DNA of 64,000 nucleotides from an uncultured Methylomirabilota bacterium (lineage in GTDB: Bacteria > Methylomirabilota > Methylomirabilia > Methylomirabilales > 2-02-FULL-66-22): positions 416,001 to 480,000 of the forward strand of contig CAWJSJ010000002.1 in the NCBI GenBank assembly GCA_963845565.1. Direction: 5' to 3'. This document shows, piece by piece, positions 1 through 64,000 of the stretch. The position numbers were made by a program, and so were the translations under genes. The notes under the pieces are model-generated. The model worked only from the letters and a program-made list of their open reading frames with translations, was not told where the DNA came from and did no database searches. Position 1 is the stretch's first letter. Every line of letters begins with the position of its first letter.

Positions 1-184
1 GCGGCGGCTCACGCTCCGCCCCGAGACCCGGTCTATCGAGGACGACGCGTGCTGGCCGGTGGCGGCTGACGCCGCCACCGCGTTTCGCGAGGACGCCGAC
101 GAGACACAGGGCCCGGCGCGCCGAGAGGATCATCCTGCCACAGTGCAGGATGGGCAACTCGTAAGCGCATGAGCCGGCATCACA

Positions 185-361
185 CTATGGCGGGTTCTTC
201 GTCTGGCACTCCTTGGCAGCCTCGATGTTGGTGAGCTCGACCTTATCCTTCCACAACGTCTGAACCCAGATGCCGTCGGTGTCGGCGCCGACGATGGTCC
301 AAGCCTCCCCAGCCAGCAGGGCCAGTCCAAACATTAGGGCGGCGAGCCTGGGCCACCCCAT
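185..361 (-). CDS. Small hypothetical protein with signal peptide (58 aa), possibly a nonsense-interrupted remnant
   Basis: ATG at 361 preceded by AAAAGGGGA; hydrophobic N-terminus MGWPRLAALMFGLALLAG; the frame continues Cys-rich after the TAG. Confidence 0.3.
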   Translation of the reverse strand: MGWPRLAALMFGLALLAGEAWTIVGADTDGIWVQTLWKDKVELTNIEAAKECQTKNPP

Positions 362-363
362 CG

Positions 364-555
364 TCAATCCCCTTTTCGGTCGCTCCCGGGCCTTCGGCAA
401 CCCGGGTTCACTGGGATTGCGCCGAAGGGCGACGCTGGCCGGCGGAATCCTGTGGGCCGACGCAGAATTCCGTCGGCCAGGACCAATCCGCCCACCACGA
501 ACCCCACTGCCGAGAGGAGCATGACCAGGGTCATGACAACCGTGAGGACACTCAC
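364..555 (-). CDS. Small hypothetical membrane peptide (63 aa)
   Basis: One strongly hydrophobic segment VLTVVMTLVMLLSAVGFVVGGLVLA; upstream GAGGAG; tight packing with neighbours. Confidence 0.3.
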   Translation of the reverse strand: MSVLTVVMTLVMLLSAVGFVVGGLVLADGILRRPTGFRRPASPFGAIPVNPGCRRPGSDRKGD

Positions 556-960
556 GGCGTGACGCCTTTCTCCTCAGCAGGGCCGGACGGCCAGAAGCCG
601 GCCGTGCCCGACAGGGCCCCAATCCAGCCGCGATTGCACACCCTCCACAAGGGGCGCTGGAAGCGCAAGCGAAGGTCGCACTGCAGCTCGTGCGGAGCCG
701 CGACGCGCAGGGGCGCGTGGGGGCGCCTGTCGGATCCGATGCCGGAGATCAGGAACCGATTCCAGGCCAAAAAGGCGCTCACGTGCGGAGTTGGTAGCGC
801 AGGACGGGAGACCGAAGTGAGGAGGAGATCGTCCGACGGTAAGGGATCTGGGGAGGCATGACTTCACGGGATTCGAGGATGGCTTCCATCCGGGCTCTTC
901 TGCAGTGCGGGGCCGCGTCGCGGTAACCGGCAACGCGACCCCGCACCCAGTCGGTGCCGC

Positions 961-2460
961 CTACTTCTGCTCCAGGGCGGCAAACAGGCTGGCCTCTCCG
1001 CGCTTGAGGAGCACGAGGAGGGATCCGCCCTCCGCCTTCTGCGCCAGGGCCTGCGCCTCGGTAACGGAGGTCACCTTGTGGCGGTTCACCTCGAGGATGA
1101 CATCACCCGCCCGAAGGCCGGCCCGTTCGGCCGGGCTGTCGGGCTTCACGCCTGCCACCAGCACGCCTTCACCGGCGGCCACGCCGGCTCGCTGCGCCGT
1201 CCGGGCGTCCAGGTCGCGGAGCGCCAGGCCCCACTTGCCCTGGGCCGGCTCTGCCTGGCTGCCCTTCTCGGTCTCGGCGCGCTCCCCCGGCATCCGCCCG
1301 ACCTTCACGGACAGGGTCTGGTCGGAGCCATTGCGCACGATTTTCACGGGGACCGACTTGTCAACCGGCGTCTCCGCCACGAGGGCCGGCAGGTTCCCCA
1401 CCTCCGTCACGCCCTTACCGTCGAAACTCACGATCACGTCGCCGCGCTTGATGCCGGCCGCCTCAGCCGGGCCGCCCTTGGTCACGTCCGCCACCAGGGC
1501 ACCCTTGGCCTCCTTGAGGTTCAAGCTCTTCGTCAGCTCCGGGGTGAGGGGCTGGATGTTCACACCCAGATAGCCGCGAGTCACCGCACCCTTGCTCTCC
1601 AGTTGGGGCAGGATCGCCTTGACCATGTTCACGGCCACTGCGAAGCCGATCCCCTGGCCGTTGGGGATGATGGCCGTGTTGATCCCGACCACCTCGCCCT
1701 TCAGGTTGAAGAGCGGCCCGCCCGAGTTACCAGGATTGATCGGGGCGTCCGTCTGGATGAAATCGTCATACGGCCCAGCGCCGATGACCCGATTCTTGGC
1801 GCTGACGATTCCGGCCGTGACCGTATTGCTCAGGCCGAACGGGTTTCCCACCGCCATGACCCCCTCACCGACCCGCAGCCGCTCCGAGTCGCCCAGGCTG
1901 GCCACGGTGAGGGTCTCTTTGGGCTCGATCTTGACCAGGGCGATGTCCGTTTTGGGATCCCGCCCGATGACCTTGGCCGAATACTCCTTCTTGTTGGCGA
2001 GGGTCACTGTGACCTCTGTGGCGCCCTCGACCACGTGGTTGTTGGTCACGACGTGCCCGTCTTTGCTGATGATGAAGCCGCTCCCCGCCCCCTGCTGTCG
2101 ATGCTCCCGGGGCGCCTGCGGCATCTGCCCCTCGAAGAACTTGTCCATGAAGTCACCGAAGGGAGAATTCTGTCCAGGCTCTTCTGGTCTCATGAAGTTT
2201 CGACCGCCGGTTCGTTCCACCTTGGTGACCTTGATGTTCACGACACTGTTCCCTACCTGTTCCACCAGATCCGCGAGATCAGACGAAGCCGCGGCCCGCG
2301 CCGCGACCGCAGGCGCGACCGCGCTGCCGATCGCCCCGGCAGGGGTCAGTTTTCCACCGGCCAACCCCGCGCCTAACCCGCTCCCCACCAGGAGCGCGGC
2401 TGCCACAACGATCATGACGCCCTTCCGGGCCATTGCCCATTGCTTGCCCATCTGCCACAT
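961..2460 (-). CDS. degP: HtrA/DegP/DegQ family periplasmic serine protease with two PDZ domains
   Basis: GSGFII, VTNNHVV, TDIAL and INPGNSGGPL motifs (His/Asp/Ser triad); two PDZ-like repeats; N-terminal signal/anchor; AGAGGA RBS. Confidence 0.95.
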   Translation of the reverse strand: MWQMGKQWAMARKGVMIVVAAALLVGSGLGAGLAGGKLTPAGAIGSAVAPAVAARAAASSDLADLVEQVGNSVVNIKVTKVERTGGRNFMRPEEPGQNSPFGDFMDKFFEGQMPQAPREHRQQGAGSGFIISKDGHVVTNNHVVEGATEVTVTLANKKEYSAKVIGRDPKTDIALVKIEPKETLTVASLGDSERLRVGEGVMAVGNPFGLSNTVTAGIVSAKNRVIGAGPYDDFIQTDAPINPGNSGGPLFNLKGEVVGINTAIIPNGQGIGFAVAVNMVKAILPQLESKGAVTRGYLGVNIQPLTPELTKSLNLKEAKGALVADVTKGGPAEAAGIKRGDVIVSFDGKGVTEVGNLPALVAETPVDKSVPVKIVRNGSDQTLSVKVGRMPGERAETEKGSQAEPAQGKWGLALRDLDARTAQRAGVAAGEGVLVAGVKPDSPAERAGLRAGDVILEVNRHKVTSVTEAQALAQKAEGGSLLVLLKRGEASLFAALEQK

Positions 2461-2588
2461 TGTGTATCCTCCTTTGGCCAGGTGAGTGCTGCCGGGGACA
2501 ACCCCCAGCGTCGCCTCGGAGGATAGCGCGGATGTATGTGACGGGGATGAACGCAGAATGAGAATTGCTTAACCCGGACAGATCGCGT

Positions 2589-2604
2589 GGCAACCAATAG
2601 GCCA
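2589..2604 (-). promoter_or_regulatory. Candidate sigma54 -24/-12 promoter for degP
   Basis: Minus strand TGGCCTATTGGTTGCC = GG-N10-GC with TTGC, ~130 bp upstream of the start. Confidence 0.35.
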
Positions 2605-2629
2605 GCCGCGCTGCGCTCAGGAACTGGAG

Positions 2630-2715
2630 CTGTTGTCGCCCCTCTTCTGCCCGGGCCCCTGCGGATCTCCCCCTTTGCGCCTTCGTTCGCCCTGCCTCGA
2701 TTCGCAGCGGCGCTC
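2630..2715. repeat. Dispersed ~75-85 bp repeat, copy 1 of 3
   Basis: Core CCCTTTGCGCCTTCGTTCGCCCTGCCTCGATTCGCA matches the copies at 15651 and 18899. Confidence 0.85.
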
Positions 2716-2847
2716 TCTTCTTTCCCGTTGGCAGCCGTGTCTGGGGTGTCGGATACTCCCCCGCATCCCGCGGGTGCGGGGCGGCCGGCGCCCCGATCAT
2801 CGCGCGGACCCCGAAAAGCAAAGTCCTATCACTCATTCTCCTGGTGG

Positions 2848-3645
2848 TCACGCCACCAAGCCCACGCGGCGCAAGAACGCCGCGTCTTTCTCCATGCCGG
2901 GCGCCATTTCGTCCGGAAGGTTGTGCGGCTCAAGGGAGATCGGCCCCGCATACCCGTCCTGCCGAAGCCGATCCGCGAGACCCGTCCAGTTCACCGCCCC
3001 GGTCCCTAACGGCACGCAGATTACGTTTCCCCCTGCTCGATGGAGGACCCGCTTCTGGTCCCCGTGCACTTGCGGGAGGTACCGGGCGGAGTCCTTCGCA
3101 TGCATGTGGAAGATGTGCGCTTTCACGAGCTCGTAGGCATAGGGAAACCCCTCAACCCCCGCGTTGTAGTAGTTGTCGGGGTCGTAGTTGACGCCGAGCC
3201 GGGGATGATCTACCGCCCGGACGATAGCCAGGAGATCCTCAGGCTGCCTGGTCATGCGAATAACTTGGTTCTCCATCGCGATCCGGATGTGTGCATAATC
3301 GGACTGCTCCAAGAGTTCGCACACCATGCGCCGGAAGGCCTCCAGGCTGCCCGCGCGGCTCATGTCTGCCCGCTCCACCGCGTCATCGAACACAACAACG
3401 ATCGGAGACTCGATCATCTGGGCGACCTTCATGGCTGCGGCGAGCTCCGAGGTGGCACAGTTGACGTGGATACCCAGGCCGCGCTCCACGAGTTCGCGGC
3501 GAACTCGCTCGTTTCCATCCCGCGCGATCCGCGACACGGCCAACTCCACGAATCGAGCTTTCAGCGCCGCCGCGAGCTCGCAGATCTTCTCCACCGGCCA
3601 GTGCGGGTATTCCCCTCCATTGATACCGAGCGGACTGAGCGCCAT
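2848..3645 (-). CDS. Sugar phosphate isomerase/epimerase (xylose isomerase-like TIM barrel)
   Basis: IAMENQ, VNYDPDN, HMHAKD, PLGTGAVNW and YAGPISLEPH motifs; AAGGAG RBS. Confidence 0.85.
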   Translation of the reverse strand: MALSPLGINGGEYPHWPVEKICELAAALKARFVELAVSRIARDGNERVRRELVERGLGIHVNCATSELAAAMKVAQMIESPIVVVFDDAVERADMSRAGSLEAFRRMVCELLEQSDYAHIRIAMENQVIRMTRQPEDLLAIVRAVDHPRLGVNYDPDNYYNAGVEGFPYAYELVKAHIFHMHAKDSARYLPQVHGDQKRVLHRAGGNVICVPLGTGAVNWTGLADRLRQDGYAGPISLEPHNLPDEMAPGMEKDAAFLRRVGLVA

Positions 3646-3895
3646 GTGCGTCTCCTTTTTCCAGGCATGGAGTTCAAGGGCCTCAGGAGTCTACCATCCC
3701 ACCTGCTCGTTGACCGTCGCCCCACGAGGGCGCTCCACCGACAACGACATCATCCCGCGCGTGCGTGCTGGCCCTCCCACCTCGGCGGTGCGTCCCAATT
3801 CGGGGTTCAGAAGATTCGGCAGGCATCTCCGAGACTCTGGAATCCGAAGAGGCATGGGGCCTCATGAGAGCTCCCCTTCCGGGGCAGACCAAGGC

Positions 3896-4864
3896 CTAGC
3901 CATTCTTCGTGTACAGATGGCAGGCAACCCAATGGTCCGGTTCGATCTCGACGAGGTCCGGGTCGACCTGACCGCAGATCTCCATGGCCTGTGGACAGCG
4001 CATCTGGAAACGGCAGCGCGGCGGCGGGTCCAGGGGGCTGGGCACGTCGCCAACGAGCGCGGGAGGCCGTGGCGGGGCATCGGGGTCAGCCACTGGGGCC
4101 GACGCGAGCAAGCCTTGAGTGTACGGGTGGAGCGGACTCGCGTAGAGCGCGCCACTCGGCGCCACCTCCATGATCCGCCCCAGGTACATCACCGCGACCC
4201 GTGTGCTGAAGTGTTCGACCACGGCGAGGTTGTGGGCAATGAACAGGTACGTCAACCCGAGAGATCCGCTGAGGTCCGCCATCAGGTTCAGGATCTGCGC
4301 CTGGATCGACACGTCCAGCGAGGACACCGGCTCGTCGGCGATGATGAAATCGGGGTTGAGGGCCAATGCGCGAGCAATGGCCACTCGCTGGGCCTGTCCG
4401 CCTGAGAGCTGATGGGGATAGCGTCGCGCATGATCGAGGTCCAACCCCACCAAACGGAGAAGCTCGGCGACGCGCTCCCTCCGCTCGGCCTTGGAGCCGA
4501 CGCCGTGAATATCCAGTGGGTCACGGATGGCCTGGCCAATGGCAACTCGTGGGTCAAGCGAGCCATGCGGGTTCTGGAAGATGATCTGCATGCGGCGGCG
4601 AAGACGCCGCATGGCGTCTCCGGGCAATGCTGTGAGATCCTGTCCATCGAAAAGAACGCGCCCCGAGGTCGGTTTCTCCAGGTGAAGGATCGCGCGGCCC
4701 AGGGTGGATTTGCCACACCCGCTCTCCCCGACCAGGGCGAGGATCTCATTGCGGCGGATCGTCAGGCTGACCCGATCAACCGCGTGGAGGACGGCGCGTC
4801 GGCCCGTCGGCCCGCGAACGGAGAAGAACTTGCACAGATCCTCCGCCGCGACCAGATCTGTCAC
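3896..4864 (-). CDS. Oligopeptide/dipeptide ABC transporter ATP-binding subunit (OppF/DppF-like)
   Basis: GESGCGKST Walker A, LSGGQAQR signature, IIADEP Walker B, HPYT and C-terminal Cys motif; GTG start overlaps the upstream stop. Confidence 0.93.
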   Translation of the reverse strand: MTDLVAAEDLCKFFSVRGPTGRRAVLHAVDRVSLTIRRNEILALVGESGCGKSTLGRAILHLEKPTSGRVLFDGQDLTALPGDAMRRLRRRMQIIFQNPHGSLDPRVAIGQAIRDPLDIHGVGSKAERRERVAELLRLVGLDLDHARRYPHQLSGGQAQRVAIARALALNPDFIIADEPVSSLDVSIQAQILNLMADLSGSLGLTYLFIAHNLAVVEHFSTRVAVMYLGRIMEVAPSGALYASPLHPYTQGLLASAPVADPDAPPRPPALVGDVPSPLDPPPRCRFQMRCPQAMEICGQVDPDLVEIEPDHWVACHLYTKNG

Positions 4865-5840
4865 GGTTCCTCCGCCAGGGGGAAATGGCACCGTACCTGG
4901 CGCCCGCCGCCTGCAGACACGAGAAGCGGCTCCTCGGCGCCGCAGCGTGTCTCGGCTCGCGGACACCGAGGTGCAAAGCGGCAGCCCACGGGGAGAGCGC
5001 GGAGGTCCGGGGGTTGACCAGGGATCTGTTCCAGCCTGTCCCGTTTGTGACCGAGGCGCGGCATCGAGTTCAGTAGTCCCGCGGTGTAGGGGTGGCGCGG
5101 TGCCCGGAACAGGTCTCGCGTCCCACTCGATTCCATCACCTGACCGGCGTACATCACGACGACGCGATCGCACATCTGCGCCGTGATGGCCAGATCGTGG
5201 GTGATAAGAATGATGGCCGTTTTCAGTTCCTGGCGGATGGTTCGGAGCAGATCCAGGATCTGCGCTTGCACGCTCACGTCGAGGGCCGTGGTGGGCTCGT
5301 CGGCGATCAGCAACGAAGGTTGACCGGCCAACCCCATGCCGATCATGACTCGCTGGGCCATGCCACCGCTGAATTGGTGGGGATAGGCGCGGATCTGGGA
5401 CTTCGGGCTGGGATCCTCACCCGTTCCAGAACCTCTACGCTGGCAGTCGTGACATTGCCTGTCCGAAGATGAGGATGCGCCCGAAACACCTCAGCGATGT
5501 GGTTCCCCACGGTGAACACGGGATCGAGGGCCGTCATGGGATTCTGGAAGATCATCGCCATCTCGCTTCCCCGCAGAGCCCGGATCTCGCGGTCGGACAT
5601 GGACAGGATGTCTCGTCCCTTGAACAGAATCCGGCCGGCGGCGATGCGACCGGGCGGTCGGACCAGTCGCATCAGCGCGAGGGTGGTGACCGACTTGCCG
5701 CAGCCGCTCTCGCCAACCAGCCCTACGATCTCGCCGCGGGAGACGGTGAAAGAGACACCGTCGGCCGCGCGGACCGCCCCCTGGAGCGTCGGAAACTCAA
5801 CGCGGAGATCGGAGACGTCCAAGAGGATGTCCTCGCGCAT
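4861..5840 (-). CDS. Oligopeptide/dipeptide ABC ATP-binding subunit (OppD/DppD-like), frameshifted near 5400
   Basis: Walker A GESGCGKS in ORF 5343-5840; SGGMAQR and [11 protein letters not shown] in ORF 4861-5361. Confidence 0.9.
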
Positions 5841-5844
5841 CCTT

Positions 5845-6756
5845 CTATACCTTCAGGCGCGGATCTAATACATCGCGCAGCCAGTCAGCCACCACGTTGA
5901 TGCTCAACACCGTGAGCGTGATTGCCACTCCGGGAAACGTGACCACCCACCAGGCGCCGCCGAGAAGATAGGTGCGTCCGTCCGCCAGCATGACGCCCCA
6001 ACTGACAGTGGGAGGCTGGATTCCCAGCCCGAGGAACGACAGCGACGATTCCAGCGTGATAATGCCGGCCAGTTCGAGGGAACCTACCACAATCACGGCA
6101 CTCAGAAGATTCGGCAGGACGTGCTGCAGGATGATGCGCCAGTCGCGAGCGCCCATGGCTCGATAGGCCTGGATGAACTCTCGCTCGCGTAGGGAGAGGG
6201 TTTGGCCTCTCGCCAGCCGGGCATACACCACCCATCCGTAGAGTGCCAGGACGAGCACGACGTTTTGGGTGCTGGTCCCAATGACCACGATGATCGCAAT
6301 CGCAAGCAGGACGTACGGGATCGACAGTTGGACATCCGCGATCCGCATGATCCAGTCGTCCACTCGCCCACCGTAGTAGCCGGCCAGGAGCCCGATGGTC
6401 ACCCCGATGGTCCCGGAGATGACGAGCGCGCTGAGGGCGACGATAAGAGAGATTCGTGCGCCGTAGATAACCCTCGAAAGGATGTCCCGCCCCAGTTGAT
6501 CCGTGCCGAGCGGATGCGACCCGTTGCCCCCCAGCATCCATCCGGGAGGCTTGAGGCGCAAAGTGATTTCTTGGTCGTTGGGCTTATGCGGGGCCAGGTA
6601 CGACGGAAACAGGGCACAGATCACGATCATGGCCAGGATCAGGAACGCCAGCAGCACGAGCACATCCCCACTCTGGACGCGCGATAATCGGTGGCCGGTC
6701 ACCGCTCTCACCGCCGCACCGGGCGCCGTGGGGTTGGGCGTTCGCGGTCCGCTCAT
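5845..6756 (-). CDS. ABC permease (OppC/DppC-like)
   Basis: HPLGTDQLGRD, EAA-type loop REFIQAYRAMGA, LSFLGLG, LRDVLDPR. Confidence 0.93.
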   Translation of the reverse strand: MSGPRTPNPTAPGAAVRAVTGHRLSRVQSGDVLVLLAFLILAMIVICALFPSYLAPHKPNDQEITLRLKPPGWMLGGNGSHPLGTDQLGRDILSRVIYGARISLIVALSALVISGTIGVTIGLLAGYYGGRVDDWIMRIADVQLSIPYVLLAIAIIVVIGTSTQNVVLVLALYGWVVYARLARGQTLSLREREFIQAYRAMGARDWRIILQHVLPNLLSAVIVVGSLELAGIITLESSLSFLGLGIQPPTVSWGVMLADGRTYLLGGAWWVVTFPGVAITLTVLSINVVADWLRDVLDPRLKV

Positions 6757-7673
6757 GAGTAGCGAATCCTGGGATCGAGAAAGCCGTACAGTAGGTCCAC
6801 CACGAGGTTGAGGGCAATGAACATCCCAGAGGCCAGAACGACGGCGGCCTGGACCACGGGGAAATCCCGCTCGTGGATCGCCATGACGGTGTAGTGACCG
6901 ATTCCCGGCCAGCCGAAGATCGTCTCGGTGATCACCGCGCCGCCCAGCATATAGCCGAACTGCAAGGCCGCAATGGTGACGACCGGGAGCGATGCGTTCT
7001 TGAGGGCGTGCTTGCCCACGACGAGGGCCTCCCAGAGTCCGCGGGCCCTCGCCGCCAGAATGTAGTCCTGGTTCAGCACGTCCACCAGGCTGGAACGCAC
7101 CAGACGGGTGATGCGCGCCAAGGGGTAGAGGGCCAGGGTGGCGGCTGGGAGGATCAGGTGCTGGATCCCGCCAGCCCCGCCGGCCGGCAGCCAGCGGAGA
7201 CCGACCGCGAAGACGAGGATCATGAGAAGGCCCACCCAGAAGATGGGCATCGATTGGCCGACCATGGTGAGCAGCATGAGCATTCGGTCCAGCAGCGACC
7301 CCCTGAACGTCGCCGACACCAAGCCCAGCGGCAGCGACAACGTCAACGCGATGACCAGGGACAGGAGCGCCAGCTGAACGGTGAATCCGACGCGCCGAAG
7401 CACAAGTCGCATGGCGGGCTCGCCGGACCGCAGAGATTTTCCCAGGTCGCCGCGCACCGCTCCCGCGAGGAAACGCGCGTACTGGATCGGCACAGGCTGA
7501 TCGAATCCGAGCTCGTGTCGTAACTGTTCGAGCTCGGTCTGGGCGGCGGGCGTGCCAGCCAGCAGCACCGCGACGGGATCACCGGTCAGATAGAGCAGAC
7601 CGAATACCACCGTGGCCACCGCCCAGTAGGTAATCGCGGCGAGAACAAGACGCCGCCGGAGGTATCGCCACAT
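6753..7673 (-). CDS. ABC permease (OppB/DppB-like)
   Basis: GDPV, GDLGKSL, DYILAARARGL, ETIFGWPGIG, LDPRIR. Confidence 0.93.
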   Translation of the reverse strand: MWRYLRRRLVLAAITYWAVATVVFGLLYLTGDPVAVLLAGTPAAQTELEQLRHELGFDQPVPIQYARFLAGAVRGDLGKSLRSGEPAMRLVLRRVGFTVQLALLSLVIALTLSLPLGLVSATFRGSLLDRMLMLLTMVGQSMPIFWVGLLMILVFAVGLRWLPAGGAGGIQHLILPAATLALYPLARITRLVRSSLVDVLNQDYILAARARGLWEALVVGKHALKNASLPVVTIAALQFGYMLGGAVITETIFGWPGIGHYTVMAIHERDFPVVQAAVVLASGMFIALNLVVDLLYGFLDPRIRYS

Positions 7674-7857
7674 GGAATGCCTTCCTGCTACGGCCAAACC
7701 GCGTTACAAATCGGCGACGCGCTCTTGCCCTTCGGCATTCAGCGGGGTTCCCGCCGCGGCGACACAGGCGAGCCCTCCGGAGATGTCACAGAGGGCTCGC
7801 CTGGCCTAACGCGGAAACACTCACGCCAGAGAGATCGCCTCACCGGCGGCCTGCACC

Positions 7858-9405
7858 CTACGCAGTCATCGTGGCGAACTGCAGGTGCATCCGCTCGTAC
7901 GGAGTTGGGTTCCACTGCAGCTTCTTGTTGACCCCGTAGATGTGCTCCTCATCGTACAGGAACAACCATGGACAGTACTCGTCCACCACGTACTTCTCGA
8001 ACTCCTGCGCGATGGGGACGCGCTTCGCCGGGTCGACCTCGTGCCGCAGCCGATCCAGCAGGCCGTCCATCTTGTCGTTGTAGGAATACTTGTACAGGCC
8101 CTTGGACCAGAATGGGACCTGCCATTCGTACGACGGGTCCAGCCACAGCGGTCCGACGGACCACATGTTCATTCCGGTGGCTTTCTGCGTGGTGTAGAGC
8201 GACGAGACAGTATTGAACTCGCCACCCTTCTGGTTAAACCGGATGCCGACCTTGGCCGCCATGCCCACGATGGCCGTGGCCACATCCTTGTCATTCAGCC
8301 ACCGCCCGATAGGATGGTTGTAGTCGAGGTCGATCCCATTGGGGTAACCGGCCTGCGTCAGCAGTTTCTTGGCCTGTTCCGGATCGTACTTGTAGCCCAC
8401 CAGCTTCTCCGGTGCATCCCCGATGTAGCCGGGTTTGTTGATCCCCTTCGCTGGGTACGCATGCCCGCCCAAGACGTTCTTGACGATGGAGTCGACGTCG
8501 ATGGCGTAGTTGATGGCCTTCCGCACAAGTGGGTTGTCGGTGGGCGGCACGAAGCAGTTGAAGAAGCAGTAGACGCGGCGCAGGGCCCGGACGGTTCGGA
8601 CGTCGGCCGTCCGCTGGATCCGGCTGATCAACTCGGGAGACACGCCGATGATCAGATCGGCCTCGCCGGTTTCGAGGAGCGCGACCCGGGTCGCCGTCTC
8701 TGGCTGTGCCCGGAAGGTGAGTGCCTGGATCTGTGGCTTGGGGCCCCAATACGTGGGATTGGCCTCGAACTTGATGTGCACGCCTTCTTGCCAGTCGACG
8801 AAACGATAGGGACCACTGCCGATGGGCTTCCTGCCAAAGCGGGCCTTGCCGCCGGACTCGACATAGTACTTGGGGGGCAGGAAAAAGAAAAACGCGGTGG
8901 AAGCCGGCGTGGCCGCGTAGGCCCCTTCAGTCACGATGTCGAAGCTGAGCTTGTCGACCGGGACGACTTCCTTGATGTGCGCCATGAAGGGCGCCGCCAT
9001 CCCCTTGTTGCCCTTGATGGTCTCTATGCTGAACTTGGCGACTTCGGAGTTGATCTCCTCCCCGTTGGAGAACTTGAGGCCCGGCCGGAGGTAGAACCGC
9101 CACCGGTCGGGGGTCTTGCTCTCCCAGCGCTCACACAGGAGCGGCTCCAGCTTCATAACCTTTTGGGCGGCGTCGTACTTATACACCGCCGGCGTTTCGA
9201 GCATGTGGAGGTACAGGTTCCCGGCATTAGCGTTGGTATCCATCGAGGGATCGAGGGACTGGGGCCACGCGGTTTGTACGACCACGACCGGCTTGCCGGG
9301 GGCGGCGGCGGCCCGAGCGCGGCCGGTGTGTCCGGCAATCATCGCCCCACCGGCGCCCATGGCCGTCAAACGAAGAAATTCCCGACGGGTAGTCTTCCTG
9401 CTCAT
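7858..9405 (-). CDS. ABC substrate-binding protein, family 5, Tat-exported
   Basis: TRREFL twin-arginine signal; LRPGLKFSNG, PIGSGPY, ANPTYWG, VRKAINYAID. Confidence 0.93.
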   Translation of the reverse strand: MSRKTTRREFLRLTAMGAGGAMIAGHTGRARAAAAPGKPVVVVQTAWPQSLDPSMDTNANAGNLYLHMLETPAVYKYDAAQKVMKLEPLLCERWESKTPDRWRFYLRPGLKFSNGEEINSEVAKFSIETIKGNKGMAAPFMAHIKEVVPVDKLSFDIVTEGAYAATPASTAFFFFLPPKYYVESGGKARFGRKPIGSGPYRFVDWQEGVHIKFEANPTYWGPKPQIQALTFRAQPETATRVALLETGEADLIIGVSPELISRIQRTADVRTVRALRRVYCFFNCFVPPTDNPLVRKAINYAIDVDSIVKNVLGGHAYPAKGINKPGYIGDAPEKLVGYKYDPEQAKKLLTQAGYPNGIDLDYNHPIGRWLNDKDVATAIVGMAAKVGIRFNQKGGEFNTVSSLYTTQKATGMNMWSVGPLWLDPSYEWQVPFWSKGLYKYSYNDKMDGLLDRLRHEVDPAKRVPIAQEFEKYVVDEYCPWLFLYDEEHIYGVNKKLQWNPTPYERMHLQFATMTA

Positions 9406-9815
9406 CGGCTCCTCCTCTCCCTTTGCGGAACCCGAAAGCGTTGTATCGAGAACAGCGCGTACTCGTCGGCACCGAAGTGTGTTTAGTAACCACCTCCCCT
9501 GCTGGCGTCGCTACACCTATCGGCCAACCGTTGATGCGATCGCACGGAACTCTCGAAGGTCGAGCAGTGGCATGACCCCGGCTGTCGGTCGTCGCCGATC
9601 CCGCCAGGCAGGACCCATTGCCGGGAAGCTGGCGAAGGCGATCGCCCACGGGAGCGATCTCGTCTAGAGACGACAAATCCGTTTCAGATACATCGTCAAG
9701 CCCGGCGGAGAGGGAAACCGCTCGACGCGTGGAGTGTATGCGTGCATGCTGTCCCTTGTCAACGACCAGCGCCAGCGCACCGCCCGTCTGTGCCCGCGCT
9801 CATCGAGAGACACCA

Positions 9816-11389
9816 TTAGCACTCCTCGAGCCCGCCGTCGCCTCTCGGATCGGACGCGCCGCTCGCTTTCCCCGTGTCTTCTCGGATCCACTTCTACCAG
9901 GCACGCCCGGCCGCCGTACAGATCTTCGCGCAACCGGTATCCGCAGAGCTGGAGGTCCTTTCGGACGTCGAGGGGGAAGAAGCCGTCCACCCGCAGCTCT
10001 TTAGGGTCGTTCTCGCAGTGGATACGGGCGCTTGCCACCGCCGCCGAGGGTGAGACGCCGAAATCGACGATGCCGACGATGACGTGGGCCATGGAACTGG
10101 TCTTCCGTCCGCCGTGAGGCGAGCCCAGCGCCATGCGTACCTTGTCATCCTGGAACATGATGGTGGGCCCACCCCCAGATATGGGGCGCTTTCCGGGGAC
10201 AACGGAGTTGACGTGCCCAGGACGGGGATCGAACATCGACATCCCGTTGTTGTACATGAACCCGAGACCGGGAGTCACGACGCCCGAGCCGTAGCACACG
10301 GTGTGAGTCATGCTCACGGCGGACCCTTCATCGTCATAGGTCGTCACCTGAGTCGTGCCGGCGAGAGCAGAGGGCGGAAAGGTTGACCTGCGCGGCACGT
10401 CGCCGATCCGGGCTCTCAGGTCGGCTGCGTGCTCCTTGGATACCAGGAGTTCGAACAGCGAGGGGCTGAAGCCGGGCTCGATAAACCGGGTCCGCTCGGC
10501 GAAGACCAGATACAGGGCGCGGGCCATGAGGTCGTAGTAGGCCGCGGTGCCCTGCCCCAAGGACCGAAGATCGTATCCCTCAAGGACGTTGAGCAACGTG
10601 ATCAGCAGAGCACCAATGGCGGGCGGGGGATCGGTGGCAATGGTTAGTCCACGATAACTGCCCCGGAGGGGTTTCCGTATCTCGGCCCGACACTCGGCGA
10701 GATCGCGAGCCGTGACCGGCGCCCCGTTCCGTGCCAGGTCTTCCGCCATCCTGCACCCGATCTCTCCCGTGTAAAAGTCGTCAGGCCCTGCCGTGGCGAG
10801 GCGTCGAAGGGTGCGCGCCAACTTGGGTTGAACAAGCCGCTCGCCGATGTGATCGACCCGACCGTTGACCGTGAAGACGTCGGCACAAGCCTTCGTGACC
10901 GAGAGCATCCGGGCGCCATCGAACGGACAGGACGTTTGCTGGACGGACGCTCGGCCCGCCAGTACTGATGCATGTAAGGATAGACCGTGAAGCCCTCCTC
11001 CGCGTATCGAATGGCGGGCTGAGGATGGTCGCCCACGAGACGCGGCCGCTGCCGAACGCTTCGAAGGCGGTCTGCGTGCCTCGAACGAATGTGGGGACCA
11101 AGATGGAATCATACCCGAAGAAGATGTCTCCAGGCTGGGCGCCGACGAACATGTCGGGGCGGGCGGCGGATCCGGCCCGGTCGAGGAAATCGACGATCAC
11201 GTTGCGGCCGGTAGGCGCGTGGAAGAGGTTCATCACACCCGTTGCCGCGATGGTTGTCATGGCCGGAGAGACCACGGTCTGCGCGTATGCGGTCGCCAGA
11301 GCCGCGTCGACGGCCGAGCCCCCTTTGCGGAAGATCTCGGCCCCCGCCTCGGCGGCGAGGGGTTCCGGGCATACGACAATTCGGTTCAA
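9816..11389 (-). CDS. ggt: Gamma-glutamyltransferase family protein (about three frameshifts)
   Basis: GGSAVDAALA, PAIRYAEEGF, DFYTGEIG, nucleophile motif GTTQVT, GSGVVTPGLGFMYNNGM, PGKRP; C-terminal GASDPRGDG recoverable in a shifted frame ending TAA at 9816. Confidence 0.88.
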
Positions 11390-11480
11390 CGTCCCCTCCC
11401 GGACCAACCGTGTCCCGACCGCAGTGCGCGCACGATCCGATGGATGACTCGCCGCGCTCTGGGTGCCGCGCGACAGCCTC

Positions 11481-12473
11481 TTATGCTTTCGCGACCCGCT
11501 CGAATTCGGCGAAGACCTCGGCAGGATCGATCGGGCGCTTCACCAGTCCTTGTGCGTACTCCTCCTCGCAGAGGGTCTTGATGAGAGCCCCGTTTGTTTC
11601 CACCCCGTTGGATTGCCAATCGCCTCCGAACATCCGGATGGCCTCTTCGATCTCCTCCTCCATCCATGGGGTCGTCTCTGCCAGGCCTCGTCGCCGCTCC
11701 TGCCACCGCAGCTTGGATCGTTCCAGTGCGCCGTAAAGGCTGCGTGCCACCCAGGGGTAGCGCTCGAAGGTGTCCCGCCGGAGCACGACGATGTGGTGGG
11801 CGGGGTAGATTCCGGTGCGTGCGTAATAGTCCTTCTCGACTCGGCGATAATCTGGATAGAGCCTCACCGTCGGGCCGCCGACCCCGACGTAGCTCCGGGG
11901 GGGCGCCGGGCTCATCATGGCGTCCAGTTCGCCGGACACCAGCATGGCCTCCAGGGTGCGGCCCGGCGGCGTCGGACGCACGTGGGTGGGCAGATCCGTC
12001 TGGGGTTTATGGTGGGCGGCATCGCGACCCGAGTCGTCCATTGGGCCGACCAGCCATTCGATTCGGTCGAGGCTGACCCCCTCCTCTCGGAGCGCTGCCC
12101 GCGTCCACGTGTTGCCCGTGGTCTTCCAGGCATTGAGGCCAATGCGCTTGCCCTCCAAGTCTTTCCCGGACCGCAGGCCGCTGTCGCGCCGCACGTAGAT
12201 GCAGCGATGCCGGAACCCGCGGTAGGCGAAGAAGGGAATCCCGACGAGACCACGCTCGCCTCGCGACAAGCCGATCAGGTAGAGGCTGAAGGAGTACTCC
12301 CCCGCCTCGACTGCCGGACTGGAGAGGAATCGGACCTGGGCCCCGCCACCGGCCATCGTATCCGCCACCCGGTCGAGCGTGAGGGCGATACCCTCGGCAG
12401 CCACATCGCCACAGGCCAGGGGAGCCAGGTAATCATAGTCCTTGCCCACATAGGTGATCGCCACTTCTTGCAC
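11481..12473 (-). CDS. 4,5-dihydroxyphthalate decarboxylase-like protein (periplasmic-binding-protein II fold)
   Basis: Family motifs E-x-S-F-S-x-Y, IPFFAYRGFRH, DLEGKRIG, YYARTGIYPAHHIVV, GVETN. Confidence 0.75.
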   Translation of the reverse strand: MQEVAITYVGKDYDYLAPLACGDVAAEGIALTLDRVADTMAGGGAQVRFLSSPAVEAGEYSFSLYLIGLSRGERGLVGIPFFAYRGFRHRCIYVRRDSGLRSGKDLEGKRIGLNAWKTTGNTWTRAALREEGVSLDRIEWLVGPMDDSGRDAAHHKPQTDLPTHVRPTPPGRTLEAMLVSGELDAMMSPAPPRSYVGVGGPTVRLYPDYRRVEKDYYARTGIYPAHHIVVLRRDTFERYPWVARSLYGALERSKLRWQERRRGLAETTPWMEEEIEEAIRMFGGDWQSNGVETNGALIKTLCEEEYAQGLVKRPIDPAEVFAEFERVAKA

Positions 12474-12540
12474 GGTATCCCCCTTCCGATGCTGCGGCGA
12501 AAATCCGCGGACAGCATCTATGTGCCGCGCTTGGGTCGGC

Positions 12541-13993
12541 TCAGATTCCCGCATAGTTATAAAGCAGGTCGACGCAGAAGCGTTCGGTTTCGGCCGATCC
12601 CGGCACCTTGCCGTCGCCCTCAACCACATAGAACTCGTTGCTGGTCGCCGCACGGTCTCCATACCCCAGAGCGGAGTTACGCAATGCCGGAATTCCCAGC
12701 GCCTTGGGTATGTGTGCCCAAGGTCCCCCGAAGGCGACCATCGGCCAGATCACCGCGGGATACCCATACGCCTCCAAGGTCTTGAGGGTGGCCTGCACGA
12801 CGTCCGCGTGCGGATCGGTTTGTCCCCAGTTGTAGGCACCGTATACGTGAATGCGAATGTCCCTGAACCCCTCGCGGTCCAAGTGCGCCCGCAACTTGTC
12901 GAGGATCTCCTGGGCATCCATGTCGGTGATCATGCGGAGGTCTAGCGTTGCAACGGCAGAATGCGGCAACAAGAATGATTTGCTGCCTGGGCCGATATAC
13001 CCACTTCGCAGGCCGCTAATATTAATCGAGGGGGCGTACAGGTATTCTTCCAAGACCCGTTTGCCCGTCAGGTCGCCCTTGAAGACTTTGACGGGAGCAC
13101 TGGGTGACAGGCCGGGAATGATCGTGTTGGGATCGCTATCGCCAAAGCGGTCCTGCAGTCTTTGGAGCAATGCGCGCTCTGCGGCCCCGATGGTCTTTCG
13201 TTCGTCAAAGACGTGCTCCAACCCCGGCACCACCAGCCGCGTGCCATCTGGCGTTGTCAACGTGGCAAGGGCATGGATCAGTCGCCACGCCGGACTGTCC
13301 ACAATCGCATTGGTGGCGCTATGCACCGACCCGCCGATGGGGCCGCGTCCCCAGGCGTCACCGCTGGCCTCCAGTTCAAGATAGATCAGCCCCTTGAAAC
13401 CCAGGACGACCGAGACTTCCCCTTTGGCATTTTGCGACGCGCCAGGACTCAGCAGGGCCTGGGCCTCTTTCAGGCGGTCTTTGTACACATCGGCCAGCTT
13501 GAGATAATTACAGCTCCCGAGGATTTCCGCGCCTTCGATCAGGAAGAGGACGTTGACGGGTAACCTGCCCTCGACGGTCTTGATGGACTGCAGAGCGTTC
13601 AGCCATGTCTGCAGCGGACCCTTGGATGCGCGCGCGCCCCGGCCCAGGATCACACGCTTGTACGGAGCCATCTCGACCAGTTCGGCCCCAAAGGGCGGCC
13701 AATCCCATGTCTCGTGACCCACCGGACGGACATCATAATGCGAATAGTACAAGATGGTCTTCTGCGCGCCGCTGTCCAGCCTCCCCCAAACACCCGGATA
13801 GGCATCGCCGACCTCGACCAAAGCGGTTTCCTGGCATCCAACCTCGGCGAGATGCTGGCGGACCAGTTCTGCGCACTCGCGCAGGCCCAGGGTCTCCAAG
13901 CTCACACTCGGCTGCCGGACGAGCTCTCCGGATCTTGCCGGTGTGGGCGTCCAGATGTTGGTCTATGTATTCGTAGATGCGTTGACGCGCCAT
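12541..13993 (-). CDS. M20/M25/M40 metallo-hydrolase (dipeptidase/deacylase), frameshift near 13925
   Basis: YSHYDVRP, GRGARASKGP, FLIEGAEILGS, VHS, PSINISGL; N-terminus MARQRIYEYIDQHL lies in another frame. Confidence 0.85.
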
Positions 13994-14114
13994 CGGTCGC
14001 CCTCCCTTCGGGGCCGACACGCCCGAATCCGCGCCCATCGGCGATTGGGAGGCCGGCGCGGCCGAGCGAGCGACGTTCCGTGACAGAGTTCTCCCTTCGA
14101 ATGCCCGACTCCGG

Positions 14115-15148
14115 TCAATACATAAGGTCCGGATTCAGCACGTTCTGTAACTGCTCTCCGGCCAGATAACGGCGCAGGTTTTCGCAGAACAGATCGGTAA
14201 TCCTTCGGTTTTCCCGGTCGCTTGTGCTGGCCGAATGCGGACTGATGAGCACGTTCGGCATTCCCCAGAGCGGGCTGCCCGGAGGAAGAGGCTCCTCGGT
14301 GAACACATCCAATGCGGCGCCACCTAGGTGGCCGGAACGAAGCGCCTCAACGAGGGCGGACTCATCGACTACAGCGCCACGTGCTGTGTTGATGAAGAAG
14401 GCCCCGCGTGGCAGGGCTGCCAACTCTTTCACGCCGATCAGCTTCTCCGTTTGCGGCGTATGGGGCACCATCAACACGAGAACATCCGTCTGGCGCAACA
14501 TCGCCGGAAGACGGTCGAGATCGTAATAGTGATCCACGATGTCGGGCGAAGATTTCAGGTCGGTGCCGATGACGATCATGCCGAGGGCGCGGCACATGCG
14601 GGCGATCTCTGCCCCACGCGTCCTAGGCCCACGATCGCCAATGTTCGCCCCTCCAGGTCGGTGCCCGCGTACCGCTCCCAATGCCGCCGGGGTTGGGCCC
14701 CGATCATACGCATGGCGCCCTTGTAGTGCATCAGCACTGCCATGATCACAAATTCTGCCAATGGTCTGCGGTGCACGCCGCTGGCCGTTGTCATGATGGT
14801 GTTTGGCATGCGGGTGGCATACCCGTTGTCCTTGACGAGAGGGCCGATCCCCGCACTGGTAGCTTGGATCCATCGCGCATTGGGGGCCAGGTCCGGCAGA
14901 TCCGCCCGATGCGTCGGATCAAAATCGAACAGGATTTCCGCCTGAGCGAGAAGCTTTTGCCAGCGTTGTTCTTGTTCCGGAGTTCGCTGGTAGATGGGGT
15001 CGCCGTTGTGGTCGGCGGCATAGCGCGGAGGGCGCAACAGGTCCGGTTCATAGAGCACGGTGAGTCGGTCATCGACCTGACGGATGCGCGCGACCTGTTC
15101 AGGCTCCAGGTAGCTGCAAATCAAGACCGTGTGCGTGGGTGCGTTCAC
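14115..15148 (-). CDS. D-2-hydroxyacid dehydrogenase, frameshifted near 14620-14650
   Basis: WIQATSAG, IVGLGRVG Rossmann motif, FINTARGAVVDE, ALDVFTEEPLP, ISPHSA. Confidence 0.9.
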
Positions 15149-15386
15149 GAGTTCCTCCCCAAGGTGTTGCGGTTTCTTTTGGGCCTTTTCAGGAAAACAT
15201 ATCACGCTACCGATCAGGCCTGGCGCTTGAGAAATCCCTGAACCGTCGCCGCAGAGGGTTGAAAGACTCGACTGAAAGGAGATGCTCACTGAGAAGAAGA
15301 AGTTGTCGCGGCTCGCCCATGTGTCCTGCCTACCTCGCGCCACAAGGCGCTGCGGATCCGGGGGCCACAGCCCAGGACGGGCGTTG

Positions 15387-15416
15387 AGTATCTGCCGAGC
15401 CCTGCGCACGTGTCAA
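15387..15416 (-). promoter_or_regulatory. Candidate sigma70 promoter for the leftward catabolic operon
   Basis: TTGACA-N18-GATACT on the minus strand upstream of 15148. Confidence 0.45.
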
Positions 15417-15471
15417 GCAGGAACCCGTTGAATGCAGAAAGGGGCAGCGCACGGCAAGCCTCCCCAACGGA

Positions 15472-15630
15472 AACGCCACCGGGCTCCCCGCCATCTCCGT
15501 CCCGACGGTTTCACGAGAACGGGGTGCCCACGGGATTCAGTTCATGGGGAGGCCGTACGACGAGAACGGCATCATCGCGGCGGCCAGCGCGTACAGACCC
15601 TGACCGACTGGCACGCCGGCATCCCCCGGG
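15472..15630 (+). pseudogene. Decayed C-terminal fragment of an amidase-signature (GatA-like) gene
   Basis: Across several frameshifts it reads NATGLPAISVP-GF-PTGIQFMGRPYDENGIIAAASAY-TLTDWH, the typical amidase C-terminus; no N-terminal part is present. Confidence 0.6.
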
Positions 15631-15650
15631 AACGTTGGAATATCGAGGAG

Positions 15651-15724
15651 CGTGTCGTCGCTTCTGCCCTGGCTCCTGCTGCGCTTTCCCTTTGTGCCTT
15701 CGTTCGCCCCGCCTCGATTCGCAG
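15651..15724. repeat. Dispersed ~75-85 bp repeat, copy 2 of 3
   Basis: CTGCCCTGGCTCCTGC...CCCTTTGTGCCTTCGTTCGCCCCGCCTCGATTCGCA. Confidence 0.85.
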
Positions 15725-15825
15725 GGGAGAGACCAACTTGGCTTTCGCGCCAATTCATCAATGGTTTCGGGTGCTCTAGGCGAGACTCGCACCATTCGTC
15801 CGACTGTTGGCCCTGTGGGGGCAAC

Positions 15826-16890
15826 CTAATTATGAGCGATTTGTTTGAGGAAAACGGGTAACACTCTCTTGTTCTGAGTGATGGTGATCACGCCGTTGCT
15901 TTGCAACCACGTTTCCACCGCCAGACGCCGGGCGGTTTCGGCTTGACGCTGGGTGTGCACCGCCCGGGCCTGAATGAGCGTCCGGGTCAGTTCGTTGATT
16001 GCATCGAAGATCTCCCTTCGCGTGCGACGAGTATACGCCTGCCGCGCTGACCTCGCATCCTGAAACACCCTGCAGGCAACGTGCCCCTCGAGGCAGCGGC
16101 GGGGGCGATGGTTCAGGGCGTGTGCCAACCCCTCCGCCCAGACCTGCACCTGGGACTCCGGGACGGGGCCATGGGCGAGGATCTGCTCCACCAGCGGCGT
16201 TTTCAGTTCCCGGACCGCGCATTCCATCCCGCCGTTGTAGGGCGGGTACTGGGGGGGCGAGTTCAGCGGCAGGACCAGGTAACGGGCCAGGACCTCATCG
16301 ACCGCTCGCTGATTGAGATTGGACCCGTTGTCGCGCTTGAGCACCAGCGGCGGTCCATGCTGCAAGAACAGCTGTTCCAGGCGCACGGCCACGGTTTCTC
16401 CCAAGACCCGCTCGCCTACCCAGGGGGTGAACTTATAGCGCGAGGCGAGATCCTGCACTTGGTGCAGATGCAAGGTGTGGTGGGCGAACCTCGCCAACTC
16501 CGCGTCGTCCAGCGACCAGACCAGGCCGGGAACGTGCCAAGTGATGTGGCGTAATGCGGCCTGGCGCTGCTGGGCCAGCTCCCGCCGCACCGTCTCGGTC
16601 AGCGCCTGCAGCTCGCGCCGGGAGATCTGCGTGTGGTACTGCCGGTACACGGCCCCGACGCCCCGGCTGCGCTGGCGGCCATGGTGCAGGCCGTACAAGT
16701 CCCCGTGCAGCTCCTCCAGGGTCAGGGGCGCCACCTTCTTGGGACCCGGCCGGAAGACGGCCGGCTGGCCACGCTCCAGGCGGTGCTTCCACCGCCGGAA
16801 GCTCCCATACGGCACCCCCAGGAATCGGCAGAGGCGTCGGTACGGCCAGCGCACCTGGCGCTTCAGTTGGGTCAGGGTCGTCACCACCAT
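15826..16890 (-). CDS. Second DDE integrase/transposase (IS3 OrfB-like, ~354 aa)
   Basis: WSLDD, VQDLASRY, LKRDNGS and YNGGME (DDE triad), LNHRPR; ATG with GAGGTGG upstream; the stop lies just beyond the left IR. Confidence 0.8.
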   Translation of the reverse strand: MVVTTLTQLKRQVRWPYRRLCRFLGVPYGSFRRWKHRLERGQPAVFRPGPKKVAPLTLEELHGDLYGLHHGRQRSRGVGAVYRQYHTQISRRELQALTETVRRELAQQRQAALRHITWHVPGLVWSLDDAELARFAHHTLHLHQVQDLASRYKFTPWVGERVLGETVAVRLEQLFLQHGPPLVLKRDNGSNLNQRAVDEVLARYLVLPLNSPPQYPPYNGGMECAVRELKTPLVEQILAHGPVPESQVQVWAEGLAHALNHRPRRCLEGHVACRVFQDARSARQAYTRRTRREIFDAINELTRTLIQARAVHTQRQAETARRLAVETWLQSNGVITITQNKRVLPVFLKQIAHN

Positions 16891-16900
16891 GGCGGCCACC

Positions 16901-17237
16901 TCAGGCGTTTTTTTTATCCGGCTGCGCCAACCGCTGCCGGATCCGCTCCGTCTGCTCGCAGGACGTCGAGCTTCGCCTGCAACTCCTGGGTCTGGCGCTG
17001 GAGCGCTGCCTTCTCCGGGTCGAGGGGCCGCGGCGGGCGCCCGTGGTCCCGATTGCCCAGTGCCTTCACCATCGCCGCCAAGGCCCGTCGCTCCCACTTG
17101 TAATACGTCTTGCGGGAGATCCCCAGTTGCCGGGCGGCTTCCTGGGCACTCACCACCCCGCTCCGCACCTGCATGATCAGCTGCGCCCGCTGCCGGGCCA
17201 AGGCTTGCTGGTGAGGGCTGGGTTGCGGATCGCTCAT
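16901..17237 (-). CDS. HTH + coiled-coil protein (IS OrfA-like), probable 1-nt insertion near 16958
   Basis: SAQEAARQLGISRKTYYKWERRAL HTH; AGGAGG RBS; removing one base gives LDVLEQTERIRQRLAQPDKKNA-stop. Confidence 0.7.
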
Positions 17238-17267
17238 CGCGGAATCCTCCTGCCCCGCGGGGATGGT

Positions 17268-17609
17268 CTACTTGGCCGGCGGCGGGGCTTTCGGTTCCTG
17301 CAGCTTGGCCAGCCGTTTCTCCAGTCTGGCCATGCGGCCCTTCTGCTGCACCGCCTGGCGCGCCAGCAGCCGCTCCAGTTTCGGGCTCAGCGCGGCTCCC
17401 GGTTCGAGGCGCGTCTGCGACTCCAGCGCCTTGAGCATCGCCGCTAGCGCCCGCTCCTCCCAGTGGGAGAGCACCTTCGGGCTGATCGCCAGCTCCTGGC
17501 AGACTTCCGCCGGGCGCCGCCGCTCGGTCCAGATCGACAGCACCGCCTGCACTCGCTGCTGGGCATTGTACGGCAGCGGCTCCTTCTTGGCTTTGATTTC
17601 CGTGCTCAT
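17268..17609 (-). CDS. HTH protein (IS OrfA-like, 113 aa)
   Basis: YNAQQRVQAVLSIW...PAEVCQELAISPKVLSHWEERAL; strong GGAAGGAGGAG RBS. Confidence 0.72.
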   Translation of the reverse strand: MSTEIKAKKEPLPYNAQQRVQAVLSIWTERRRPAEVCQELAISPKVLSHWEERALAAMLKALESQTRLEPGAALSPKLERLLARQAVQQKGRMARLEKRLAKLQEPKAPPPAK

Positions 17610-17619
17610 GGGCTCCTCC

Positions 17620-18801
17620 TTCCAGGTCGTAGGTGACCTCCTGCTGCGGCCGCGGCTCCGCGCCATCGACGAGCATCTTCACTTGGCCCTTCTCGGCCCG
17701 GATCACCACCGATTGCTCACCCATCCGTCCCACCATGTAGAACGGACTGCGCGGTTGCCCCCGCAGCGCCAGTTCCAGCACGTTGTCCTGAATGCCGCGC
17801 TCGATGACCTGCCGCAGCTCCTGGGCGATCGCGAAGAAGCGATCGGCCGGGCACAACCCCTCCAGGGACTGATGGGGCCGCCGGTGGTTGTAGTGCTTCA
17901 CCCAGAGCCGGATCCGCTCGCCGGCCGACTCGAAGCTGTCGAACTGCGCGCGCACCAGGAACTCCTCCCAGATGGTTTTCCAGAAGCGTTCGATCTTGCC
18001 CAGCGTCATGGGATGGTGCGGGCGGCTCTTGATGTGGTGCACCCGCTCCTTCCGCAACTCCGCCTCGAACCGGGTGGTCCCGCGCCAGCTCGAGTACTGG
18101 CGGCCCTGATCGGAGAGCATCTCTTTGGGCACGCCGTACTCCGCCACCGCCCGGCGGTACACCTCCAGCACGTGCTCCGCCGTCTGGCTGCGGAACACGT
18201 CCAGCCCCACCACGTAGCGGGAGTGATCGTCGAGAAAGCCGATGAGATAGGCGTTCTTGCCGCCCAGCCGGAAGGTGAAGATGTCGGTCTGCCACATCTG
18301 GTTGGGCGTGGCGCGCTCGAAGAAGCGCGGCTGAGGGGGGTTACGCTGGGGTTTGGGGCGAGGTGTCTTGAGGAGCTGGTGCTCGTGTAAGGTGCGGCGC
18401 ACCGTCTCCCGGCTCACCGGCAGAAACAGCACGCGCCGCAGGAACTGGCTGATTTTCTGGATCCCCACGTCGGGATGGCGCCGCTTGAGGTCGACGACTT
18501 TCGTCTTCACCGCCGGGGCCACTTTCGGCCGCTGACGGTTCGGACGTGTCGGCTTCGACTGCAAGCCCGCTTCCCCCTGGGCGCGGTACACCCTCACCCA
18601 CTTGCCCAACGTACTGTGGCCCACGCCCATTTCGCGGGCGACCTGCTCCACGGGGAAGCCTTCCTCCAGGCATAACTGCACCGCTTTGCGCCGGACCTCG
18701 AACGGGTGGGAGTGAGCGTGCGGACGCGTTGACCGCCGCCCCGCCCCCCGCGGGGGATGAGTCCTCTTCCTCTTCCCTTGACCCTCGCTGATCCGTTCCA
18801 T
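17620..18801 (-). CDS. IS481-like transposase (HTH-HTH-rve); the reading frame stays open to 15826
   Basis: VEQVAREMGVGHSTLGKW HTH; WQTDIF, LSDQGRQY and GKIERFW (DDE triad); YNHRRPHQSL; AAGGAG RBS. The 17620 coordinate marks the end of recognisable homology, not a stop. Confidence 0.9.
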
Positions 18802-18898
18802 CGGTAACACTCCTTTCGGTTCCTCCTGGGAACCCCGGCGTTGGAGTGTCACCCGTCTTCCTCAAGGACTTTTGCTCATGATCTGGTCGTTAGCCCAA

Positions 18899-18983
18899 GC
18901 TGTGTCGCCCCTCTGCCCTGGCTCCTGCGGCATGCTCCCCCTTTGTGCCTTCGTTCGCCCCGCCTCGATCCGCAACGGCGCTC
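18899..18983. repeat. Dispersed ~75-85 bp repeat, copy 3 of 3
   Basis: GTGTCGCCCCTCTGCCCTGGCTCCTGCGG...CCCTTTGTGCCTTCGTTCGCCCCGCCTCGATCCGCAACGGCGCTC. Confidence 0.85.
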
Positions 18984-18987
18984 GCGC

Positions 18988-19016
18988 TTGACACCTTTGG
19001 CCGCCTGGGGCATGCT
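18988..19016 (+). promoter_or_regulatory. Candidate sigma70 promoter for the adenosine deaminase cluster
   Basis: TTGACA-N17-CATGCT, ~34 bp before the ATG at 19050. Confidence 0.5.
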
Positions 19017-19049
19017 CGCGACGATTCGCTTCGCAGGGGGATACACCGG

Positions 19050-20079
19050 ATGGCCCGAACGATTCGGCAGATCAGGAAGGTCGAGCTGCACCAGCACGTG
19101 GATGGGTCCATCCCACCCCGGACCGTCTGGCGGCTGATGAAGGGCCACGGGCTCAACCCGGTGCCCACGCTCCGCGAGATGCGGCGGCTGCTCCAGCTCC
19201 AGGAGGACGAGACGGGCTCGCTCCTGGCCTACCTGGACAAGTTCCACTATCCGCTCTGGATCACGCAGTTCTACGAGAACATCGACCGCGTGACGCTCGA
19301 TATCGTGGAAGCGGCATACGGCCACGGCGTGCGACTGCTGGAGCTGCGCTATGCGCCGGCGATTCACACCTACGGAGGGCTCACGCCCCGACAGGCGATC
19401 CGGGCCGTCCTCTCGGGCATGAACACGGCGGTCCGGCGCCACCCCGACCTGGAGATCGGCCTCATCATCATCTCCATGCGCCAGCACGGGCCGCACATCG
19501 CCAAGATCATCGCGCGCCAGGCGCTGGCCGAGGCCCAGCACCTGCACGATCGGGCGGGGGTGGTGGGCTTCGATCTTGCGGGGGCGGAGCGGGGCAACCC
19601 GCCCCGGCTGTTCCGCGACGCGTACGAGATCGCGCGGCGAGGCGGTCTTGGCCTCACCGTGCATGCGGGCGAGGACGAGGGGCCGGAGAACATCTGGGAG
19701 GCGATCGATCTCTTGGGCGTCGACCGGATCGGCCATGGTTGCTCAGCCGTGCGGGACCGGAAGCTGCTCCGCCGTCTTGCCCGTGACCGCATCCTGGTGG
19801 AATGCTGCATTGCGTCGAACTATCAGACCGGCGCGGTGGCGCGGGGGACGCCCCACCCGATTCACGCTTTTCTGGAACAGGGGATCCCCGTCGCCATCTG
19901 CACGGATAACACCACGGTGAGCGGAACCGACCAGACCCGCGAGTGCCGGTTTCTTCTCGACCGCCTCACCGTCAAGGAGATCGAGGCGATCCATCGCGAC
20001 GCGACGATATCAGAGCTTCATCCGGCGGGCGGCGGACCTCGTGGAGCGGGGCCGGCGGGCGCCGGCGCCCCGCGCGTGA
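19050..20079 (+). CDS. add: Adenosine deaminase family protein, frameshift near 20004
   Basis: KVELHQHVDGS, ELRYAP, GFDLAGAE, TVHAGE, DRIGHG, ICTDN; the shifted frame gives SFIRR...TGA at 20077. Confidence 0.88.
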
Positions 20080-20143
20080 CCGGACTCCGGGCGGACGGAG
20101 CCGTTTCCAAGACAACACAGACCGCATCAAGAGGAGTCGCACC

Positions 20144-21052
20144 ATGCCCCAGAAGATCGGCGTCGTCGGCATCGGCATCATGGGCCAGCGGATGTGCAGA
20201 AACCTCGTCAAGGCGGGCTTCCCGGTGGTGGCCCACGATCTGAGCCCGACGGCAAGTCAACTGGCCGCCGCGTTGGGTGCGGGCTTCGCGGCCGACCTCC
20301 CCTCCTTGGCCCGCCAGGCGGACGTCGTCCTCTTGAGCTTGCCCGGTCCCCCGCAGGTCCTCGCGGTGACCGAGGGTCCGCAGGGTCTGCTCGCGCACCT
20401 CCGGCCCGGCGCCCATCTCTGCGACGCCAGCACCGTGGACCCCGGCACCTCTCGCAGGGTCTACGAGGCGGCCCGCGCCAAAGGGATCCATGCCCTGGAC
20501 TGCCCGGTGAGCGGCGGCCCCACCGGCGCCGAGGCCGGAACGCTGACCATCATGGTCGGCGGCGACGCGGCGGCGCTGGAGGCGGTGCGGCCGGTCCTCG
20601 CGGCCATCGGGAAGAAGGTCGTCCACTGCGGCCCCCCGGGCGCCGGCCAGGGGGCCAAGCTGGTCAACCAGGCGCTGGTGGCGATTCACACGGTGTCGGC
20701 GTTCGAGGCGCTCCTGGTGGGCCGCAAGCTCGGCCTTGATCTGGACACGATGGTGTCGATCCTGCGCACCAGTTCCGGCGGCACATGGCTCCTGGAGAAT
20801 CATCTCCGGATCAAGGCCCTGGCCGGGGATTTCGAACCCGGCTTCGCGCTCAACCTGCTCTTCAAGGATCTGAACTTGTTCCTGCAGACGGCCACCGAGG
20901 CGCAGGCGCCCGCCCTGATCGCCGCCTCGACGCTTCAACTGTACAACGCCGCGCGCGCGGCCGGCGGCGGCTTGCGAGATCAGACGGTGGTAGCCAAAGA
21001 GATGGAGAAATTGGCCCAGGTCGAGCTCGGCACGTTGACGCCGGATCGGTAA
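20144..21052 (+). CDS. Beta-hydroxyacid dehydrogenase (3-hydroxyisobutyrate dehydrogenase / GlxR-like)
   Basis: IGVVGIGIMG, DCPVSGGPTGAEAGTLTIMVGG, GQGAKLVNQ, PGFALNLLFKDL; GAGGAG RBS. Confidence 0.92.
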   Translation: MPQKIGVVGIGIMGQRMCRNLVKAGFPVVAHDLSPTASQLAAALGAGFAADLPSLARQADVVLLSLPGPPQVLAVTEGPQGLLAHLRPGAHLCDASTVDPGTSRRVYEAARAKGIHALDCPVSGGPTGAEAGTLTIMVGGDAAALEAVRPVLAAIGKKVVHCGPPGAGQGAKLVNQALVAIHTVSAFEALLVGRKLGLDLDTMVSILRTSSGGTWLLENHLRIKALAGDFEPGFALNLLFKDLNLFLQTATEAQAPALIAASTLQLYNAARAAGGGLRDQTVVAKEMEKLAQVELGTLTPDR

Positions 21053-21154
21053 GCCGTTGTCAACGAATAACGTGACCGGAGAAATTCGGGAACGGCATAA
21101 GGAGCCGTAACGAAATCGCAAACAATGGACCCGTGATTTCGTAACGGCTCCTAA
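21050..21154 (-). mobile_element. TTA/TAA-flanked MITE/REPIN-like element (inverted copy)
   Basis: Reverse complement carries arms GGAGCCGTTACGAAAT / ATTTCGTTACGGCTCC and terminal TTGACAACGGC, as at 22044 and 45772. Confidence 0.85.
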
Positions 21155-21211
21155 GCACGCGGCGGGCGCGAGCACGCCCGGTACCCAGGGTTGCCCACAC
21201 GGAGCAAGCCA

Positions 21212-22006
21212 ATGCGAACGCGCAAGCTGGAACTGTTGCGACCAGAAGAGATCCTGGACGAGATGCAGCGGTGCCCGGCGGTCTATCTGCCGCTGGCGCC
21301 GCTCGAGTGGCACGGGCCGCACCTGCCCTACGGCGTGGACCCGCTGATCGCGTCCGCGCTGGCCGTCCGCCTGGCGGATCGGTTGGGCGGGCTCGTGCAC
21401 CCGTGCCTGCCCCTGGGAAGCGAGCGGGAGCGGGACCCCGCGACGCTCCAGAATCTTGGGTTCGACGGCAGCGAATGGATCGTCGGGATGGATTTCCCCG
21501 CGAACAGCCTGCCGAGCCTCTACCTGCCCGAGGAGGTCCTGGCCATCGTGGTCCGCCACCAGATCGTGCTGCTCGCCAGGATGGGCTTTCGCCATGTCGT
21601 CCTGGTGAATGGTCACGGGGGCCGAAATCACGTCGCCGCACTCAAGCGGATCGCCGCCGAGTTCTCGGCCGAGGGTCGGTGCCAGGTCCACTACGTCTTC
21701 ACGTTCCCCGAGGGCGCGGGGACCTGGTCGCGGCGCCACCACGCCTCGACCGATGAGACGGCAGTGATGATGTATCTTCAGCCAGAGACGGTGCGAACGG
21801 CGGCGCTGCCGCCGCCGGGCCAGCCGATCCGGGCGAAGGACTTCGCCGTGGTGGATGACGATGCCTTCTCGGGCAAGACGCTGCCGAAGGGCACCCTCAC
21901 GGAGGATCCGCGGACCGCGACGGCCGCTCTGGGCGAGGACCATTTGGCCGCGGCGGTCGAGGCGGCCGTCGCCCTGCTTGGGGACCGACTGGCCTCTTCC
22001 GCGTGA
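21212..22006 (+). CDS. Creatininase / creatinine amidohydrolase family protein
   Basis: PLEWHGPHLPYGVD, LVNGHGGRN, HHASTDETAVM. Confidence 0.9.
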   Translation: MRTRKLELLRPEEILDEMQRCPAVYLPLAPLEWHGPHLPYGVDPLIASALAVRLADRLGGLVHPCLPLGSERERDPATLQNLGFDGSEWIVGMDFPANSLPSLYLPEEVLAIVVRHQIVLLARMGFRHVVLVNGHGGRNHVAALKRIAAEFSAEGRCQVHYVFTFPEGAGTWSRRHHASTDETAVMMYLQPETVRTAALPPPGQPIRAKDFAVVDDDAFSGKTLPKGTLTEDPRTATAALGEDHLAAAVEAAVALLGDRLASSA

Positions 22007-22043
22007 ACCGCGGCTTGGCTTCCTGGGGAAGCCGGACTCATTC

Positions 22044-22147
22044 TTAGGAGCCGTTACGAAATAACCTATACATCTCTTTCTATTTCGTTACGGCTCCTTA
22101 TGCCGTTTCGGAATGTCTCCGCTCAACTAATTTTTTGACAACGGCTT
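22044..22147 (+). mobile_element. TTA-flanked MITE/REPIN-like element
   Basis: Nearly identical (2 internal mismatches) to 45772-45876. Confidence 0.85.
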
Positions 22148-22183
22148 GCGAGGATTGCGACCCGCCGACCAACGGGAGGAACC

Positions 22184-23317
22184 ATGGCCAACATGACCCA
22201 TCGAGAACGAGTCTTGGCGGCATTGAACCATCGGCAACCGGATCGCGTACCGCTGGACCTCGGCGCCACCCGCTCCACATCCATCGTCGTCCAGGCCTAC
22301 GAGCGGCTCAACCGCCACCTGGGCTCGACCGAGCCGCCGCGCATCTTCAGCAAGTGGCTGAACATCGCCCACCCGAGCCAGGCCATGCTCCAGCGCTTCG
22401 ACATCGACACCCGGAGCGTGGGCCAGGGCCCCCCCGACAACTGGCAGGACATCGTCTTCGCCGACGGCTCATACCAGGACGAATGGGGCGTGGTGCGCAG
22501 CCGCCCGGCGGGGTGCCTGTACTACGACCTGACCAAGTCCCCCTTTGCGGGAGAGGCGAGCGTGGCGGACCTGGACAGGCACCCCTGGCCCGACCCCCAC
22601 GACCCCGGTCGCTGCCGCGGCCTGAAGGAGGAGGCCCGGCGGCTGCGCCAGGAAACGGACTACGCCATCGCCCTCAACATGCCCGGCGGGGTGGTGACCC
22701 AGGCGCAGTTCCTGCGCGGTTTCGAGGACTGGTTCGCCGATCTCATCGCCGACCCCACCTTCTATCACGCCCTCCTGGAGCGGATCACCGACCTCTGGAT
22801 CGAGATGGCCAAGGACGAGCTCGACGCCGCAGGAGACTGCGCGGACTTCTGCTTCTTCGGGGACGACGTGGCCTTCCAGGACGGGCCCATGATGTCCATG
22901 GAGCTGTACCGGAAGATGGTGAAGCCCTATCACGCGCGGGTCTTCTCCTACCTCAAGTCCCGCTCGTCGGCCAAGATCCTCTACCACACCTGCGGCTCAG
23001 TCGCGCACCTCATCCCCGACCTGATCGAGCTGGGCGTGGACGCCCTCAACCCCATCCAGGTCTCCGCCAAGGGGATGGACACGAAGACCCTGAAGCGGGA
23101 GTTCGGCAAGGATATCTGCTTCTGGGGCGGCATTGACACGCAGCGGGTGCTGCCCTTCGGATCCGTCCAGGACGTGCAGGTTGAGGTCCGGCGGCGGGTC
23201 GAGGACCTGGGGCCGGACGGCTATTGCGTCTGCGCCGTGCACAACCTCCAGGCCGATGTCTCCCCCGAGAACATCTGCGCGATGTACGACGCCGCCCGGG
23301 AATACGGGCAGGCGTGA
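22184..23317 (+). CDS. Uroporphyrinogen decarboxylase / MtaA-CmuA methyltransferase family protein
   Basis: MTHRERVLAALNHRQPDRVP, DEWG, LRGFEDW, GDDVAFQ, YHTCG, LNPIQ, FWGGIDTQ, HNLQADV. Confidence 0.9.
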   Translation: MANMTHRERVLAALNHRQPDRVPLDLGATRSTSIVVQAYERLNRHLGSTEPPRIFSKWLNIAHPSQAMLQRFDIDTRSVGQGPPDNWQDIVFADGSYQDEWGVVRSRPAGCLYYDLTKSPFAGEASVADLDRHPWPDPHDPGRCRGLKEEARRLRQETDYAIALNMPGGVVTQAQFLRGFEDWFADLIADPTFYHALLERITDLWIEMAKDELDAAGDCADFCFFGDDVAFQDGPMMSMELYRKMVKPYHARVFSYLKSRSSAKILYHTCGSVAHLIPDLIELGVDALNPIQVSAKGMDTKTLKREFGKDICFWGGIDTQRVLPFGSVQDVQVEVRRRVEDLGPDGYCVCAVHNLQADVSPENICAMYDAAREYGQA

Positions 23318-23354
23318 CCCAGGCCGAGAGCCGGAGTCATTCATCCCGTGAATT

Positions 23355-23430
23355 TCTTGTGCGTCTTGTGCTTCTTGTGGCTAATGAGCGTTTCCCTCGT
23401 GCCATCTGTGAAATCTGCGCAATCCGTGGT
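23355..23430. repeat. Two adjacent tracts of 9-bp periodic repeats
   Basis: TCTTGTGCG-TCTTGTGCT-TCTTGTGGC and ATCTGTGAA-ATCTGCGCA-ATCCGTGGT. Confidence 0.7.
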
Positions 23431-23515
23431 TTCGTGGATTCCGCGGCGTCTCGGCGGATCACGGTCTTCGGGTTCGGGCGGGTCATCCGCGAGACGCTGA
23501 AGGGGGACGGAGAAC

Positions 23516-24160
23516 ATGTCGGATCGTGATCTCGTGCAGGCACGCGTGCGGGAGCTGGCGGGGCGGGACTGGGATCTCGGAAGCATCGAGGCGCGCTACC
23601 GGACGCTCCTGGCCGAGGGAATCCCCCTGCGGCGGCTCGACCGGCAGGTCGTTCTCTCCTGGCAGGCCGAGCTCCTGGACCGGGTCCAGCGCCGGGCCGA
23701 GGAGTACGAATACCTCACCCACAGCTGAGCCCGCGGGGCCGCTCTTCCCGTGATGGAAGAGTTCGGGCTGGGGAGCATGGCGATGCTCAAGGGCCTCTCT
23801 CCGTTTCCCGGCTTCGGCGCCACCGGGTCGGTTTGCGGCGCGGTGGGCGGAGGACTGTTCGTCCTCGGCCTCTATTTCGGAAGCGATGATCCGACGGATT
23901 ACCGGGCCACGGGCGCGGCCATGACCGCCGCCCGGGATTTCATCTCGCGCTTCGAGGCGGTCCTCGCCTCGACCCTCTGCCCCAAGATTCAGGAAGACAT
24001 GATCTTCGGCCGCTACATGGACGCCCGGGCCAGCCGGGAGAACTTCGAGGCCTTCCAGCGCGAGCTGGGTTACGCCAAGTGCGCCCTCCCCGCCGGCGTC
24101 GGGGCCCGCCTCGCGGCCGAGATCATCATCGAGAGCATGGAGGGAAACCGCTCCCGGTAG
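23516..24160 (+). CDS. C-GCAxxG-C-C family putative redox-active selenoprotein (214 aa, Sec at TGA 23726-23728)
   Basis: ORFs 23516-23728 and 23750-24160 are in the same frame; the TGA falls where the family's first Cys is expected (THS-U-ARG); downstream VCGAVGG, LCPKI and KCA; SECIS-like hairpin follows the TGA. Confidence 0.82.
23729..23768 (+). promoter_or_regulatory. Candidate bacterial SECIS element
   Basis: Stem GCTCTTCC/GGAAGAGT, loop CGTGAT (G second, then U) starting 20 nt after the UGA; lower stem GCCCG/CGGGC. Confidence 0.7.
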
Positions 24161-24262
24161 ATTCATGTTGCTGCCTGCTCCGTGCGTTTCTCCTGAGCTT
24201 CCGCCGCAGATCCTGGCGCGTGCGCAGGGTCGCGACGGCCTGCCGAGGCCCGGGGCGGGGCG

Positions 24263-25261
24263 TTAGGGCGTGACGATGCCCTTGAGGTATCCCGGCGGCG
24301 GAGTGACGAGCGCCTGGAACCCCTTCGCCGTCTCCTCCAGCGAGTAGCGGTGCGTGATCAACCGCTCCAGCGGGTAGAGGCCTCCGGCGACGGCCTGCAT
24401 GGCGATCTCCATGTCCCGCCGCTGGTCCGGCGAATACTCCGGGTGCAGGCTGAGGATCACGGGCGCCCGGGGACCCCACAGGCTGAGGTCGTAGACGTCC
24501 GGCACCGCATGGTAACCATACAGGACGACGACGCCGGGAGGGGGGCCGGTGCGGATGACCTGACTGGTCAGGGTCACGCCGGCAGGCTTCCCGATCCCCT
24601 CGAAGGCCACGTCGCACATCCGGCCGCGGGTGATCGACCTCACCTCCTGGATGACGTCGGTTCGACGGGGGTTCACGGCGGCCGTCGCCCCCAGCGTCTT
24701 CGCCAGCTCCAGCCGGTCGTCCAGCACGTCGCAGGCGATGATCTCCCCCAGGCCCCGGGAGGCGAGATTGGCGATCACCACGAGCCCCATGAAGCCGCAG
24801 CCGGCCACGAAGGCATGGTCGCCGAACCTGATCTGCGAGTAGCGGACGATGCTGGCGCAGCACTTGAGCGGCTCCCCGAGGCAGAGCTCCAGCGGGAGCG
24901 TCTCCGGAACCTTGACCACCTCCGTGAAGAATTCCTGACTGGCGAAATCGACGGTGGCGTACTCGGCGAAGCTCTTCCGGAATCCGAGACCGGTCACGCG
25001 ATCGCCGGGCGCGAAACCGTGCACGGCGCGTCCCACCTCCGTCACGACGCCCGCGGGCTCGTGGCCCAGCATCAGGGGATAGCTGACCGGCTGCCCGGTC
25101 CACATGGTTCCCGTGCCCAGGTATCGGCCCAGTTCGCTGTGGCACAGTCCGCAGGCTGTGATTCGGACCCGCATCTGGGTGGGAGAGAGTGCGGGGAGCT
25201 CGATCTCCTGGATCTCCATCCGTGCCGGTCCGACCACGACCGCCGCCTTCGTCTTCATCAT
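24263..25261 (-). CDS. Zn-dependent alcohol/threonine dehydrogenase-like MDR
   Basis: CGLCHSE, LGHEPAG, GDRV, VAGCGFMGL, ITHRY; AAGGAGG RBS. Confidence 0.9.
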   Translation of the reverse strand: MMKTKAAVVVGPARMEIQEIELPALSPTQMRVRITACGLCHSELGRYLGTGTMWTGQPVSYPLMLGHEPAGVVTEVGRAVHGFAPGDRVTGLGFRKSFAEYATVDFASQEFFTEVVKVPETLPLELCLGEPLKCCASIVRYSQIRFGDHAFVAGCGFMGLVVIANLASRGLGEIIACDVLDDRLELAKTLGATAAVNPRRTDVIQEVRSITRGRMCDVAFEGIGKPAGVTLTSQVIRTGPPPGVVVLYGYHAVPDVYDLSLWGPRAPVILSLHPEYSPDQRRDMEIAMQAVAGGLYPLERLITHRYSLEETAKGFQALVTPPPGYLKGIVTP

Positions 25262-25339
25262 TCCTCCTTGCTTGAGCAGACCAGCGTCCAGAACCGCCAC
25301 CCTCCAAGCGTCGGTTAGCCGACTACTCCCGGGTCGCGG

Positions 25340-26323
<984 letters not shown>

Positions 26324-26498
26324 GGGTCCTCCTCGGGCGATCGCCCGCGCGGGCTTGTCCTCGTGCACGACGCTATGTATAAGGGGGCGCTTGCATTGTC
26401 AAGGGCAAAGGGGTAGAGAGAACATGGCGCCGTCATCTCGAGGCATCCGGTTCGAATTGTCGTAGGGGTGTTTTTTGCATCGCATGAATGGAGGGCGC

Positions 26499-27284
26499 AT
26501 GAACATCGTCGATAGCTTTCGACTGGATGGCCGCGTGGCGCTGGTCACGGGGGCGGGCAAGGGGATCGGCGAAGGGATCGCGATCGGCCTGGCCGAGGCG
26601 GGGGCCGATCTCGCGCTGCTGGCTCGAACCCGCTCGGATCTCGATCGCGTGGCGGATCGGGTGCGCGCGCTCGGTCGGCGGGCGCTCGTAGTTCCCTGCG
26701 ATGTGGGGGACGTCGCGGCGATTCCCTCCGCGGTCCAGCAGATCGTGGACGGCTTCGGACGGCTCGACATCCTGGTCAACTGCGCCGGCATCCAGCGCCG
26801 CATGACCGTCCTGGAGGCCACCGTCGAGGGCTGGGAGCAGGTGATCAACACCAATCTGCGTAGCGTTTACTTCATGACCCAAGCGGCCGGCAAGGTCATG
26901 GTCGGGCAGCGGCGCGGCAAGGTCATCAGCATCTCCTCCATGACGGCCTACCGCGGTTTCCATATGATCTCGCCCTACGGGATCTCCAAGGCGAGCATCG
27001 CCAATTTCACCAAATACCTCGCGGTGGAGTGGGCTCCCCACAACATCCAGGCAAATGCGATCGCCCCCGGCTGGATCGAGACCCCCATGACCGCCCAGAT
27101 GGGTGCCGAACGCGTCCAGTGGGTTCGCGAGCACGTCCCCCAGGGGAAGTTCGGCCAACCGCGTGACGTCGCCGGCCTGGCGGTTTTCCTTGCCAGCCCA
27201 GCCTCGGACTACATCACCGGCCAAACCATCCCAGTGGATGGCGGCTTCCTGGCCGGAAATCCGTGGCCGACGGCACAAACCTAA
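26499..27284 (+). CDS. SDR family oxidoreductase (KduD / gluconate 5-dehydrogenase-like)
   Basis: TGAGKGIG, LVNCAG, YGISK catalytic motif, NAIAPGWIET, VDGG. Confidence 0.92.
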   Translation: MNIVDSFRLDGRVALVTGAGKGIGEGIAIGLAEAGADLALLARTRSDLDRVADRVRALGRRALVVPCDVGDVAAIPSAVQQIVDGFGRLDILVNCAGIQRRMTVLEATVEGWEQVINTNLRSVYFMTQAAGKVMVGQRRGKVISISSMTAYRGFHMISPYGISKASIANFTKYLAVEWAPHNIQANAIAPGWIETPMTAQMGAERVQWVREHVPQGKFGQPRDVAGLAVFLASPASDYITGQTIPVDGGFLAGNPWPTAQT

Positions 27285-27544
27285 CCCGGTGTGGTTCGGA
27301 TCGTCTCTCGGAGTCGCTGGGTAATCCGGTTGACGTCTTCCGCCTTTCGGTTGAAAACCTCCGCGGTGGGTTGGAGGCCGTCCACCTGGGCCTCACCCAG
27401 CAACTCGTCCACCAGCCCCTGCACCGCCGGCGGGAGCTCATCCCGGTTCCGGCGCAGGAAGCCCAGCGTGCGATCGAGCCCCTGGCGGCTCTGGCCCATC
27501 ATCTCCCGCGCCTGCTCCAACTCCTGCGGCGCCTGCGTCCACAT
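27281..27544 (-). CDS. Hypothetical helical protein or gene remnant (87 aa)
   Basis: Amphipathic protein-like composition; fills the gap after dctM; no RBS evident. Confidence 0.35.
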   Translation of the reverse strand: MWTQAPQELEQAREMMGQSRQGLDRTLGFLRRNRDELPPAVQGLVDELLGEAQVDGLQPTAEVFNRKAEDVNRITQRLRETIRTTPG

Positions 27545-27613
27545 GGCGATCCTGGCGGCGATCAGCCACAGGAAGTCGGATCTCCGCCCGGGACACCCCC
27601 GCCCGCGATCCGC

Positions 27614-28891
27614 CTACTGCAGGAACAGCTTCGGTAGGACCAGGGTGAACCAGGGGATGTAGGTGATCACCAGGAGTCCCAGAAACAGGATCACAAGGTA
27701 CGGGGCCATGAACTTGGTGGAGTCCACGATGTTGAGCTTGGCGATGGCGCAGGCGATGAAGAGGGCCACGCCGATGGGCGGCAGGAACACCCCGATCCCG
27801 ATGGAGGCAATGATCAGGATCCCGTAATGCAGCGGGTCGATCCCGAACTGCATGGCGATGGGGTACATCACCGGGACGAAAACGATCATCGCCGGGAGCC
27901 CCTCCAGGACGGCCCCAAATACGACGAAGATGATATTACTGAGTAGCAGGAAGAACCAGGGCGAGCTCGAGATGCCCATCACCAGCGTGGCGATGCCCTG
28001 CGGCACCCGCTCCACGGTCATGACCCAGGAAAAGGCGGTGGCGCAGCCGATGAGGAGCATGCACATGGCGGTGTTGACGGTGCTGGCCAGGATGATCTTG
28101 GGCAGGTCTGCGACCGCGATCCGTTTGTAGATGGCCATCCCGACGAAGGCGGAATAGAGCACCGCGATGACGGCCGCTTCGGTGACGGTGGTGATCCCGC
28201 CGAAGATCGCCCCGAAGATGATCCCGGGCATCACCATGGCGATCACGCCGTCCCCGATGGCGCGCCAGCGCTCCGCCCAGGAGGCCTTGGCTTCCCGCGG
28301 GATGCCGAGCTGGCCGGCTTTCCAGTAGATGTAGCCCCCCAGTCCCAACCCAATGACGATGGCCGGCAGGAACCCGGCCACGAACATCGCCCCGATGGAC
28401 TGGTTGGTCATGCTGGCCAGGACGATCATGAAGATGCACGGGGGCACCAGGATGCCCATGGCCGTGGCCGCGCTGATGATGGCGACGGCCTCGCCCTTCT
28501 TGTAGCCCGCCCGCTCCATGGGGGCGATGAGCAGCGACCCGATGGCCGAGATGTCGGCGGCGGTGGAGCCCGAGATGCCGGAGAACAGGTACTCCCCCAC
28601 CAGCACCACCAAGCCCAGCCCGCCCCTGATGTGCCCGACCATGACCTTGGCCAGGTGCACCAATTTCTCGGAGATGCCCGCCCGCTCCATCAATTCGCCC
28701 GCCAGGATGAAGAAGGGGATGGCCATGAGCGGGAACGAGTCCATGCCCGAGACCATCTGGGTGACGACTGCGTTGATGGGCGCCTTCCCGCCCCACAGGA
28801 TGGCGACGGCGGCGGCCAGGCCCATGGCGATCGAGACGGGGGTGGCGATGGCCACGAGGGCGACGAACGCGACGACCAACGGAACGATCAT
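27614..28891 (-). CDS. dctM: TRAP transporter large permease
   Basis: SFPLMAIPFFILAGELM, GGLG, GISGSTAAD, LVPPC, GIDPLHYG, PPIG. Confidence 0.93.
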   Translation of the reverse strand: MIVPLVVAFVALVAIATPVSIAMGLAAAVAILWGGKAPINAVVTQMVSGMDSFPLMAIPFFILAGELMERAGISEKLVHLAKVMVGHIRGGLGLVVLVGEYLFSGISGSTAADISAIGSLLIAPMERAGYKKGEAVAIISAATAMGILVPPCIFMIVLASMTNQSIGAMFVAGFLPAIVIGLGLGGYIYWKAGQLGIPREAKASWAERWRAIGDGVIAMVMPGIIFGAIFGGITTVTEAAVIAVLYSAFVGMAIYKRIAVADLPKIILASTVNTAMCMLLIGCATAFSWVMTVERVPQGIATLVMGISSSPWFFLLLSNIIFVVFGAVLEGLPAMIVFVPVMYPIAMQFGIDPLHYGILIIASIGIGVFLPPIGVALFIACAIAKLNIVDSTKFMAPYLVILFLGLLVITYIPWFTLVLPKLFLQ

Positions 28892-29373
28892 GCGGTCCTC
28901 CCCGCTCGCATCGCGGCCCAGGTGCGGGCCACGAGCCTGAGGGTCTCCACGCCGATGAGGATGCATCCGACGGGGGCGGCGATGTAGACCCAACTCATGG
29001 GGATGTCCGTGGCAGTCGCCCGCGTCTCGCTGGTCAGCTCGATGACCGGGAGGCTGGCCCAGAAGACCACGCCCAGAAAGACGAGCACGCAGCCCTGCGC
29101 CATCAGCGCCAGCCGGTGGTGCCAGGCGGGCGACACGTAGCGCAAGAGCAGGTCCACCGCGATGTGGGCCTTGTGGCGCATGGTGATCGAGGCCCCCACG
29201 AAGGCCAGCCAGATGAAGAGATACCGGTCGGCTTCCTCCGCCCAGGGCAAGGCGTTGTTCAGCACGTACCGAAAGAAGACCCCCAGCGTCGTGACCGTGA
29301 CCATGGCGCCGAACAACCCCACGGCTGTCCAGTTGACGATGCCCTCGTAGATCGGCCAGATGCGCTGTCCCAT
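28888..29373 (-). CDS. dctQ: TRAP transporter small permease
   Basis: VFFRYV, PWAEEADRYLFIW, HIAVD; four TM segments. Confidence 0.9.
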   Translation of the reverse strand: MGQRIWPIYEGIVNWTAVGLFGAMVTVTTLGVFFRYVLNNALPWAEEADRYLFIWLAFVGASITMRHKAHIAVDLLLRYVSPAWHHRLALMAQGCVLVFLGVVFWASLPVIELTSETRATATDIPMSWVYIAAPVGCILIGVETLRLVARTWAAMRAGRTA

Positions 29374-29471
29374 GTGTCCGCCTGATGCAGCGACGGGGCG
29401 CCGTGCGAGCGTTGATTTCGCTCGGCTCCGCCGTTTCAGCATCTCCGCGTCTCGCGGCTTGCCGCGCGGCG

Positions 29472-30512
29472 CTACGCCTCGCGGATCTTCTTGATCAAGT
29501 CGTTCCCCGCGTACTTGTCTCCCCACTCCTTGTAGAAGGGCTCGACCGCCTTCTGGAAGGCGACGCGATCGGGGCCCGTGAACGTCATCCCGGCGTCCTT
29601 CAGCTTCTGCTCGAAGGCCTTCTCGCTGATCGGGGCCTCCTTGCGCTGCCACTCCAAGGACTCCTTGCCTCCCTCCACGATGGCCTGCTGCACGTTCTTG
29701 GACAGCTTGGCGAACCAGCGCTCGCTGCACAGGAACGGGTTGGGGCAGAAGATGTGGCCCGTGTAGGCGGCGAACTTCGTCTGCTCGTGGAGCTTGGCGT
29801 TGAAGGCCGCCTCGCACTTGTTCTCGAAGCCCTCCACCACACCCATTTGCAGGGCGGTGTACAGCTCGCCCCACGGCACCGGGGTGGGGTTCGCCCCGAG
29901 GAACTGCATGCAGCGGACGTAGTTCTGCGCCTCGGGGACGCGGATCTTCAGGCCCTTCATGTCAGCGAGGCTGTTGATGGCCTTGGTCTTGGTGAAGATC
30001 TTGCGGAAGGTGGTGTCGTACACGGCGACGGTCCGCACCTTGGCCTTGTCCATGAGCTGCTTCTCTAGGTCCTGCCCGATCGGCCCGTCGAAGACTTTGT
30101 GGACGTGGTCCAGGTCGCGGAAGATGAAGGGCAGCTCGGTGCCGGCGTACTGCGGGACCATCATGGCCGGCGTCACGGTATCCCAGTTCCCGCCCTCAAG
30201 GTTGCCGAGTTGCATGCTTTCCCAGGTGACGCGGAGGCTTCCCAGGGCCGAGGTGGGGTAGATCTGCACTTCCAGCTCTCCGCCCGCCTTCTTCTCGGCG
30301 ATCTCCTTGAACTTGGTCGTCGCGCGGTGGATGATGTCCGCCTCGGTGAGGACGTGGGCCACCTTCATCGTCACCTTGGCGGCATTCGCCCCGCGCGGCC
30401 ACACGGCCGGTCCCACCGCAGCGGCGGCACCTGCCAGGGCAAGAAAACGACGCCGGGACAGCCCGTTATCGGGCCGAGCCAACGACTTGGACTTCCTCGG
30501 TGATGCGCCCAT
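29472..30512 (-). CDS. dctP: TRAP substrate-binding protein with Tat signal
   Basis: SRRRFL signal; IYPTSALG, LPFIF, MKGLKIRV, PWGELYTALQMGVVEGFEN. Confidence 0.93.
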   Translation of the reverse strand: MGASPRKSKSLARPDNGLSRRRFLALAGAAAAVGPAVWPRGANAAKVTMKVAHVLTEADIIHRATTKFKEIAEKKAGGELEVQIYPTSALGSLRVTWESMQLGNLEGGNWDTVTPAMMVPQYAGTELPFIFRDLDHVHKVFDGPIGQDLEKQLMDKAKVRTVAVYDTTFRKIFTKTKAINSLADMKGLKIRVPEAQNYVRCMQFLGANPTPVPWGELYTALQMGVVEGFENKCEAAFNAKLHEQTKFAAYTGHIFCPNPFLCSERWFAKLSKNVQQAIVEGGKESLEWQRKEAPISEKAFEQKLKDAGMTFTGPDRVAFQKAVEPFYKEWGDKYAGNDLIKKIREA

Positions 30513-30715
30513 GGTCACCCTCCTTTGTTATCCCCGTGAGAGACGCCCCCCCTCAGACCGGTGAGCGGCGGCGGCCGGACCTGCCCATTCGCCGGCGCGC
30601 CGACCGGCGGATGGACCACGATGAGAATGTATCGGACCCTACCAGCACCTCGGAGCCCGTGTCAACGCGTCGCCGGCGCATGACCGCAGAACCGTACTAC
30701 CGCGGGGAGCCGGCG

Positions 30716-32848
30716 TCAGTTCCCTGCCAGGCGCACGCAGGCGAGCAACGCGGTCTCGTAGGCGCCGACATCGGGGAACGTCGGGAAACCGCGCAGGCCC
30801 AAGCAGTCATCCCGGCTGGGGTACGGGGTTGCCCCCGTGGCCTTCAGCACCGTCGCCACCAGCCGCTGAAAACCGCGGACGGCGGACGGCTCGCCCTGAA
30901 GCTGCGGAATGGCCAGGTCTTGGTCGGTCAAGCGGACAGAGCGCACCACGTCGCCTTCGGGCGTCGCCTTCGGCGCCATCAGCAGGTCCAGGATGAGTTT
31001 GCCTCCGGGCGGCTCGGCCCGGGAGGGATCGTCGATCCGCGCCACGGAGACCCCCGTGATGCCCTGCCAGGGCAGGTGGCCGATCTTCCCCTCCCGATTC
31101 TGCAGACGCAAGCCGCGCGCGTCGATGCCGACGGCCTGCATCGCAACCGGGAGCAGCCTCCATGAGGGCGCCGATTCCACCGTCTCCTCGCGCGCCGGCT
31201 CGGGCGTCGGCACCTCGAACGTCTGCGCGCCGCCCGCCGGTTCGTCCGGGGTCGGCTCGGGCGCGGATTCCGGCGCGAAGTCATGCCGGACGATGAATCC
31301 GGGTGTCGCTCCCTCCGCGGACGGCGTCTCCGCTTCCGACGAGGAGGCCGGCGCCTCCCCGACGGCCGGCATCGATGCGGTGAGCGACGTGGGTTCGAAG
31401 CCCGCCTCAGGAGGCGTAGCGGCAGGTGGCGGGGCCGCTGGACGGTCGCGACGGGCGGCGGCCATTAACTCCTCGGCGGCCCGCCGAAACTCCGGCGGCG
31501 CCGCAGGATCCCGGAGGGCTTCCTCCAAGAGCGTCGTGGCGGCGTCAGGCTGCTGGAAGAACTCCAGCATCAGCCGACCGTAGGCCACCAGGGCCTTCGG
31601 GCGCAACGGATCGACGGGCCAGGCCTCGATTCCCTTCTGATAGAGGTCGGCGGCCTCCGCGTGTCGCTCCTGCTTCTCCCGGTGGGCGGCGAGGGTCAGG
31701 AGGCTTCGCAGGGGAACCGCCACGTCCGGATGGGCGCGGCGATGCTCGTCGAACGCCGCCAGACCGCCGTCCATGTCCCGTGCCACCACGTAGGCGCTCA
31801 CCAGCCTCGCCGATTCCCGCCCCGCAGAGGCGGAATCTCCCGCTTGCGTGTAGGCCGCCACCAGGGCGGCGCGGGCCTCGATGCTGTTCGGGGTCTGTTT
31901 CAAGAGCGCCACCAGTTCACGGATGCCCGCTTCCGGTCCTCCACGATCCAGTTTTTCCAGCGCGGCGGTGAGCTGCTCGGATGGGCTCCAACTGGTCTTC
32001 CGCGCGATGGCGGGCGCCAGGACGTTCTTCTCGAAGTCCGCCAGCCGGACCACGAGCGCGACCAGCACGCCGAAGGCGAACCCACCGATGTGCGCCCAGA
32101 CCGCGATCCCGCCGCCCGCGCCCGACCGAGCCATGGCGAACTGCTGGAGGAGCCAGAGCGGCAAGGCCACGAAGGCCGGCATGACGAACGTGCCCCGGAC
32201 GATGAGGAACCAGTAGAAGAACCGTATCCGCGTCCGGGCGAGCCGGACCAGGAATGCGCCCATCAGGCCTGCGATGGCCCCCGAAGCGCCCACCATGGGC
32301 ACGGGGCTGTGCGGCGTCATGGCCGCGTGGAGCAAGGCGGCGACCACCCCGCTGGCCAGATACAGCAGCAGGAAGAGGACGCGCCCCCAGCGGTCCTCCA
32401 GGCTGCCACCCGCAAGCCACAGAAACAGCATATTGCCGAGGAGGTGCATCCACCCCCCATGGAGGAACATGGAGGTGAAGAGCGTCAGCAGCCGGGGTTC
32501 CGCCGGGACGTAGCCGTAGGTCCGGTAGATGTTACCCTTCGTGCCCGACCGGAGCTCGGCCAGCATCTCGTCGAGCCGCGCCTGCTCCCGGGCGACGGTC
32601 TCGGAGGACAGGTCGGCGCGCGGCGGGCCGGGCGGGATCACACGGCGGAGCTCCTCCGAAACCCGCAGATAGGGCCGGTCGGCGGCGTAGCGAACGACCT
32701 CCTGGACCCGTTGGCGCGTCTCGGCGGCCTGCTGCTGTGCGACCTGATTGGTGAAGAGAAAGACCAGGACGTTGGCGGCGACCAGAAGGATGGTCACCCA
32801 CGGCAGACGCCGCACCTGTTGGTCTTCGTGCCCGATCGGGATCAGCAT
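30716..32848 (-). CDS. Rhomboid intramembrane serine protease with TPR-like and extra C-terminal domains
   Basis: TSMFLHGGWMHLLGNMLFL, VGASGAIAG (Ser), WAHIGGF (His); helical repeats and a Pro/Glu linker follow. Confidence 0.9.
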   Translation of the reverse strand: MLIPIGHEDQQVRRLPWVTILLVAANVLVFLFTNQVAQQQAAETRQRVQEVVRYAADRPYLRVSEELRRVIPPGPPRADLSSETVAREQARLDEMLAELRSGTKGNIYRTYGYVPAEPRLLTLFTSMFLHGGWMHLLGNMLFLWLAGGSLEDRWGRVLFLLLYLASGVVAALLHAAMTPHSPVPMVGASGAIAGLMGAFLVRLARTRIRFFYWFLIVRGTFVMPAFVALPLWLLQQFAMARSGAGGGIAVWAHIGGFAFGVLVALVVRLADFEKNVLAPAIARKTSWSPSEQLTAALEKLDRGGPEAGIRELVALLKQTPNSIEARAALVAAYTQAGDSASAGRESARLVSAYVVARDMDGGLAAFDEHRRAHPDVAVPLRSLLTLAAHREKQERHAEAADLYQKGIEAWPVDPLRPKALVAYGRLMLEFFQQPDAATTLLEEALRDPAAPPEFRRAAEELMAAARRDRPAAPPPAATPPEAGFEPTSLTASMPAVGEAPASSSEAETPSAEGATPGFIVRHDFAPESAPEPTPDEPAGGAQTFEVPTPEPAREETVESAPSWRLLPVAMQAVGIDARGLRLQNREGKIGHLPWQGITGVSVARIDDPSRAEPPGGKLILDLLMAPKATPEGDVVRSVRLTDQDLAIPQLQGEPSAVRGFQRLVATVLKATGATPYPSRDDCLGLRGFPTFPDVGAYETALLACVRLAGN

Positions 32849-33021
32849 GCTCTTCCGCCTCCGCGCGGTGCCAGGGTGCCCCGTGTCGGCCAGACGGTAC
32901 CATTGATGCCGCCGGTGTCAAGACGAAACCGACGGCTTGTGAGGGGTTCGGGATGAGAGGTGGGTGGAGCGGAGCGCCGCGACCAAGAGCCGCCCTCGGG
33001 TTCCCGCCTTCCGGAATCACG

Positions 33022-33051
33022 TTGACAGTGCCGGGCCACCCTGCCTAGACT
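33022..33051 (+). promoter_or_regulatory. sigma70-type promoter of SBP paralog 1
   Basis: TTGACA-N18-TAGACT, repeated before each of the three paralogs. Confidence 0.7.
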
Positions 33052-33105
33052 GCCGCAACGGCGGACCCATCACCAGACGCACCCTTCAACCCGGGAGGTA
33101 GGCAG

Positions 33106-35178
33106 ATGGCTCGCAATCGAACCGGAGTGACGCGGCGGGAGTTCTTACAGCGGACGGCGCTTGCCTCGGGCGCCGTCGCCTTGGCGGGCGTACCGATCTC
33201 CGGCGCCCTTGCCGGTCAGGCGGAGCCAAAGATCGGCGCCCAGCTCATCGGGAAACTGGAGGGCCCCTCGCTGGTGCTTGACCCGTTGAAGTGGCCCAAG
33301 AAGTACGGGGAGGCGCCGGCGCTGGCCGAGTTGGTCAAGGCCGGCAAGCTCCCTCCGGTGGCCCAGCGCATCCCCGAGGAGCCGATGGTGGTGAAACCGC
33401 TCCACTCCATCGGCAAGTACGGCGGAAACTGGCGTCGTGCCTTCACCGGGCCGGGCGACGGCGAGAATGGCAACCGGATCGTGGCCACGGATAAGATCCT
33501 GTTCTGGGACTACACCGGGACCAAGGTCATGCCCTGCCTTGCCAGGGATTGGCGCCTGAGCGACGACGGCAAGGTCTGCACCATCTTCCTCCGGAAGGGT
33601 CACAGGTGGTCCGACGGACAGCCCTTTACGGCCGACGACTTCGTCTTCTGGTTCGAGGATATCTATTCCAACAAGGACCTGCAGCCCACACCGGACCCGT
33701 TCTTCATGGTCAACGGCAAGCCCGGCCGCCTGTACAAGCGCGACGACCACACGGTCGTGTTCGAATTCCCGGAGTCCAACTACATGTTCGTGGACGTCCT
33801 GGCGGGGAGCACCACCATGGGCGGCGGCCAGGCGCGCGAGCAGCACCTGGGCCGCACCATGGGCGCCTACATGCCCGCCCACTACCTCAAGCAGTTCCAC
33901 CCGAAACACATCGGGAAGGAAGAGGCCGACCGCAAGGCCAAGGCGGTGGGTTTCGACGGATGGCTGAGCTACCTCAAGAACCGCTGGGACTGGCGGCTCA
34001 ACACCGACCTCCCCGTCCTGGGCCCTTGGAAGACCGTCACGCCGATCAACACGCCGACCTGGGCGCTCGAGCGGAACCCGTACTATTACGGCGTCGACAG
34101 CGAGGGCAACCAGCTCCCCTACATCGACCGGATCACCATGGGTCTGGCCGAGAACCTGGAGGTCGTCAACCTGCGCGCCATCGCCGGGCAGTACGACTTC
34201 ATGGAGCGCCACACCAGCCTCGGCAAGCTCCCCGTCTTCCTGGAGAACCGAGACAAGGGGAACTACACCGTGCACCTGGATCCGGCCCTGAACGGCGGCG
34301 ATGCCGTCTTGCACACTAACCAGGCGTACGAAGGCGATCCGGAGATCCAGAAATGGATCCTCACCCGGGACTTCCGCCGCGCCCTCTCCATGGGCATCGA
34401 CCGCGACCAGCTCAACGAGACGTTCTGGCTGGGCGTGGGGACGCCGGGCTCGGTCGCGCCCTCGGAGAGCGCGCCGGAGAATCCCGGTCCCGAGTGGCGC
34501 AAGAAGTGGTCGGTCCTGGACGTGAAGCAGGCCAACCAGCTCCTGGACAAGATCGGCCTGAGCAAGAAGGACGGCGACGGCTATCGCCTGCGGACCGACG
34601 GCAAGGGGCGGCTCCGGATCGAGCTGCAAACCATCGCGGGGGCCTTCATCAACTTCGCCCAGGTCGCCGAGATGATCAAGGAGCAGTGGAAGAAGATCGG
34701 CATCCAGACGGATGTGAAGGACCTGGAGCGCAACCTCTTCTTCACCAAGATCGCCAACAACGAGCACCAGATCGCGATCTTCATCAACGACGGCTCTGAG
34801 CAGATCTACCTCTACCCCCGCTACGCCCTGCCGGTGGACCCGATCCAGTGCCCTTTGGGCCATCCCATCGCCCGGTGGTACGCCAGCGACGGAAAACAGG
34901 GCAAGCCGCCCCAGGACCCGGAACTCTTGCGGGCGCTCGAACTGTTCAGGTCCGCGCCCGGCAAGAAGGCGCCGGAGCGACGGAAGATCGCCCAGGAGAT
35001 CTGGAAGATCCTGGTGGACGGCCAGTTCAGCATCGGCACCGTCGGCCTCTCGCCGGCCGTCATGGGTGTCCGGATCGTGAGCAAGCGGATGGGGAACATC
35101 CCGGCGCGCCAGGTCAACGCGCAGCACGCCCGGACCCCGTGCAGCTCCCATCCGGCGACCTTCTTCTTCAAGGCATAG
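33106..35178 (+). CDS. ABC substrate-binding protein family 5, Tat-exported (paralog 1)
   Basis: TRREFL; LPPVAQRIP, IGKYGG, LRKGHRWSDGQPFTADD, ERNPYY, GNQLPYID, FRRALSMGIDR. Confidence 0.93.
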   Translation: MARNRTGVTRREFLQRTALASGAVALAGVPISGALAGQAEPKIGAQLIGKLEGPSLVLDPLKWPKKYGEAPALAELVKAGKLPPVAQRIPEEPMVVKPLHSIGKYGGNWRRAFTGPGDGENGNRIVATDKILFWDYTGTKVMPCLARDWRLSDDGKVCTIFLRKGHRWSDGQPFTADDFVFWFEDIYSNKDLQPTPDPFFMVNGKPGRLYKRDDHTVVFEFPESNYMFVDVLAGSTTMGGGQAREQHLGRTMGAYMPAHYLKQFHPKHIGKEEADRKAKAVGFDGWLSYLKNRWDWRLNTDLPVLGPWKTVTPINTPTWALERNPYYYGVDSEGNQLPYIDRITMGLAENLEVVNLRAIAGQYDFMERHTSLGKLPVFLENRDKGNYTVHLDPALNGGDAVLHTNQAYEGDPEIQKWILTRDFRRALSMGIDRDQLNETFWLGVGTPGSVAPSESAPENPGPEWRKKWSVLDVKQANQLLDKIGLSKKDGDGYRLRTDGKGRLRIELQTIAGAFINFAQVAEMIKEQWKKIGIQTDVKDLERNLFFTKIANNEHQIAIFINDGSEQIYLYPRYALPVDPIQCPLGHPIARWYASDGKQGKPPQDPELLRALELFRSAPGKKAPERRKIAQEIWKILVDGQFSIGTVGLSPAVMGVRIVSKRMGNIPARQVNAQHARTPCSSHPATFFFKA

Positions 35179-35194
35179 ACTGGAGCCATCCACC

Positions 35195-35229
35195 TTAGGA
35201 GCCGTTACGAAATTCTTTGACAACGGCTT
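35195..35229 (+). mobile_element. Internally deleted copy of the TTA-flanked element
   Basis: TTAGGAGCCGTTACGAAAT joined directly to TCTTTGACAACGGCTT. Confidence 0.8.
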
Positions 35230-35231
35230 CC

Positions 35232-35270
35232 ACCGGCCGCCACCGTTTTCCGGGGCGGCCGGTGTTATTT
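35232..35270 (+). terminator. Probable intrinsic terminator after SBP1
   Basis: ACCGGCCGCC/GGCGGCCGGT stem followed by GTTATTT. Confidence 0.5.
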
Positions 35271-35338
35271 CGTCCATCCCCTGCGCGGTTGCCACCGAAC
35301 GGACAACGGCTCGAGACTGTCCTTCGCCCAGATTGCCG

Positions 35339-35368
35339 TTGACTTCGCGTTCCCATACTGACTAGACT
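35339..35368 (+). promoter_or_regulatory. sigma70-type promoter of SBP paralog 2
   Basis: TTGACT-N18-TAGACT. Confidence 0.7.
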
Positions 35369-35435
35369 TCCAGCAGGGAGTGGGCTGACTGTTCTGTCCC
35401 GAAATTCCCCGTAACGTAGGAAGGAGGCTTTCCTC

Positions 35436-37515
35436 ATGTCGAAGAAGGCAAAAGGCGTCACTCGTCGCGAGTTCCTCCTGGACACGGCGCTCGCCTCGGG
35501 TGCCTTGGCCCTCACGGGCCTTGCGCCCACGACGTCGCTGGCAGGGCAGGCGGAGCCCAAGCTCGGTGCCCAGTTCATCGGGAAGCTGGAAGGGCCGGAG
35601 ATCATCCGCGATGTGGCGAAGTTTCCCAAGCAGTTCGGCGAGGCCCCCATGCTGGCCGAGCTGGTGAAGGCCGGCAAGCTCCCGCCGGTGGCGCAGCGCT
35701 TGCCCGAGCCGGCGGACCTGATGGTCGTCAAGCCCCTGAAGGAAATCGGAAAGTACGGCGGGCGCTGGCGCCGCGGCTTCACCGGGCCCGCCGACACCGA
35801 GAACGGGAACCGGATCGTCTCCACGGACAAGATCTTGATGTGGGACTACACCGGGAACAAGGTCGCGCCCTCCCTCGCCAAGGACTGGCGCCTCAGCGAC
35901 GACGGAAAGGTCTGCACGATCTTTCTGCGCAAGGGGCTCAAGTGGTCGGATGGGCAGCCGTTCACCGCGGACGACTTCCTGTTCTGGTACGAGGAGATTT
36001 ACCAGAACAAGGAGCTCGTGCCGGCCCCGGCCCCGGAGTTCACGATCAACGGCAAGCCGGGGCGGATGTACAAGCGCGACGACTACACCGTGGTCTTCGA
36101 GTTTCCCGAGCCGTACTTCCTCTTCGTGGACATCCTGGCCGGCGACACCCTGATCGGCGGCGGACAGGCCACGGGGATGGCGCGCGCCTCGTTCATGGGC
36201 GGGTACGCCCCGGCCCACTACCTCAAGCAGTTCCTGCCCAAGTACTCTTCGGCCGACGAGGTCACGCGCAAGGCCAAGGCCGCCAGCTTCGACAGCTGGG
36301 TGAGCTACTTCCGCAATCGCACCAACTGGGCGCTGAACCCCGACCTGCCCGTCCTGGGGCCGTGGAAGACCGTCAGCCCGATCAATACTCCGACCTGGGC
36401 CATGGAGCGGAATCCGTACTACTGGGCCGTGGATACGGCGGGGAATCAATTGCCGTACATCGACCGGATCGTCATGAACCTGGCGGAGAATCTCGAGGTG
36501 CTCAACCTGCGGGCCATCGCCGGTGAATACGACCTGCAGGAGCGCCACGTGAGCCTCAACAAGCTGCCGGTCTTTATCGAGAACCAGAAGAAGGGCAATT
36601 ACAGCATCCGCCTGGACACGCAGCAGGCGGGCTGCGACGCGGCCATGCTCGTCAATACCGCCTACGAGGCCGACCCCGAAATCGCCAAGTGGCTCAAGAC
36701 CCGGGACTTCCGTCGCGCCCTGGCCCTGGGGATCGACCGCGATCAGCTCAACGAGGCTTTCTGGCTGGGCATCGGGACGCCCGGCTCGTGTGCGCCGGCG
36801 GACGATTCGTCCAACAGCCCTGGCAAGGAGTATCGGAAGAAGTGGGGCGTGCTGGATCTCAAGCAGGCCAACGACATGCTGGACAAGCTCGGCCTGACCA
36901 AGAAGGACGGCGAGGGCTACCGTCTGCGGACCGACGGCAAGGGGCGGCTCCGGATCGAGCTGATGACGGTGGGCGGCCAGTTCATCCCGTTCACCCAGGT
37001 CGCCGAGATGATCAGGCAGCAGTGGAGGAAGATCGGCATCGACGCCGACGTGAAGGAGACCGAGCGCAGCCTGGCCTTCACCAAGACCGCCAACGCGGAA
37101 CACCACATCATGTTCTGGACGGTCTGCGGGTCGGAGAACCTCTACCTCTTCCCGCGCCACGTCCTGCCGGTGGATACCGCCGAATGCCATCTCGGCATGC
37201 CGTTCGCCCGCTGGTACGCCACCAACGGGGCCCAGGGCAAGAAGCCGGACAACCCGGAGATGCTGCGCGCCTTCGAGCTGTATCCGCTCGGCGGCGGGCA
37301 AGAAAGAGGCCGAGCGGACGAAGATCGCCCAGGAGATCTGGAAGATCATCGTGGAGGAGTGCTGGGTCATCGGCACCGTGGGCCTCTCCCCGGCCTTCAT
37401 GGGCGTGCGGATCACCAAGAACAACATGGGGAACATCCCCACGCGGCAGACCAACGCGCAGCACGCCCGGACGCCGAACACCTCGCATCCGGCAACGTTC
37501 TTCTTCAAGTCGTAA
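35436..37515 (+). CDS. ABC substrate-binding protein family 5, Tat-exported (paralog 2), frameshift near 37281
   Basis: Collinear with paralog 1; the shifted frame ends HPATFFFKS-TAA at 37513. Confidence 0.9.
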
Positions 37516-37536
37516 CGCACGCCCTCGCGCCACCCG

Positions 37537-37576
37537 ACACCCGCCCTCGCGACCGCGAGGGCGGGTGTTCTCTTTT
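37537..37576 (+). terminator. Intrinsic terminator after SBP2
   Basis: 14-bp perfect stem ACACCCGCCCTCGC/GCGAGGGCGGGTGT, 4-nt loop, TCTCTTTT tail. Confidence 0.75.
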
Positions 37577-37641
37577 CGGGGTGCCTGTCCGCAGGGTGGT
37601 TACGGGCCAGGGCCTGTTCGCGTTTTGCTCCCAGAATGCCG

Positions 37642-37671
37642 TTGACATCGAGTGTGGGCGCCGACTAGACT
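37642..37671 (+). promoter_or_regulatory. sigma70-type promoter of SBP paralog 3
   Basis: TTGACA-N18-TAGACT. Confidence 0.7.
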
Positions 37672-37807
37672 CCCGCCACAGATTCATATTCCGGCCCTGA
37701 ACGCGCACGAGATGAGTTGCCGATTACCGGGCCGACCTCGTGGGACCGAACGGCCTCCGACGTGGAGGTGTGGCGTGATTCCAGCGAAGCCTGAGGAGGA
37801 AACGACC

Positions 37808-39888
37808 ATGGCGAAGAAGCGAACAGGTGTGACACGGCGCGAGTTCCTGCAGCACGCGGCGCTGGCCTCCGGCGCCATGGCCCTGACCAGCCTCGCCCCC
37901 ACGGCAGCGCTGGCCGCCCAAGCGGGCGAGGCAAAGATCGGGTCTCAGCTCATCGGAAAGCTTGAGGGGCCCAGCTTGATCTTGGATCCTGACAAATGGC
38001 CCAAGAAGTTCGCCGAGGCCCCCATGCTGGCCGAAATGGTCAAGGCCGGCAAGCTCCCGCCGGTGGAAAAGCGCATCCCCGAGGAGCCGATGGTCGTGAA
38101 GCCGCTGCAGAGCGTCGGCAAGTACGGCGGGACGTGGCGGCGCGGCTTCACCGGTCCCGGCGACGGTGAGAACGGGAACCGCATCGTCTCCACCGACAAG
38201 ATCCTCTTCTGGGACTACACCGGAACCAAGATCATGCCGTGCCTGGCCAAGGACTGGAAGGTCAGCGACGACGGTCGGGTCGTCGTCATCACACTCCGCA
38301 AGGGGCACCAAGTGGTCCGACGGCCAGCCGTTCACCGCGGACGACTTCGTCTTCTGGTACGAAGACGTGTACATGAACAAGGACATCCAGCCGAGCCCGC
38401 ATCCCGACTTCATGGTGAACGGCAAGCCGGGACGCCTGACCAAGCGCGACGACTACACGGTCATGTTCGAGTTCCCCGAGCCGAACTACCTGTTCGTGGA
38501 CATCCTGGCGGGGAGCACCGCCATGGGCGGCGGCCAGGCCACCCAGCAGCACTTCGGCCGCACCATGGGCGCCTACATGCCCGCCCATTACATCAAGCAG
38601 TTCCTGCCGAAGTACTCGTCGCGGGACGAGGTGGACAAGAAGGCCAAGGCGGCGGGATTCGACGGCTGGCTGAGCTACATCAAGAACCGCTGGGACTGGC
38701 GGCTGAACCCCGAGTTGCCGACGCTCGGCCCCTGGAAGACCGTCAGCCCGATCAACACGCCGACCTGGGGGTTGGAGCGCAACCCCTATTACTATGGCGT
38801 CGACAGCGAGGGGAACCAGCTTCCCTACATCGACAAGATCAGCATGGGGCGTGGCGGAGAACCTGGAGGTCCTGAACCTCCGCGCCATCGCGGGGCAGTA
38901 CGACCTGCAGGAGCGGCACACCGCCATGGGGAAGATCCCCGTCTTCCTGGAGAACCGCAGCAAGGGCAACTACGACCTCCGCCTCGACCCGGCCCTGAAC
39001 GGCTCGGACGCCACGCTGCAGATCAATCATGCCTACGAGGCGGATCCCGAGATCGCGAAGTGGTTGCACAATCGGGACTTCCGCCGGGCGCTCTCCCTCG
39101 GCATCGAGCGCGACCAGCTCAACGAGACCTTCTGGCTCGGGATCGGCGTCGCCGGCTCCATCGTACCGGCGGACAGCTCGCCCTACAGCCCGGGAGCCGA
39201 GTGGCGGAAGAAGTGGTCCACGTACAACCCGAAGCAGGCCAGCGAGCTGTTGGACAAGATCGGCCTGACGAAGAAGGACAATGAAGGGTACCGGCTGCGG
39301 ACCGACGGCAAGGGGCGGCTGCGCATCGAACTGCAGACGTCGGCGGGGGCCTTCATCCCCCACACGCAGGTCGCCGAGATGATCAAGGAGCAATGGAAGA
39401 AGATCGGGATCCAGGCGGATCCCAAAGAGCTGGAGCGGGCTCTCTTCTTCACGAAGATCAAGGCCAACGAGCATCAGATCGCCATCTGGGCGAATGACGG
39501 CACGGAGGTGCTCTACCTCTTCCCGCGTCACGCCCTGCCGGTGGATCCGGTGGAAGCGCTGATGGGCCACCCGATCGCCGACTGGTTCGCCAGCAACGGG
39601 AAGGCCGGAAAAGCGCCGAAGGACCCGGAGATGCTCAAGGCCCTGGAGATGTTCCGTTCCGCAGGGAGCAAGAAGACGGCCCAAGAGCGCTACAAGGTCG
39701 CCCAGGAGATCTTCAAGATCATCGTGGATAACCAGTTCTCCATCGGCACGGTCGGGCAGTCGCCCGCCACCATGGGCGTGCGGATCGTGAGCAAGAAGCT
39801 GGGCAACATCCCCTCTCGCCAGGTCAATGCCCAGCACGCCCGGACCCCGTGCAGCTCGCATCCGGCCACGTTCTTCTTCAAGGCGTAA
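37808..39888 (+). CDS. ABC substrate-binding protein family 5, Tat-exported (paralog 3), frameshifts near 38305 and 38850
   Basis: Three ORF pieces collinear with paralog 1; GAGGAGG RBS; ends HPATFFFKA. Confidence 0.9.
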
Positions 39889-39912
39889 TGGCGCTCTTCG
39901 TGCGCCATCAGG

Positions 39913-39945
39913 GGCCACCACCCGACTTCCCGTCGGGTGGTGGCC
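39913..39945 (+). other. Intercistronic hairpin between SBP3 and the permease
   Basis: GGCCACCACCCGAC/GTCGGGTGGTGGCC perfect stem with no U tract; likely an mRNA stabiliser or attenuator. Confidence 0.55.
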
Positions 39946-39969
39946 GTCCCTCGTGAGAGGGGGCTCGAA

Positions 39970-40962
39970 ATGCTTGCGTATCTCGTTCGCCGCCTGATCC
40001 TAGCCGTCCTGACGACGTGGGCGGTCTCCGTCCTGTCCTTTGTCGTCATCCAGCTTCCGCCGGGTGACTACATCACCTCCTATATCGCCCAGATGTCCTC
40101 CTCGGGCAGCTTCGTCTCCGAGCAGGAGGCGAACGCCCTCCGTCAGCAGTACGGCCTGGATCAGCCACAGTACATCCAGTACATCCGCTGGATGAAGATG
40201 GTGCTCCAGGGGAACTTCGGCATGGCCCTGGAGTACGGCCGGCCCGTCGCGGAGGTCATCGGGGACCGCATCTATCTCACCATGGTGGTCTCCGTGGCGG
40301 CGATCATCTTCACCTGGTGCGCGGCCTTGCCCATCGGCATCTATTCGGCGGTGCGCCAGTACTCGTTCGGGGACTACGTGGCCACCTTCATCGGCTTCAT
40401 CGGCCTGGCCATCCCCAGCTTCATGCTGGCGCTGATCCTGATGTACTTCGGCTTCACGTTCTTCAACGCCAACATCGGGGGCCTCTTCTCCGACGAGTTC
40501 GCCGAGGCCCCCTGGTCGCTCGCCAAGCTCTGGGACCTGACGAAGCACCTGCCCCTGCCGGCCGCGATCCTGGGTCTGGCCGGGACCGCGCAGCTCATTC
40601 GCATCATGCGGGCGAACCTGCTGGACGAGCTGGGCAAGCCCTACGTCGTGACCGCCCGCGCCCGCGGCCTGTCCGAGGCGCGGCTGATCGTCAAGTATCC
40701 GGTCCGGGTGGCCCTCAACCCCTTCGCCAGCACCATCGGCTACCTGTTCCCGTATGTGGTGTCGGGGAGCATCATCGTCTCGCTGGTGCTGAGCCTGCCC
40801 ACGGTGGGGCCGCTCCTGCTCAAGTCTCTGGTGGCCCAGGACATGTTCCTGGCCGGCACCATCGTCCTGCTGCTGGGTGTCATGACGGTCATCGGCACGT
40901 TCATCTCGGACCTCCTTCTGATGTGGATCGATCCCCGCATCCGGTTCGAGGGGAAGCAATGA
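39970..40962 (+). CDS. ABC permease (OppB-like)
   Basis: QLPPGDY, YGLDQP, YVVTARARGL, IDPRIR. Confidence 0.93.
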   Translation: MLAYLVRRLILAVLTTWAVSVLSFVVIQLPPGDYITSYIAQMSSSGSFVSEQEANALRQQYGLDQPQYIQYIRWMKMVLQGNFGMALEYGRPVAEVIGDRIYLTMVVSVAAIIFTWCAALPIGIYSAVRQYSFGDYVATFIGFIGLAIPSFMLALILMYFGFTFFNANIGGLFSDEFAEAPWSLAKLWDLTKHLPLPAAILGLAGTAQLIRIMRANLLDELGKPYVVTARARGLSEARLIVKYPVRVALNPFASTIGYLFPYVVSGSIIVSLVLSLPTVGPLLLKSLVAQDMFLAGTIVLLLGVMTVIGTFISDLLLMWIDPRIRFEGKQ

Positions 40963-42117
40963 CCGAGCCCGCAGCCCGCCCGGCTCCGCTGATCGACGAG
41001 GAAGCGCCCCTGGCGACCTCCACCGCCGAGGAGCGCATCTCCGTCGCCACCCAGTGGCAGCTCATGTGGTGGCGCTTCAGGAAGCATCGGCTGGCCATGG
41101 CGAGCACCGTCGTGGTGCTTCTCTTCTACCTGGTGGTGATCTTCGCCGACTTTCTGGCCTACTCCGACCCGCTCGCCTCCGAGGCACAGCGCTCCCTGTT
41201 GCCGCCGCAGCGGATCCACTGGTTCGACGAGGGGCGGTTCTCCCCCCACGTCTACGGCCTCACCGGCGTACGCGACCCGAACACCTTCAAGCGCGTCTAC
41301 ACCCCGGACCCCGGCAAGAAGATCCCCGTCAGGTTCTTCGCCGCGGGCTTCGAGTACCGTTTCCTGGGCATCATCCCCACGAACCTCCACCTCATCGGCG
41401 TAGAGGGCTCGACGCCCGAGGAGTCGCTGTTCCTGCTCGGCACCGACGAGCAGGGCCGCGACCTCTGGTCTCGACTGATGTACGGGACACAGACCTCACT
41501 TATCATCGGCCTGGTCGGCGTCAGCCTCAGCCTGCTCCTGGGGGTCTTCCTGGGAGGGATCTCGGGTCTCTACGGCGGAATCCTCGACACCGTCATCCAG
41601 CGCGTCATCGAGATCCTGCGCTCCATCCCGACCATCCCGCTGTGGATGGGCCTGGCGGCCGCCCTTCCCAACGACTGGAGCATCATCCAGGTCTACTTCG
41701 CCATCACCATCATCATCTCCCTCATCGGCTGGACCGAGCTGGCCCGCGTCGTGCGCGGCCGCTTCCTCTCGCTGCGGGAGGAAGATTTCGTCATGGCGGC
41801 GGAGCTCGCCGGCTGTGGCCAGATGCGGATCATCTTCACGCACCTGGTGCCCTCGTTCCTGAGCCACATCATCGCGGCGACGACCCTGGCGGTGCCGGCC
41901 ATGATCATCAGCGAGACCTCCCTGAGTTTCCTGGGCCTGGGTCTGCGGCCGCCGGCGATCAGCTGGGGAGTCCTGCTGCAGCAGGCACAGAACATCCAGG
42001 CCCTGGCGATCTCGCCCTGGTTGCTGATTCCCGTCGATCCCGGTGACGATCGTCATCCTGGCCTTCAACTTCATGGGGGACGGCCTGCGGGACGCGGCGG
42101 ACCCGTATGGACAATGA
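40959..42117 (+). CDS. ABC permease (OppC-like), frameshift near 42035
   Basis: WWRFRKHRLA, LLGTDEQGRD, LREEDFVMAA, LSFLGLG; the shifted frame ends GDGLRDAADPYGQ-TGA. Confidence 0.9.
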
Positions 42118-42263
42118 TGAAGAAACGACAGGGTGATCCGACAGGGACAGCGACAGCGGAAAGTCGAAATCTCTGGAGTGGGCTTTTTCCCTGTCCCGTA
42201 TCCCTGTCCGTGTCGAAAGTCGTACGAGCGCGATAATGTCGACCTTGAACGACCGGCAGACGA

Positions 42264-43283
42264 GTGATTGAATTGGCTACTGAGAACGCCGCCGCGCCGA
42301 TCCTGTCGGTGCGCGACCTGAAAACCTATTTCTTCCCGGACGAAGGCACGGTCAAGGCCGTGGACGGCGCGAACTTCGACCTCTACCCCGGGAAGACGCT
42401 GGGGATCGTGGGCGAGAGCGGCTGCGGCAAGAGCGTGACGGCCCGCTCGATCCTCCGGATCGTGGAACGGCCGGGCCGGATCGTGGGCGGTGCGATCCTC
42501 CTCCGCAGGGACGGGACCGAGTTGGATCTGGCCCAGCTCGACCCGCAGGGCCAAGAGATGCGCCAGATCCGGGGCGGGGACATCGGGCTGGTCTTCCAGG
42601 AGCCGATGACCTCCTTCAGCCCCGTGCACACCGTCGGCAACCAGATCATCGAGACGATCCGGCTGCATCACCCCGTCAGTAAACAGGAAGCCAGGGAGCG
42701 AGGCATCGCCGCGTTCCGCTCCGTGGGCATCCCCAAACCGGAACGGCGCATCGACGAATTCGCCTTCGAGCTGAGCGGAGGGCTTCGCCAGCGGGCCATG
42801 ATCGCCATGGCCTTGTCCTGCGGCCCGCGCATCCTCATCGCGGACGAGCCGACGACGGCGCTGGACGTCACCACGCAGGCGCAGATTCTGGACCTCCTGC
42901 GCTCCCTGCAGGAGCGGGAGGGGATGACCATCATCCTGATCACGCACAACCTGGGTGTGGTGGCGGAGATGTGCGACAGCGTGGTGGTGATGTACCTGGG
43001 ACGCGTGGTGGAAGAAGGCCCGGTGGACGCCATCTTCCACAACGCCAAGCACCCATACACCCAGGCGCTCCTCCGCTCCATCCCCAGCATACGCTCTACC
43101 GCCCGGACGAAGCTGCCGACCATCGCCGGCTCCATCCCGCACCCCTACAACCGGCCGGCCGGCTGTCCGTTCTACCCGCGTTGTCCGGATTTCAAGCCGG
43201 GAGTGTGCGACAAGGCGGAACCCGGGCTCACGGTCGTGGGCGACGAGCAGGCGGTGAGCTGTTTCCTTTACGAGCGGACGTGA
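42264..43283 (+). CDS. ABC ATP-binding subunit (OppD-like)
   Basis: [39 protein letters not shown]. Confidence 0.94.
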
Positions 43284-43285
43284 CG

Positions 43286-44299
<1,014 letters not shown>

Positions 44300-44303
<4 letters not shown>

Positions 44304-44644
44304 GTGGAAGTCGGTTGGTGTACTCCACCGTCGGCGGGCGAGTCCGGCAGCCGGACGAACGCCCCACGGGGCCGGGCCGTTCGGCGGCGAAACCGGCGGC
44401 CCCAACCGACGGCGTGATTCGCATCTCCCGGGAGCGGGGTGGGCGGAACGGCAAGGTGGTGACCGTCATCCGGGGTCTGCCGTCCGGACCGGCGCTCCTC
44501 ACCCTGGCCGCCGACCTGAAGCGGCTCTGTGGTGCCGGCGGCGCCGTGAAAGATGGCGCGCTGGAGATTCAGGGGGACCATCGCGAGCGGCTGGCCGAAC
44601 GACTGCGGGCCCTGGGCCATCCCGTGAAACTCGCCGGCGGCTGA
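44300..44644 (+). CDS. yciH: SUI1/eIF1-like translation factor YciH
   Basis: [44 protein letters not shown]. Confidence 0.9.
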
Positions 44645-44702
44645 AGAATGGATGACCACGCCCGATGGGGGACCCCCCGGTGGCGCGTGCGAGCAAAGGA
44701 GC

Positions 44703-45645
44703 GTGGAATTGAAGCACTTCCGACGGCAGCAAGGCCCAGGGCTGGACCTGGGACGCGGCGCTCTGCGGTATTGTCCCACCGATGATCTCTCCGCTGAACG
44801 AGACCGGCGAACTCGACGGGGACGCCCTGAAGGTTTTGATAGAACATATTCTGGGCGGCGGGTGTAGCGGCCTGTTCATCCTGGGAGGCTGCGGGGAGGG
44901 CGCGTGGCTGACGAGCGGGCAGCGGGCCTCCGTGGTCCGCGGCACGGTGTGGGCCGCCGCCGGACGGGTGCCCGTGCTGGTCGGGGTCATGCTGCCGGCG
45001 ACCGGCCCCGCCATGGATGCGGCGCGACAGGCGGCCGACGAGGGCGCCGACGCGCTCGTCGTGGGCTCGCCGTATTACCTGGGCGTGGATGCCGCCGCGC
45101 AGCAACGCCACGCGGAGGGGATCCTGGGCGCCGTCTCGCTCCCCGTCTTGCTGTACAACATCCCGCAAGCGACGCACAACCCCCTGGCGCCCGCGACCGT
45201 CAGCCGCCTGGCTCAGGATCCTCGAATCCTGGGGATCAAGGACTCGGCAGGGGACTTCGAGGCGTTCCAGGGGTTTCTGGCCATCAAGAAGCGGCGGACC
45301 GCCTTCCGGGTGTTGCAGGGAAACGAGCACTTCGCGTCGGCCAGCCTGCTCCTGGGCGGCGATGGGTTGGTCCCCGGCATGGCGAATTTCGCGCCGGAGC
45401 TCTTCGTGGCCCTGCACCGTGCCGCGGCGAAAGGCGACGCCGCCGACTGCGCGCGGCTGCAGGAGGCGATCACCGATCTGTGCACGCTACACACCCACGG
45501 CCACTGGCTGCCGGCCCTCAAGGCCGCCTGCGCCATGCTGGGTCTGGGGAATGGCGTCCCGTCCCCGCCCCTGCTTCCGGCCACCGAAGAGCAGCGCCGA
45601 ACGATCCGGGCGATCCTGGTCCGCCACAATCTGCTCGCCTCGTAA
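44703..45645 (+). CDS. Dihydrodipicolinate synthase / N-acetylneuraminate lyase family protein (probable frameshift near 44712)
   Basis: GIVPPMISP, GGCGEG, GRVPVLVG, PYY, LYNIP, GIKDSAGD; AAGGAG RBS before GTG 44703. Confidence 0.9.
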
Positions 45646-45771
45646 CCGGAGACGTCGACCCCCGCTGACCTTGCGCACCCACGTGCCCCCTCCGCGTTTG
45701 TGGGGCGCTTCCTGGGACGGAGAGGTCCCGGGGCGGCACGGGCAACCACGCCGCGCTCGCCGCCGACCGGG

Positions 45772-45876
45772 TTAGGAGCCGTTACGAAATAACCTATACA
45801 TCTCTTTCTATTTCGTTACGGCTCCTTATGCCGTTTCGGAATGTCTCCGCTCAACTTATTCTTTGACAACGGCTTA
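45772..45876 (+). mobile_element. TTA-flanked MITE/REPIN-like element
   Basis: Near-identical to 22044-22147; the terminal TTA is the stop codon of the CDF gene. Confidence 0.85.
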
Positions 45877-46866
45877 TTGCTTGCCCTCGGCCGGGGTGTC
45901 GGCGTTCCGGTGCGCCCGGATTGCCTCCCGCTCTTGCGCGGCGAGAAGGCAACCCTCCAGACAGGCCGGACGACAACTGCCATCGCAAGGCTCCACGTGG
46001 ATGGTGACCGTCGCCTCGGACAGATGCGCCTTCAGGTCACGGGTGATGGCATCCGCGAGTTGGTGTGCCCGCTCGACCGTCAGGTCCTTGTCCACCACCA
46101 CGTGAAATTCGATGAAGCGGGCAGCGCCCGCCTTTCGTGTGCGCAAGTGGTGGAAGCCGCGCACGGTCGGGGTGAGGGCGCTCACGCGCTCCCGGATCCA
46201 GGCGATTTCCCCTGGCGGCAGGCTGGCATCCAGCAGGTCCCGCCCGGATTCCCGGGTGAGTTTCCAGGCGGCGCGCACGATGAGCAGCGCCACAGCGATG
46301 GCGGCCACCGGATCCAGCCAGAGCAGATCGGTCCCTGGAAGGACCCGTTCCCCCACCAGGATCAGCGCCAACCCGACCATCACGCCCGCCGACGTGTAGA
46401 CGTCGGTGCGCAGATGCCAGGCATCGGCCTGGAGCGCGACGGAATCCGTCTCCCGGCCGACCTTGAAGAGCAGCTCCGAGACGCCGATGTTGACCACGGA
46501 CGACACGAACATGACGGCCACGCCCCACCCGACGGCCCCGATCGGCTCGGGGGCAAGCAGCTTGTGAACGGCCTCGTAGACGATCCAGCCTGCCGCCAGG
46601 AAGATGAGGAGCGCCTCGACCGTTCCCGAGATGTTCTCGACCTTCCCGTGACCGAACGGATGCTCCTCGTCCGCACGCTTGTTGGAGGTCTTGACCGCAA
46701 ACAGGGCGATGACGGCCGCCAGCAGGTCCACGCCGGAGTGGATGGCCTCGGAGATCACGGACACCGAGCCGATGGCGAGCCCGATGATCAGCTTCCCTGT
46801 CACCAGCGCGGTGTTGGAGATGACCGACAACCAGGCCACCGCCGACTTCTGCCGCTGTGCGTCCAT
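45874..46866 (-). CDS. Cation diffusion facilitator family transporter (FieF/CzcD-like)
   Basis: SEAIHSGVD, HPFGHGKVEN, ADAWHLRTD, WLDP, LRTRKAG, AHQLAD, IHVEP; Cys-rich tail CDGSCRPACLEGC. Confidence 0.93.
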   Translation of the reverse strand: MDAQRQKSAVAWLSVISNTALVTGKLIIGLAIGSVSVISEAIHSGVDLLAAVIALFAVKTSNKRADEEHPFGHGKVENISGTVEALLIFLAAGWIVYEAVHKLLAPEPIGAVGWGVAVMFVSSVVNIGVSELLFKVGRETDSVALQADAWHLRTDVYTSAGVMVGLALILVGERVLPGTDLLWLDPVAAIAVALLIVRAAWKLTRESGRDLLDASLPPGEIAWIRERVSALTPTVRGFHHLRTRKAGAARFIEFHVVVDKDLTVERAHQLADAITRDLKAHLSEATVTIHVEPCDGSCRPACLEGCLLAAQEREAIRAHRNADTPAEGKQ

Positions 46867-46924
46867 CCGATCCCCCTGTTTGCCGAAACACCGCGGAACG
46901 CCGGTGCGCCCCTCGGGATGGACC

Positions 46925-46959
46925 AAAAAAAGAACCCGCGGAACGGTTCGTCCCACGGG
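46925..46959 (-). terminator. Intrinsic terminator (riboswitch expression platform)
   Basis: CCCGUGGGAC-gaacc-GUUCCGCGGG stem followed by UUC plus U7; the 5' arm overlaps the aptamer 3' strand. Confidence 0.75.
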
Positions 46960-47032
46960 ATCCCAACGCCCGCTGCCTCGCCACAGAGGCCCGGCCGCAC
47001 CCCGGAATCACCGGGGTCGCCTGCTCTCAACA
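46946..47032 (-). ncRNA. NiCo (czcD) Ni/Co/Fe(II)-sensing riboswitch aptamer
   Basis: Conserved blocks in order GAGCAGGC...GCGGCCGGGC...GGCAGCGG...CCGUGGGAC with intervening hairpins; sits in the leader of a CDF exporter. Confidence 0.8.
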
Positions 47033-47038
47033 ACAACG

Positions 47039-47067
47039 AGCCTATCGGATCATCGACGCAGTGTCAA
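47039..47067 (-). promoter_or_regulatory. sigma70 promoter driving the riboswitch and CDF gene
   Basis: TTGACA-N17-TAGGCT immediately upstream of the aptamer. Confidence 0.7.
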
Positions 47068-47180
47068 CCTCACCCTCTGGCACCCTGCCTGCCGCCCGTC
47101 GCCGCCACGACCGTTACCGGGCGCTCACCGGGGGACCCCGCTGATCATGGGCTGCCGCCTCGGCCCGTCTCGACTGGGTC

Positions 47181-47357
47181 TCAGCACACCCCGTATTGCG
47201 CGCCCAGGTCTTCCAGCAGTTCGGCCTGCATCTCGGTGATCGGCAGCCCGGTGGCGATCTTGGATTGCAGGTTCACCAGCATATCGGCCTTCTTCTTGGG
47301 AAGCTCCCCGGCCTCGGCCTTTTTGAGGAGCGCCGTCAGGATTTCAAAGCTGTCCAT
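47181..47357 (-). CDS. Small hypothetical protein (58 aa), absent from the ORF track
   Basis: MDSFEILTALLKKAEAGELPKKKADMLVNLQSKIATGLPITEMQAELLEDLGAQYGVC; GAGGAGGG RBS; GC-rich third codon positions. Confidence 0.65.
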   Translation of the reverse strand: MDSFEILTALLKKAEAGELPKKKADMLVNLQSKIATGLPITEMQAELLEDLGAQYGVC

Positions 47358-47387
47358 CGTGGAGCACCCTCCTCGGTCGGCCGTCGG

Positions 47388-48152
47388 CTACAGGGCCGTG
47401 AACCCGCCGTCCACCACGAACACGCCGCCGGTGCAGTAGCTCGCTTCCTCCGAGGCGAGGAACGCCACCATCGGTGCCACTTCGTCAAAGCGGCCGATGC
47501 GTCCTAGCGGAATCTTTGGGGTGAGGCGTTGCTGGCGCGCCGCCAGGTCGACGGCTTCGCTGTCCGGTGGCGTCTCCATGGCCCCCGGCGCCACCACGTT
47601 GACACGGATGCCGCGCGGAGCGTACTGCACCGCCAGGGAGCGCGCGAAGGCGTGAAGGCCCCCCTTGCTGGAGGTGTAGGCCGGGTTCTGAAACGCAGAG
47701 CCGACGAGGGCCACAATGGATCCGGTGATCACCACGGCTCCGCCGCCACCCTGCGCCAGCATCTGGCGGATTCCGGCCCGGCACACCAGGAAGGCACCGC
47801 GCAGATTGATCGCGTGCGTCTCCTCCCAGGCGGATAATTCCTGTTCGTGGATCGGCTTATCGAGGGCGTGGAGTTGCGTCCCGGCGTTCGACACCACGAT
47901 GTCCAGGCGGCCGAACGCCTTGACCGTCTCCGCCACAGCCCGGTCCGCATCCGCCTCCTTCGACACGTCCCCGCAGACCGCGATGGCACGGCCCTTGGCG
48001 TCGCGGATCTCTCGGACGGTCCGCTCCACGCTCGCTGCCGTGCGTCCCATCACGCCGACTGCGGCGCCTTCTCGCGCCATCAACCGGGCCGATGCCGCTC
48101 CAATGCCGCTCCCCGCCCCGGTGATCAGTGCCACTTTGTCCGCAAAACGCAT
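47388..48152 (-). CDS. SDR family oxidoreductase
   Basis: [31 protein letters not shown]. Confidence 0.93.
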
Positions 48153-48208
48153 GAGATCCCTCCGTTGTGGGCCTGCGCCGGGAATCGGCCGGCCGTTGGG
48201 CGTTGGTG

Positions 48209-48783
48209 TCAGGCGCACACCTTGACGATCGTCCGGGTCAGCGCGGCGCCAAGCCCCTGGATCGCGGCGTGTTGTTTCGCATCCTTGAGTGAGCCGTCGG
48301 CCGCGAACGCCTCGCCCGCGTGGGGCACCGCGATCTGCTCGGGAATCGTAAGCACCCGAATGTTTTGCAGGATGGCGCGAACGTGCACCAGCCCACGCAG
48401 GCCGCCCAGGGCGCCCGGGGAAGCGCTCATCAGTGCCGCCACCTTGCCGTCGAAGCAGTTGAGCGGAGTCTCGCCCGTCACCGGCCGCGAGACCCAGTCG
48501 ATCGTGTTCTTGAGAAGCGGGGTGATCGAGCTGTTATACTCCGGCGCCGAGATCAGCAACCCCTGGTTCGCCAGGAACAGATCCTTCAGCTTGCGGGCAT
48601 TGGCCGGGATGCCGTCCCGCTCCTCCGGTCGCCGTCATAGAGCGGCAGCGGGTAGTCTCGGAGGTCGATCAGCGTCACGTCGGCGCCGGCAGCCCGTGCG
48701 CCGGCGGCGGCGATGGCAATGAGCCGCTTGTTGAAGGAGCCGGAGCGCGCGCTGCCGGCGAAGGCAAGGATGCGTGGTGCCAT
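48209..48783 (-). CDS. NAD(P)H-dependent FMN reductase, frameshift near 48625
   Basis: [50 protein letters not shown]. Confidence 0.9.
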
Positions 48784-49138
48784 GGTCGACGTCCTCTCCT
48801 CGTTTTCCTTTTTTCCGCTAACGGGCAACCGGCGCTTGTCCCCTGCCCCTCAGCAGCACCCACGTGACACGGCCTAGGCCCGCATGGCTCTGAGGCGTTT
48901 CCAAGACACAGCGGGCGGGCGACGACACCGGCGACTCATTCCCGGACGGGCTGTCCCGCGATCCCAGGACGTCATCATACCGCCGCAACCTCCATTTGGG
49001 TAGTGCAGCCAGACGTGGCCTGTTGCCTATGGTAAGCGCCGGACTCGCCTGGCAACGTACCGAATTACGCCACATTATACATTTCCCTCAGGAATGTGCA
49101 GGTTTCTGCCGATGGATCAATTATGGAACGTCACCTAA

Positions 49139-49356
49139 CTAGTGTCCTGTCCCAAAGATTCGCCGCATAAGTGAGGGCCTCAGTTCCATCCCGAAGACGC
49201 TGCACCCGCGGCGCGGCCGGGTCCGGCACGGAGGTCACCGTTCTGTGGTGGCCGACCCGGACCAAGGCCGCGCGGTTCTCGACGAGGTGCCAGGCGTCAG
49301 AGGGATGGAACTGAGGCCCGGCAAATTGTCAACGAACTTCGGGGACAGGGCACTAG
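49139..49356. mobile_element. CTAG-flanked palindromic MITE (~218 bp)
   Basis: Terminal IRs match at 19/24 (CTAGTGTCCTGTCCC...GGGACAGGGCACTAG); internal perfect 18-bp IR at 49175-49192 / 49302-49319. Confidence 0.75.
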
Positions 49357-49400
49357 GTCGTGGTCCTTGTGCGACTCAATACCGGGCAAGGAGGGACGGA

Positions 49401-49799
49401 ATGTCATCGTCTGCAAAATCTTCGGGCGTCGGTGTGCCGGCGATGCCGACTGGGTGCCCCCTCGATCTTTCCAGAGCCTTACGCTGGGTTGACGGGGATC
49501 GGGAATTGCTGGTCGAATTGGTCGACGTGCTGATCGAGGACTACCCTCGTCGGATGGATGCGCTCCGGTCTGCGATTCAGGCCGGCGACAGCGCAATAGC
49601 TCGAGATACCGCCCACAGCTTGAAGGGGGCTGTCGCCGCCCTGGCTGCGGATGCGGCCAGGGAGTGCGCCCAGCACCTGGAAGACCTGTGCGGCGCCGGT
49701 CGCCTCGCTGACATAGAAATCCCTTTGGCGCAGCTTGAACGGGAAACCGACCGGCTGATGGGGTTCTTGAGGACCAAGGACTGGCAAGCCCAGCTCTAA
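49401..49799 (+). CDS. Stand-alone Hpt phosphotransfer domain protein
   Basis: AHSLKGA motif; DGDRELL; AAGGAGGG RBS. Confidence 0.88.
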   Translation: MSSSAKSSGVGVPAMPTGCPLDLSRALRWVDGDRELLVELVDVLIEDYPRRMDALRSAIQAGDSAIARDTAHSLKGAVAALAADAARECAQHLEDLCGAGRLADIEIPLAQLERETDRLMGFLRTKDWQAQL

Positions 49800-49883
49800 C
49801 GGACCCCATGGGATTGGAGTCAGGGTGGCTCTTGTGCCGCGTGCAGATACCTCCGGCCGCCAGAGTCTCAAAAGGGAGTCGTG

Positions 49884-50276
49884 ATGGCAAAACAAGCGCT
49901 CCGGATCGTTCTCGCCGAAGACGATCGATTCCTACGAAAGGCAACCGAAACAACGCTCCGTCGCCGCGGGTTCACCGTGTATTCGGCAGCAGATGGAGAG
50001 GAGGCGCTTCGAATGAGCCGGGACGAAAAACCGGACGCCATTCTCCTCGACATGATCATGCCCAAACTGCAAGGCTTTGAGGTACTGCGGACGCTCAAGG
50101 CCGACCCGGACACCGCGCGCATTCCGATCATCGTACTGAGCAATCTAGGGCAGGATGAGGACAAGCAGGGCGCCTTGGAGTGCGGAGCCGCCGCCTATTT
50201 CATCAAGGCCGATCTGTCCCTGCAGAACCTGGTCGCCCAAGTCGAGCGCGTGCTCGAGGAGAGACCCGCGCAATGA
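49884..50276 (+). CDS. Single-domain response regulator receiver
   Basis: LAEDD, AADGEEA, ILLDMIMP (phospho-Asp), IIVLS, YFIK. Confidence 0.92.
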   Translation: MAKQALRIVLAEDDRFLRKATETTLRRRGFTVYSAADGEEALRMSRDEKPDAILLDMIMPKLQGFEVLRTLKADPDTARIPIIVLSNLGQDEDKQGALECGAAAYFIKADLSLQNLVAQVERVLEERPAQ

Positions 50277-52012
50277 CCGGGCTGCGCGTGACCCCCGAAG
50301 AATTGAAGTCGCTACTGGTGGACCAACTCGGGGTCATCGAGCCTTCGGAGTTCGAGAAGGCCCAGAAGATGGCGGCACGCCTGCGGGTCCCCCTCGAGCG
50401 CAGCCTAGTCGAGCAGGGTCATATCCCGCAAGCCTTCCTCCTGGAGCATCTGGCCCAGCACTGGGGCGTGGGCTACGTCGAGCTCCGGGTCGGGGACGTC
50501 AAGCCGGAGGCACTCCGGACGGTCGGCGAAGATTACGCCAGGGCGAACATGTTGATCCCATTCAGCCGCGTGGACGGCACGGTCCATGTAGCAATGTGGG
50601 ATCCGGGAAACCGAAAGGTCCTCGGCGAGCTCGGACAGATGACCGGGCTACGCGTCGTTCCATGTCTGGCCCCGGAGGGGGCGATTCGCCGCGCGCACCT
50701 TCTGTACAAAGGCGACCTGCGCGAGATGCTGGAGCGTTCGGCGGCGGAGCAGACGTTGGCGATCACGCGAGGCGGCCGCTCCGCGGATGACACGTCGGTG
50801 GTGGAACTGCTGAACCGCATCCTCGTGTACGCCGCCGTGGCGAGGGCGTCGGACATTCACATTGAGCCCTACGAGTTGGAAAGCGTGGTGCGCTACCGGA
50901 TCGACGGGGTGATGCACGAGGTGCTGAGCCTGCCGCCCGCGCTCCATCCCCCGCTGGTATCACGGATCAAGATTCAAGCCGGCATGCGGATCGACGAGCG
51001 GCGCGCCCCGCAGGATGGGCGGTTTGAATCCGACCTGGGAGGGCTGAAAGCCGATATGCGGGCGTCCACGATTCCGACCCTCTGGGGTGAGAAGGTCGTA
51101 CTCCGCGTGCTCTCCAAGGAGACCGTGGTGATTGACCTGGAGAGCCTGGGTTTGGTGGCCGCTGACCACGAGATCGTTCTCCGGAACATCCTCAGGCCTC
51201 ACGGGATGATCCTTTTGACCGGGCCGACCGGCAGCGGCAAGACGAGCAGCCTCTACGCCATGCTCTCACGGATCGGGAACGAGCGGCAGAACATCGTGAA
51301 TATCTCCACGATCGAAGAGCCGGTCGAGTACGTGATTCCCCGCGTGAACCAGGTCCAGGTGAACCATCAGGCAGGCGTGCTTTTCTCCACGGGCCTCCGC
51401 GCGCTGCTCCGGCAGGACCCCGATGTCATCATGGTCGGAGAAATCCGCGATCTCGAGACCGCCGAGATCGCGGTCCGAGCGGCGCTGGTCGGTCGACTCC
51501 TCCTGTCCACGCTGCACACCAACGATTCCACCGGAGCCGTACCGCGCCTGCTGGACATGGGCGTGGAGCCGTACCTGTTAGCCTCGACACTCTCCTTGGT
51601 CGTGGCCCAGCGACTGGTGCGGCGGATCTGCCGGAATTGCCGGGAGAGTGCCGCCCCCGATTCGCGCGTGGTGCATGCGATCACGTCCCGTCCGGACTTC
51701 GAGCGAACGGTCAGCGTGTTGCAGGCGCAGGGCGTCATGGGGAAGACGGGCGATGCCTTGTCCCGGGTTCGACTGTTTCGGGGGAAGGGCTGCGGGCAAT
51801 GCAGCGGAAGCGGATACGTCGGACGGATTGGCGTCTTCGAGTTGTTCGAAGTCGCCGAGGCGACCCGTGACCTGATTATGCAGCGGAGCGCCGCGTCGGC
51901 GATCCGAGCGGCGGCAATCGACAAGGGCATGAAAACCATGTTCCAGGATGGGGTCGCCAAGGCACTGCTGGGAGAAACCACCATGGAGGAGGTCTTCAGG
52001 GTAGCGCTCTAG
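50273..52012 (+). CDS. GspE/PilB family secretion/pilus assembly ATPase
   Basis: ASDIHIEP, RYRIDG, PQDGRF, TGPTGSGKT, LRQDPDVIMVGEIRD, STLHTND, tetracysteine CRNC/CGQC. Confidence 0.93.
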   Translation: MTGLRVTPEELKSLLVDQLGVIEPSEFEKAQKMAARLRVPLERSLVEQGHIPQAFLLEHLAQHWGVGYVELRVGDVKPEALRTVGEDYARANMLIPFSRVDGTVHVAMWDPGNRKVLGELGQMTGLRVVPCLAPEGAIRRAHLLYKGDLREMLERSAAEQTLAITRGGRSADDTSVVELLNRILVYAAVARASDIHIEPYELESVVRYRIDGVMHEVLSLPPALHPPLVSRIKIQAGMRIDERRAPQDGRFESDLGGLKADMRASTIPTLWGEKVVLRVLSKETVVIDLESLGLVAADHEIVLRNILRPHGMILLTGPTGSGKTSSLYAMLSRIGNERQNIVNISTIEEPVEYVIPRVNQVQVNHQAGVLFSTGLRALLRQDPDVIMVGEIRDLETAEIAVRAALVGRLLLSTLHTNDSTGAVPRLLDMGVEPYLLASTLSLVVAQRLVRRICRNCRESAAPDSRVVHAITSRPDFERTVSVLQAQGVMGKTGDALSRVRLFRGKGCGQCSGSGYVGRIGVFELFEVAEATRDLIMQRSAASAIRAAAIDKGMKTMFQDGVAKALLGETTMEEVFRVAL

Positions 52013-52064
52013 CGGGCTGCTGACGAAGCCCTATCCGCAGTGTTGGATCGCCCGCGCCTTTCGG

Positions 52065-52874
52065 TCAGGTTCGGATCCGTTTGCCGTCGCACCGCGACAA
52101 GAATGTCATCACGGACTCGCTAAACGCTCCCGCTTGTTCGATGTTGGATAGATGGGAGGCCGACGTCAGGATCACAAGCTCCGATCCCTTGATTCGCTCG
52201 TGAATCGCGCGGGCGGCGGCGACCGGCGTCCCGGGGTCGTCTTCTCCCACCACGATCAGGGTGGGGACGGACACCGCGGCCAGGCGATCGGTCAGGTCGA
52301 GCGCCTTGATCGCATGACAGCAGCCGATATACCCCTGCGGCTCCGTCTCCCGGATCATGGCGCGCACCCGCTCGACGGTCTCGGGATTCTGGGCGATGAA
52401 CGGCGCCGTGAACCAGCGGTTGAGGGTCGGCTCGACATGGGGCTCCATGCCCTCGGCCGCAGCCACCCGAATCCGCTCGTCCCAAACCGGGCGAGCCTCG
52501 GCAGGAACGCGACTGGAGGTGTCACAGAGGACGAGGCTCCGGAGCATGCCCGGACTTTTCAGGGCCAGCATCTGGCCGATCATCCCGCCCATCGAAAGAC
52601 CGACGAAGTGGGTACGCTCGACCCCCAGCCTGTGGAGAAGCGCCACGGCGTCTTCCGCCAGTTGGTCGAGCGAATACGGGCCGGCCGGTGCATCGGTCCC
52701 GCCATGCCCGCGCGTGTCGTATCGCAGAACCCGGTAGCGCGCCGCCAGGGCGGCCGCCTGCGGCTCCCACATGCTCAGATTCGTCGCCAGCGAATGGCTG
52801 AGCGTAACAACCGGCGCGGAGGCGGGGCCGTTCAGCGTGTAGTGGATGCTGATCCCATTGGCGGTGATGCGCAT
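52065..52874 (-). CDS. pcaD: 3-oxoadipate enol-lactonase
   Basis: LSHSLAT, MWEPQ, RYDTRGHG, GLSMGGMIG, RWFT, ASHLSNIEQ. Confidence 0.85.
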   Translation of the reverse strand: MRITANGISIHYTLNGPASAPVVTLSHSLATNLSMWEPQAAALAARYRVLRYDTRGHGGTDAPAGPYSLDQLAEDAVALLHRLGVERTHFVGLSMGGMIGQMLALKSPGMLRSLVLCDTSSRVPAEARPVWDERIRVAAAEGMEPHVEPTLNRWFTAPFIAQNPETVERVRAMIRETEPQGYIGCCHAIKALDLTDRLAAVSVPTLIVVGEDDPGTPVAAARAIHERIKGSELVILTSASHLSNIEQAGAFSESVMTFLSRCDGKRIRT

Positions 52875-52956
52875 GTGCGTCTCCTCTGGGGTAAGAACAC
52901 CCGCGTCGCCGAATGTTGCTCTCCTGATCGGAGAACCGGATTCTGCCCGGAGCGCA

Positions 52957-53589
52957 TCACGCTGACGAGCGGCCCAGCCGGTCGAGTTGCGCCTGATGAT
53001 ACCGGCCGAGAGTGAGCTGGGCAGTGATGCTTCCCACCAGGGCGAGGAACATATCCCACTGCGTGTCCCACACGTCACCCTGCGTTCCGAGGAACGCCGT
53101 TCCGGTCTCGGGGGACGTGAGCAGCGCCGCCCACCATTCGACCAGCTCATAGAATGCGCTGATAGCGAGGCAGACGCAACACGTGAGGAAGAACAGCCAC
53201 TTGCCCCGACGCAACGGAGATGTCCGGAGCAGGACCTCCCGCGCCACGATCGCCGGCACGAACCCCTGCGCGAAGTGGCCGACGCGGTCGTAGTGGTTGC
53301 GGGACAGGGCCAGCGTGTCGCGGAGCCAGTTGAACAGGGGCACTTCCGCGTAGGTGTAGTGCCCGCCGATCAGCAAGATGACGGCGTGCAGCCAGATCAG
53401 AACATAGGCCAGCGGCGTAAGGGGAAAACGGCGATAGGTCACGACAAGCAGCGGGACGCCGACGATCACCGGCATCACCTCGAGCCACCAGGTGGCGACT
53501 TCCCGCGGATTGATGCGGGACCAGACGAATACGGCAGCCAGGCTACCGCCAAGCGCATACAGGTAGCCGGGAATGCGGGTGCGCGGCAC
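52957..53589 (-). CDS. DUF2238 / YjdF-like inner membrane protein
   Basis: WWLE, GGHYTYAEVP, RNHYDRVGHFAQG, YELVEWW, FLGTQGDVWDTQWDM. Confidence 0.88.
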   Translation of the reverse strand: MPRTRIPGYLYALGGSLAAVFVWSRINPREVATWWLEVMPVIVGVPLLVVTYRRFPLTPLAYVLIWLHAVILLIGGHYTYAEVPLFNWLRDTLALSRNHYDRVGHFAQGFVPAIVAREVLLRTSPLRRGKWLFFLTCCVCLAISAFYELVEWWAALLTSPETGTAFLGTQGDVWDTQWDMFLALVGSITAQLTLGRYHQAQLDRLGRSSA

Positions 53590-54194
53590 TACTCTTCCAC
53601 CGTTTGCTCTTCAAGGGACAAATAGAGGCCACCCGCAACGGAAATCGCGAGCGCCAGGACCCCCAGAAAGAACACCAGATTCCCGAGGGTCTGGTCCCAG
53701 CGAAGCAAGTGCAGCCTGCCGAGGAGCCAATTCCAGTCGTGGGTCACGTCTTCCCCGCCCAATAGCGGCAATGCTTGGGCCCGGGCGTCCTTGACGTACA
53801 CCGAGACGTTGAACAGGCTCTGGCCTACCCAGAACAACGTCACCATCCCGGACCACCGTTGATTATAGAGGATGAAATAGCCCGTGACGATTGCTGGGAT
53901 CAAGACCTGCATCAGGCTGCCGCCCAGGACGCCGATGAACTCCCCGAAGAGCCCGAAGATCAGGTGGCCGGCCTCGTGAAAGACGAGATCAACCCTGTCC
54001 AGAAACCGGTAGGTCTTGGGATTGACGGCGCAGACGACCCCGTAAAGACCGACGGCCAAGATGAAGCCGGCCTTGAAGTAGTTGAGGCGCACGCGGGCAG
54101 CCGGTGGCGTCGGGTGGAGCCGCGGTCCGAACGCCGTGACGGGCCGCCGGGATTGCGGGGCCTGTGGCGTGGGCCGCCCCTGGGGATCACTCAT
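53589..54194 (-). CDS. Conserved membrane protein with HExxH motif (M50B-like)
   Basis: [34 protein letters not shown]. Confidence 0.7.
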
Positions 54195-54582
54195 CGCCCC
54201 GCCAGGCTCCCCAGGCCATGAGAAGCCAGCCCGCGATGAAGGCCGCGCCACCGATCGGCGTGATGGCGCCGAACGTCCGCACCCCTGTCAGGCACAGGAC
54301 GTACAAGCTGCCGGAGAACAAGACCACGCCGACCACGAACAACCAGCCCGCCGCTCGAACAGCGCCAGAGGTCCAGCGACCCGCTGCCCACCCGACAGCC
54401 AAGAGGCCAAGTGCATGGACGAGTTGATACCGGACCCCCGTCTCGAAGACCGCCAGGATCTCAGGAGGCAGCCGCCCCTTTAACGCGTGCGCCCCGAAAG
54501 CCCCGGCGGCGACACCAAGGGCCCCGCATACCGCGCCGATGACGAAGAAAGTCCGCTCCGCGCCTCTTTCTTTCACGTTCAC
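54187..54582 (-). CDS. DUF423 (YgdD/TMEM256) family membrane protein
   Basis: [34 protein letters not shown]. Confidence 0.9.
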
Positions 54583-54690
54583 GACGTCCTCTCAACAAGG
54601 CGAACCCGTTTTCTTGACGCTTCGCGCATTCTACGGTCCTGCAAAGCGCAAAGACAAGCGTTTTCCCGAGACTTCGGCGAATACGGAACG

Positions 54691-54732
54691 CGAAACGGGG
54701 GCATGCCCCGTCGTGGCCATGCCCCCGTTTCG
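54691..54732. terminator. Strong hairpin downstream of fba
   Basis: 15-bp perfect stem CGAAACGGGGGCATG/CATGCCCCCGTTTCG. Confidence 0.55.
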
Positions 54733-54772
54733 TTCTCGCTGACCGTTGAAAGCTGATATCTGACCGCTGGCC

Positions 54773-55747
54773 CTAATACCTTCCCGCCGATCCCAGCACG
54801 TTCGTGTTCTTGTGCTTGATGACCTCCATCAACTCCTTCCGCGCCGGGCCGAGGTACTTGCGCGGGTCGAACTCCTTCGGGTTCTCGATGAACACCTTGC
54901 GGATGATGGCGGTGACCACCATCCGGCCGTCGGTGTCGATGTTGATCTTGCACACCGCCGAGCGGGCCGCGTCGCGGAGCTGCTCTTCCGGCACGCCGGC
55001 AGCGCCCTCGAGCTTGCCACCGAATTCGTTGATCATGGCCACGTACTTCTGGAGCACGGAGGAGGCGCCGTGAAGCACGATGGGGAAGCCGGGCAGCTTC
55101 TTCTCGATCTCCTTCAAGATGTCGAAGCGCAGCGGCGGGACGGTCTCGCCGGGCTTCAGCTTGAACTTGTAGGCCCCGTGCGAGGTCCCGATCGAGATCG
55201 CCAGGCTGTGAACGCCCGTCCGGCCCACGAAGTCCTGAACCTGCTGGGGGTCGGTGTAATTGGACTTCTCGGCCACCACGTCGTCCTCGATGCCGGCCAG
55301 GACGCCCAGCTCGCCCTCTACGCTGACGTCATACTGATTCGCGTACTCCACCACCTGCTTGGTGAGCTTGATATTCCCCTCGTACGGCAGGTGCGAGCCG
55401 TCGATCATCACCGAGGAGAAACCGGACTCGATACACGACTTGCACAGCTCGAAGGAGTCGCCGTGGTCCAGGTGCAGGGTGATGGGAATCTTGGAGCCCA
55501 TCTCCTTGGCCATCTGGACCGCGCCCATCGCCATGTAACGGAGAAGGGTCTGATTGGCGTACTCCCGCGCCCCCTTGGACACCTGGAGGATCACCGGCGA
55601 TTTCGACTCGACGCAGCCGATGATGATCGCCTGGAGTTGCTCCATGTTGTTGAAGTTGTACGCGGGGACGGCGTAGCCGCCCTCCATGGCCTTCTTGAAT
55701 ACGTCCTTTGTGTTCACCACGCCGATCTCTTGATACGGGGCCTTCAT
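54773..55747 (-). CDS. fba: Class II fructose-1,6-bisphosphate aldolase
   Basis: AYNFNNME, LHLDHG, FSSVMIDGS, VEGELG, SIGTSHGAYK, VLHGAS, KINIDTD, FDPRKY. Confidence 0.95.
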   Translation of the reverse strand: MKAPYQEIGVVNTKDVFKKAMEGGYAVPAYNFNNMEQLQAIIIGCVESKSPVILQVSKGAREYANQTLLRYMAMGAVQMAKEMGSKIPITLHLDHGDSFELCKSCIESGFSSVMIDGSHLPYEGNIKLTKQVVEYANQYDVSVEGELGVLAGIEDDVVAEKSNYTDPQQVQDFVGRTGVHSLAISIGTSHGAYKFKLKPGETVPPLRFDILKEIEKKLPGFPIVLHGASSVLQKYVAMINEFGGKLEGAAGVPEEQLRDAARSAVCKINIDTDGRMVVTAIIRKVFIENPKEFDPRKYLGPARKELMEVIKHKNTNVLGSAGRY

Positions 55748-55980
55748 CTGCCTCTCCTTTCACGCAACGCGTCAGAGCGAAACACTACTTTCCCAGGACG
55801 ATAGCTGCTATCGCCGGGTTCCTTGGCTCGGATTGACTATGCTCTCTTTACGGTCCGGGGACAAGACGAAACCGCGTCAGGTCCGCATCGGGACACCAAT
55901 TCTCCCACAGGTTTTGTGGAAACCCCAGACCGCGAAGATCCCACAGAATCGCATCTCGGCTTGTGGCGCTCGGCTCTTTC

Positions 55981-56649
55981 CTATTCCACCATCGCCACCG
56001 CCCGAACCGGGGAGCCGTCGGCGCCTTCCACGGGCAGTGGGAGCGCCACGAACCGGCATCGAGGAGTGCCGATCTGGTCGAGGTTGGTCAGGTACTCCAC
56101 GACGGTGATTCCAGCCGGGAAGAACGCCTGGTGCGTGGTGTTGTCTTCGCGCGTCAGCTTCTTCTGCGGCTCGAAGGTCATCGTCCGGACGCAATAATCC
56201 GGGGGATAGTCATACCCGACCGCCTTCACCTTGCGTTGAATCAGCCAGTCGCAGGCGCTCTGTCCGGTAAAAGGCGCGTCCCGCCAGAACGTCTCCGTCT
56301 CCACACTCACCCGCCTGGGCCAGTCGGTGCGAAGCAGGACGATGTCACCCGCGCGGACGTGCTGTCCGTGCTGTTCCAAGTCCGCCGCGGTCACCTCGCC
56401 GTTCTCCGGGACATGGGTCAGGTCCACGACAGCCGCCTCACCCACCCACTGATCCACCGGCATCTGGGTGATGTGCTTTGCGCCGGGCAAGAAGTGAATT
56501 GGGGCGTCCACGTGCGTGAACGCATGGCAGTGAATCGTGAGCACCGTCACGTTGAACAGGTCGCCCCTGGCGTGAGCGGCCTTCAGTTCGGTGGCGACCT
56601 TCCAGCGAAAGTGCGGCTTGATCGGAAAGGTCAGGTCAATGACACGCAT
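55981..56649 (-). CDS. Cyclase / kynurenine formamidase family protein
   Basis: HAFTHVDAPIHF, IVLLRT, VEYLTNL, GADGSPVRAVA. Confidence 0.9.
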   Translation of the reverse strand: MRVIDLTFPIKPHFRWKVATELKAAHARGDLFNVTVLTIHCHAFTHVDAPIHFLPGAKHITQMPVDQWVGEAAVVDLTHVPENGEVTAADLEQHGQHVRAGDIVLLRTDWPRRVSVETETFWRDAPFTGQSACDWLIQRKVKAVGYDYPPDYCVRTMTFEPQKKLTREDNTTHQAFFPAGITVVEYLTNLDQIGTPRCRFVALPLPVEGADGSPVRAVAMVE

Positions 56650-56683
56650 AGTCGCGCCTCCGCATGAAATTGCCTTCCAGTGA

Positions 56684-57127
56684 TCAGCGTATCGACTGGA
56701 AGAGGTTGGGAACCGCCATCACCATTCCCGGCCAGTACGTCGAAAGGGCTAGTACCGCGAGCAGGGCGATCAGGAGAGGTGTGACTTCTCGAATCACGGC
56801 GTCGATCGGGACCGCCGCCATCTCTGCCGACATGAACAAGAGATAGCCGACTGGAGGTGTCAGGAGTCCGATCATCAGGTTAAGCACCACAACGAGTCCG
56901 AAGTGGACTGGGTCGATATGCAGGTGCTTGATCAGCGGCATAAAGACAGGGATGAAGATCAGCATTCCGGCCAGCGGATCCATCAGACACCCGACGACCA
57001 AGAAGAACAGATTCAGCAGCAGCAGGATCATCCAGGGACTCTGCGTGAAGGCCGTGACCCCCGATACCACCACCTCGCCAATGCGCAGGTTGGCGACCAG
57101 CCATCCCATCACCCCGCTGCAAACCAT
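56684..57127 (-). pseudogene. dctM: TRAP DctM, C-terminal third only
   Basis: GCLMD, IDPVHFG and IGLLTPPVG present; ~147 aa versus ~425 aa for the intact paralog in this window. Confidence 0.75.
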
Positions 57128-57423
57128 GCGAGGACGATCAGGAACGCGCCGGTCCCGGCGTGAACGGCGACCTCGCAGGGTCGCCGGAGGCGCGCCGGAA
57201 GTCGGTCAACGACGAAATCGAACCGGATGTGCCCCGCCCTCGCCATGGCGGCGGCGGCTCCAAGCCACACGACCCACAGGAAGAGCAGACGAGCCGCCTC
57301 TTCGGTCCACGGGACGAAGATCAGGCCCGTATACCGCCCGAAGACCTGCAGGAAGCCGACCACCACCATTAGGCAGAGCAGGAGTCCCGCTGCCCACTCG
57401 AGAAGGCGTTGTAACCAGCGCAT
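57109..57423 (-). pseudogene. dctQ: TRAP DctQ, C-terminally truncated
   Basis: QVFGRY, PWTEEAARLLFLW, HIRFD; stops after TM3 (104 aa). Confidence 0.75.
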
Positions 57424-57430
57424 CGCGTAT

Positions 57431-58417
57431 CTACCGGGTGTTCCGGATCTTGTCCACGACTTCGCGGCCGAATTTCTTCACGTACTCCTCCGCCGTGGCG
57501 TCCGCCACGACCTTCCGGAACGCCTCGCGGTCTGGGTTCTCCTCAACCTGCACGCCGGCCGACTTGATCTTCGCCAGTGCCTCGCCATCCAGTTGCCGAT
57601 TCAGCTTTCGCTCCCAGTCCCGCGCTTCGGCCATGGACTCAACGAGCACCTTCTGGTGCTCGGGCTTCAATTCCTGGAATTTCTTCAGGTTCATGACCAC
57701 ATTGGCCATGGTGTAGGCGTGGAAGGTCAGGGACATGTATTTCTGGACCTCGTGGAACTTCAAGGCGTAGATGTGGGCGATGGGGTTTTCCTGTCCATCC
57801 ACGGCACCGGTCTTCAGGGCGAGATACACCTCGGTGATCGGCATGGGCGCCGGGTTCGCCCCGAGCAGGCGGAACGCCTGAAGGTGGGCCGGATTCGGGG
57901 TTGTCCGGATCTTGAGACCCTTCACGTCATCCGGCATCTTCACCGCTTTCTTGTTGTTGGTCAGGTTCCGGAAACCGATTTCCAACACGCCAATCGGCAT
58001 CATACCGTTCTTTTCCAGCCCATTTCGCAACTCCTGACCAATGGGGCCATCGATGACCTTGTACGCGTGATCGAAATCTCGGAAGAGATACGGAAGGTCA
58101 AAGGCGTTCATTTCCGGGGCGAAGGAGGTGAAGAAGGGGTTCCCTGTCATCCCAATGTCGATCGTGCCCAGCTTGACCCCTTCCAGCGTCTTCGGATCGT
58201 TGCCAAGCTGCCCGGATGGAAACACGTCGACCTGGATGGCGTTGTTGGTCCGCTGCGCCACCTTCTTGGAAAACTCGAGGAGCGCCAGATGCATAGCGTC
58301 CTCGGGGCTGATGGTGTGTGCAAGGCGTAGCTTCGTCTGGGCGCTCGCAGCCCCGGCGAAACCTGCTACGGCAACACACACGAGAAACAATCCGAACCAA
58401 CGCTTCACGCTTCGCAT
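57431..58417 (-). CDS. dctP: TRAP substrate-binding protein
   Basis: Sec-type signal; FPSGQLG, DLPYLF, GFRNLT, VKGLKIRT, VDGQENP. Confidence 0.93.
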   Translation of the reverse strand: MRSVKRWFGLFLVCVAVAGFAGAASAQTKLRLAHTISPEDAMHLALLEFSKKVAQRTNNAIQVDVFPSGQLGNDPKTLEGVKLGTIDIGMTGNPFFTSFAPEMNAFDLPYLFRDFDHAYKVIDGPIGQELRNGLEKNGMMPIGVLEIGFRNLTNNKKAVKMPDDVKGLKIRTTPNPAHLQAFRLLGANPAPMPITEVYLALKTGAVDGQENPIAHIYALKFHEVQKYMSLTFHAYTMANVVMNLKKFQELKPEHQKVLVESMAEARDWERKLNRQLDGEALAKIKSAGVQVEENPDREAFRKVVADATAEEYVKKFGREVVDKIRNTR

Positions 58418-58516
58418 GATCGTCCTCCTCCGTTTCGGATCTGTGCCCGGGATTGGGCCCTGCCGTGAGCTGGGCCGACACGCCAGCGATCACGGAACGG
58501 TAGCCTGCCAGTAGAC

Positions 58517-59906
58517 TCAACTCAACCCGAAAGTCTTTTCCATCTCTTTCCGCAGCCGCCACAGCAACGACTCCTTCGGGGGCTCCACCATCTCCGCTGC
58601 GATCACCGTACCGGCCGGGACGTCTCGCAACAGGCGGTTGCCGGCCATCAGATAGAAGGGGATCGGGTTGGCGCCGGTCGCCGCCCGGGCGGGAACCAAG
58701 AGGCCGTCAATGCCGTCGATCTGGTGGTGGTGGCCCGTGGCCTCGAGGACGGTCCCTGCTCTGAGCGGCTTGTTGGTCCTCCCGACCACATCGAAGCGAG
58801 GCTGCATGTCGTCCGGCCCCGAAGATCTGCCGTGCAGGACGGCAGACAGCACCGTCGTCGCCGATTCCACGCCGAGCAGGTGCGACGGCCGGTAGATCAT
58901 GGCCGCATCGCCGGAACGACTCACGACGTGCCCCTTGGCCCGCAGGACCTCCCACGACTTGCGATCCTCGCACCGGACCACCACGAACACGCCACCGGCA
59001 AAGCTGCCTCATCCGGACGCCGGAGCGAGTTGACGACGTCCACCCGCCCCGTCCCGTGGAGGATGCCACCCATCTCGGTCGGGACGAGCACGTCCGCGAT
59101 CTCGGGTGTCCGCGCGATGGGCGCATGGAAGGCGGGCACATCCGGGGCCAGCCCGTGGCGTTGGCCACGAGCCCCATCTCCACCAGGTCGGGAACCGTGT
59201 GCTGGGGGATCGCCGTCAGCGCGTCGGCCCGCGCCTGGAGCACGCGCCTCACATCCCGCGCGCCGAACTCCCAGAGGGCGTCCACCGCCGCGCCGTCGGC
59301 GACCCTGCCCAGGCTCGTCACCCGCTTCGTGGCCGGGTCGTACACGAAGTCGTACTCGCTGGTCTTGCCGGCGCAGAGAATCTCCAGCCCGAGGACCCGC
59401 GCCCACACCACGAGCTGCATCAGCAGACTGGGCTGGTCCCCGTCCACCGGCGTGTAGACGAGTCCCGCCGCTTTGGCCTTGCGGTGGAAGAGCGGCCCAA
59501 CGACAGAGTCGGGCTCCTTCGACACCATGGCGACGTGCTTCCCGTGCGTGAGGGCCGCCTCGGCATGAACCGCGGCGGCTTCGGGAGCACCCGTAGACTC
59601 CACCACGATGTCAAGCGGCAGTTGCATCAGCATCAGGGCGTCGTTGGAGACGACGACCTTTCCGGCTGCCAGCGCCGCCTGGGCGGTAGCCAGGTTGCCG
59701 CAGATCCGGATCGTGTCTTCGGGCAGGCCCGCGTGCCGGAAGGCTGCCACGCCCCGCTCCTCCCGCCGGGCGTAGACGGCGGACACGACAAGGCCCGGCG
59801 TGCGGCACGACTGGGCAAGGAACGACAAGCCGTACTCCCCGGCCCCCATCAACAGGACGCGGACGGTGCGATCTTTGGCTGAGCGCTGCAGTGTCTCCAA
59901 GTACAT
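58517..59906 (-). CDS. Homoserine dehydrogenase-like NAD(P)H oxidoreductase with C-terminal SAF domain (frameshifts near 59152 and 59003)
   Basis: MGAGEYG, VESTG, KEPDSVVGP, DGDQPS, EMGLVANATG; YRPSHLLG and SAF-like LLRDVPAGTVI. Confidence 0.82.
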
Positions 59907-60072
59907 GCGGACCTCCGTCGTTTGGTTTGGGCACGGCGCGTCAGTAGGCAAGCAAAATTTGCCACACCGACGCAATCCTTGCCCGTTCCCTCCGCGCGGG
60001 CCGAAACATGACACCGCCGGCAACACGCGATTACTTGAGGGGTTGTCGGCCCGGTGTGCCGCAAGCTCGAGG

Positions 60073-60088
60073 TGGCACCGCCCTTGCT
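60073..60088 (+). promoter_or_regulatory. sigma54 -24/-12 consensus with no downstream coding gene
   Basis: TGGCAC-CGCCC-TTGCT. Confidence 0.5.
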
Positions 60089-60319
60089 TCTGCTATAGGG
60101 CACGAGATCACGAAGACCTCAGCAAACGCCAACCCGCTGGCAAAGGAAAGGGGGTAACCAGTAGAGATTCCGCCGGAGCACTTTCCAAAAACTGAATATT
60201 GGCAGCACCGATCGCAGGGCAAGAAGAGCCTGCGATGTCTAGCCCCCGAGAGGGGATAGCCGCCCACCAGATGTGCTCTGGTGGGCGTTGCTGTTTTCAA
60301 CCCCTTCCCGTCGTGCCCT

Positions 60320-61865
60320 TCACCGATCTGCGTACACCTTCACGATCGTTGGCCGTGCACCAATTTCCGCGCTCGCGAGTCGCCACACGGCGGTGAAAAC
60401 GGGGAATGCGAAGCAAAGGAGCGCCAGGGTGGCGACTCGTCCCGCCAGCGGGTTCGACCAGAAGACTGCCAGCGATCCCTTGGAAAGGATCATGGACTGA
60501 CGAAACGCGTCCTCGGCCCGGTCGCCGAGGACCATGGCGAGGACCAATGGCGCGACGGGGTATTCCAGGCGGCTCATCATGTAGCCGACGACCCCGAACA
60601 GGAGGACGGACCAGAGATCAGCGGTGTTGGACGCCACGGTCCAGGCGCCGACCACGCAGACGATGACGATGAGCGGCGCCGTGATGGTCAGGGGAACCCG
60701 GAGGAGCGCCGCGAAGACCGGCACCGTGGTCAGGGCCATGATCACGGCCGACCACGTTCGAGACGTACATGGACGCGATCAAGCCCCAGACGAAATCGGG
60801 CCGCTCGGTGAAGAGGGAGGGTCCGGGGGTGAGCCCCCAGATCATCAGTCCGCCCAGCAACACCGCGGCCGTCGCAGAACTCGGGAGCGCCGAGAGCCAG
60901 CATGGGGAGCATGGCTGCGCGACCCCGAGGCCTGGTCCGCCGTCTCGCAAGAGACCAGCCCCTCGGGCTCTCCTGTGCCGAAGCGGGCGCCGGCCCGGGA
61001 GAACCGCTTGGCAATTCCGTAGCTCATGAAGGTGGCCGCCGTCGGCCCACCCGGCGTGATCCCCATCCAGCAGCCGATGCAGGCGCTCCGGAGCAGCGCG
61101 AGCCAATAGCGCGGCCAGATGAGCGCCGCGGCCAGCACCTCCCGGGGACTGAGCCGCGTGGCCACCGGTTCTGCCGTGACCGGGGGCCTGCATCGTCGAG
61201 CACAGCTCCCCGATTCCGTACAGCCCGATCACCACGACCAGCAGGCTGATTCCCCGGCTGAGGTCGGCGATCCCATAGGTGAGGCGCATGGAGCCGGACA
61301 CCGTGTCCATGCCGATGCTCGCCCATCGCGAAGCCGATGCCCGATCGAGACGATCGTCTTGAACGGGGAGCCGCCGCCGAAGGCGACGAAGCTCCCGAAC
61401 GCCAGCATGAAGACCGTGAAGTACTCGACCGGCGAGAACTGCAGCGCGAATCGGGTGGCCCACGAGGAGAGGAGCGTAACCATCGCCACCCCGAAGAGGG
61501 CGCCGAAGCCGGAGGACAGGAAGGCGTCGGTCAGCGCCTCGGTCGCGCGGCCGGCCTTCGCCATCGGGTAGCCGTCGAAGGTGGTCGCGACCGACGACGG
61601 CTCGCCGGGGATGTTGAACAGGATCGAGGTCGTCGAGCCGCCGAACAGCGCGCCCCAGTACATGCTGGTGAGCAGGATGATGGCGGACACCGGGTTCATG
61701 CGCGAACGTCAGCGGCATGAGCAACGTGACGCCGTTGGGCGCTCCCAAGCCCGGCAGCACGCCGACCAGGATGCCCAGGAAAACCCCGACCATCATCAAC
61801 AGGATATGGTAACCCGTGATCGCGACCGCGAAACCGTTCGCGAGGAGCTGGAGATTATCGAACAT
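60320..61865 (-). CDS. tctA: Tripartite tricarboxylate transporter TctA (multiple frameshifts)
   Basis: VGVLPGLG, GGSTTSILFNIPGE, TFDGYPMA, GLTPGP, VWGLIASMY, YPVAPLVLAMVLG. Confidence 0.88.
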
Positions 61866-61880
61866 GTCGCCTCTCCGCCA

Positions 61881-62383
61881 TCAGTACCAGCCGAACACCG
61901 CCTCGAGCGGGGCCCTTCAACAATGGTGTGCGGAACACGTATCTCGAACAGGACGAACAGGACGAGCGGGAAGCCGAGCGAGACGCCGAGCGTGACCGGC
62001 AAGCGGTGCCGCGCCACGAGGCCCACGGTGAACAGCAGGTAGAGCGCCGAGGCGACGTAGACGCCTAGGACCATGACAATGCCCACAAAGGCGAGGACAG
62101 GGAGCGCGAAGGCGACAAGCCGCCGTCCCTCCTCCCCGGTCAGGATGATTTCCACCGCCGCGCGGCGCCGCTTGACGGCCCGGACGAGGTTGACCAAGGA
62201 GGCCAGGACGATGAGGGTGCCTATTCGGAACGGGAAGTAGCCGGCTTCCGGACCGATCTCGCCCCACCCGATGCTGAATTCGAGCGCGCCCGAAATGACG
62301 GTCGCCCCGAAGGCCATCGTGAGGAGGGCGAACGCCACCTCCATCGCGGAGCGGGAAACGAGGGTGGACGAGCGGTCTGACAT
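61881..62383 (-). CDS. tctB: Tripartite tricarboxylate transporter TctB (frameshift near the 3' end)
   Basis: GPEAGYFPF; TM segments; the shifted frame ends GPLEAVFGWY-TGA. Confidence 0.82.
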
Positions 62384-62461
62384 GGACGTGGCTCCTCACG
62401 GGGCCGGGAGGCCGGTGCCGGCCTCCCGGCCCGCGCGGTATCGAACAGGCGAGGTCGTCGC

Positions 62462-63456
62462 CTACTTCACAAGCCAGCCTTCCTCCTCGAAGATCTTATG
62501 CGCGCGTTCCTGGTCGGCCCTGATGAAGGCCTGGAACTCGGGGCCCGCCATGTAGCTCGAGGTCTGCGCGGTGCGGGCGATATAATCGGCCCACTCGGGG
62601 GTCTCGCTCACCTTCTTGATCACCTGCGCGTAGTAGGCCACCGCGGCCTCGGGCACGCCGGGCGGCAGGAAGATGTCGCGCGGCATCTTGTACTCGTCGA
62701 CGGGAATGCCCTGCTCCTTGCAAAGCGGGATGTCGGACCAGCCCATCGTCGCCGTCACCTTGGGCCCGGCCGGCAGCCGGGTCTTGCTGAAGACGCAGAG
62801 CGGCGTGCCCTGGCCGCCCTTCCACTGACCGACGTTCTCGGCCGGATTGTTGGTGTTCGAGTCGATGTGGCCGCCGGCGAGCTGTACCGCCGCCTCGCCG
62901 CCGGACTTGAAGGGTACGTAGGTCAGCTTGATGCCGGCGGCCTTCTCGAAGATGCGCGTGAGGAGTCTGATCGGTGTCTTTCGACTGGCTGCCGCCCATC
63001 TGGATGTCGCCGGGCCGCTTCTTGGCGTCGGCGACGTACTCGCTCGCCGTCTTCCAGGGGGCGTTGGGGCGCACCCAGAGCAGGAACTCGTCGAAGGCCA
63101 TGGCGGCGACGGGGTTCAGCTCGTCGTACTTCCAGGCGACCTTCGCCACCATGCGGCAGCATCCACTCGTTGTTGGTGCCGAACACCATCTTATGCGGAT
63201 CGCCGGTGGCCGACTTGACGTACACGAAGCCCTCGGCGCCGGAGCCGCCTCCCTTGTTGAGGACGACGATGGGCTGGGGCATGAGATTGTACTTGGTGAT
63301 GATGGACTGCACCGTTCGCGCGAAGATGTCGGTGCCGCCGCCGGCGCCCGACGCCACCACGAACTCCACCGGCCGGTTGGGCTGCCAATCGGCGGCGGAG
63401 GCGACGACGGGTAGCAGCGCCGCCGCGACGGTCAGGGCTAATAAGAGTTTTCGCAT
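62462..63456 (-). CDS. tctC: Tripartite tricarboxylate transporter substrate-binding protein TctC/Bug (frameshifted)
   Basis: WQPNRPVEFVV, GAGGGTDIFAR, NKGGGSGAEG, PPGVP. Confidence 0.88.
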
Positions 63457-63537
63457 GTGATCCTCCTCTGTGCTCCTCGGGTTTCGGGTTCGCGGGTTTT
63501 CGCTGTCAGGTGTCTGACGCAAGACGGCGTGGTGACG

Positions 63538-63999
63538 TCACGACGCGGCCGCGGTCGCAACTCCGGCGCGCGCGCGATCCTCGGGTGGCTTAATTCGGCT
63601 GCGGAGATGTCGGATGCTCGACTGATCGTGCGCCGCCGCAAGTGCCACAGCCTGGTCGGCATTTCTCGCCTGGAGCGCTCCCAGGATGGCTCGGTGCTGC
63701 GCCAAGCCCCGCCGGGCGTTCTCCACGTTGCTCAAGGCCAGGACGCGGTATCGGTAAGAGCGATCCCATAGGTTCTTGGCAACCCTGGTCAGCTCCGGAT
63801 TCGCGGACGCGGCATAGATGAGGTAATGGAATTCGGCGTGCGCCTGTACGATGCCTTGCAGGTCATTCGCCGTCGTAACCCGCTCGGTCTCATCCACGAT
63901 TTGCTGCAGGCGCTTGAGATCCTCCTCGCCTATTCGCTCGCAGGCCAGACGCGTACACGCGGTGTCCAGGATGGCGCGGAGTTCATAGATGTCCGCCAT
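63538..63999 (-). CDS. GntR family regulator, FCD domain (5' part outside the window)
   Basis: DIYELRAILD, AEFHYLI, ASANPEL, QHRAILGAL. Confidence 0.85.
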   Translation of the reverse strand: MADIYELRAILDTACTRLACERIGEEDLKRLQQIVDETERVTTANDLQGIVQAHAEFHYLIYAASANPELTRVAKNLWDRSYRYRVLALSNVENARRGLAQHRAILGALQARNADQAVALAAAHDQSSIRHLRSRIKPPEDRARAGVATAAAS

Positions 64000-64000
64000 C

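Follow-up and report, generated by a model that had tools for sequence, protein, structure and literature searches.

The stretch of DNA analysed here (the window), 64,000 nucleotides from an uncultured Methylomirabilota bacterium, contains a mobile element whose four genes, A, B, C, and D, encode two different DDE enzymes. Comparison of its copies shows A-B-C-D to be one mobile unit with two conserved DDE enzymes between TG...CA ends, and at every site whose target can be traced, DNA (~1 to several kb) is missing where the element stands. The family to which it belongs is real, recently active, and widespread, and is an apparently undescribed two-DDE insertion sequence family with an anomalous insertion outcome. 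To our knowledge, simple bacterial insertion sequences use one type of DDE active site for every step of transposition, and nearly all of them leave a target duplication. No published description of the two-DDE A-B-C-D layout was found in the open literature (ISfinder/TnPedia and subscription journals lie outside this search), in agreement with the first-pass annotation, which had suspected an undescribed architecture. If host DNA is removed at essentially every site, the element would act as a built-in genome-reduction mutagen in environmental bacteria. It would also offer a clean system for an open question (PMC11708052), namely whether the deletions linked to ISs occur together with insertion or follow it. 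Annotation tools are likely to split the element into two unrelated transposases, and end finders that depend on duplications would miss it.

The element occupies positions 15814..18897 on the minus strand (3084 bp, that is 3083 plus one extra base private to this copy). Its ends are placed at 15814 and 18897, with imperfect inverted repeats of ~53-54 bp terminating in TG...CA, because identity to other full copies, from four genomes of the same genus, breaks sharply at those positions. The first-pass annotation had recognised the inverted repeats, including a 20/22 block that is indeed present, but had placed the ends 19 bp short on each side. Its observation that no internal pair of inverted repeats exists also stands, there being only two end-like boxes, one per end. 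The left inverted repeat (18844..18897, minus strand) comprises TG, a conserved tip TGnnCTAACRACC, an ATGA box, and a GGGTRACACT box. The right inverted repeat (15814..15866, plus strand) begins with TGT, has a variable tip, carries both internal boxes of the left end, and overlaps the 3' end of D. The tips of the element are asymmetric, the left being conserved and the right variable; across copies, right ends are classed as TGT and left ends as TGG, TGT, TGC, or TGA. The element is present as a single copy in its own genome, and no empty site for it was found in 21 genomes of the genus or in contigs from other runs. A 73-bp repeat that flanks it (15652-15723 and 18902-18974) was ruled out as a target duplication because its copies are 88% identical and offset by 90 bp, and because a third copy exists.

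All four genes lie on the minus strand, as had been annotated, in the order A (ATG at 18801), B (17609-17268), C (17237-16901), and D (16890-15826). The core of A (17600..18801) encodes a HTH-HTH-rve DDE enzyme (D173, D231, E271) with a C-terminal beta domain. The initial assignment of A as IS481-like, with WQTD, LSDQG, and KIER motifs, is supported: the motifs are present, and A passes the NCBIfam IS481 model NF033577 with 284.3 bits against a cut-off of 224. The catalytic triad is invariant in 32 sequences. The best fold matches of the A structure model are IstA (8b4h, E 1.8e-11) and TnsB, the model being weaker than that of D (pLDDT 68), with its C-terminal beta strands at low confidence.

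D (15826..16890, minus strand) encodes the second DDE enzyme, of 354 aa (D128, D187, E223), with an integrase fold and a helical C-terminal part. The WSLD, RDNG, and GME motifs from which an intact triad had been read are all present. D gives a weak rve match and ~52-55 bits on the IS481 and IS3 models; scored alone on the IS3 model NF033516 it reaches 54.8 bits, far under the cut-off of 160. A profile comparison puts the identity of A and D at only 19%. The D model (pLDDT 93.7) has a confident integrase core, and the C-terminal beta strands of A are absent from it.

B (17268..17609, minus strand) encodes an OrfA-like HTH protein of 113 aa that is conserved across copies and matches Pfam HTH_Tnp_1 below cut-off. 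Its paralog C (16901..17237, minus strand) encodes another OrfA-like HTH protein. The first-pass annotation had described two small HTH proteins; the HTH matches and the common W-E-x-R-A-L-A-A-M motif bear this out, but C is not one open frame in the window. It is broken by a private +1 base at 16957-16958, so that C stops at 16914 and the A frame is fused to D, giving an ORF of 992 codons from the A ATG. The extra base is absent from the contigs of three of four other runs and from four close copies aligned, which have CTG-CAG or CTG-GAG in place of the window's CTGCGAG, and it may therefore be a consensus error rather than a true mutation. A general A-B fusion was also considered and set aside because longer homologues of B are rare (8 proteins).

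C and D had been taken for separate genes; they instead form a frameshift pair joined at an A8 run (16908..16915, minus strand) that is likely to be a site of transcriptional slippage. Of 76 loci, 62 have an A8-9 run where C meets D; the other 14 include in-frame fusions, broken copies, and the window copy, whose A8 was missed owing to the extra base. Relative to C, the frame of D is +1 in 31 of the 76 loci, -1 in 42, and in frame in three, and six natural C-D fusions of 469 aa occur among the 120 homologues listed. Such mixed shift direction on poly-A is read as a sign of transcriptional realignment in PMC3711429. No promoter was found at the junction, the one promoter-like site (in L204) lying outside it.

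Homologues of D number 1243 among 8000 scored candidates, and 253 cluster representatives (50% identity) reach E 1e-30 or better. Species genomes, when scanned, yielded 205 D loci, of which the best 80 were analysed, many of these being copies from the same genomes. Looking for the four-gene order across taxa, as the first-pass annotation had proposed, we found A-B-C in order upstream of D in 66 of the 68 loci that, among the best 80, have at least 1 kb of upstream sequence. The two exceptions are disrupted copies, with D truncated or another IS inserted upstream. The phyla labelled in the tree number at least eight: Acidobacteriota, Methylomirabilota, Myxococcota, Verrucomicrobiota, Kiritimatiellota, Lentisphaerota, Nitrospirota, and Thermodesulfobacteriota. 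A reciprocal scan of 401 genomes from the phylum of genome G252 found A in eight and D in eight, seven of them common to both; A lies at a contig edge in the A-only genome, and D is 5'-truncated and frameshifted in the D-only genome. Distant homologues of A scoring at least 335 bits have HTH genes and a D-like gene downstream in 6/6 cases, and those scoring 196 bits or less in 0/8, with linkage between A and D kept down to ~30% D identity. Whole units that are 99.9-100% identical stand at unrelated sites in several genomes, and a genome may hold up to ~10 copies. Searches of plasmid and phage collections returned no D matches. The number of HTH genes varies, with three in five loci and apparently one in a distant locus on a viral contig.

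D-D-E triads occur in 63 of the 66 hits to A and in 78 of the 80 to D; the remainder are mostly truncated or frameshifted copies. Among database homologues of D, 259 of 270 have D-D-E, ten have a partial triad, and one has E-D-E, in sets that were chosen by similarity to D and are thus biased toward intact triads. Median dN/dS over 17-18 hand-chosen pairs is 0.11 for A, 0.19 for B, 0.17 for C, and 0.26 for D. This comparison, which had been suggested for the two DDE genes, indicates purifying selection on both, and together with the intact triads it speaks against the earlier worry that the second DDE might be degenerate in homologues. Both enzymes look active, judging from their sequences. 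Pairwise identity in A rises with that in D (Spearman 0.71), and the trees of the two enzymes, that of D coming from a quick search only, have their major clades in common. Given the linkage, the conserved triads, the purifying selection, the agreeing trees, and the near-identical copies at multiple sites, chance nesting of one IS in another is rejected, and the original interpretation as a single element is borne out. Median identity is 41% for D versus 60% for A; the lower conservation of D also fits an accessory role for it.

Insertion of the element leaves no recognisable target duplication. The left and right flanks overlap by 0, 1, 2, and 3 nt at 44, 8, 3, and 1 of 56 distinct sites, respectively, and nowhere by 4 nt or more; a shuffled control gives 41.8, 9.4, 3.6, and 0.9, equal to the observed counts. 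A duplication is found at 0/56 sites, and single-copy genomes are likewise without one. Long target duplications were considered and rejected, as comparison of the whole left with the whole right flank at 36 sites (flanks of up to ~4 and 6 kb, or ~1 kb for nine loci) yielded only short diverged repeats. Duplications split between copies by recombination were also rejected, since overlaps of at least 4 nt are near chance: one, of 6 nt, occurs among 301 within-genome left-right pairs, versus 6/1339 between genomes. Nor does assembly scrambling account for the missing duplication, because other ISs in the same assemblies keep theirs. IS21 copies retain duplications of 5-7 bp at three of five sites, the remaining two having one longer duplication and one deletion, and another IS retains CTAG.

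No precise insertion was seen at the traced sites. A comparison of filled with empty sites, advocated in the first-pass annotation, revealed that target DNA is missing at all four sites anchored by an intact reference, either a relative or a second, undamaged copy; the loss ranges from 1.07 to >3 kb. L211 is the only deletion with both breakpoints fixed, in a cross-species comparison in which the two junction sequences lie 1073 bp from each other in a sister species (80-91% identity, with a left anchor of 68 bp). At L078 the left end falls at base 395 of a 3160-bp three-recombinase element, of which an identical, undamaged copy exists at another place in the same genome. The right flank of L078 is a gene without its first ~465 bp, so that the loss amounts to at least 3.2 kb. 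At L225 another IS, present as an identical copy, is interrupted by the right end, and its next 1.5 kb is missing. At L079 only half of the three-recombinase element is present and abuts the final 150 bp of another repeat, and L212 has a net loss of ~7 kb, without exact ends. Empty-site searches gave no exact breakpoints for L214, L215, and L080. At 16 junction sites with cut genes, the same Pfam family continues on the other flank in 0/16, in Pfam scans of stop-free frames touching the junctions, with only frames of at least 70-75 aa considered and 37/50 and 35/35 frames listed.

The flanks share a target bias, seen on the left (71) and right (85) alike, in which A is avoided at -1 and favoured at -4/-5, and G is favoured at -14. 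The composition of left and right flanks over positions -1 to -10 does not differ significantly (p 0.10-0.96). In one metagenome contig, a single G separates the right end of one element from the left end of another that is 75% identical to it; this is the only end-to-end junction found, and no free circle was found.

Members of the IS481 family have a single DDE transposase gene in ISfinder descriptions, and their termini are TGT...ACA, the termini that a paper gives for eukaryotic IS481EU. The element resembles them in that A passes NF033577 as a single-ORF HTH-HTH-rve enzyme and the right end has TGT. It differs in that another conserved DDE gene lies within its ends together with two HTH genes, in having a left end of TGN and an overprinted A tail of 120-350 aa, and in lacking a target duplication, which in IS481 spans 2-15 bp and is mostly 6 according to PMC10045372. 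With the IS3 family (IS911, IS2, IS150) it shares TG...CA ends and a programmed frameshift, predicted here from sequence, that links an OrfA-like HTH gene to a DDE gene. Its one end-to-end junction, with a 1-bp spacer, may also correspond to a copy-out circle junction of that family. The circle junctions of IS2 and IS911 have a short spacer comparable to this one. Unlike IS3 members, the element has an extra DDE gene and an extra HTH gene, its shift is +1 or -1 on A8-9 and not a fixed -1, and D, scored alone, has 55 bits against the IS3 cut-off of 160. IS3 duplications are 3-5 bp according to the same paper (PMC10045372), as against none at the element's 56 sites. In a long-term E. coli experiment described in PMC11708052, IS150 left a duplication in 54 of 68 events, and the other 14 were traced to later adjacent deletions; the corresponding figure for the element is again 0/56 sites. 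IS21 (IstA/IstB) has more than one internal box per end, as the element does, and IstA is predicted to be structurally closest to A; the element differs in having no IstB ATPase, in having a second DDE enzyme as the partner, and in making no target duplication. Tn7 combines two catalytic proteins, TnsA and TnsB, in one element, and TnsB is, with IstA, the best fold match of the A model. However, TnsA is a restriction-enzyme-like nuclease and not a DDE enzyme, and Tn7 relies on an ATPase together with targeting proteins and generates duplications of 5 bp, whereas the element has no ATPase gene and both of its catalytic proteins are DDE enzymes. On this comparison the element is one that works like an IS3/IS481-type sequence but falls outside the defining tests of both families. 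It is filed under neither because it has more than a single DDE gene, leaves no duplication, and scores too low through D.

We are somewhat inclined to regard the element as an autonomous insertion sequence that derives from IS3/IS481 and depends on two different DDE enzymes, with the labour split by step. The suggestion in the first-pass annotation of separate subunits for excision and for targeting is likewise plausible. In copy-out/paste-in transposition, according to PMC7780238, the step that joins end to end is asymmetric and the integration step is symmetric, and these would provide a natural split for two enzymes. One enzyme, most likely a C-D fusion made by slippage and kept at a low level like IS3 OrfAB, would join the conserved left tip to the relaxed right tip, giving a circle that is copied out. 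The other, most likely A, would then join both ends to target DNA. By domain analogy, integration by A and circle formation by C-D is the most likely assignment; A is favoured for integration because it has an IstA/TnsB-like C-terminal beta domain and is the more constrained of the two. The asymmetric tips and the 1-bp junction would fit the circle step, and the common target bias would fit one enzyme joining both ends to the target. B and free C are putative end-binding regulators.

Under this division of labour, target loss would stem from the element's own activity, either through transfer of both ends to separate sites at least 1 kb apart in one event or through a near-universal adjacent deletion after each insertion. 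Finished sites are compatible with coupled deletion and with later adjacent deletion alike. An ordinary rate of two-step deletion is hard to sustain, because 0/56 duplications are seen among very young copies. A new mode of DDE transposition, 'insertion by replacement', is conceivable though less likely than not: two obligate DDE enzymes would divide the pathway, the ends would be joined at least 1 kb apart in one event, and host DNA would be deleted with each jump, leaving no duplication.

It seems unlikely that A is the sole transposase and C-D a processing nuclease or regulator that removes the target duplication, in a role like that of Tn7 TnsA, whether by trimming target or donor flanks or by resolving a branched intermediate. 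Such an arrangement would suit A, a complete IS481-type enzyme more constrained than D, as well as the lack in D of the C-terminal beta strands seen in A and the single target bias common to both ends. However, D has HTHs of its own, acquires another via slippage, much as IS3 OrfAB does, and contains a complete integrase core, features that point to a role in recognising ends and transferring strands and not to simple trimming.

The first-pass annotation had raised the possibility of different subunits for the two ends. In such a scheme A would join one end and C-D the other, each at its own target site, and the DNA between would be lost. Uncoupled ends of this kind would directly account for the absent duplications and the deletions, and they would suit the asymmetric tips, but the flank composition is alike at both ends, and two enzymes only 19% alike would need to have the same preference. 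One enzyme per end is thus disfavoured, and we consider it quite improbable.

We give very little credence to the idea that an IS3-like element inserted long ago into an IS481-like one and has since been frozen there, with one enzyme dispensable and the duplications lost by recombination or assembly error. Each half does resemble a known transposase layout, and one cross-copy overlap of 6 nt was noted among the 301 left-right pairs. Against this, there are no internal ends, linkage persists down to ~30% D identity, all four genes are under purifying selection, and the A frame runs through both B and C; duplications are missing from single-copy genomes too, cross-copy overlap is near chance, and IS21 and another IS retain duplications in the same assemblies. 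Frozen nesting is largely refuted. Insertion into pre-existing DNA breaks without target cutting, as proposed for some IS5/IS481 events in PMC11708052, would explain the missing duplication and the target loss at every traceable site but is scarcely credible given the precise element tips and the clear bias at both junctions (no A at -1, A at -4/-5), as for enzyme-chosen sites.

A ends in a tail (16914..17599, minus strand): it has no stop at the start of B, and its frame continues for ~228 codons rich in G/A/E/P/D, overprinting B and C; in many copies the tail stops at the TAA that opens the A run, and across the family it is 120-350 aa long. The open tail may tether newly made enzyme to its own transcript as a co-translational tether for cis action, by analogy with a cis effect mentioned in PMC3711429, or it may couple translation to C/D. 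The A frame over B contains no stops in 37/37 in-phase copies, versus 80.7 expected from synonymous shuffles, a null that overestimates stops in the A phase ~1.8-fold (controls 15/28.7 and 26/43.2); L057, in which B is frameshifted, was left aside in this count. In the third frame over B, the same shuffles predict 139 stops and 146 are observed. Among 12 clade representatives, stops in the A frame over B number 0 versus 24.7 expected, and the A-to-B phase is identical in 12/12.

Opposite halves of a RIT element, the three-recombinase element of 3160 bp that served as the target at L078, are found at two loci of genome G252 (L078:3400-3795 and L079:2225-3793), each abutting the left-end terminal inverted repeat of a two-DDE element, the insertion sequence that encodes an IS481-type DDE transposase (A), two HTH proteins (B and C) and a second DDE enzyme (D). 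The two halves lie on one contig with 125 kb between them, and the middle 1196 bp of the RIT element is missing from both. They may represent a single copy divided by rearrangement. A further breakpoint, in which a peptidase fragment is fused to a transporter-like fragment, is present at L211:6494-6997, just 68 bp outside the left end. No element is present at this breakpoint, which is possibly the scar left by an earlier event.

Many flanks of the two-DDE element are defence or mobile genes (L085, L089, L122, L143, L157 and L225), including those for a methylase, a serine recombinase, SNF2-like, GmrSD and NYN proteins, and other insertion sequences. Such neighbours would be expected if survival were limited to deletions of dispensable DNA.

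Derivatives in which the interior is deleted and both ends are retained occur at L226, L229 and L230 (G017) and L232 (G253), measuring ~140, 540, 1120 and 380 bp. These are MITE-like, and target duplication was absent at both of the two that were scored. In G020, a 2278-bp IS21-family element is inserted near genes B and C in at least five two-DDE copies (L220, L221, L222, L028 and L030). In one case, the target duplication it made is ~50 bp long rather than 5-7 bp.

At 15420-15650, the window also contains the remains of the 3' part of an amidase-like gene, with a frameshift; contigs of other runs have extra bases in this stretch. A 70-90 bp repeat has three copies, all within the window and 85-88% identical (2628-2715, 15652-15723 and 18898-18983), the latter two flanking the two-DDE element at an offset. 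Finally, a REP- or MITE-like 107-bp repeat (21049-21160 and 22044-22150) has ~180 near-full-length copies across the genome, and is also numerous in some relatives within the genus.
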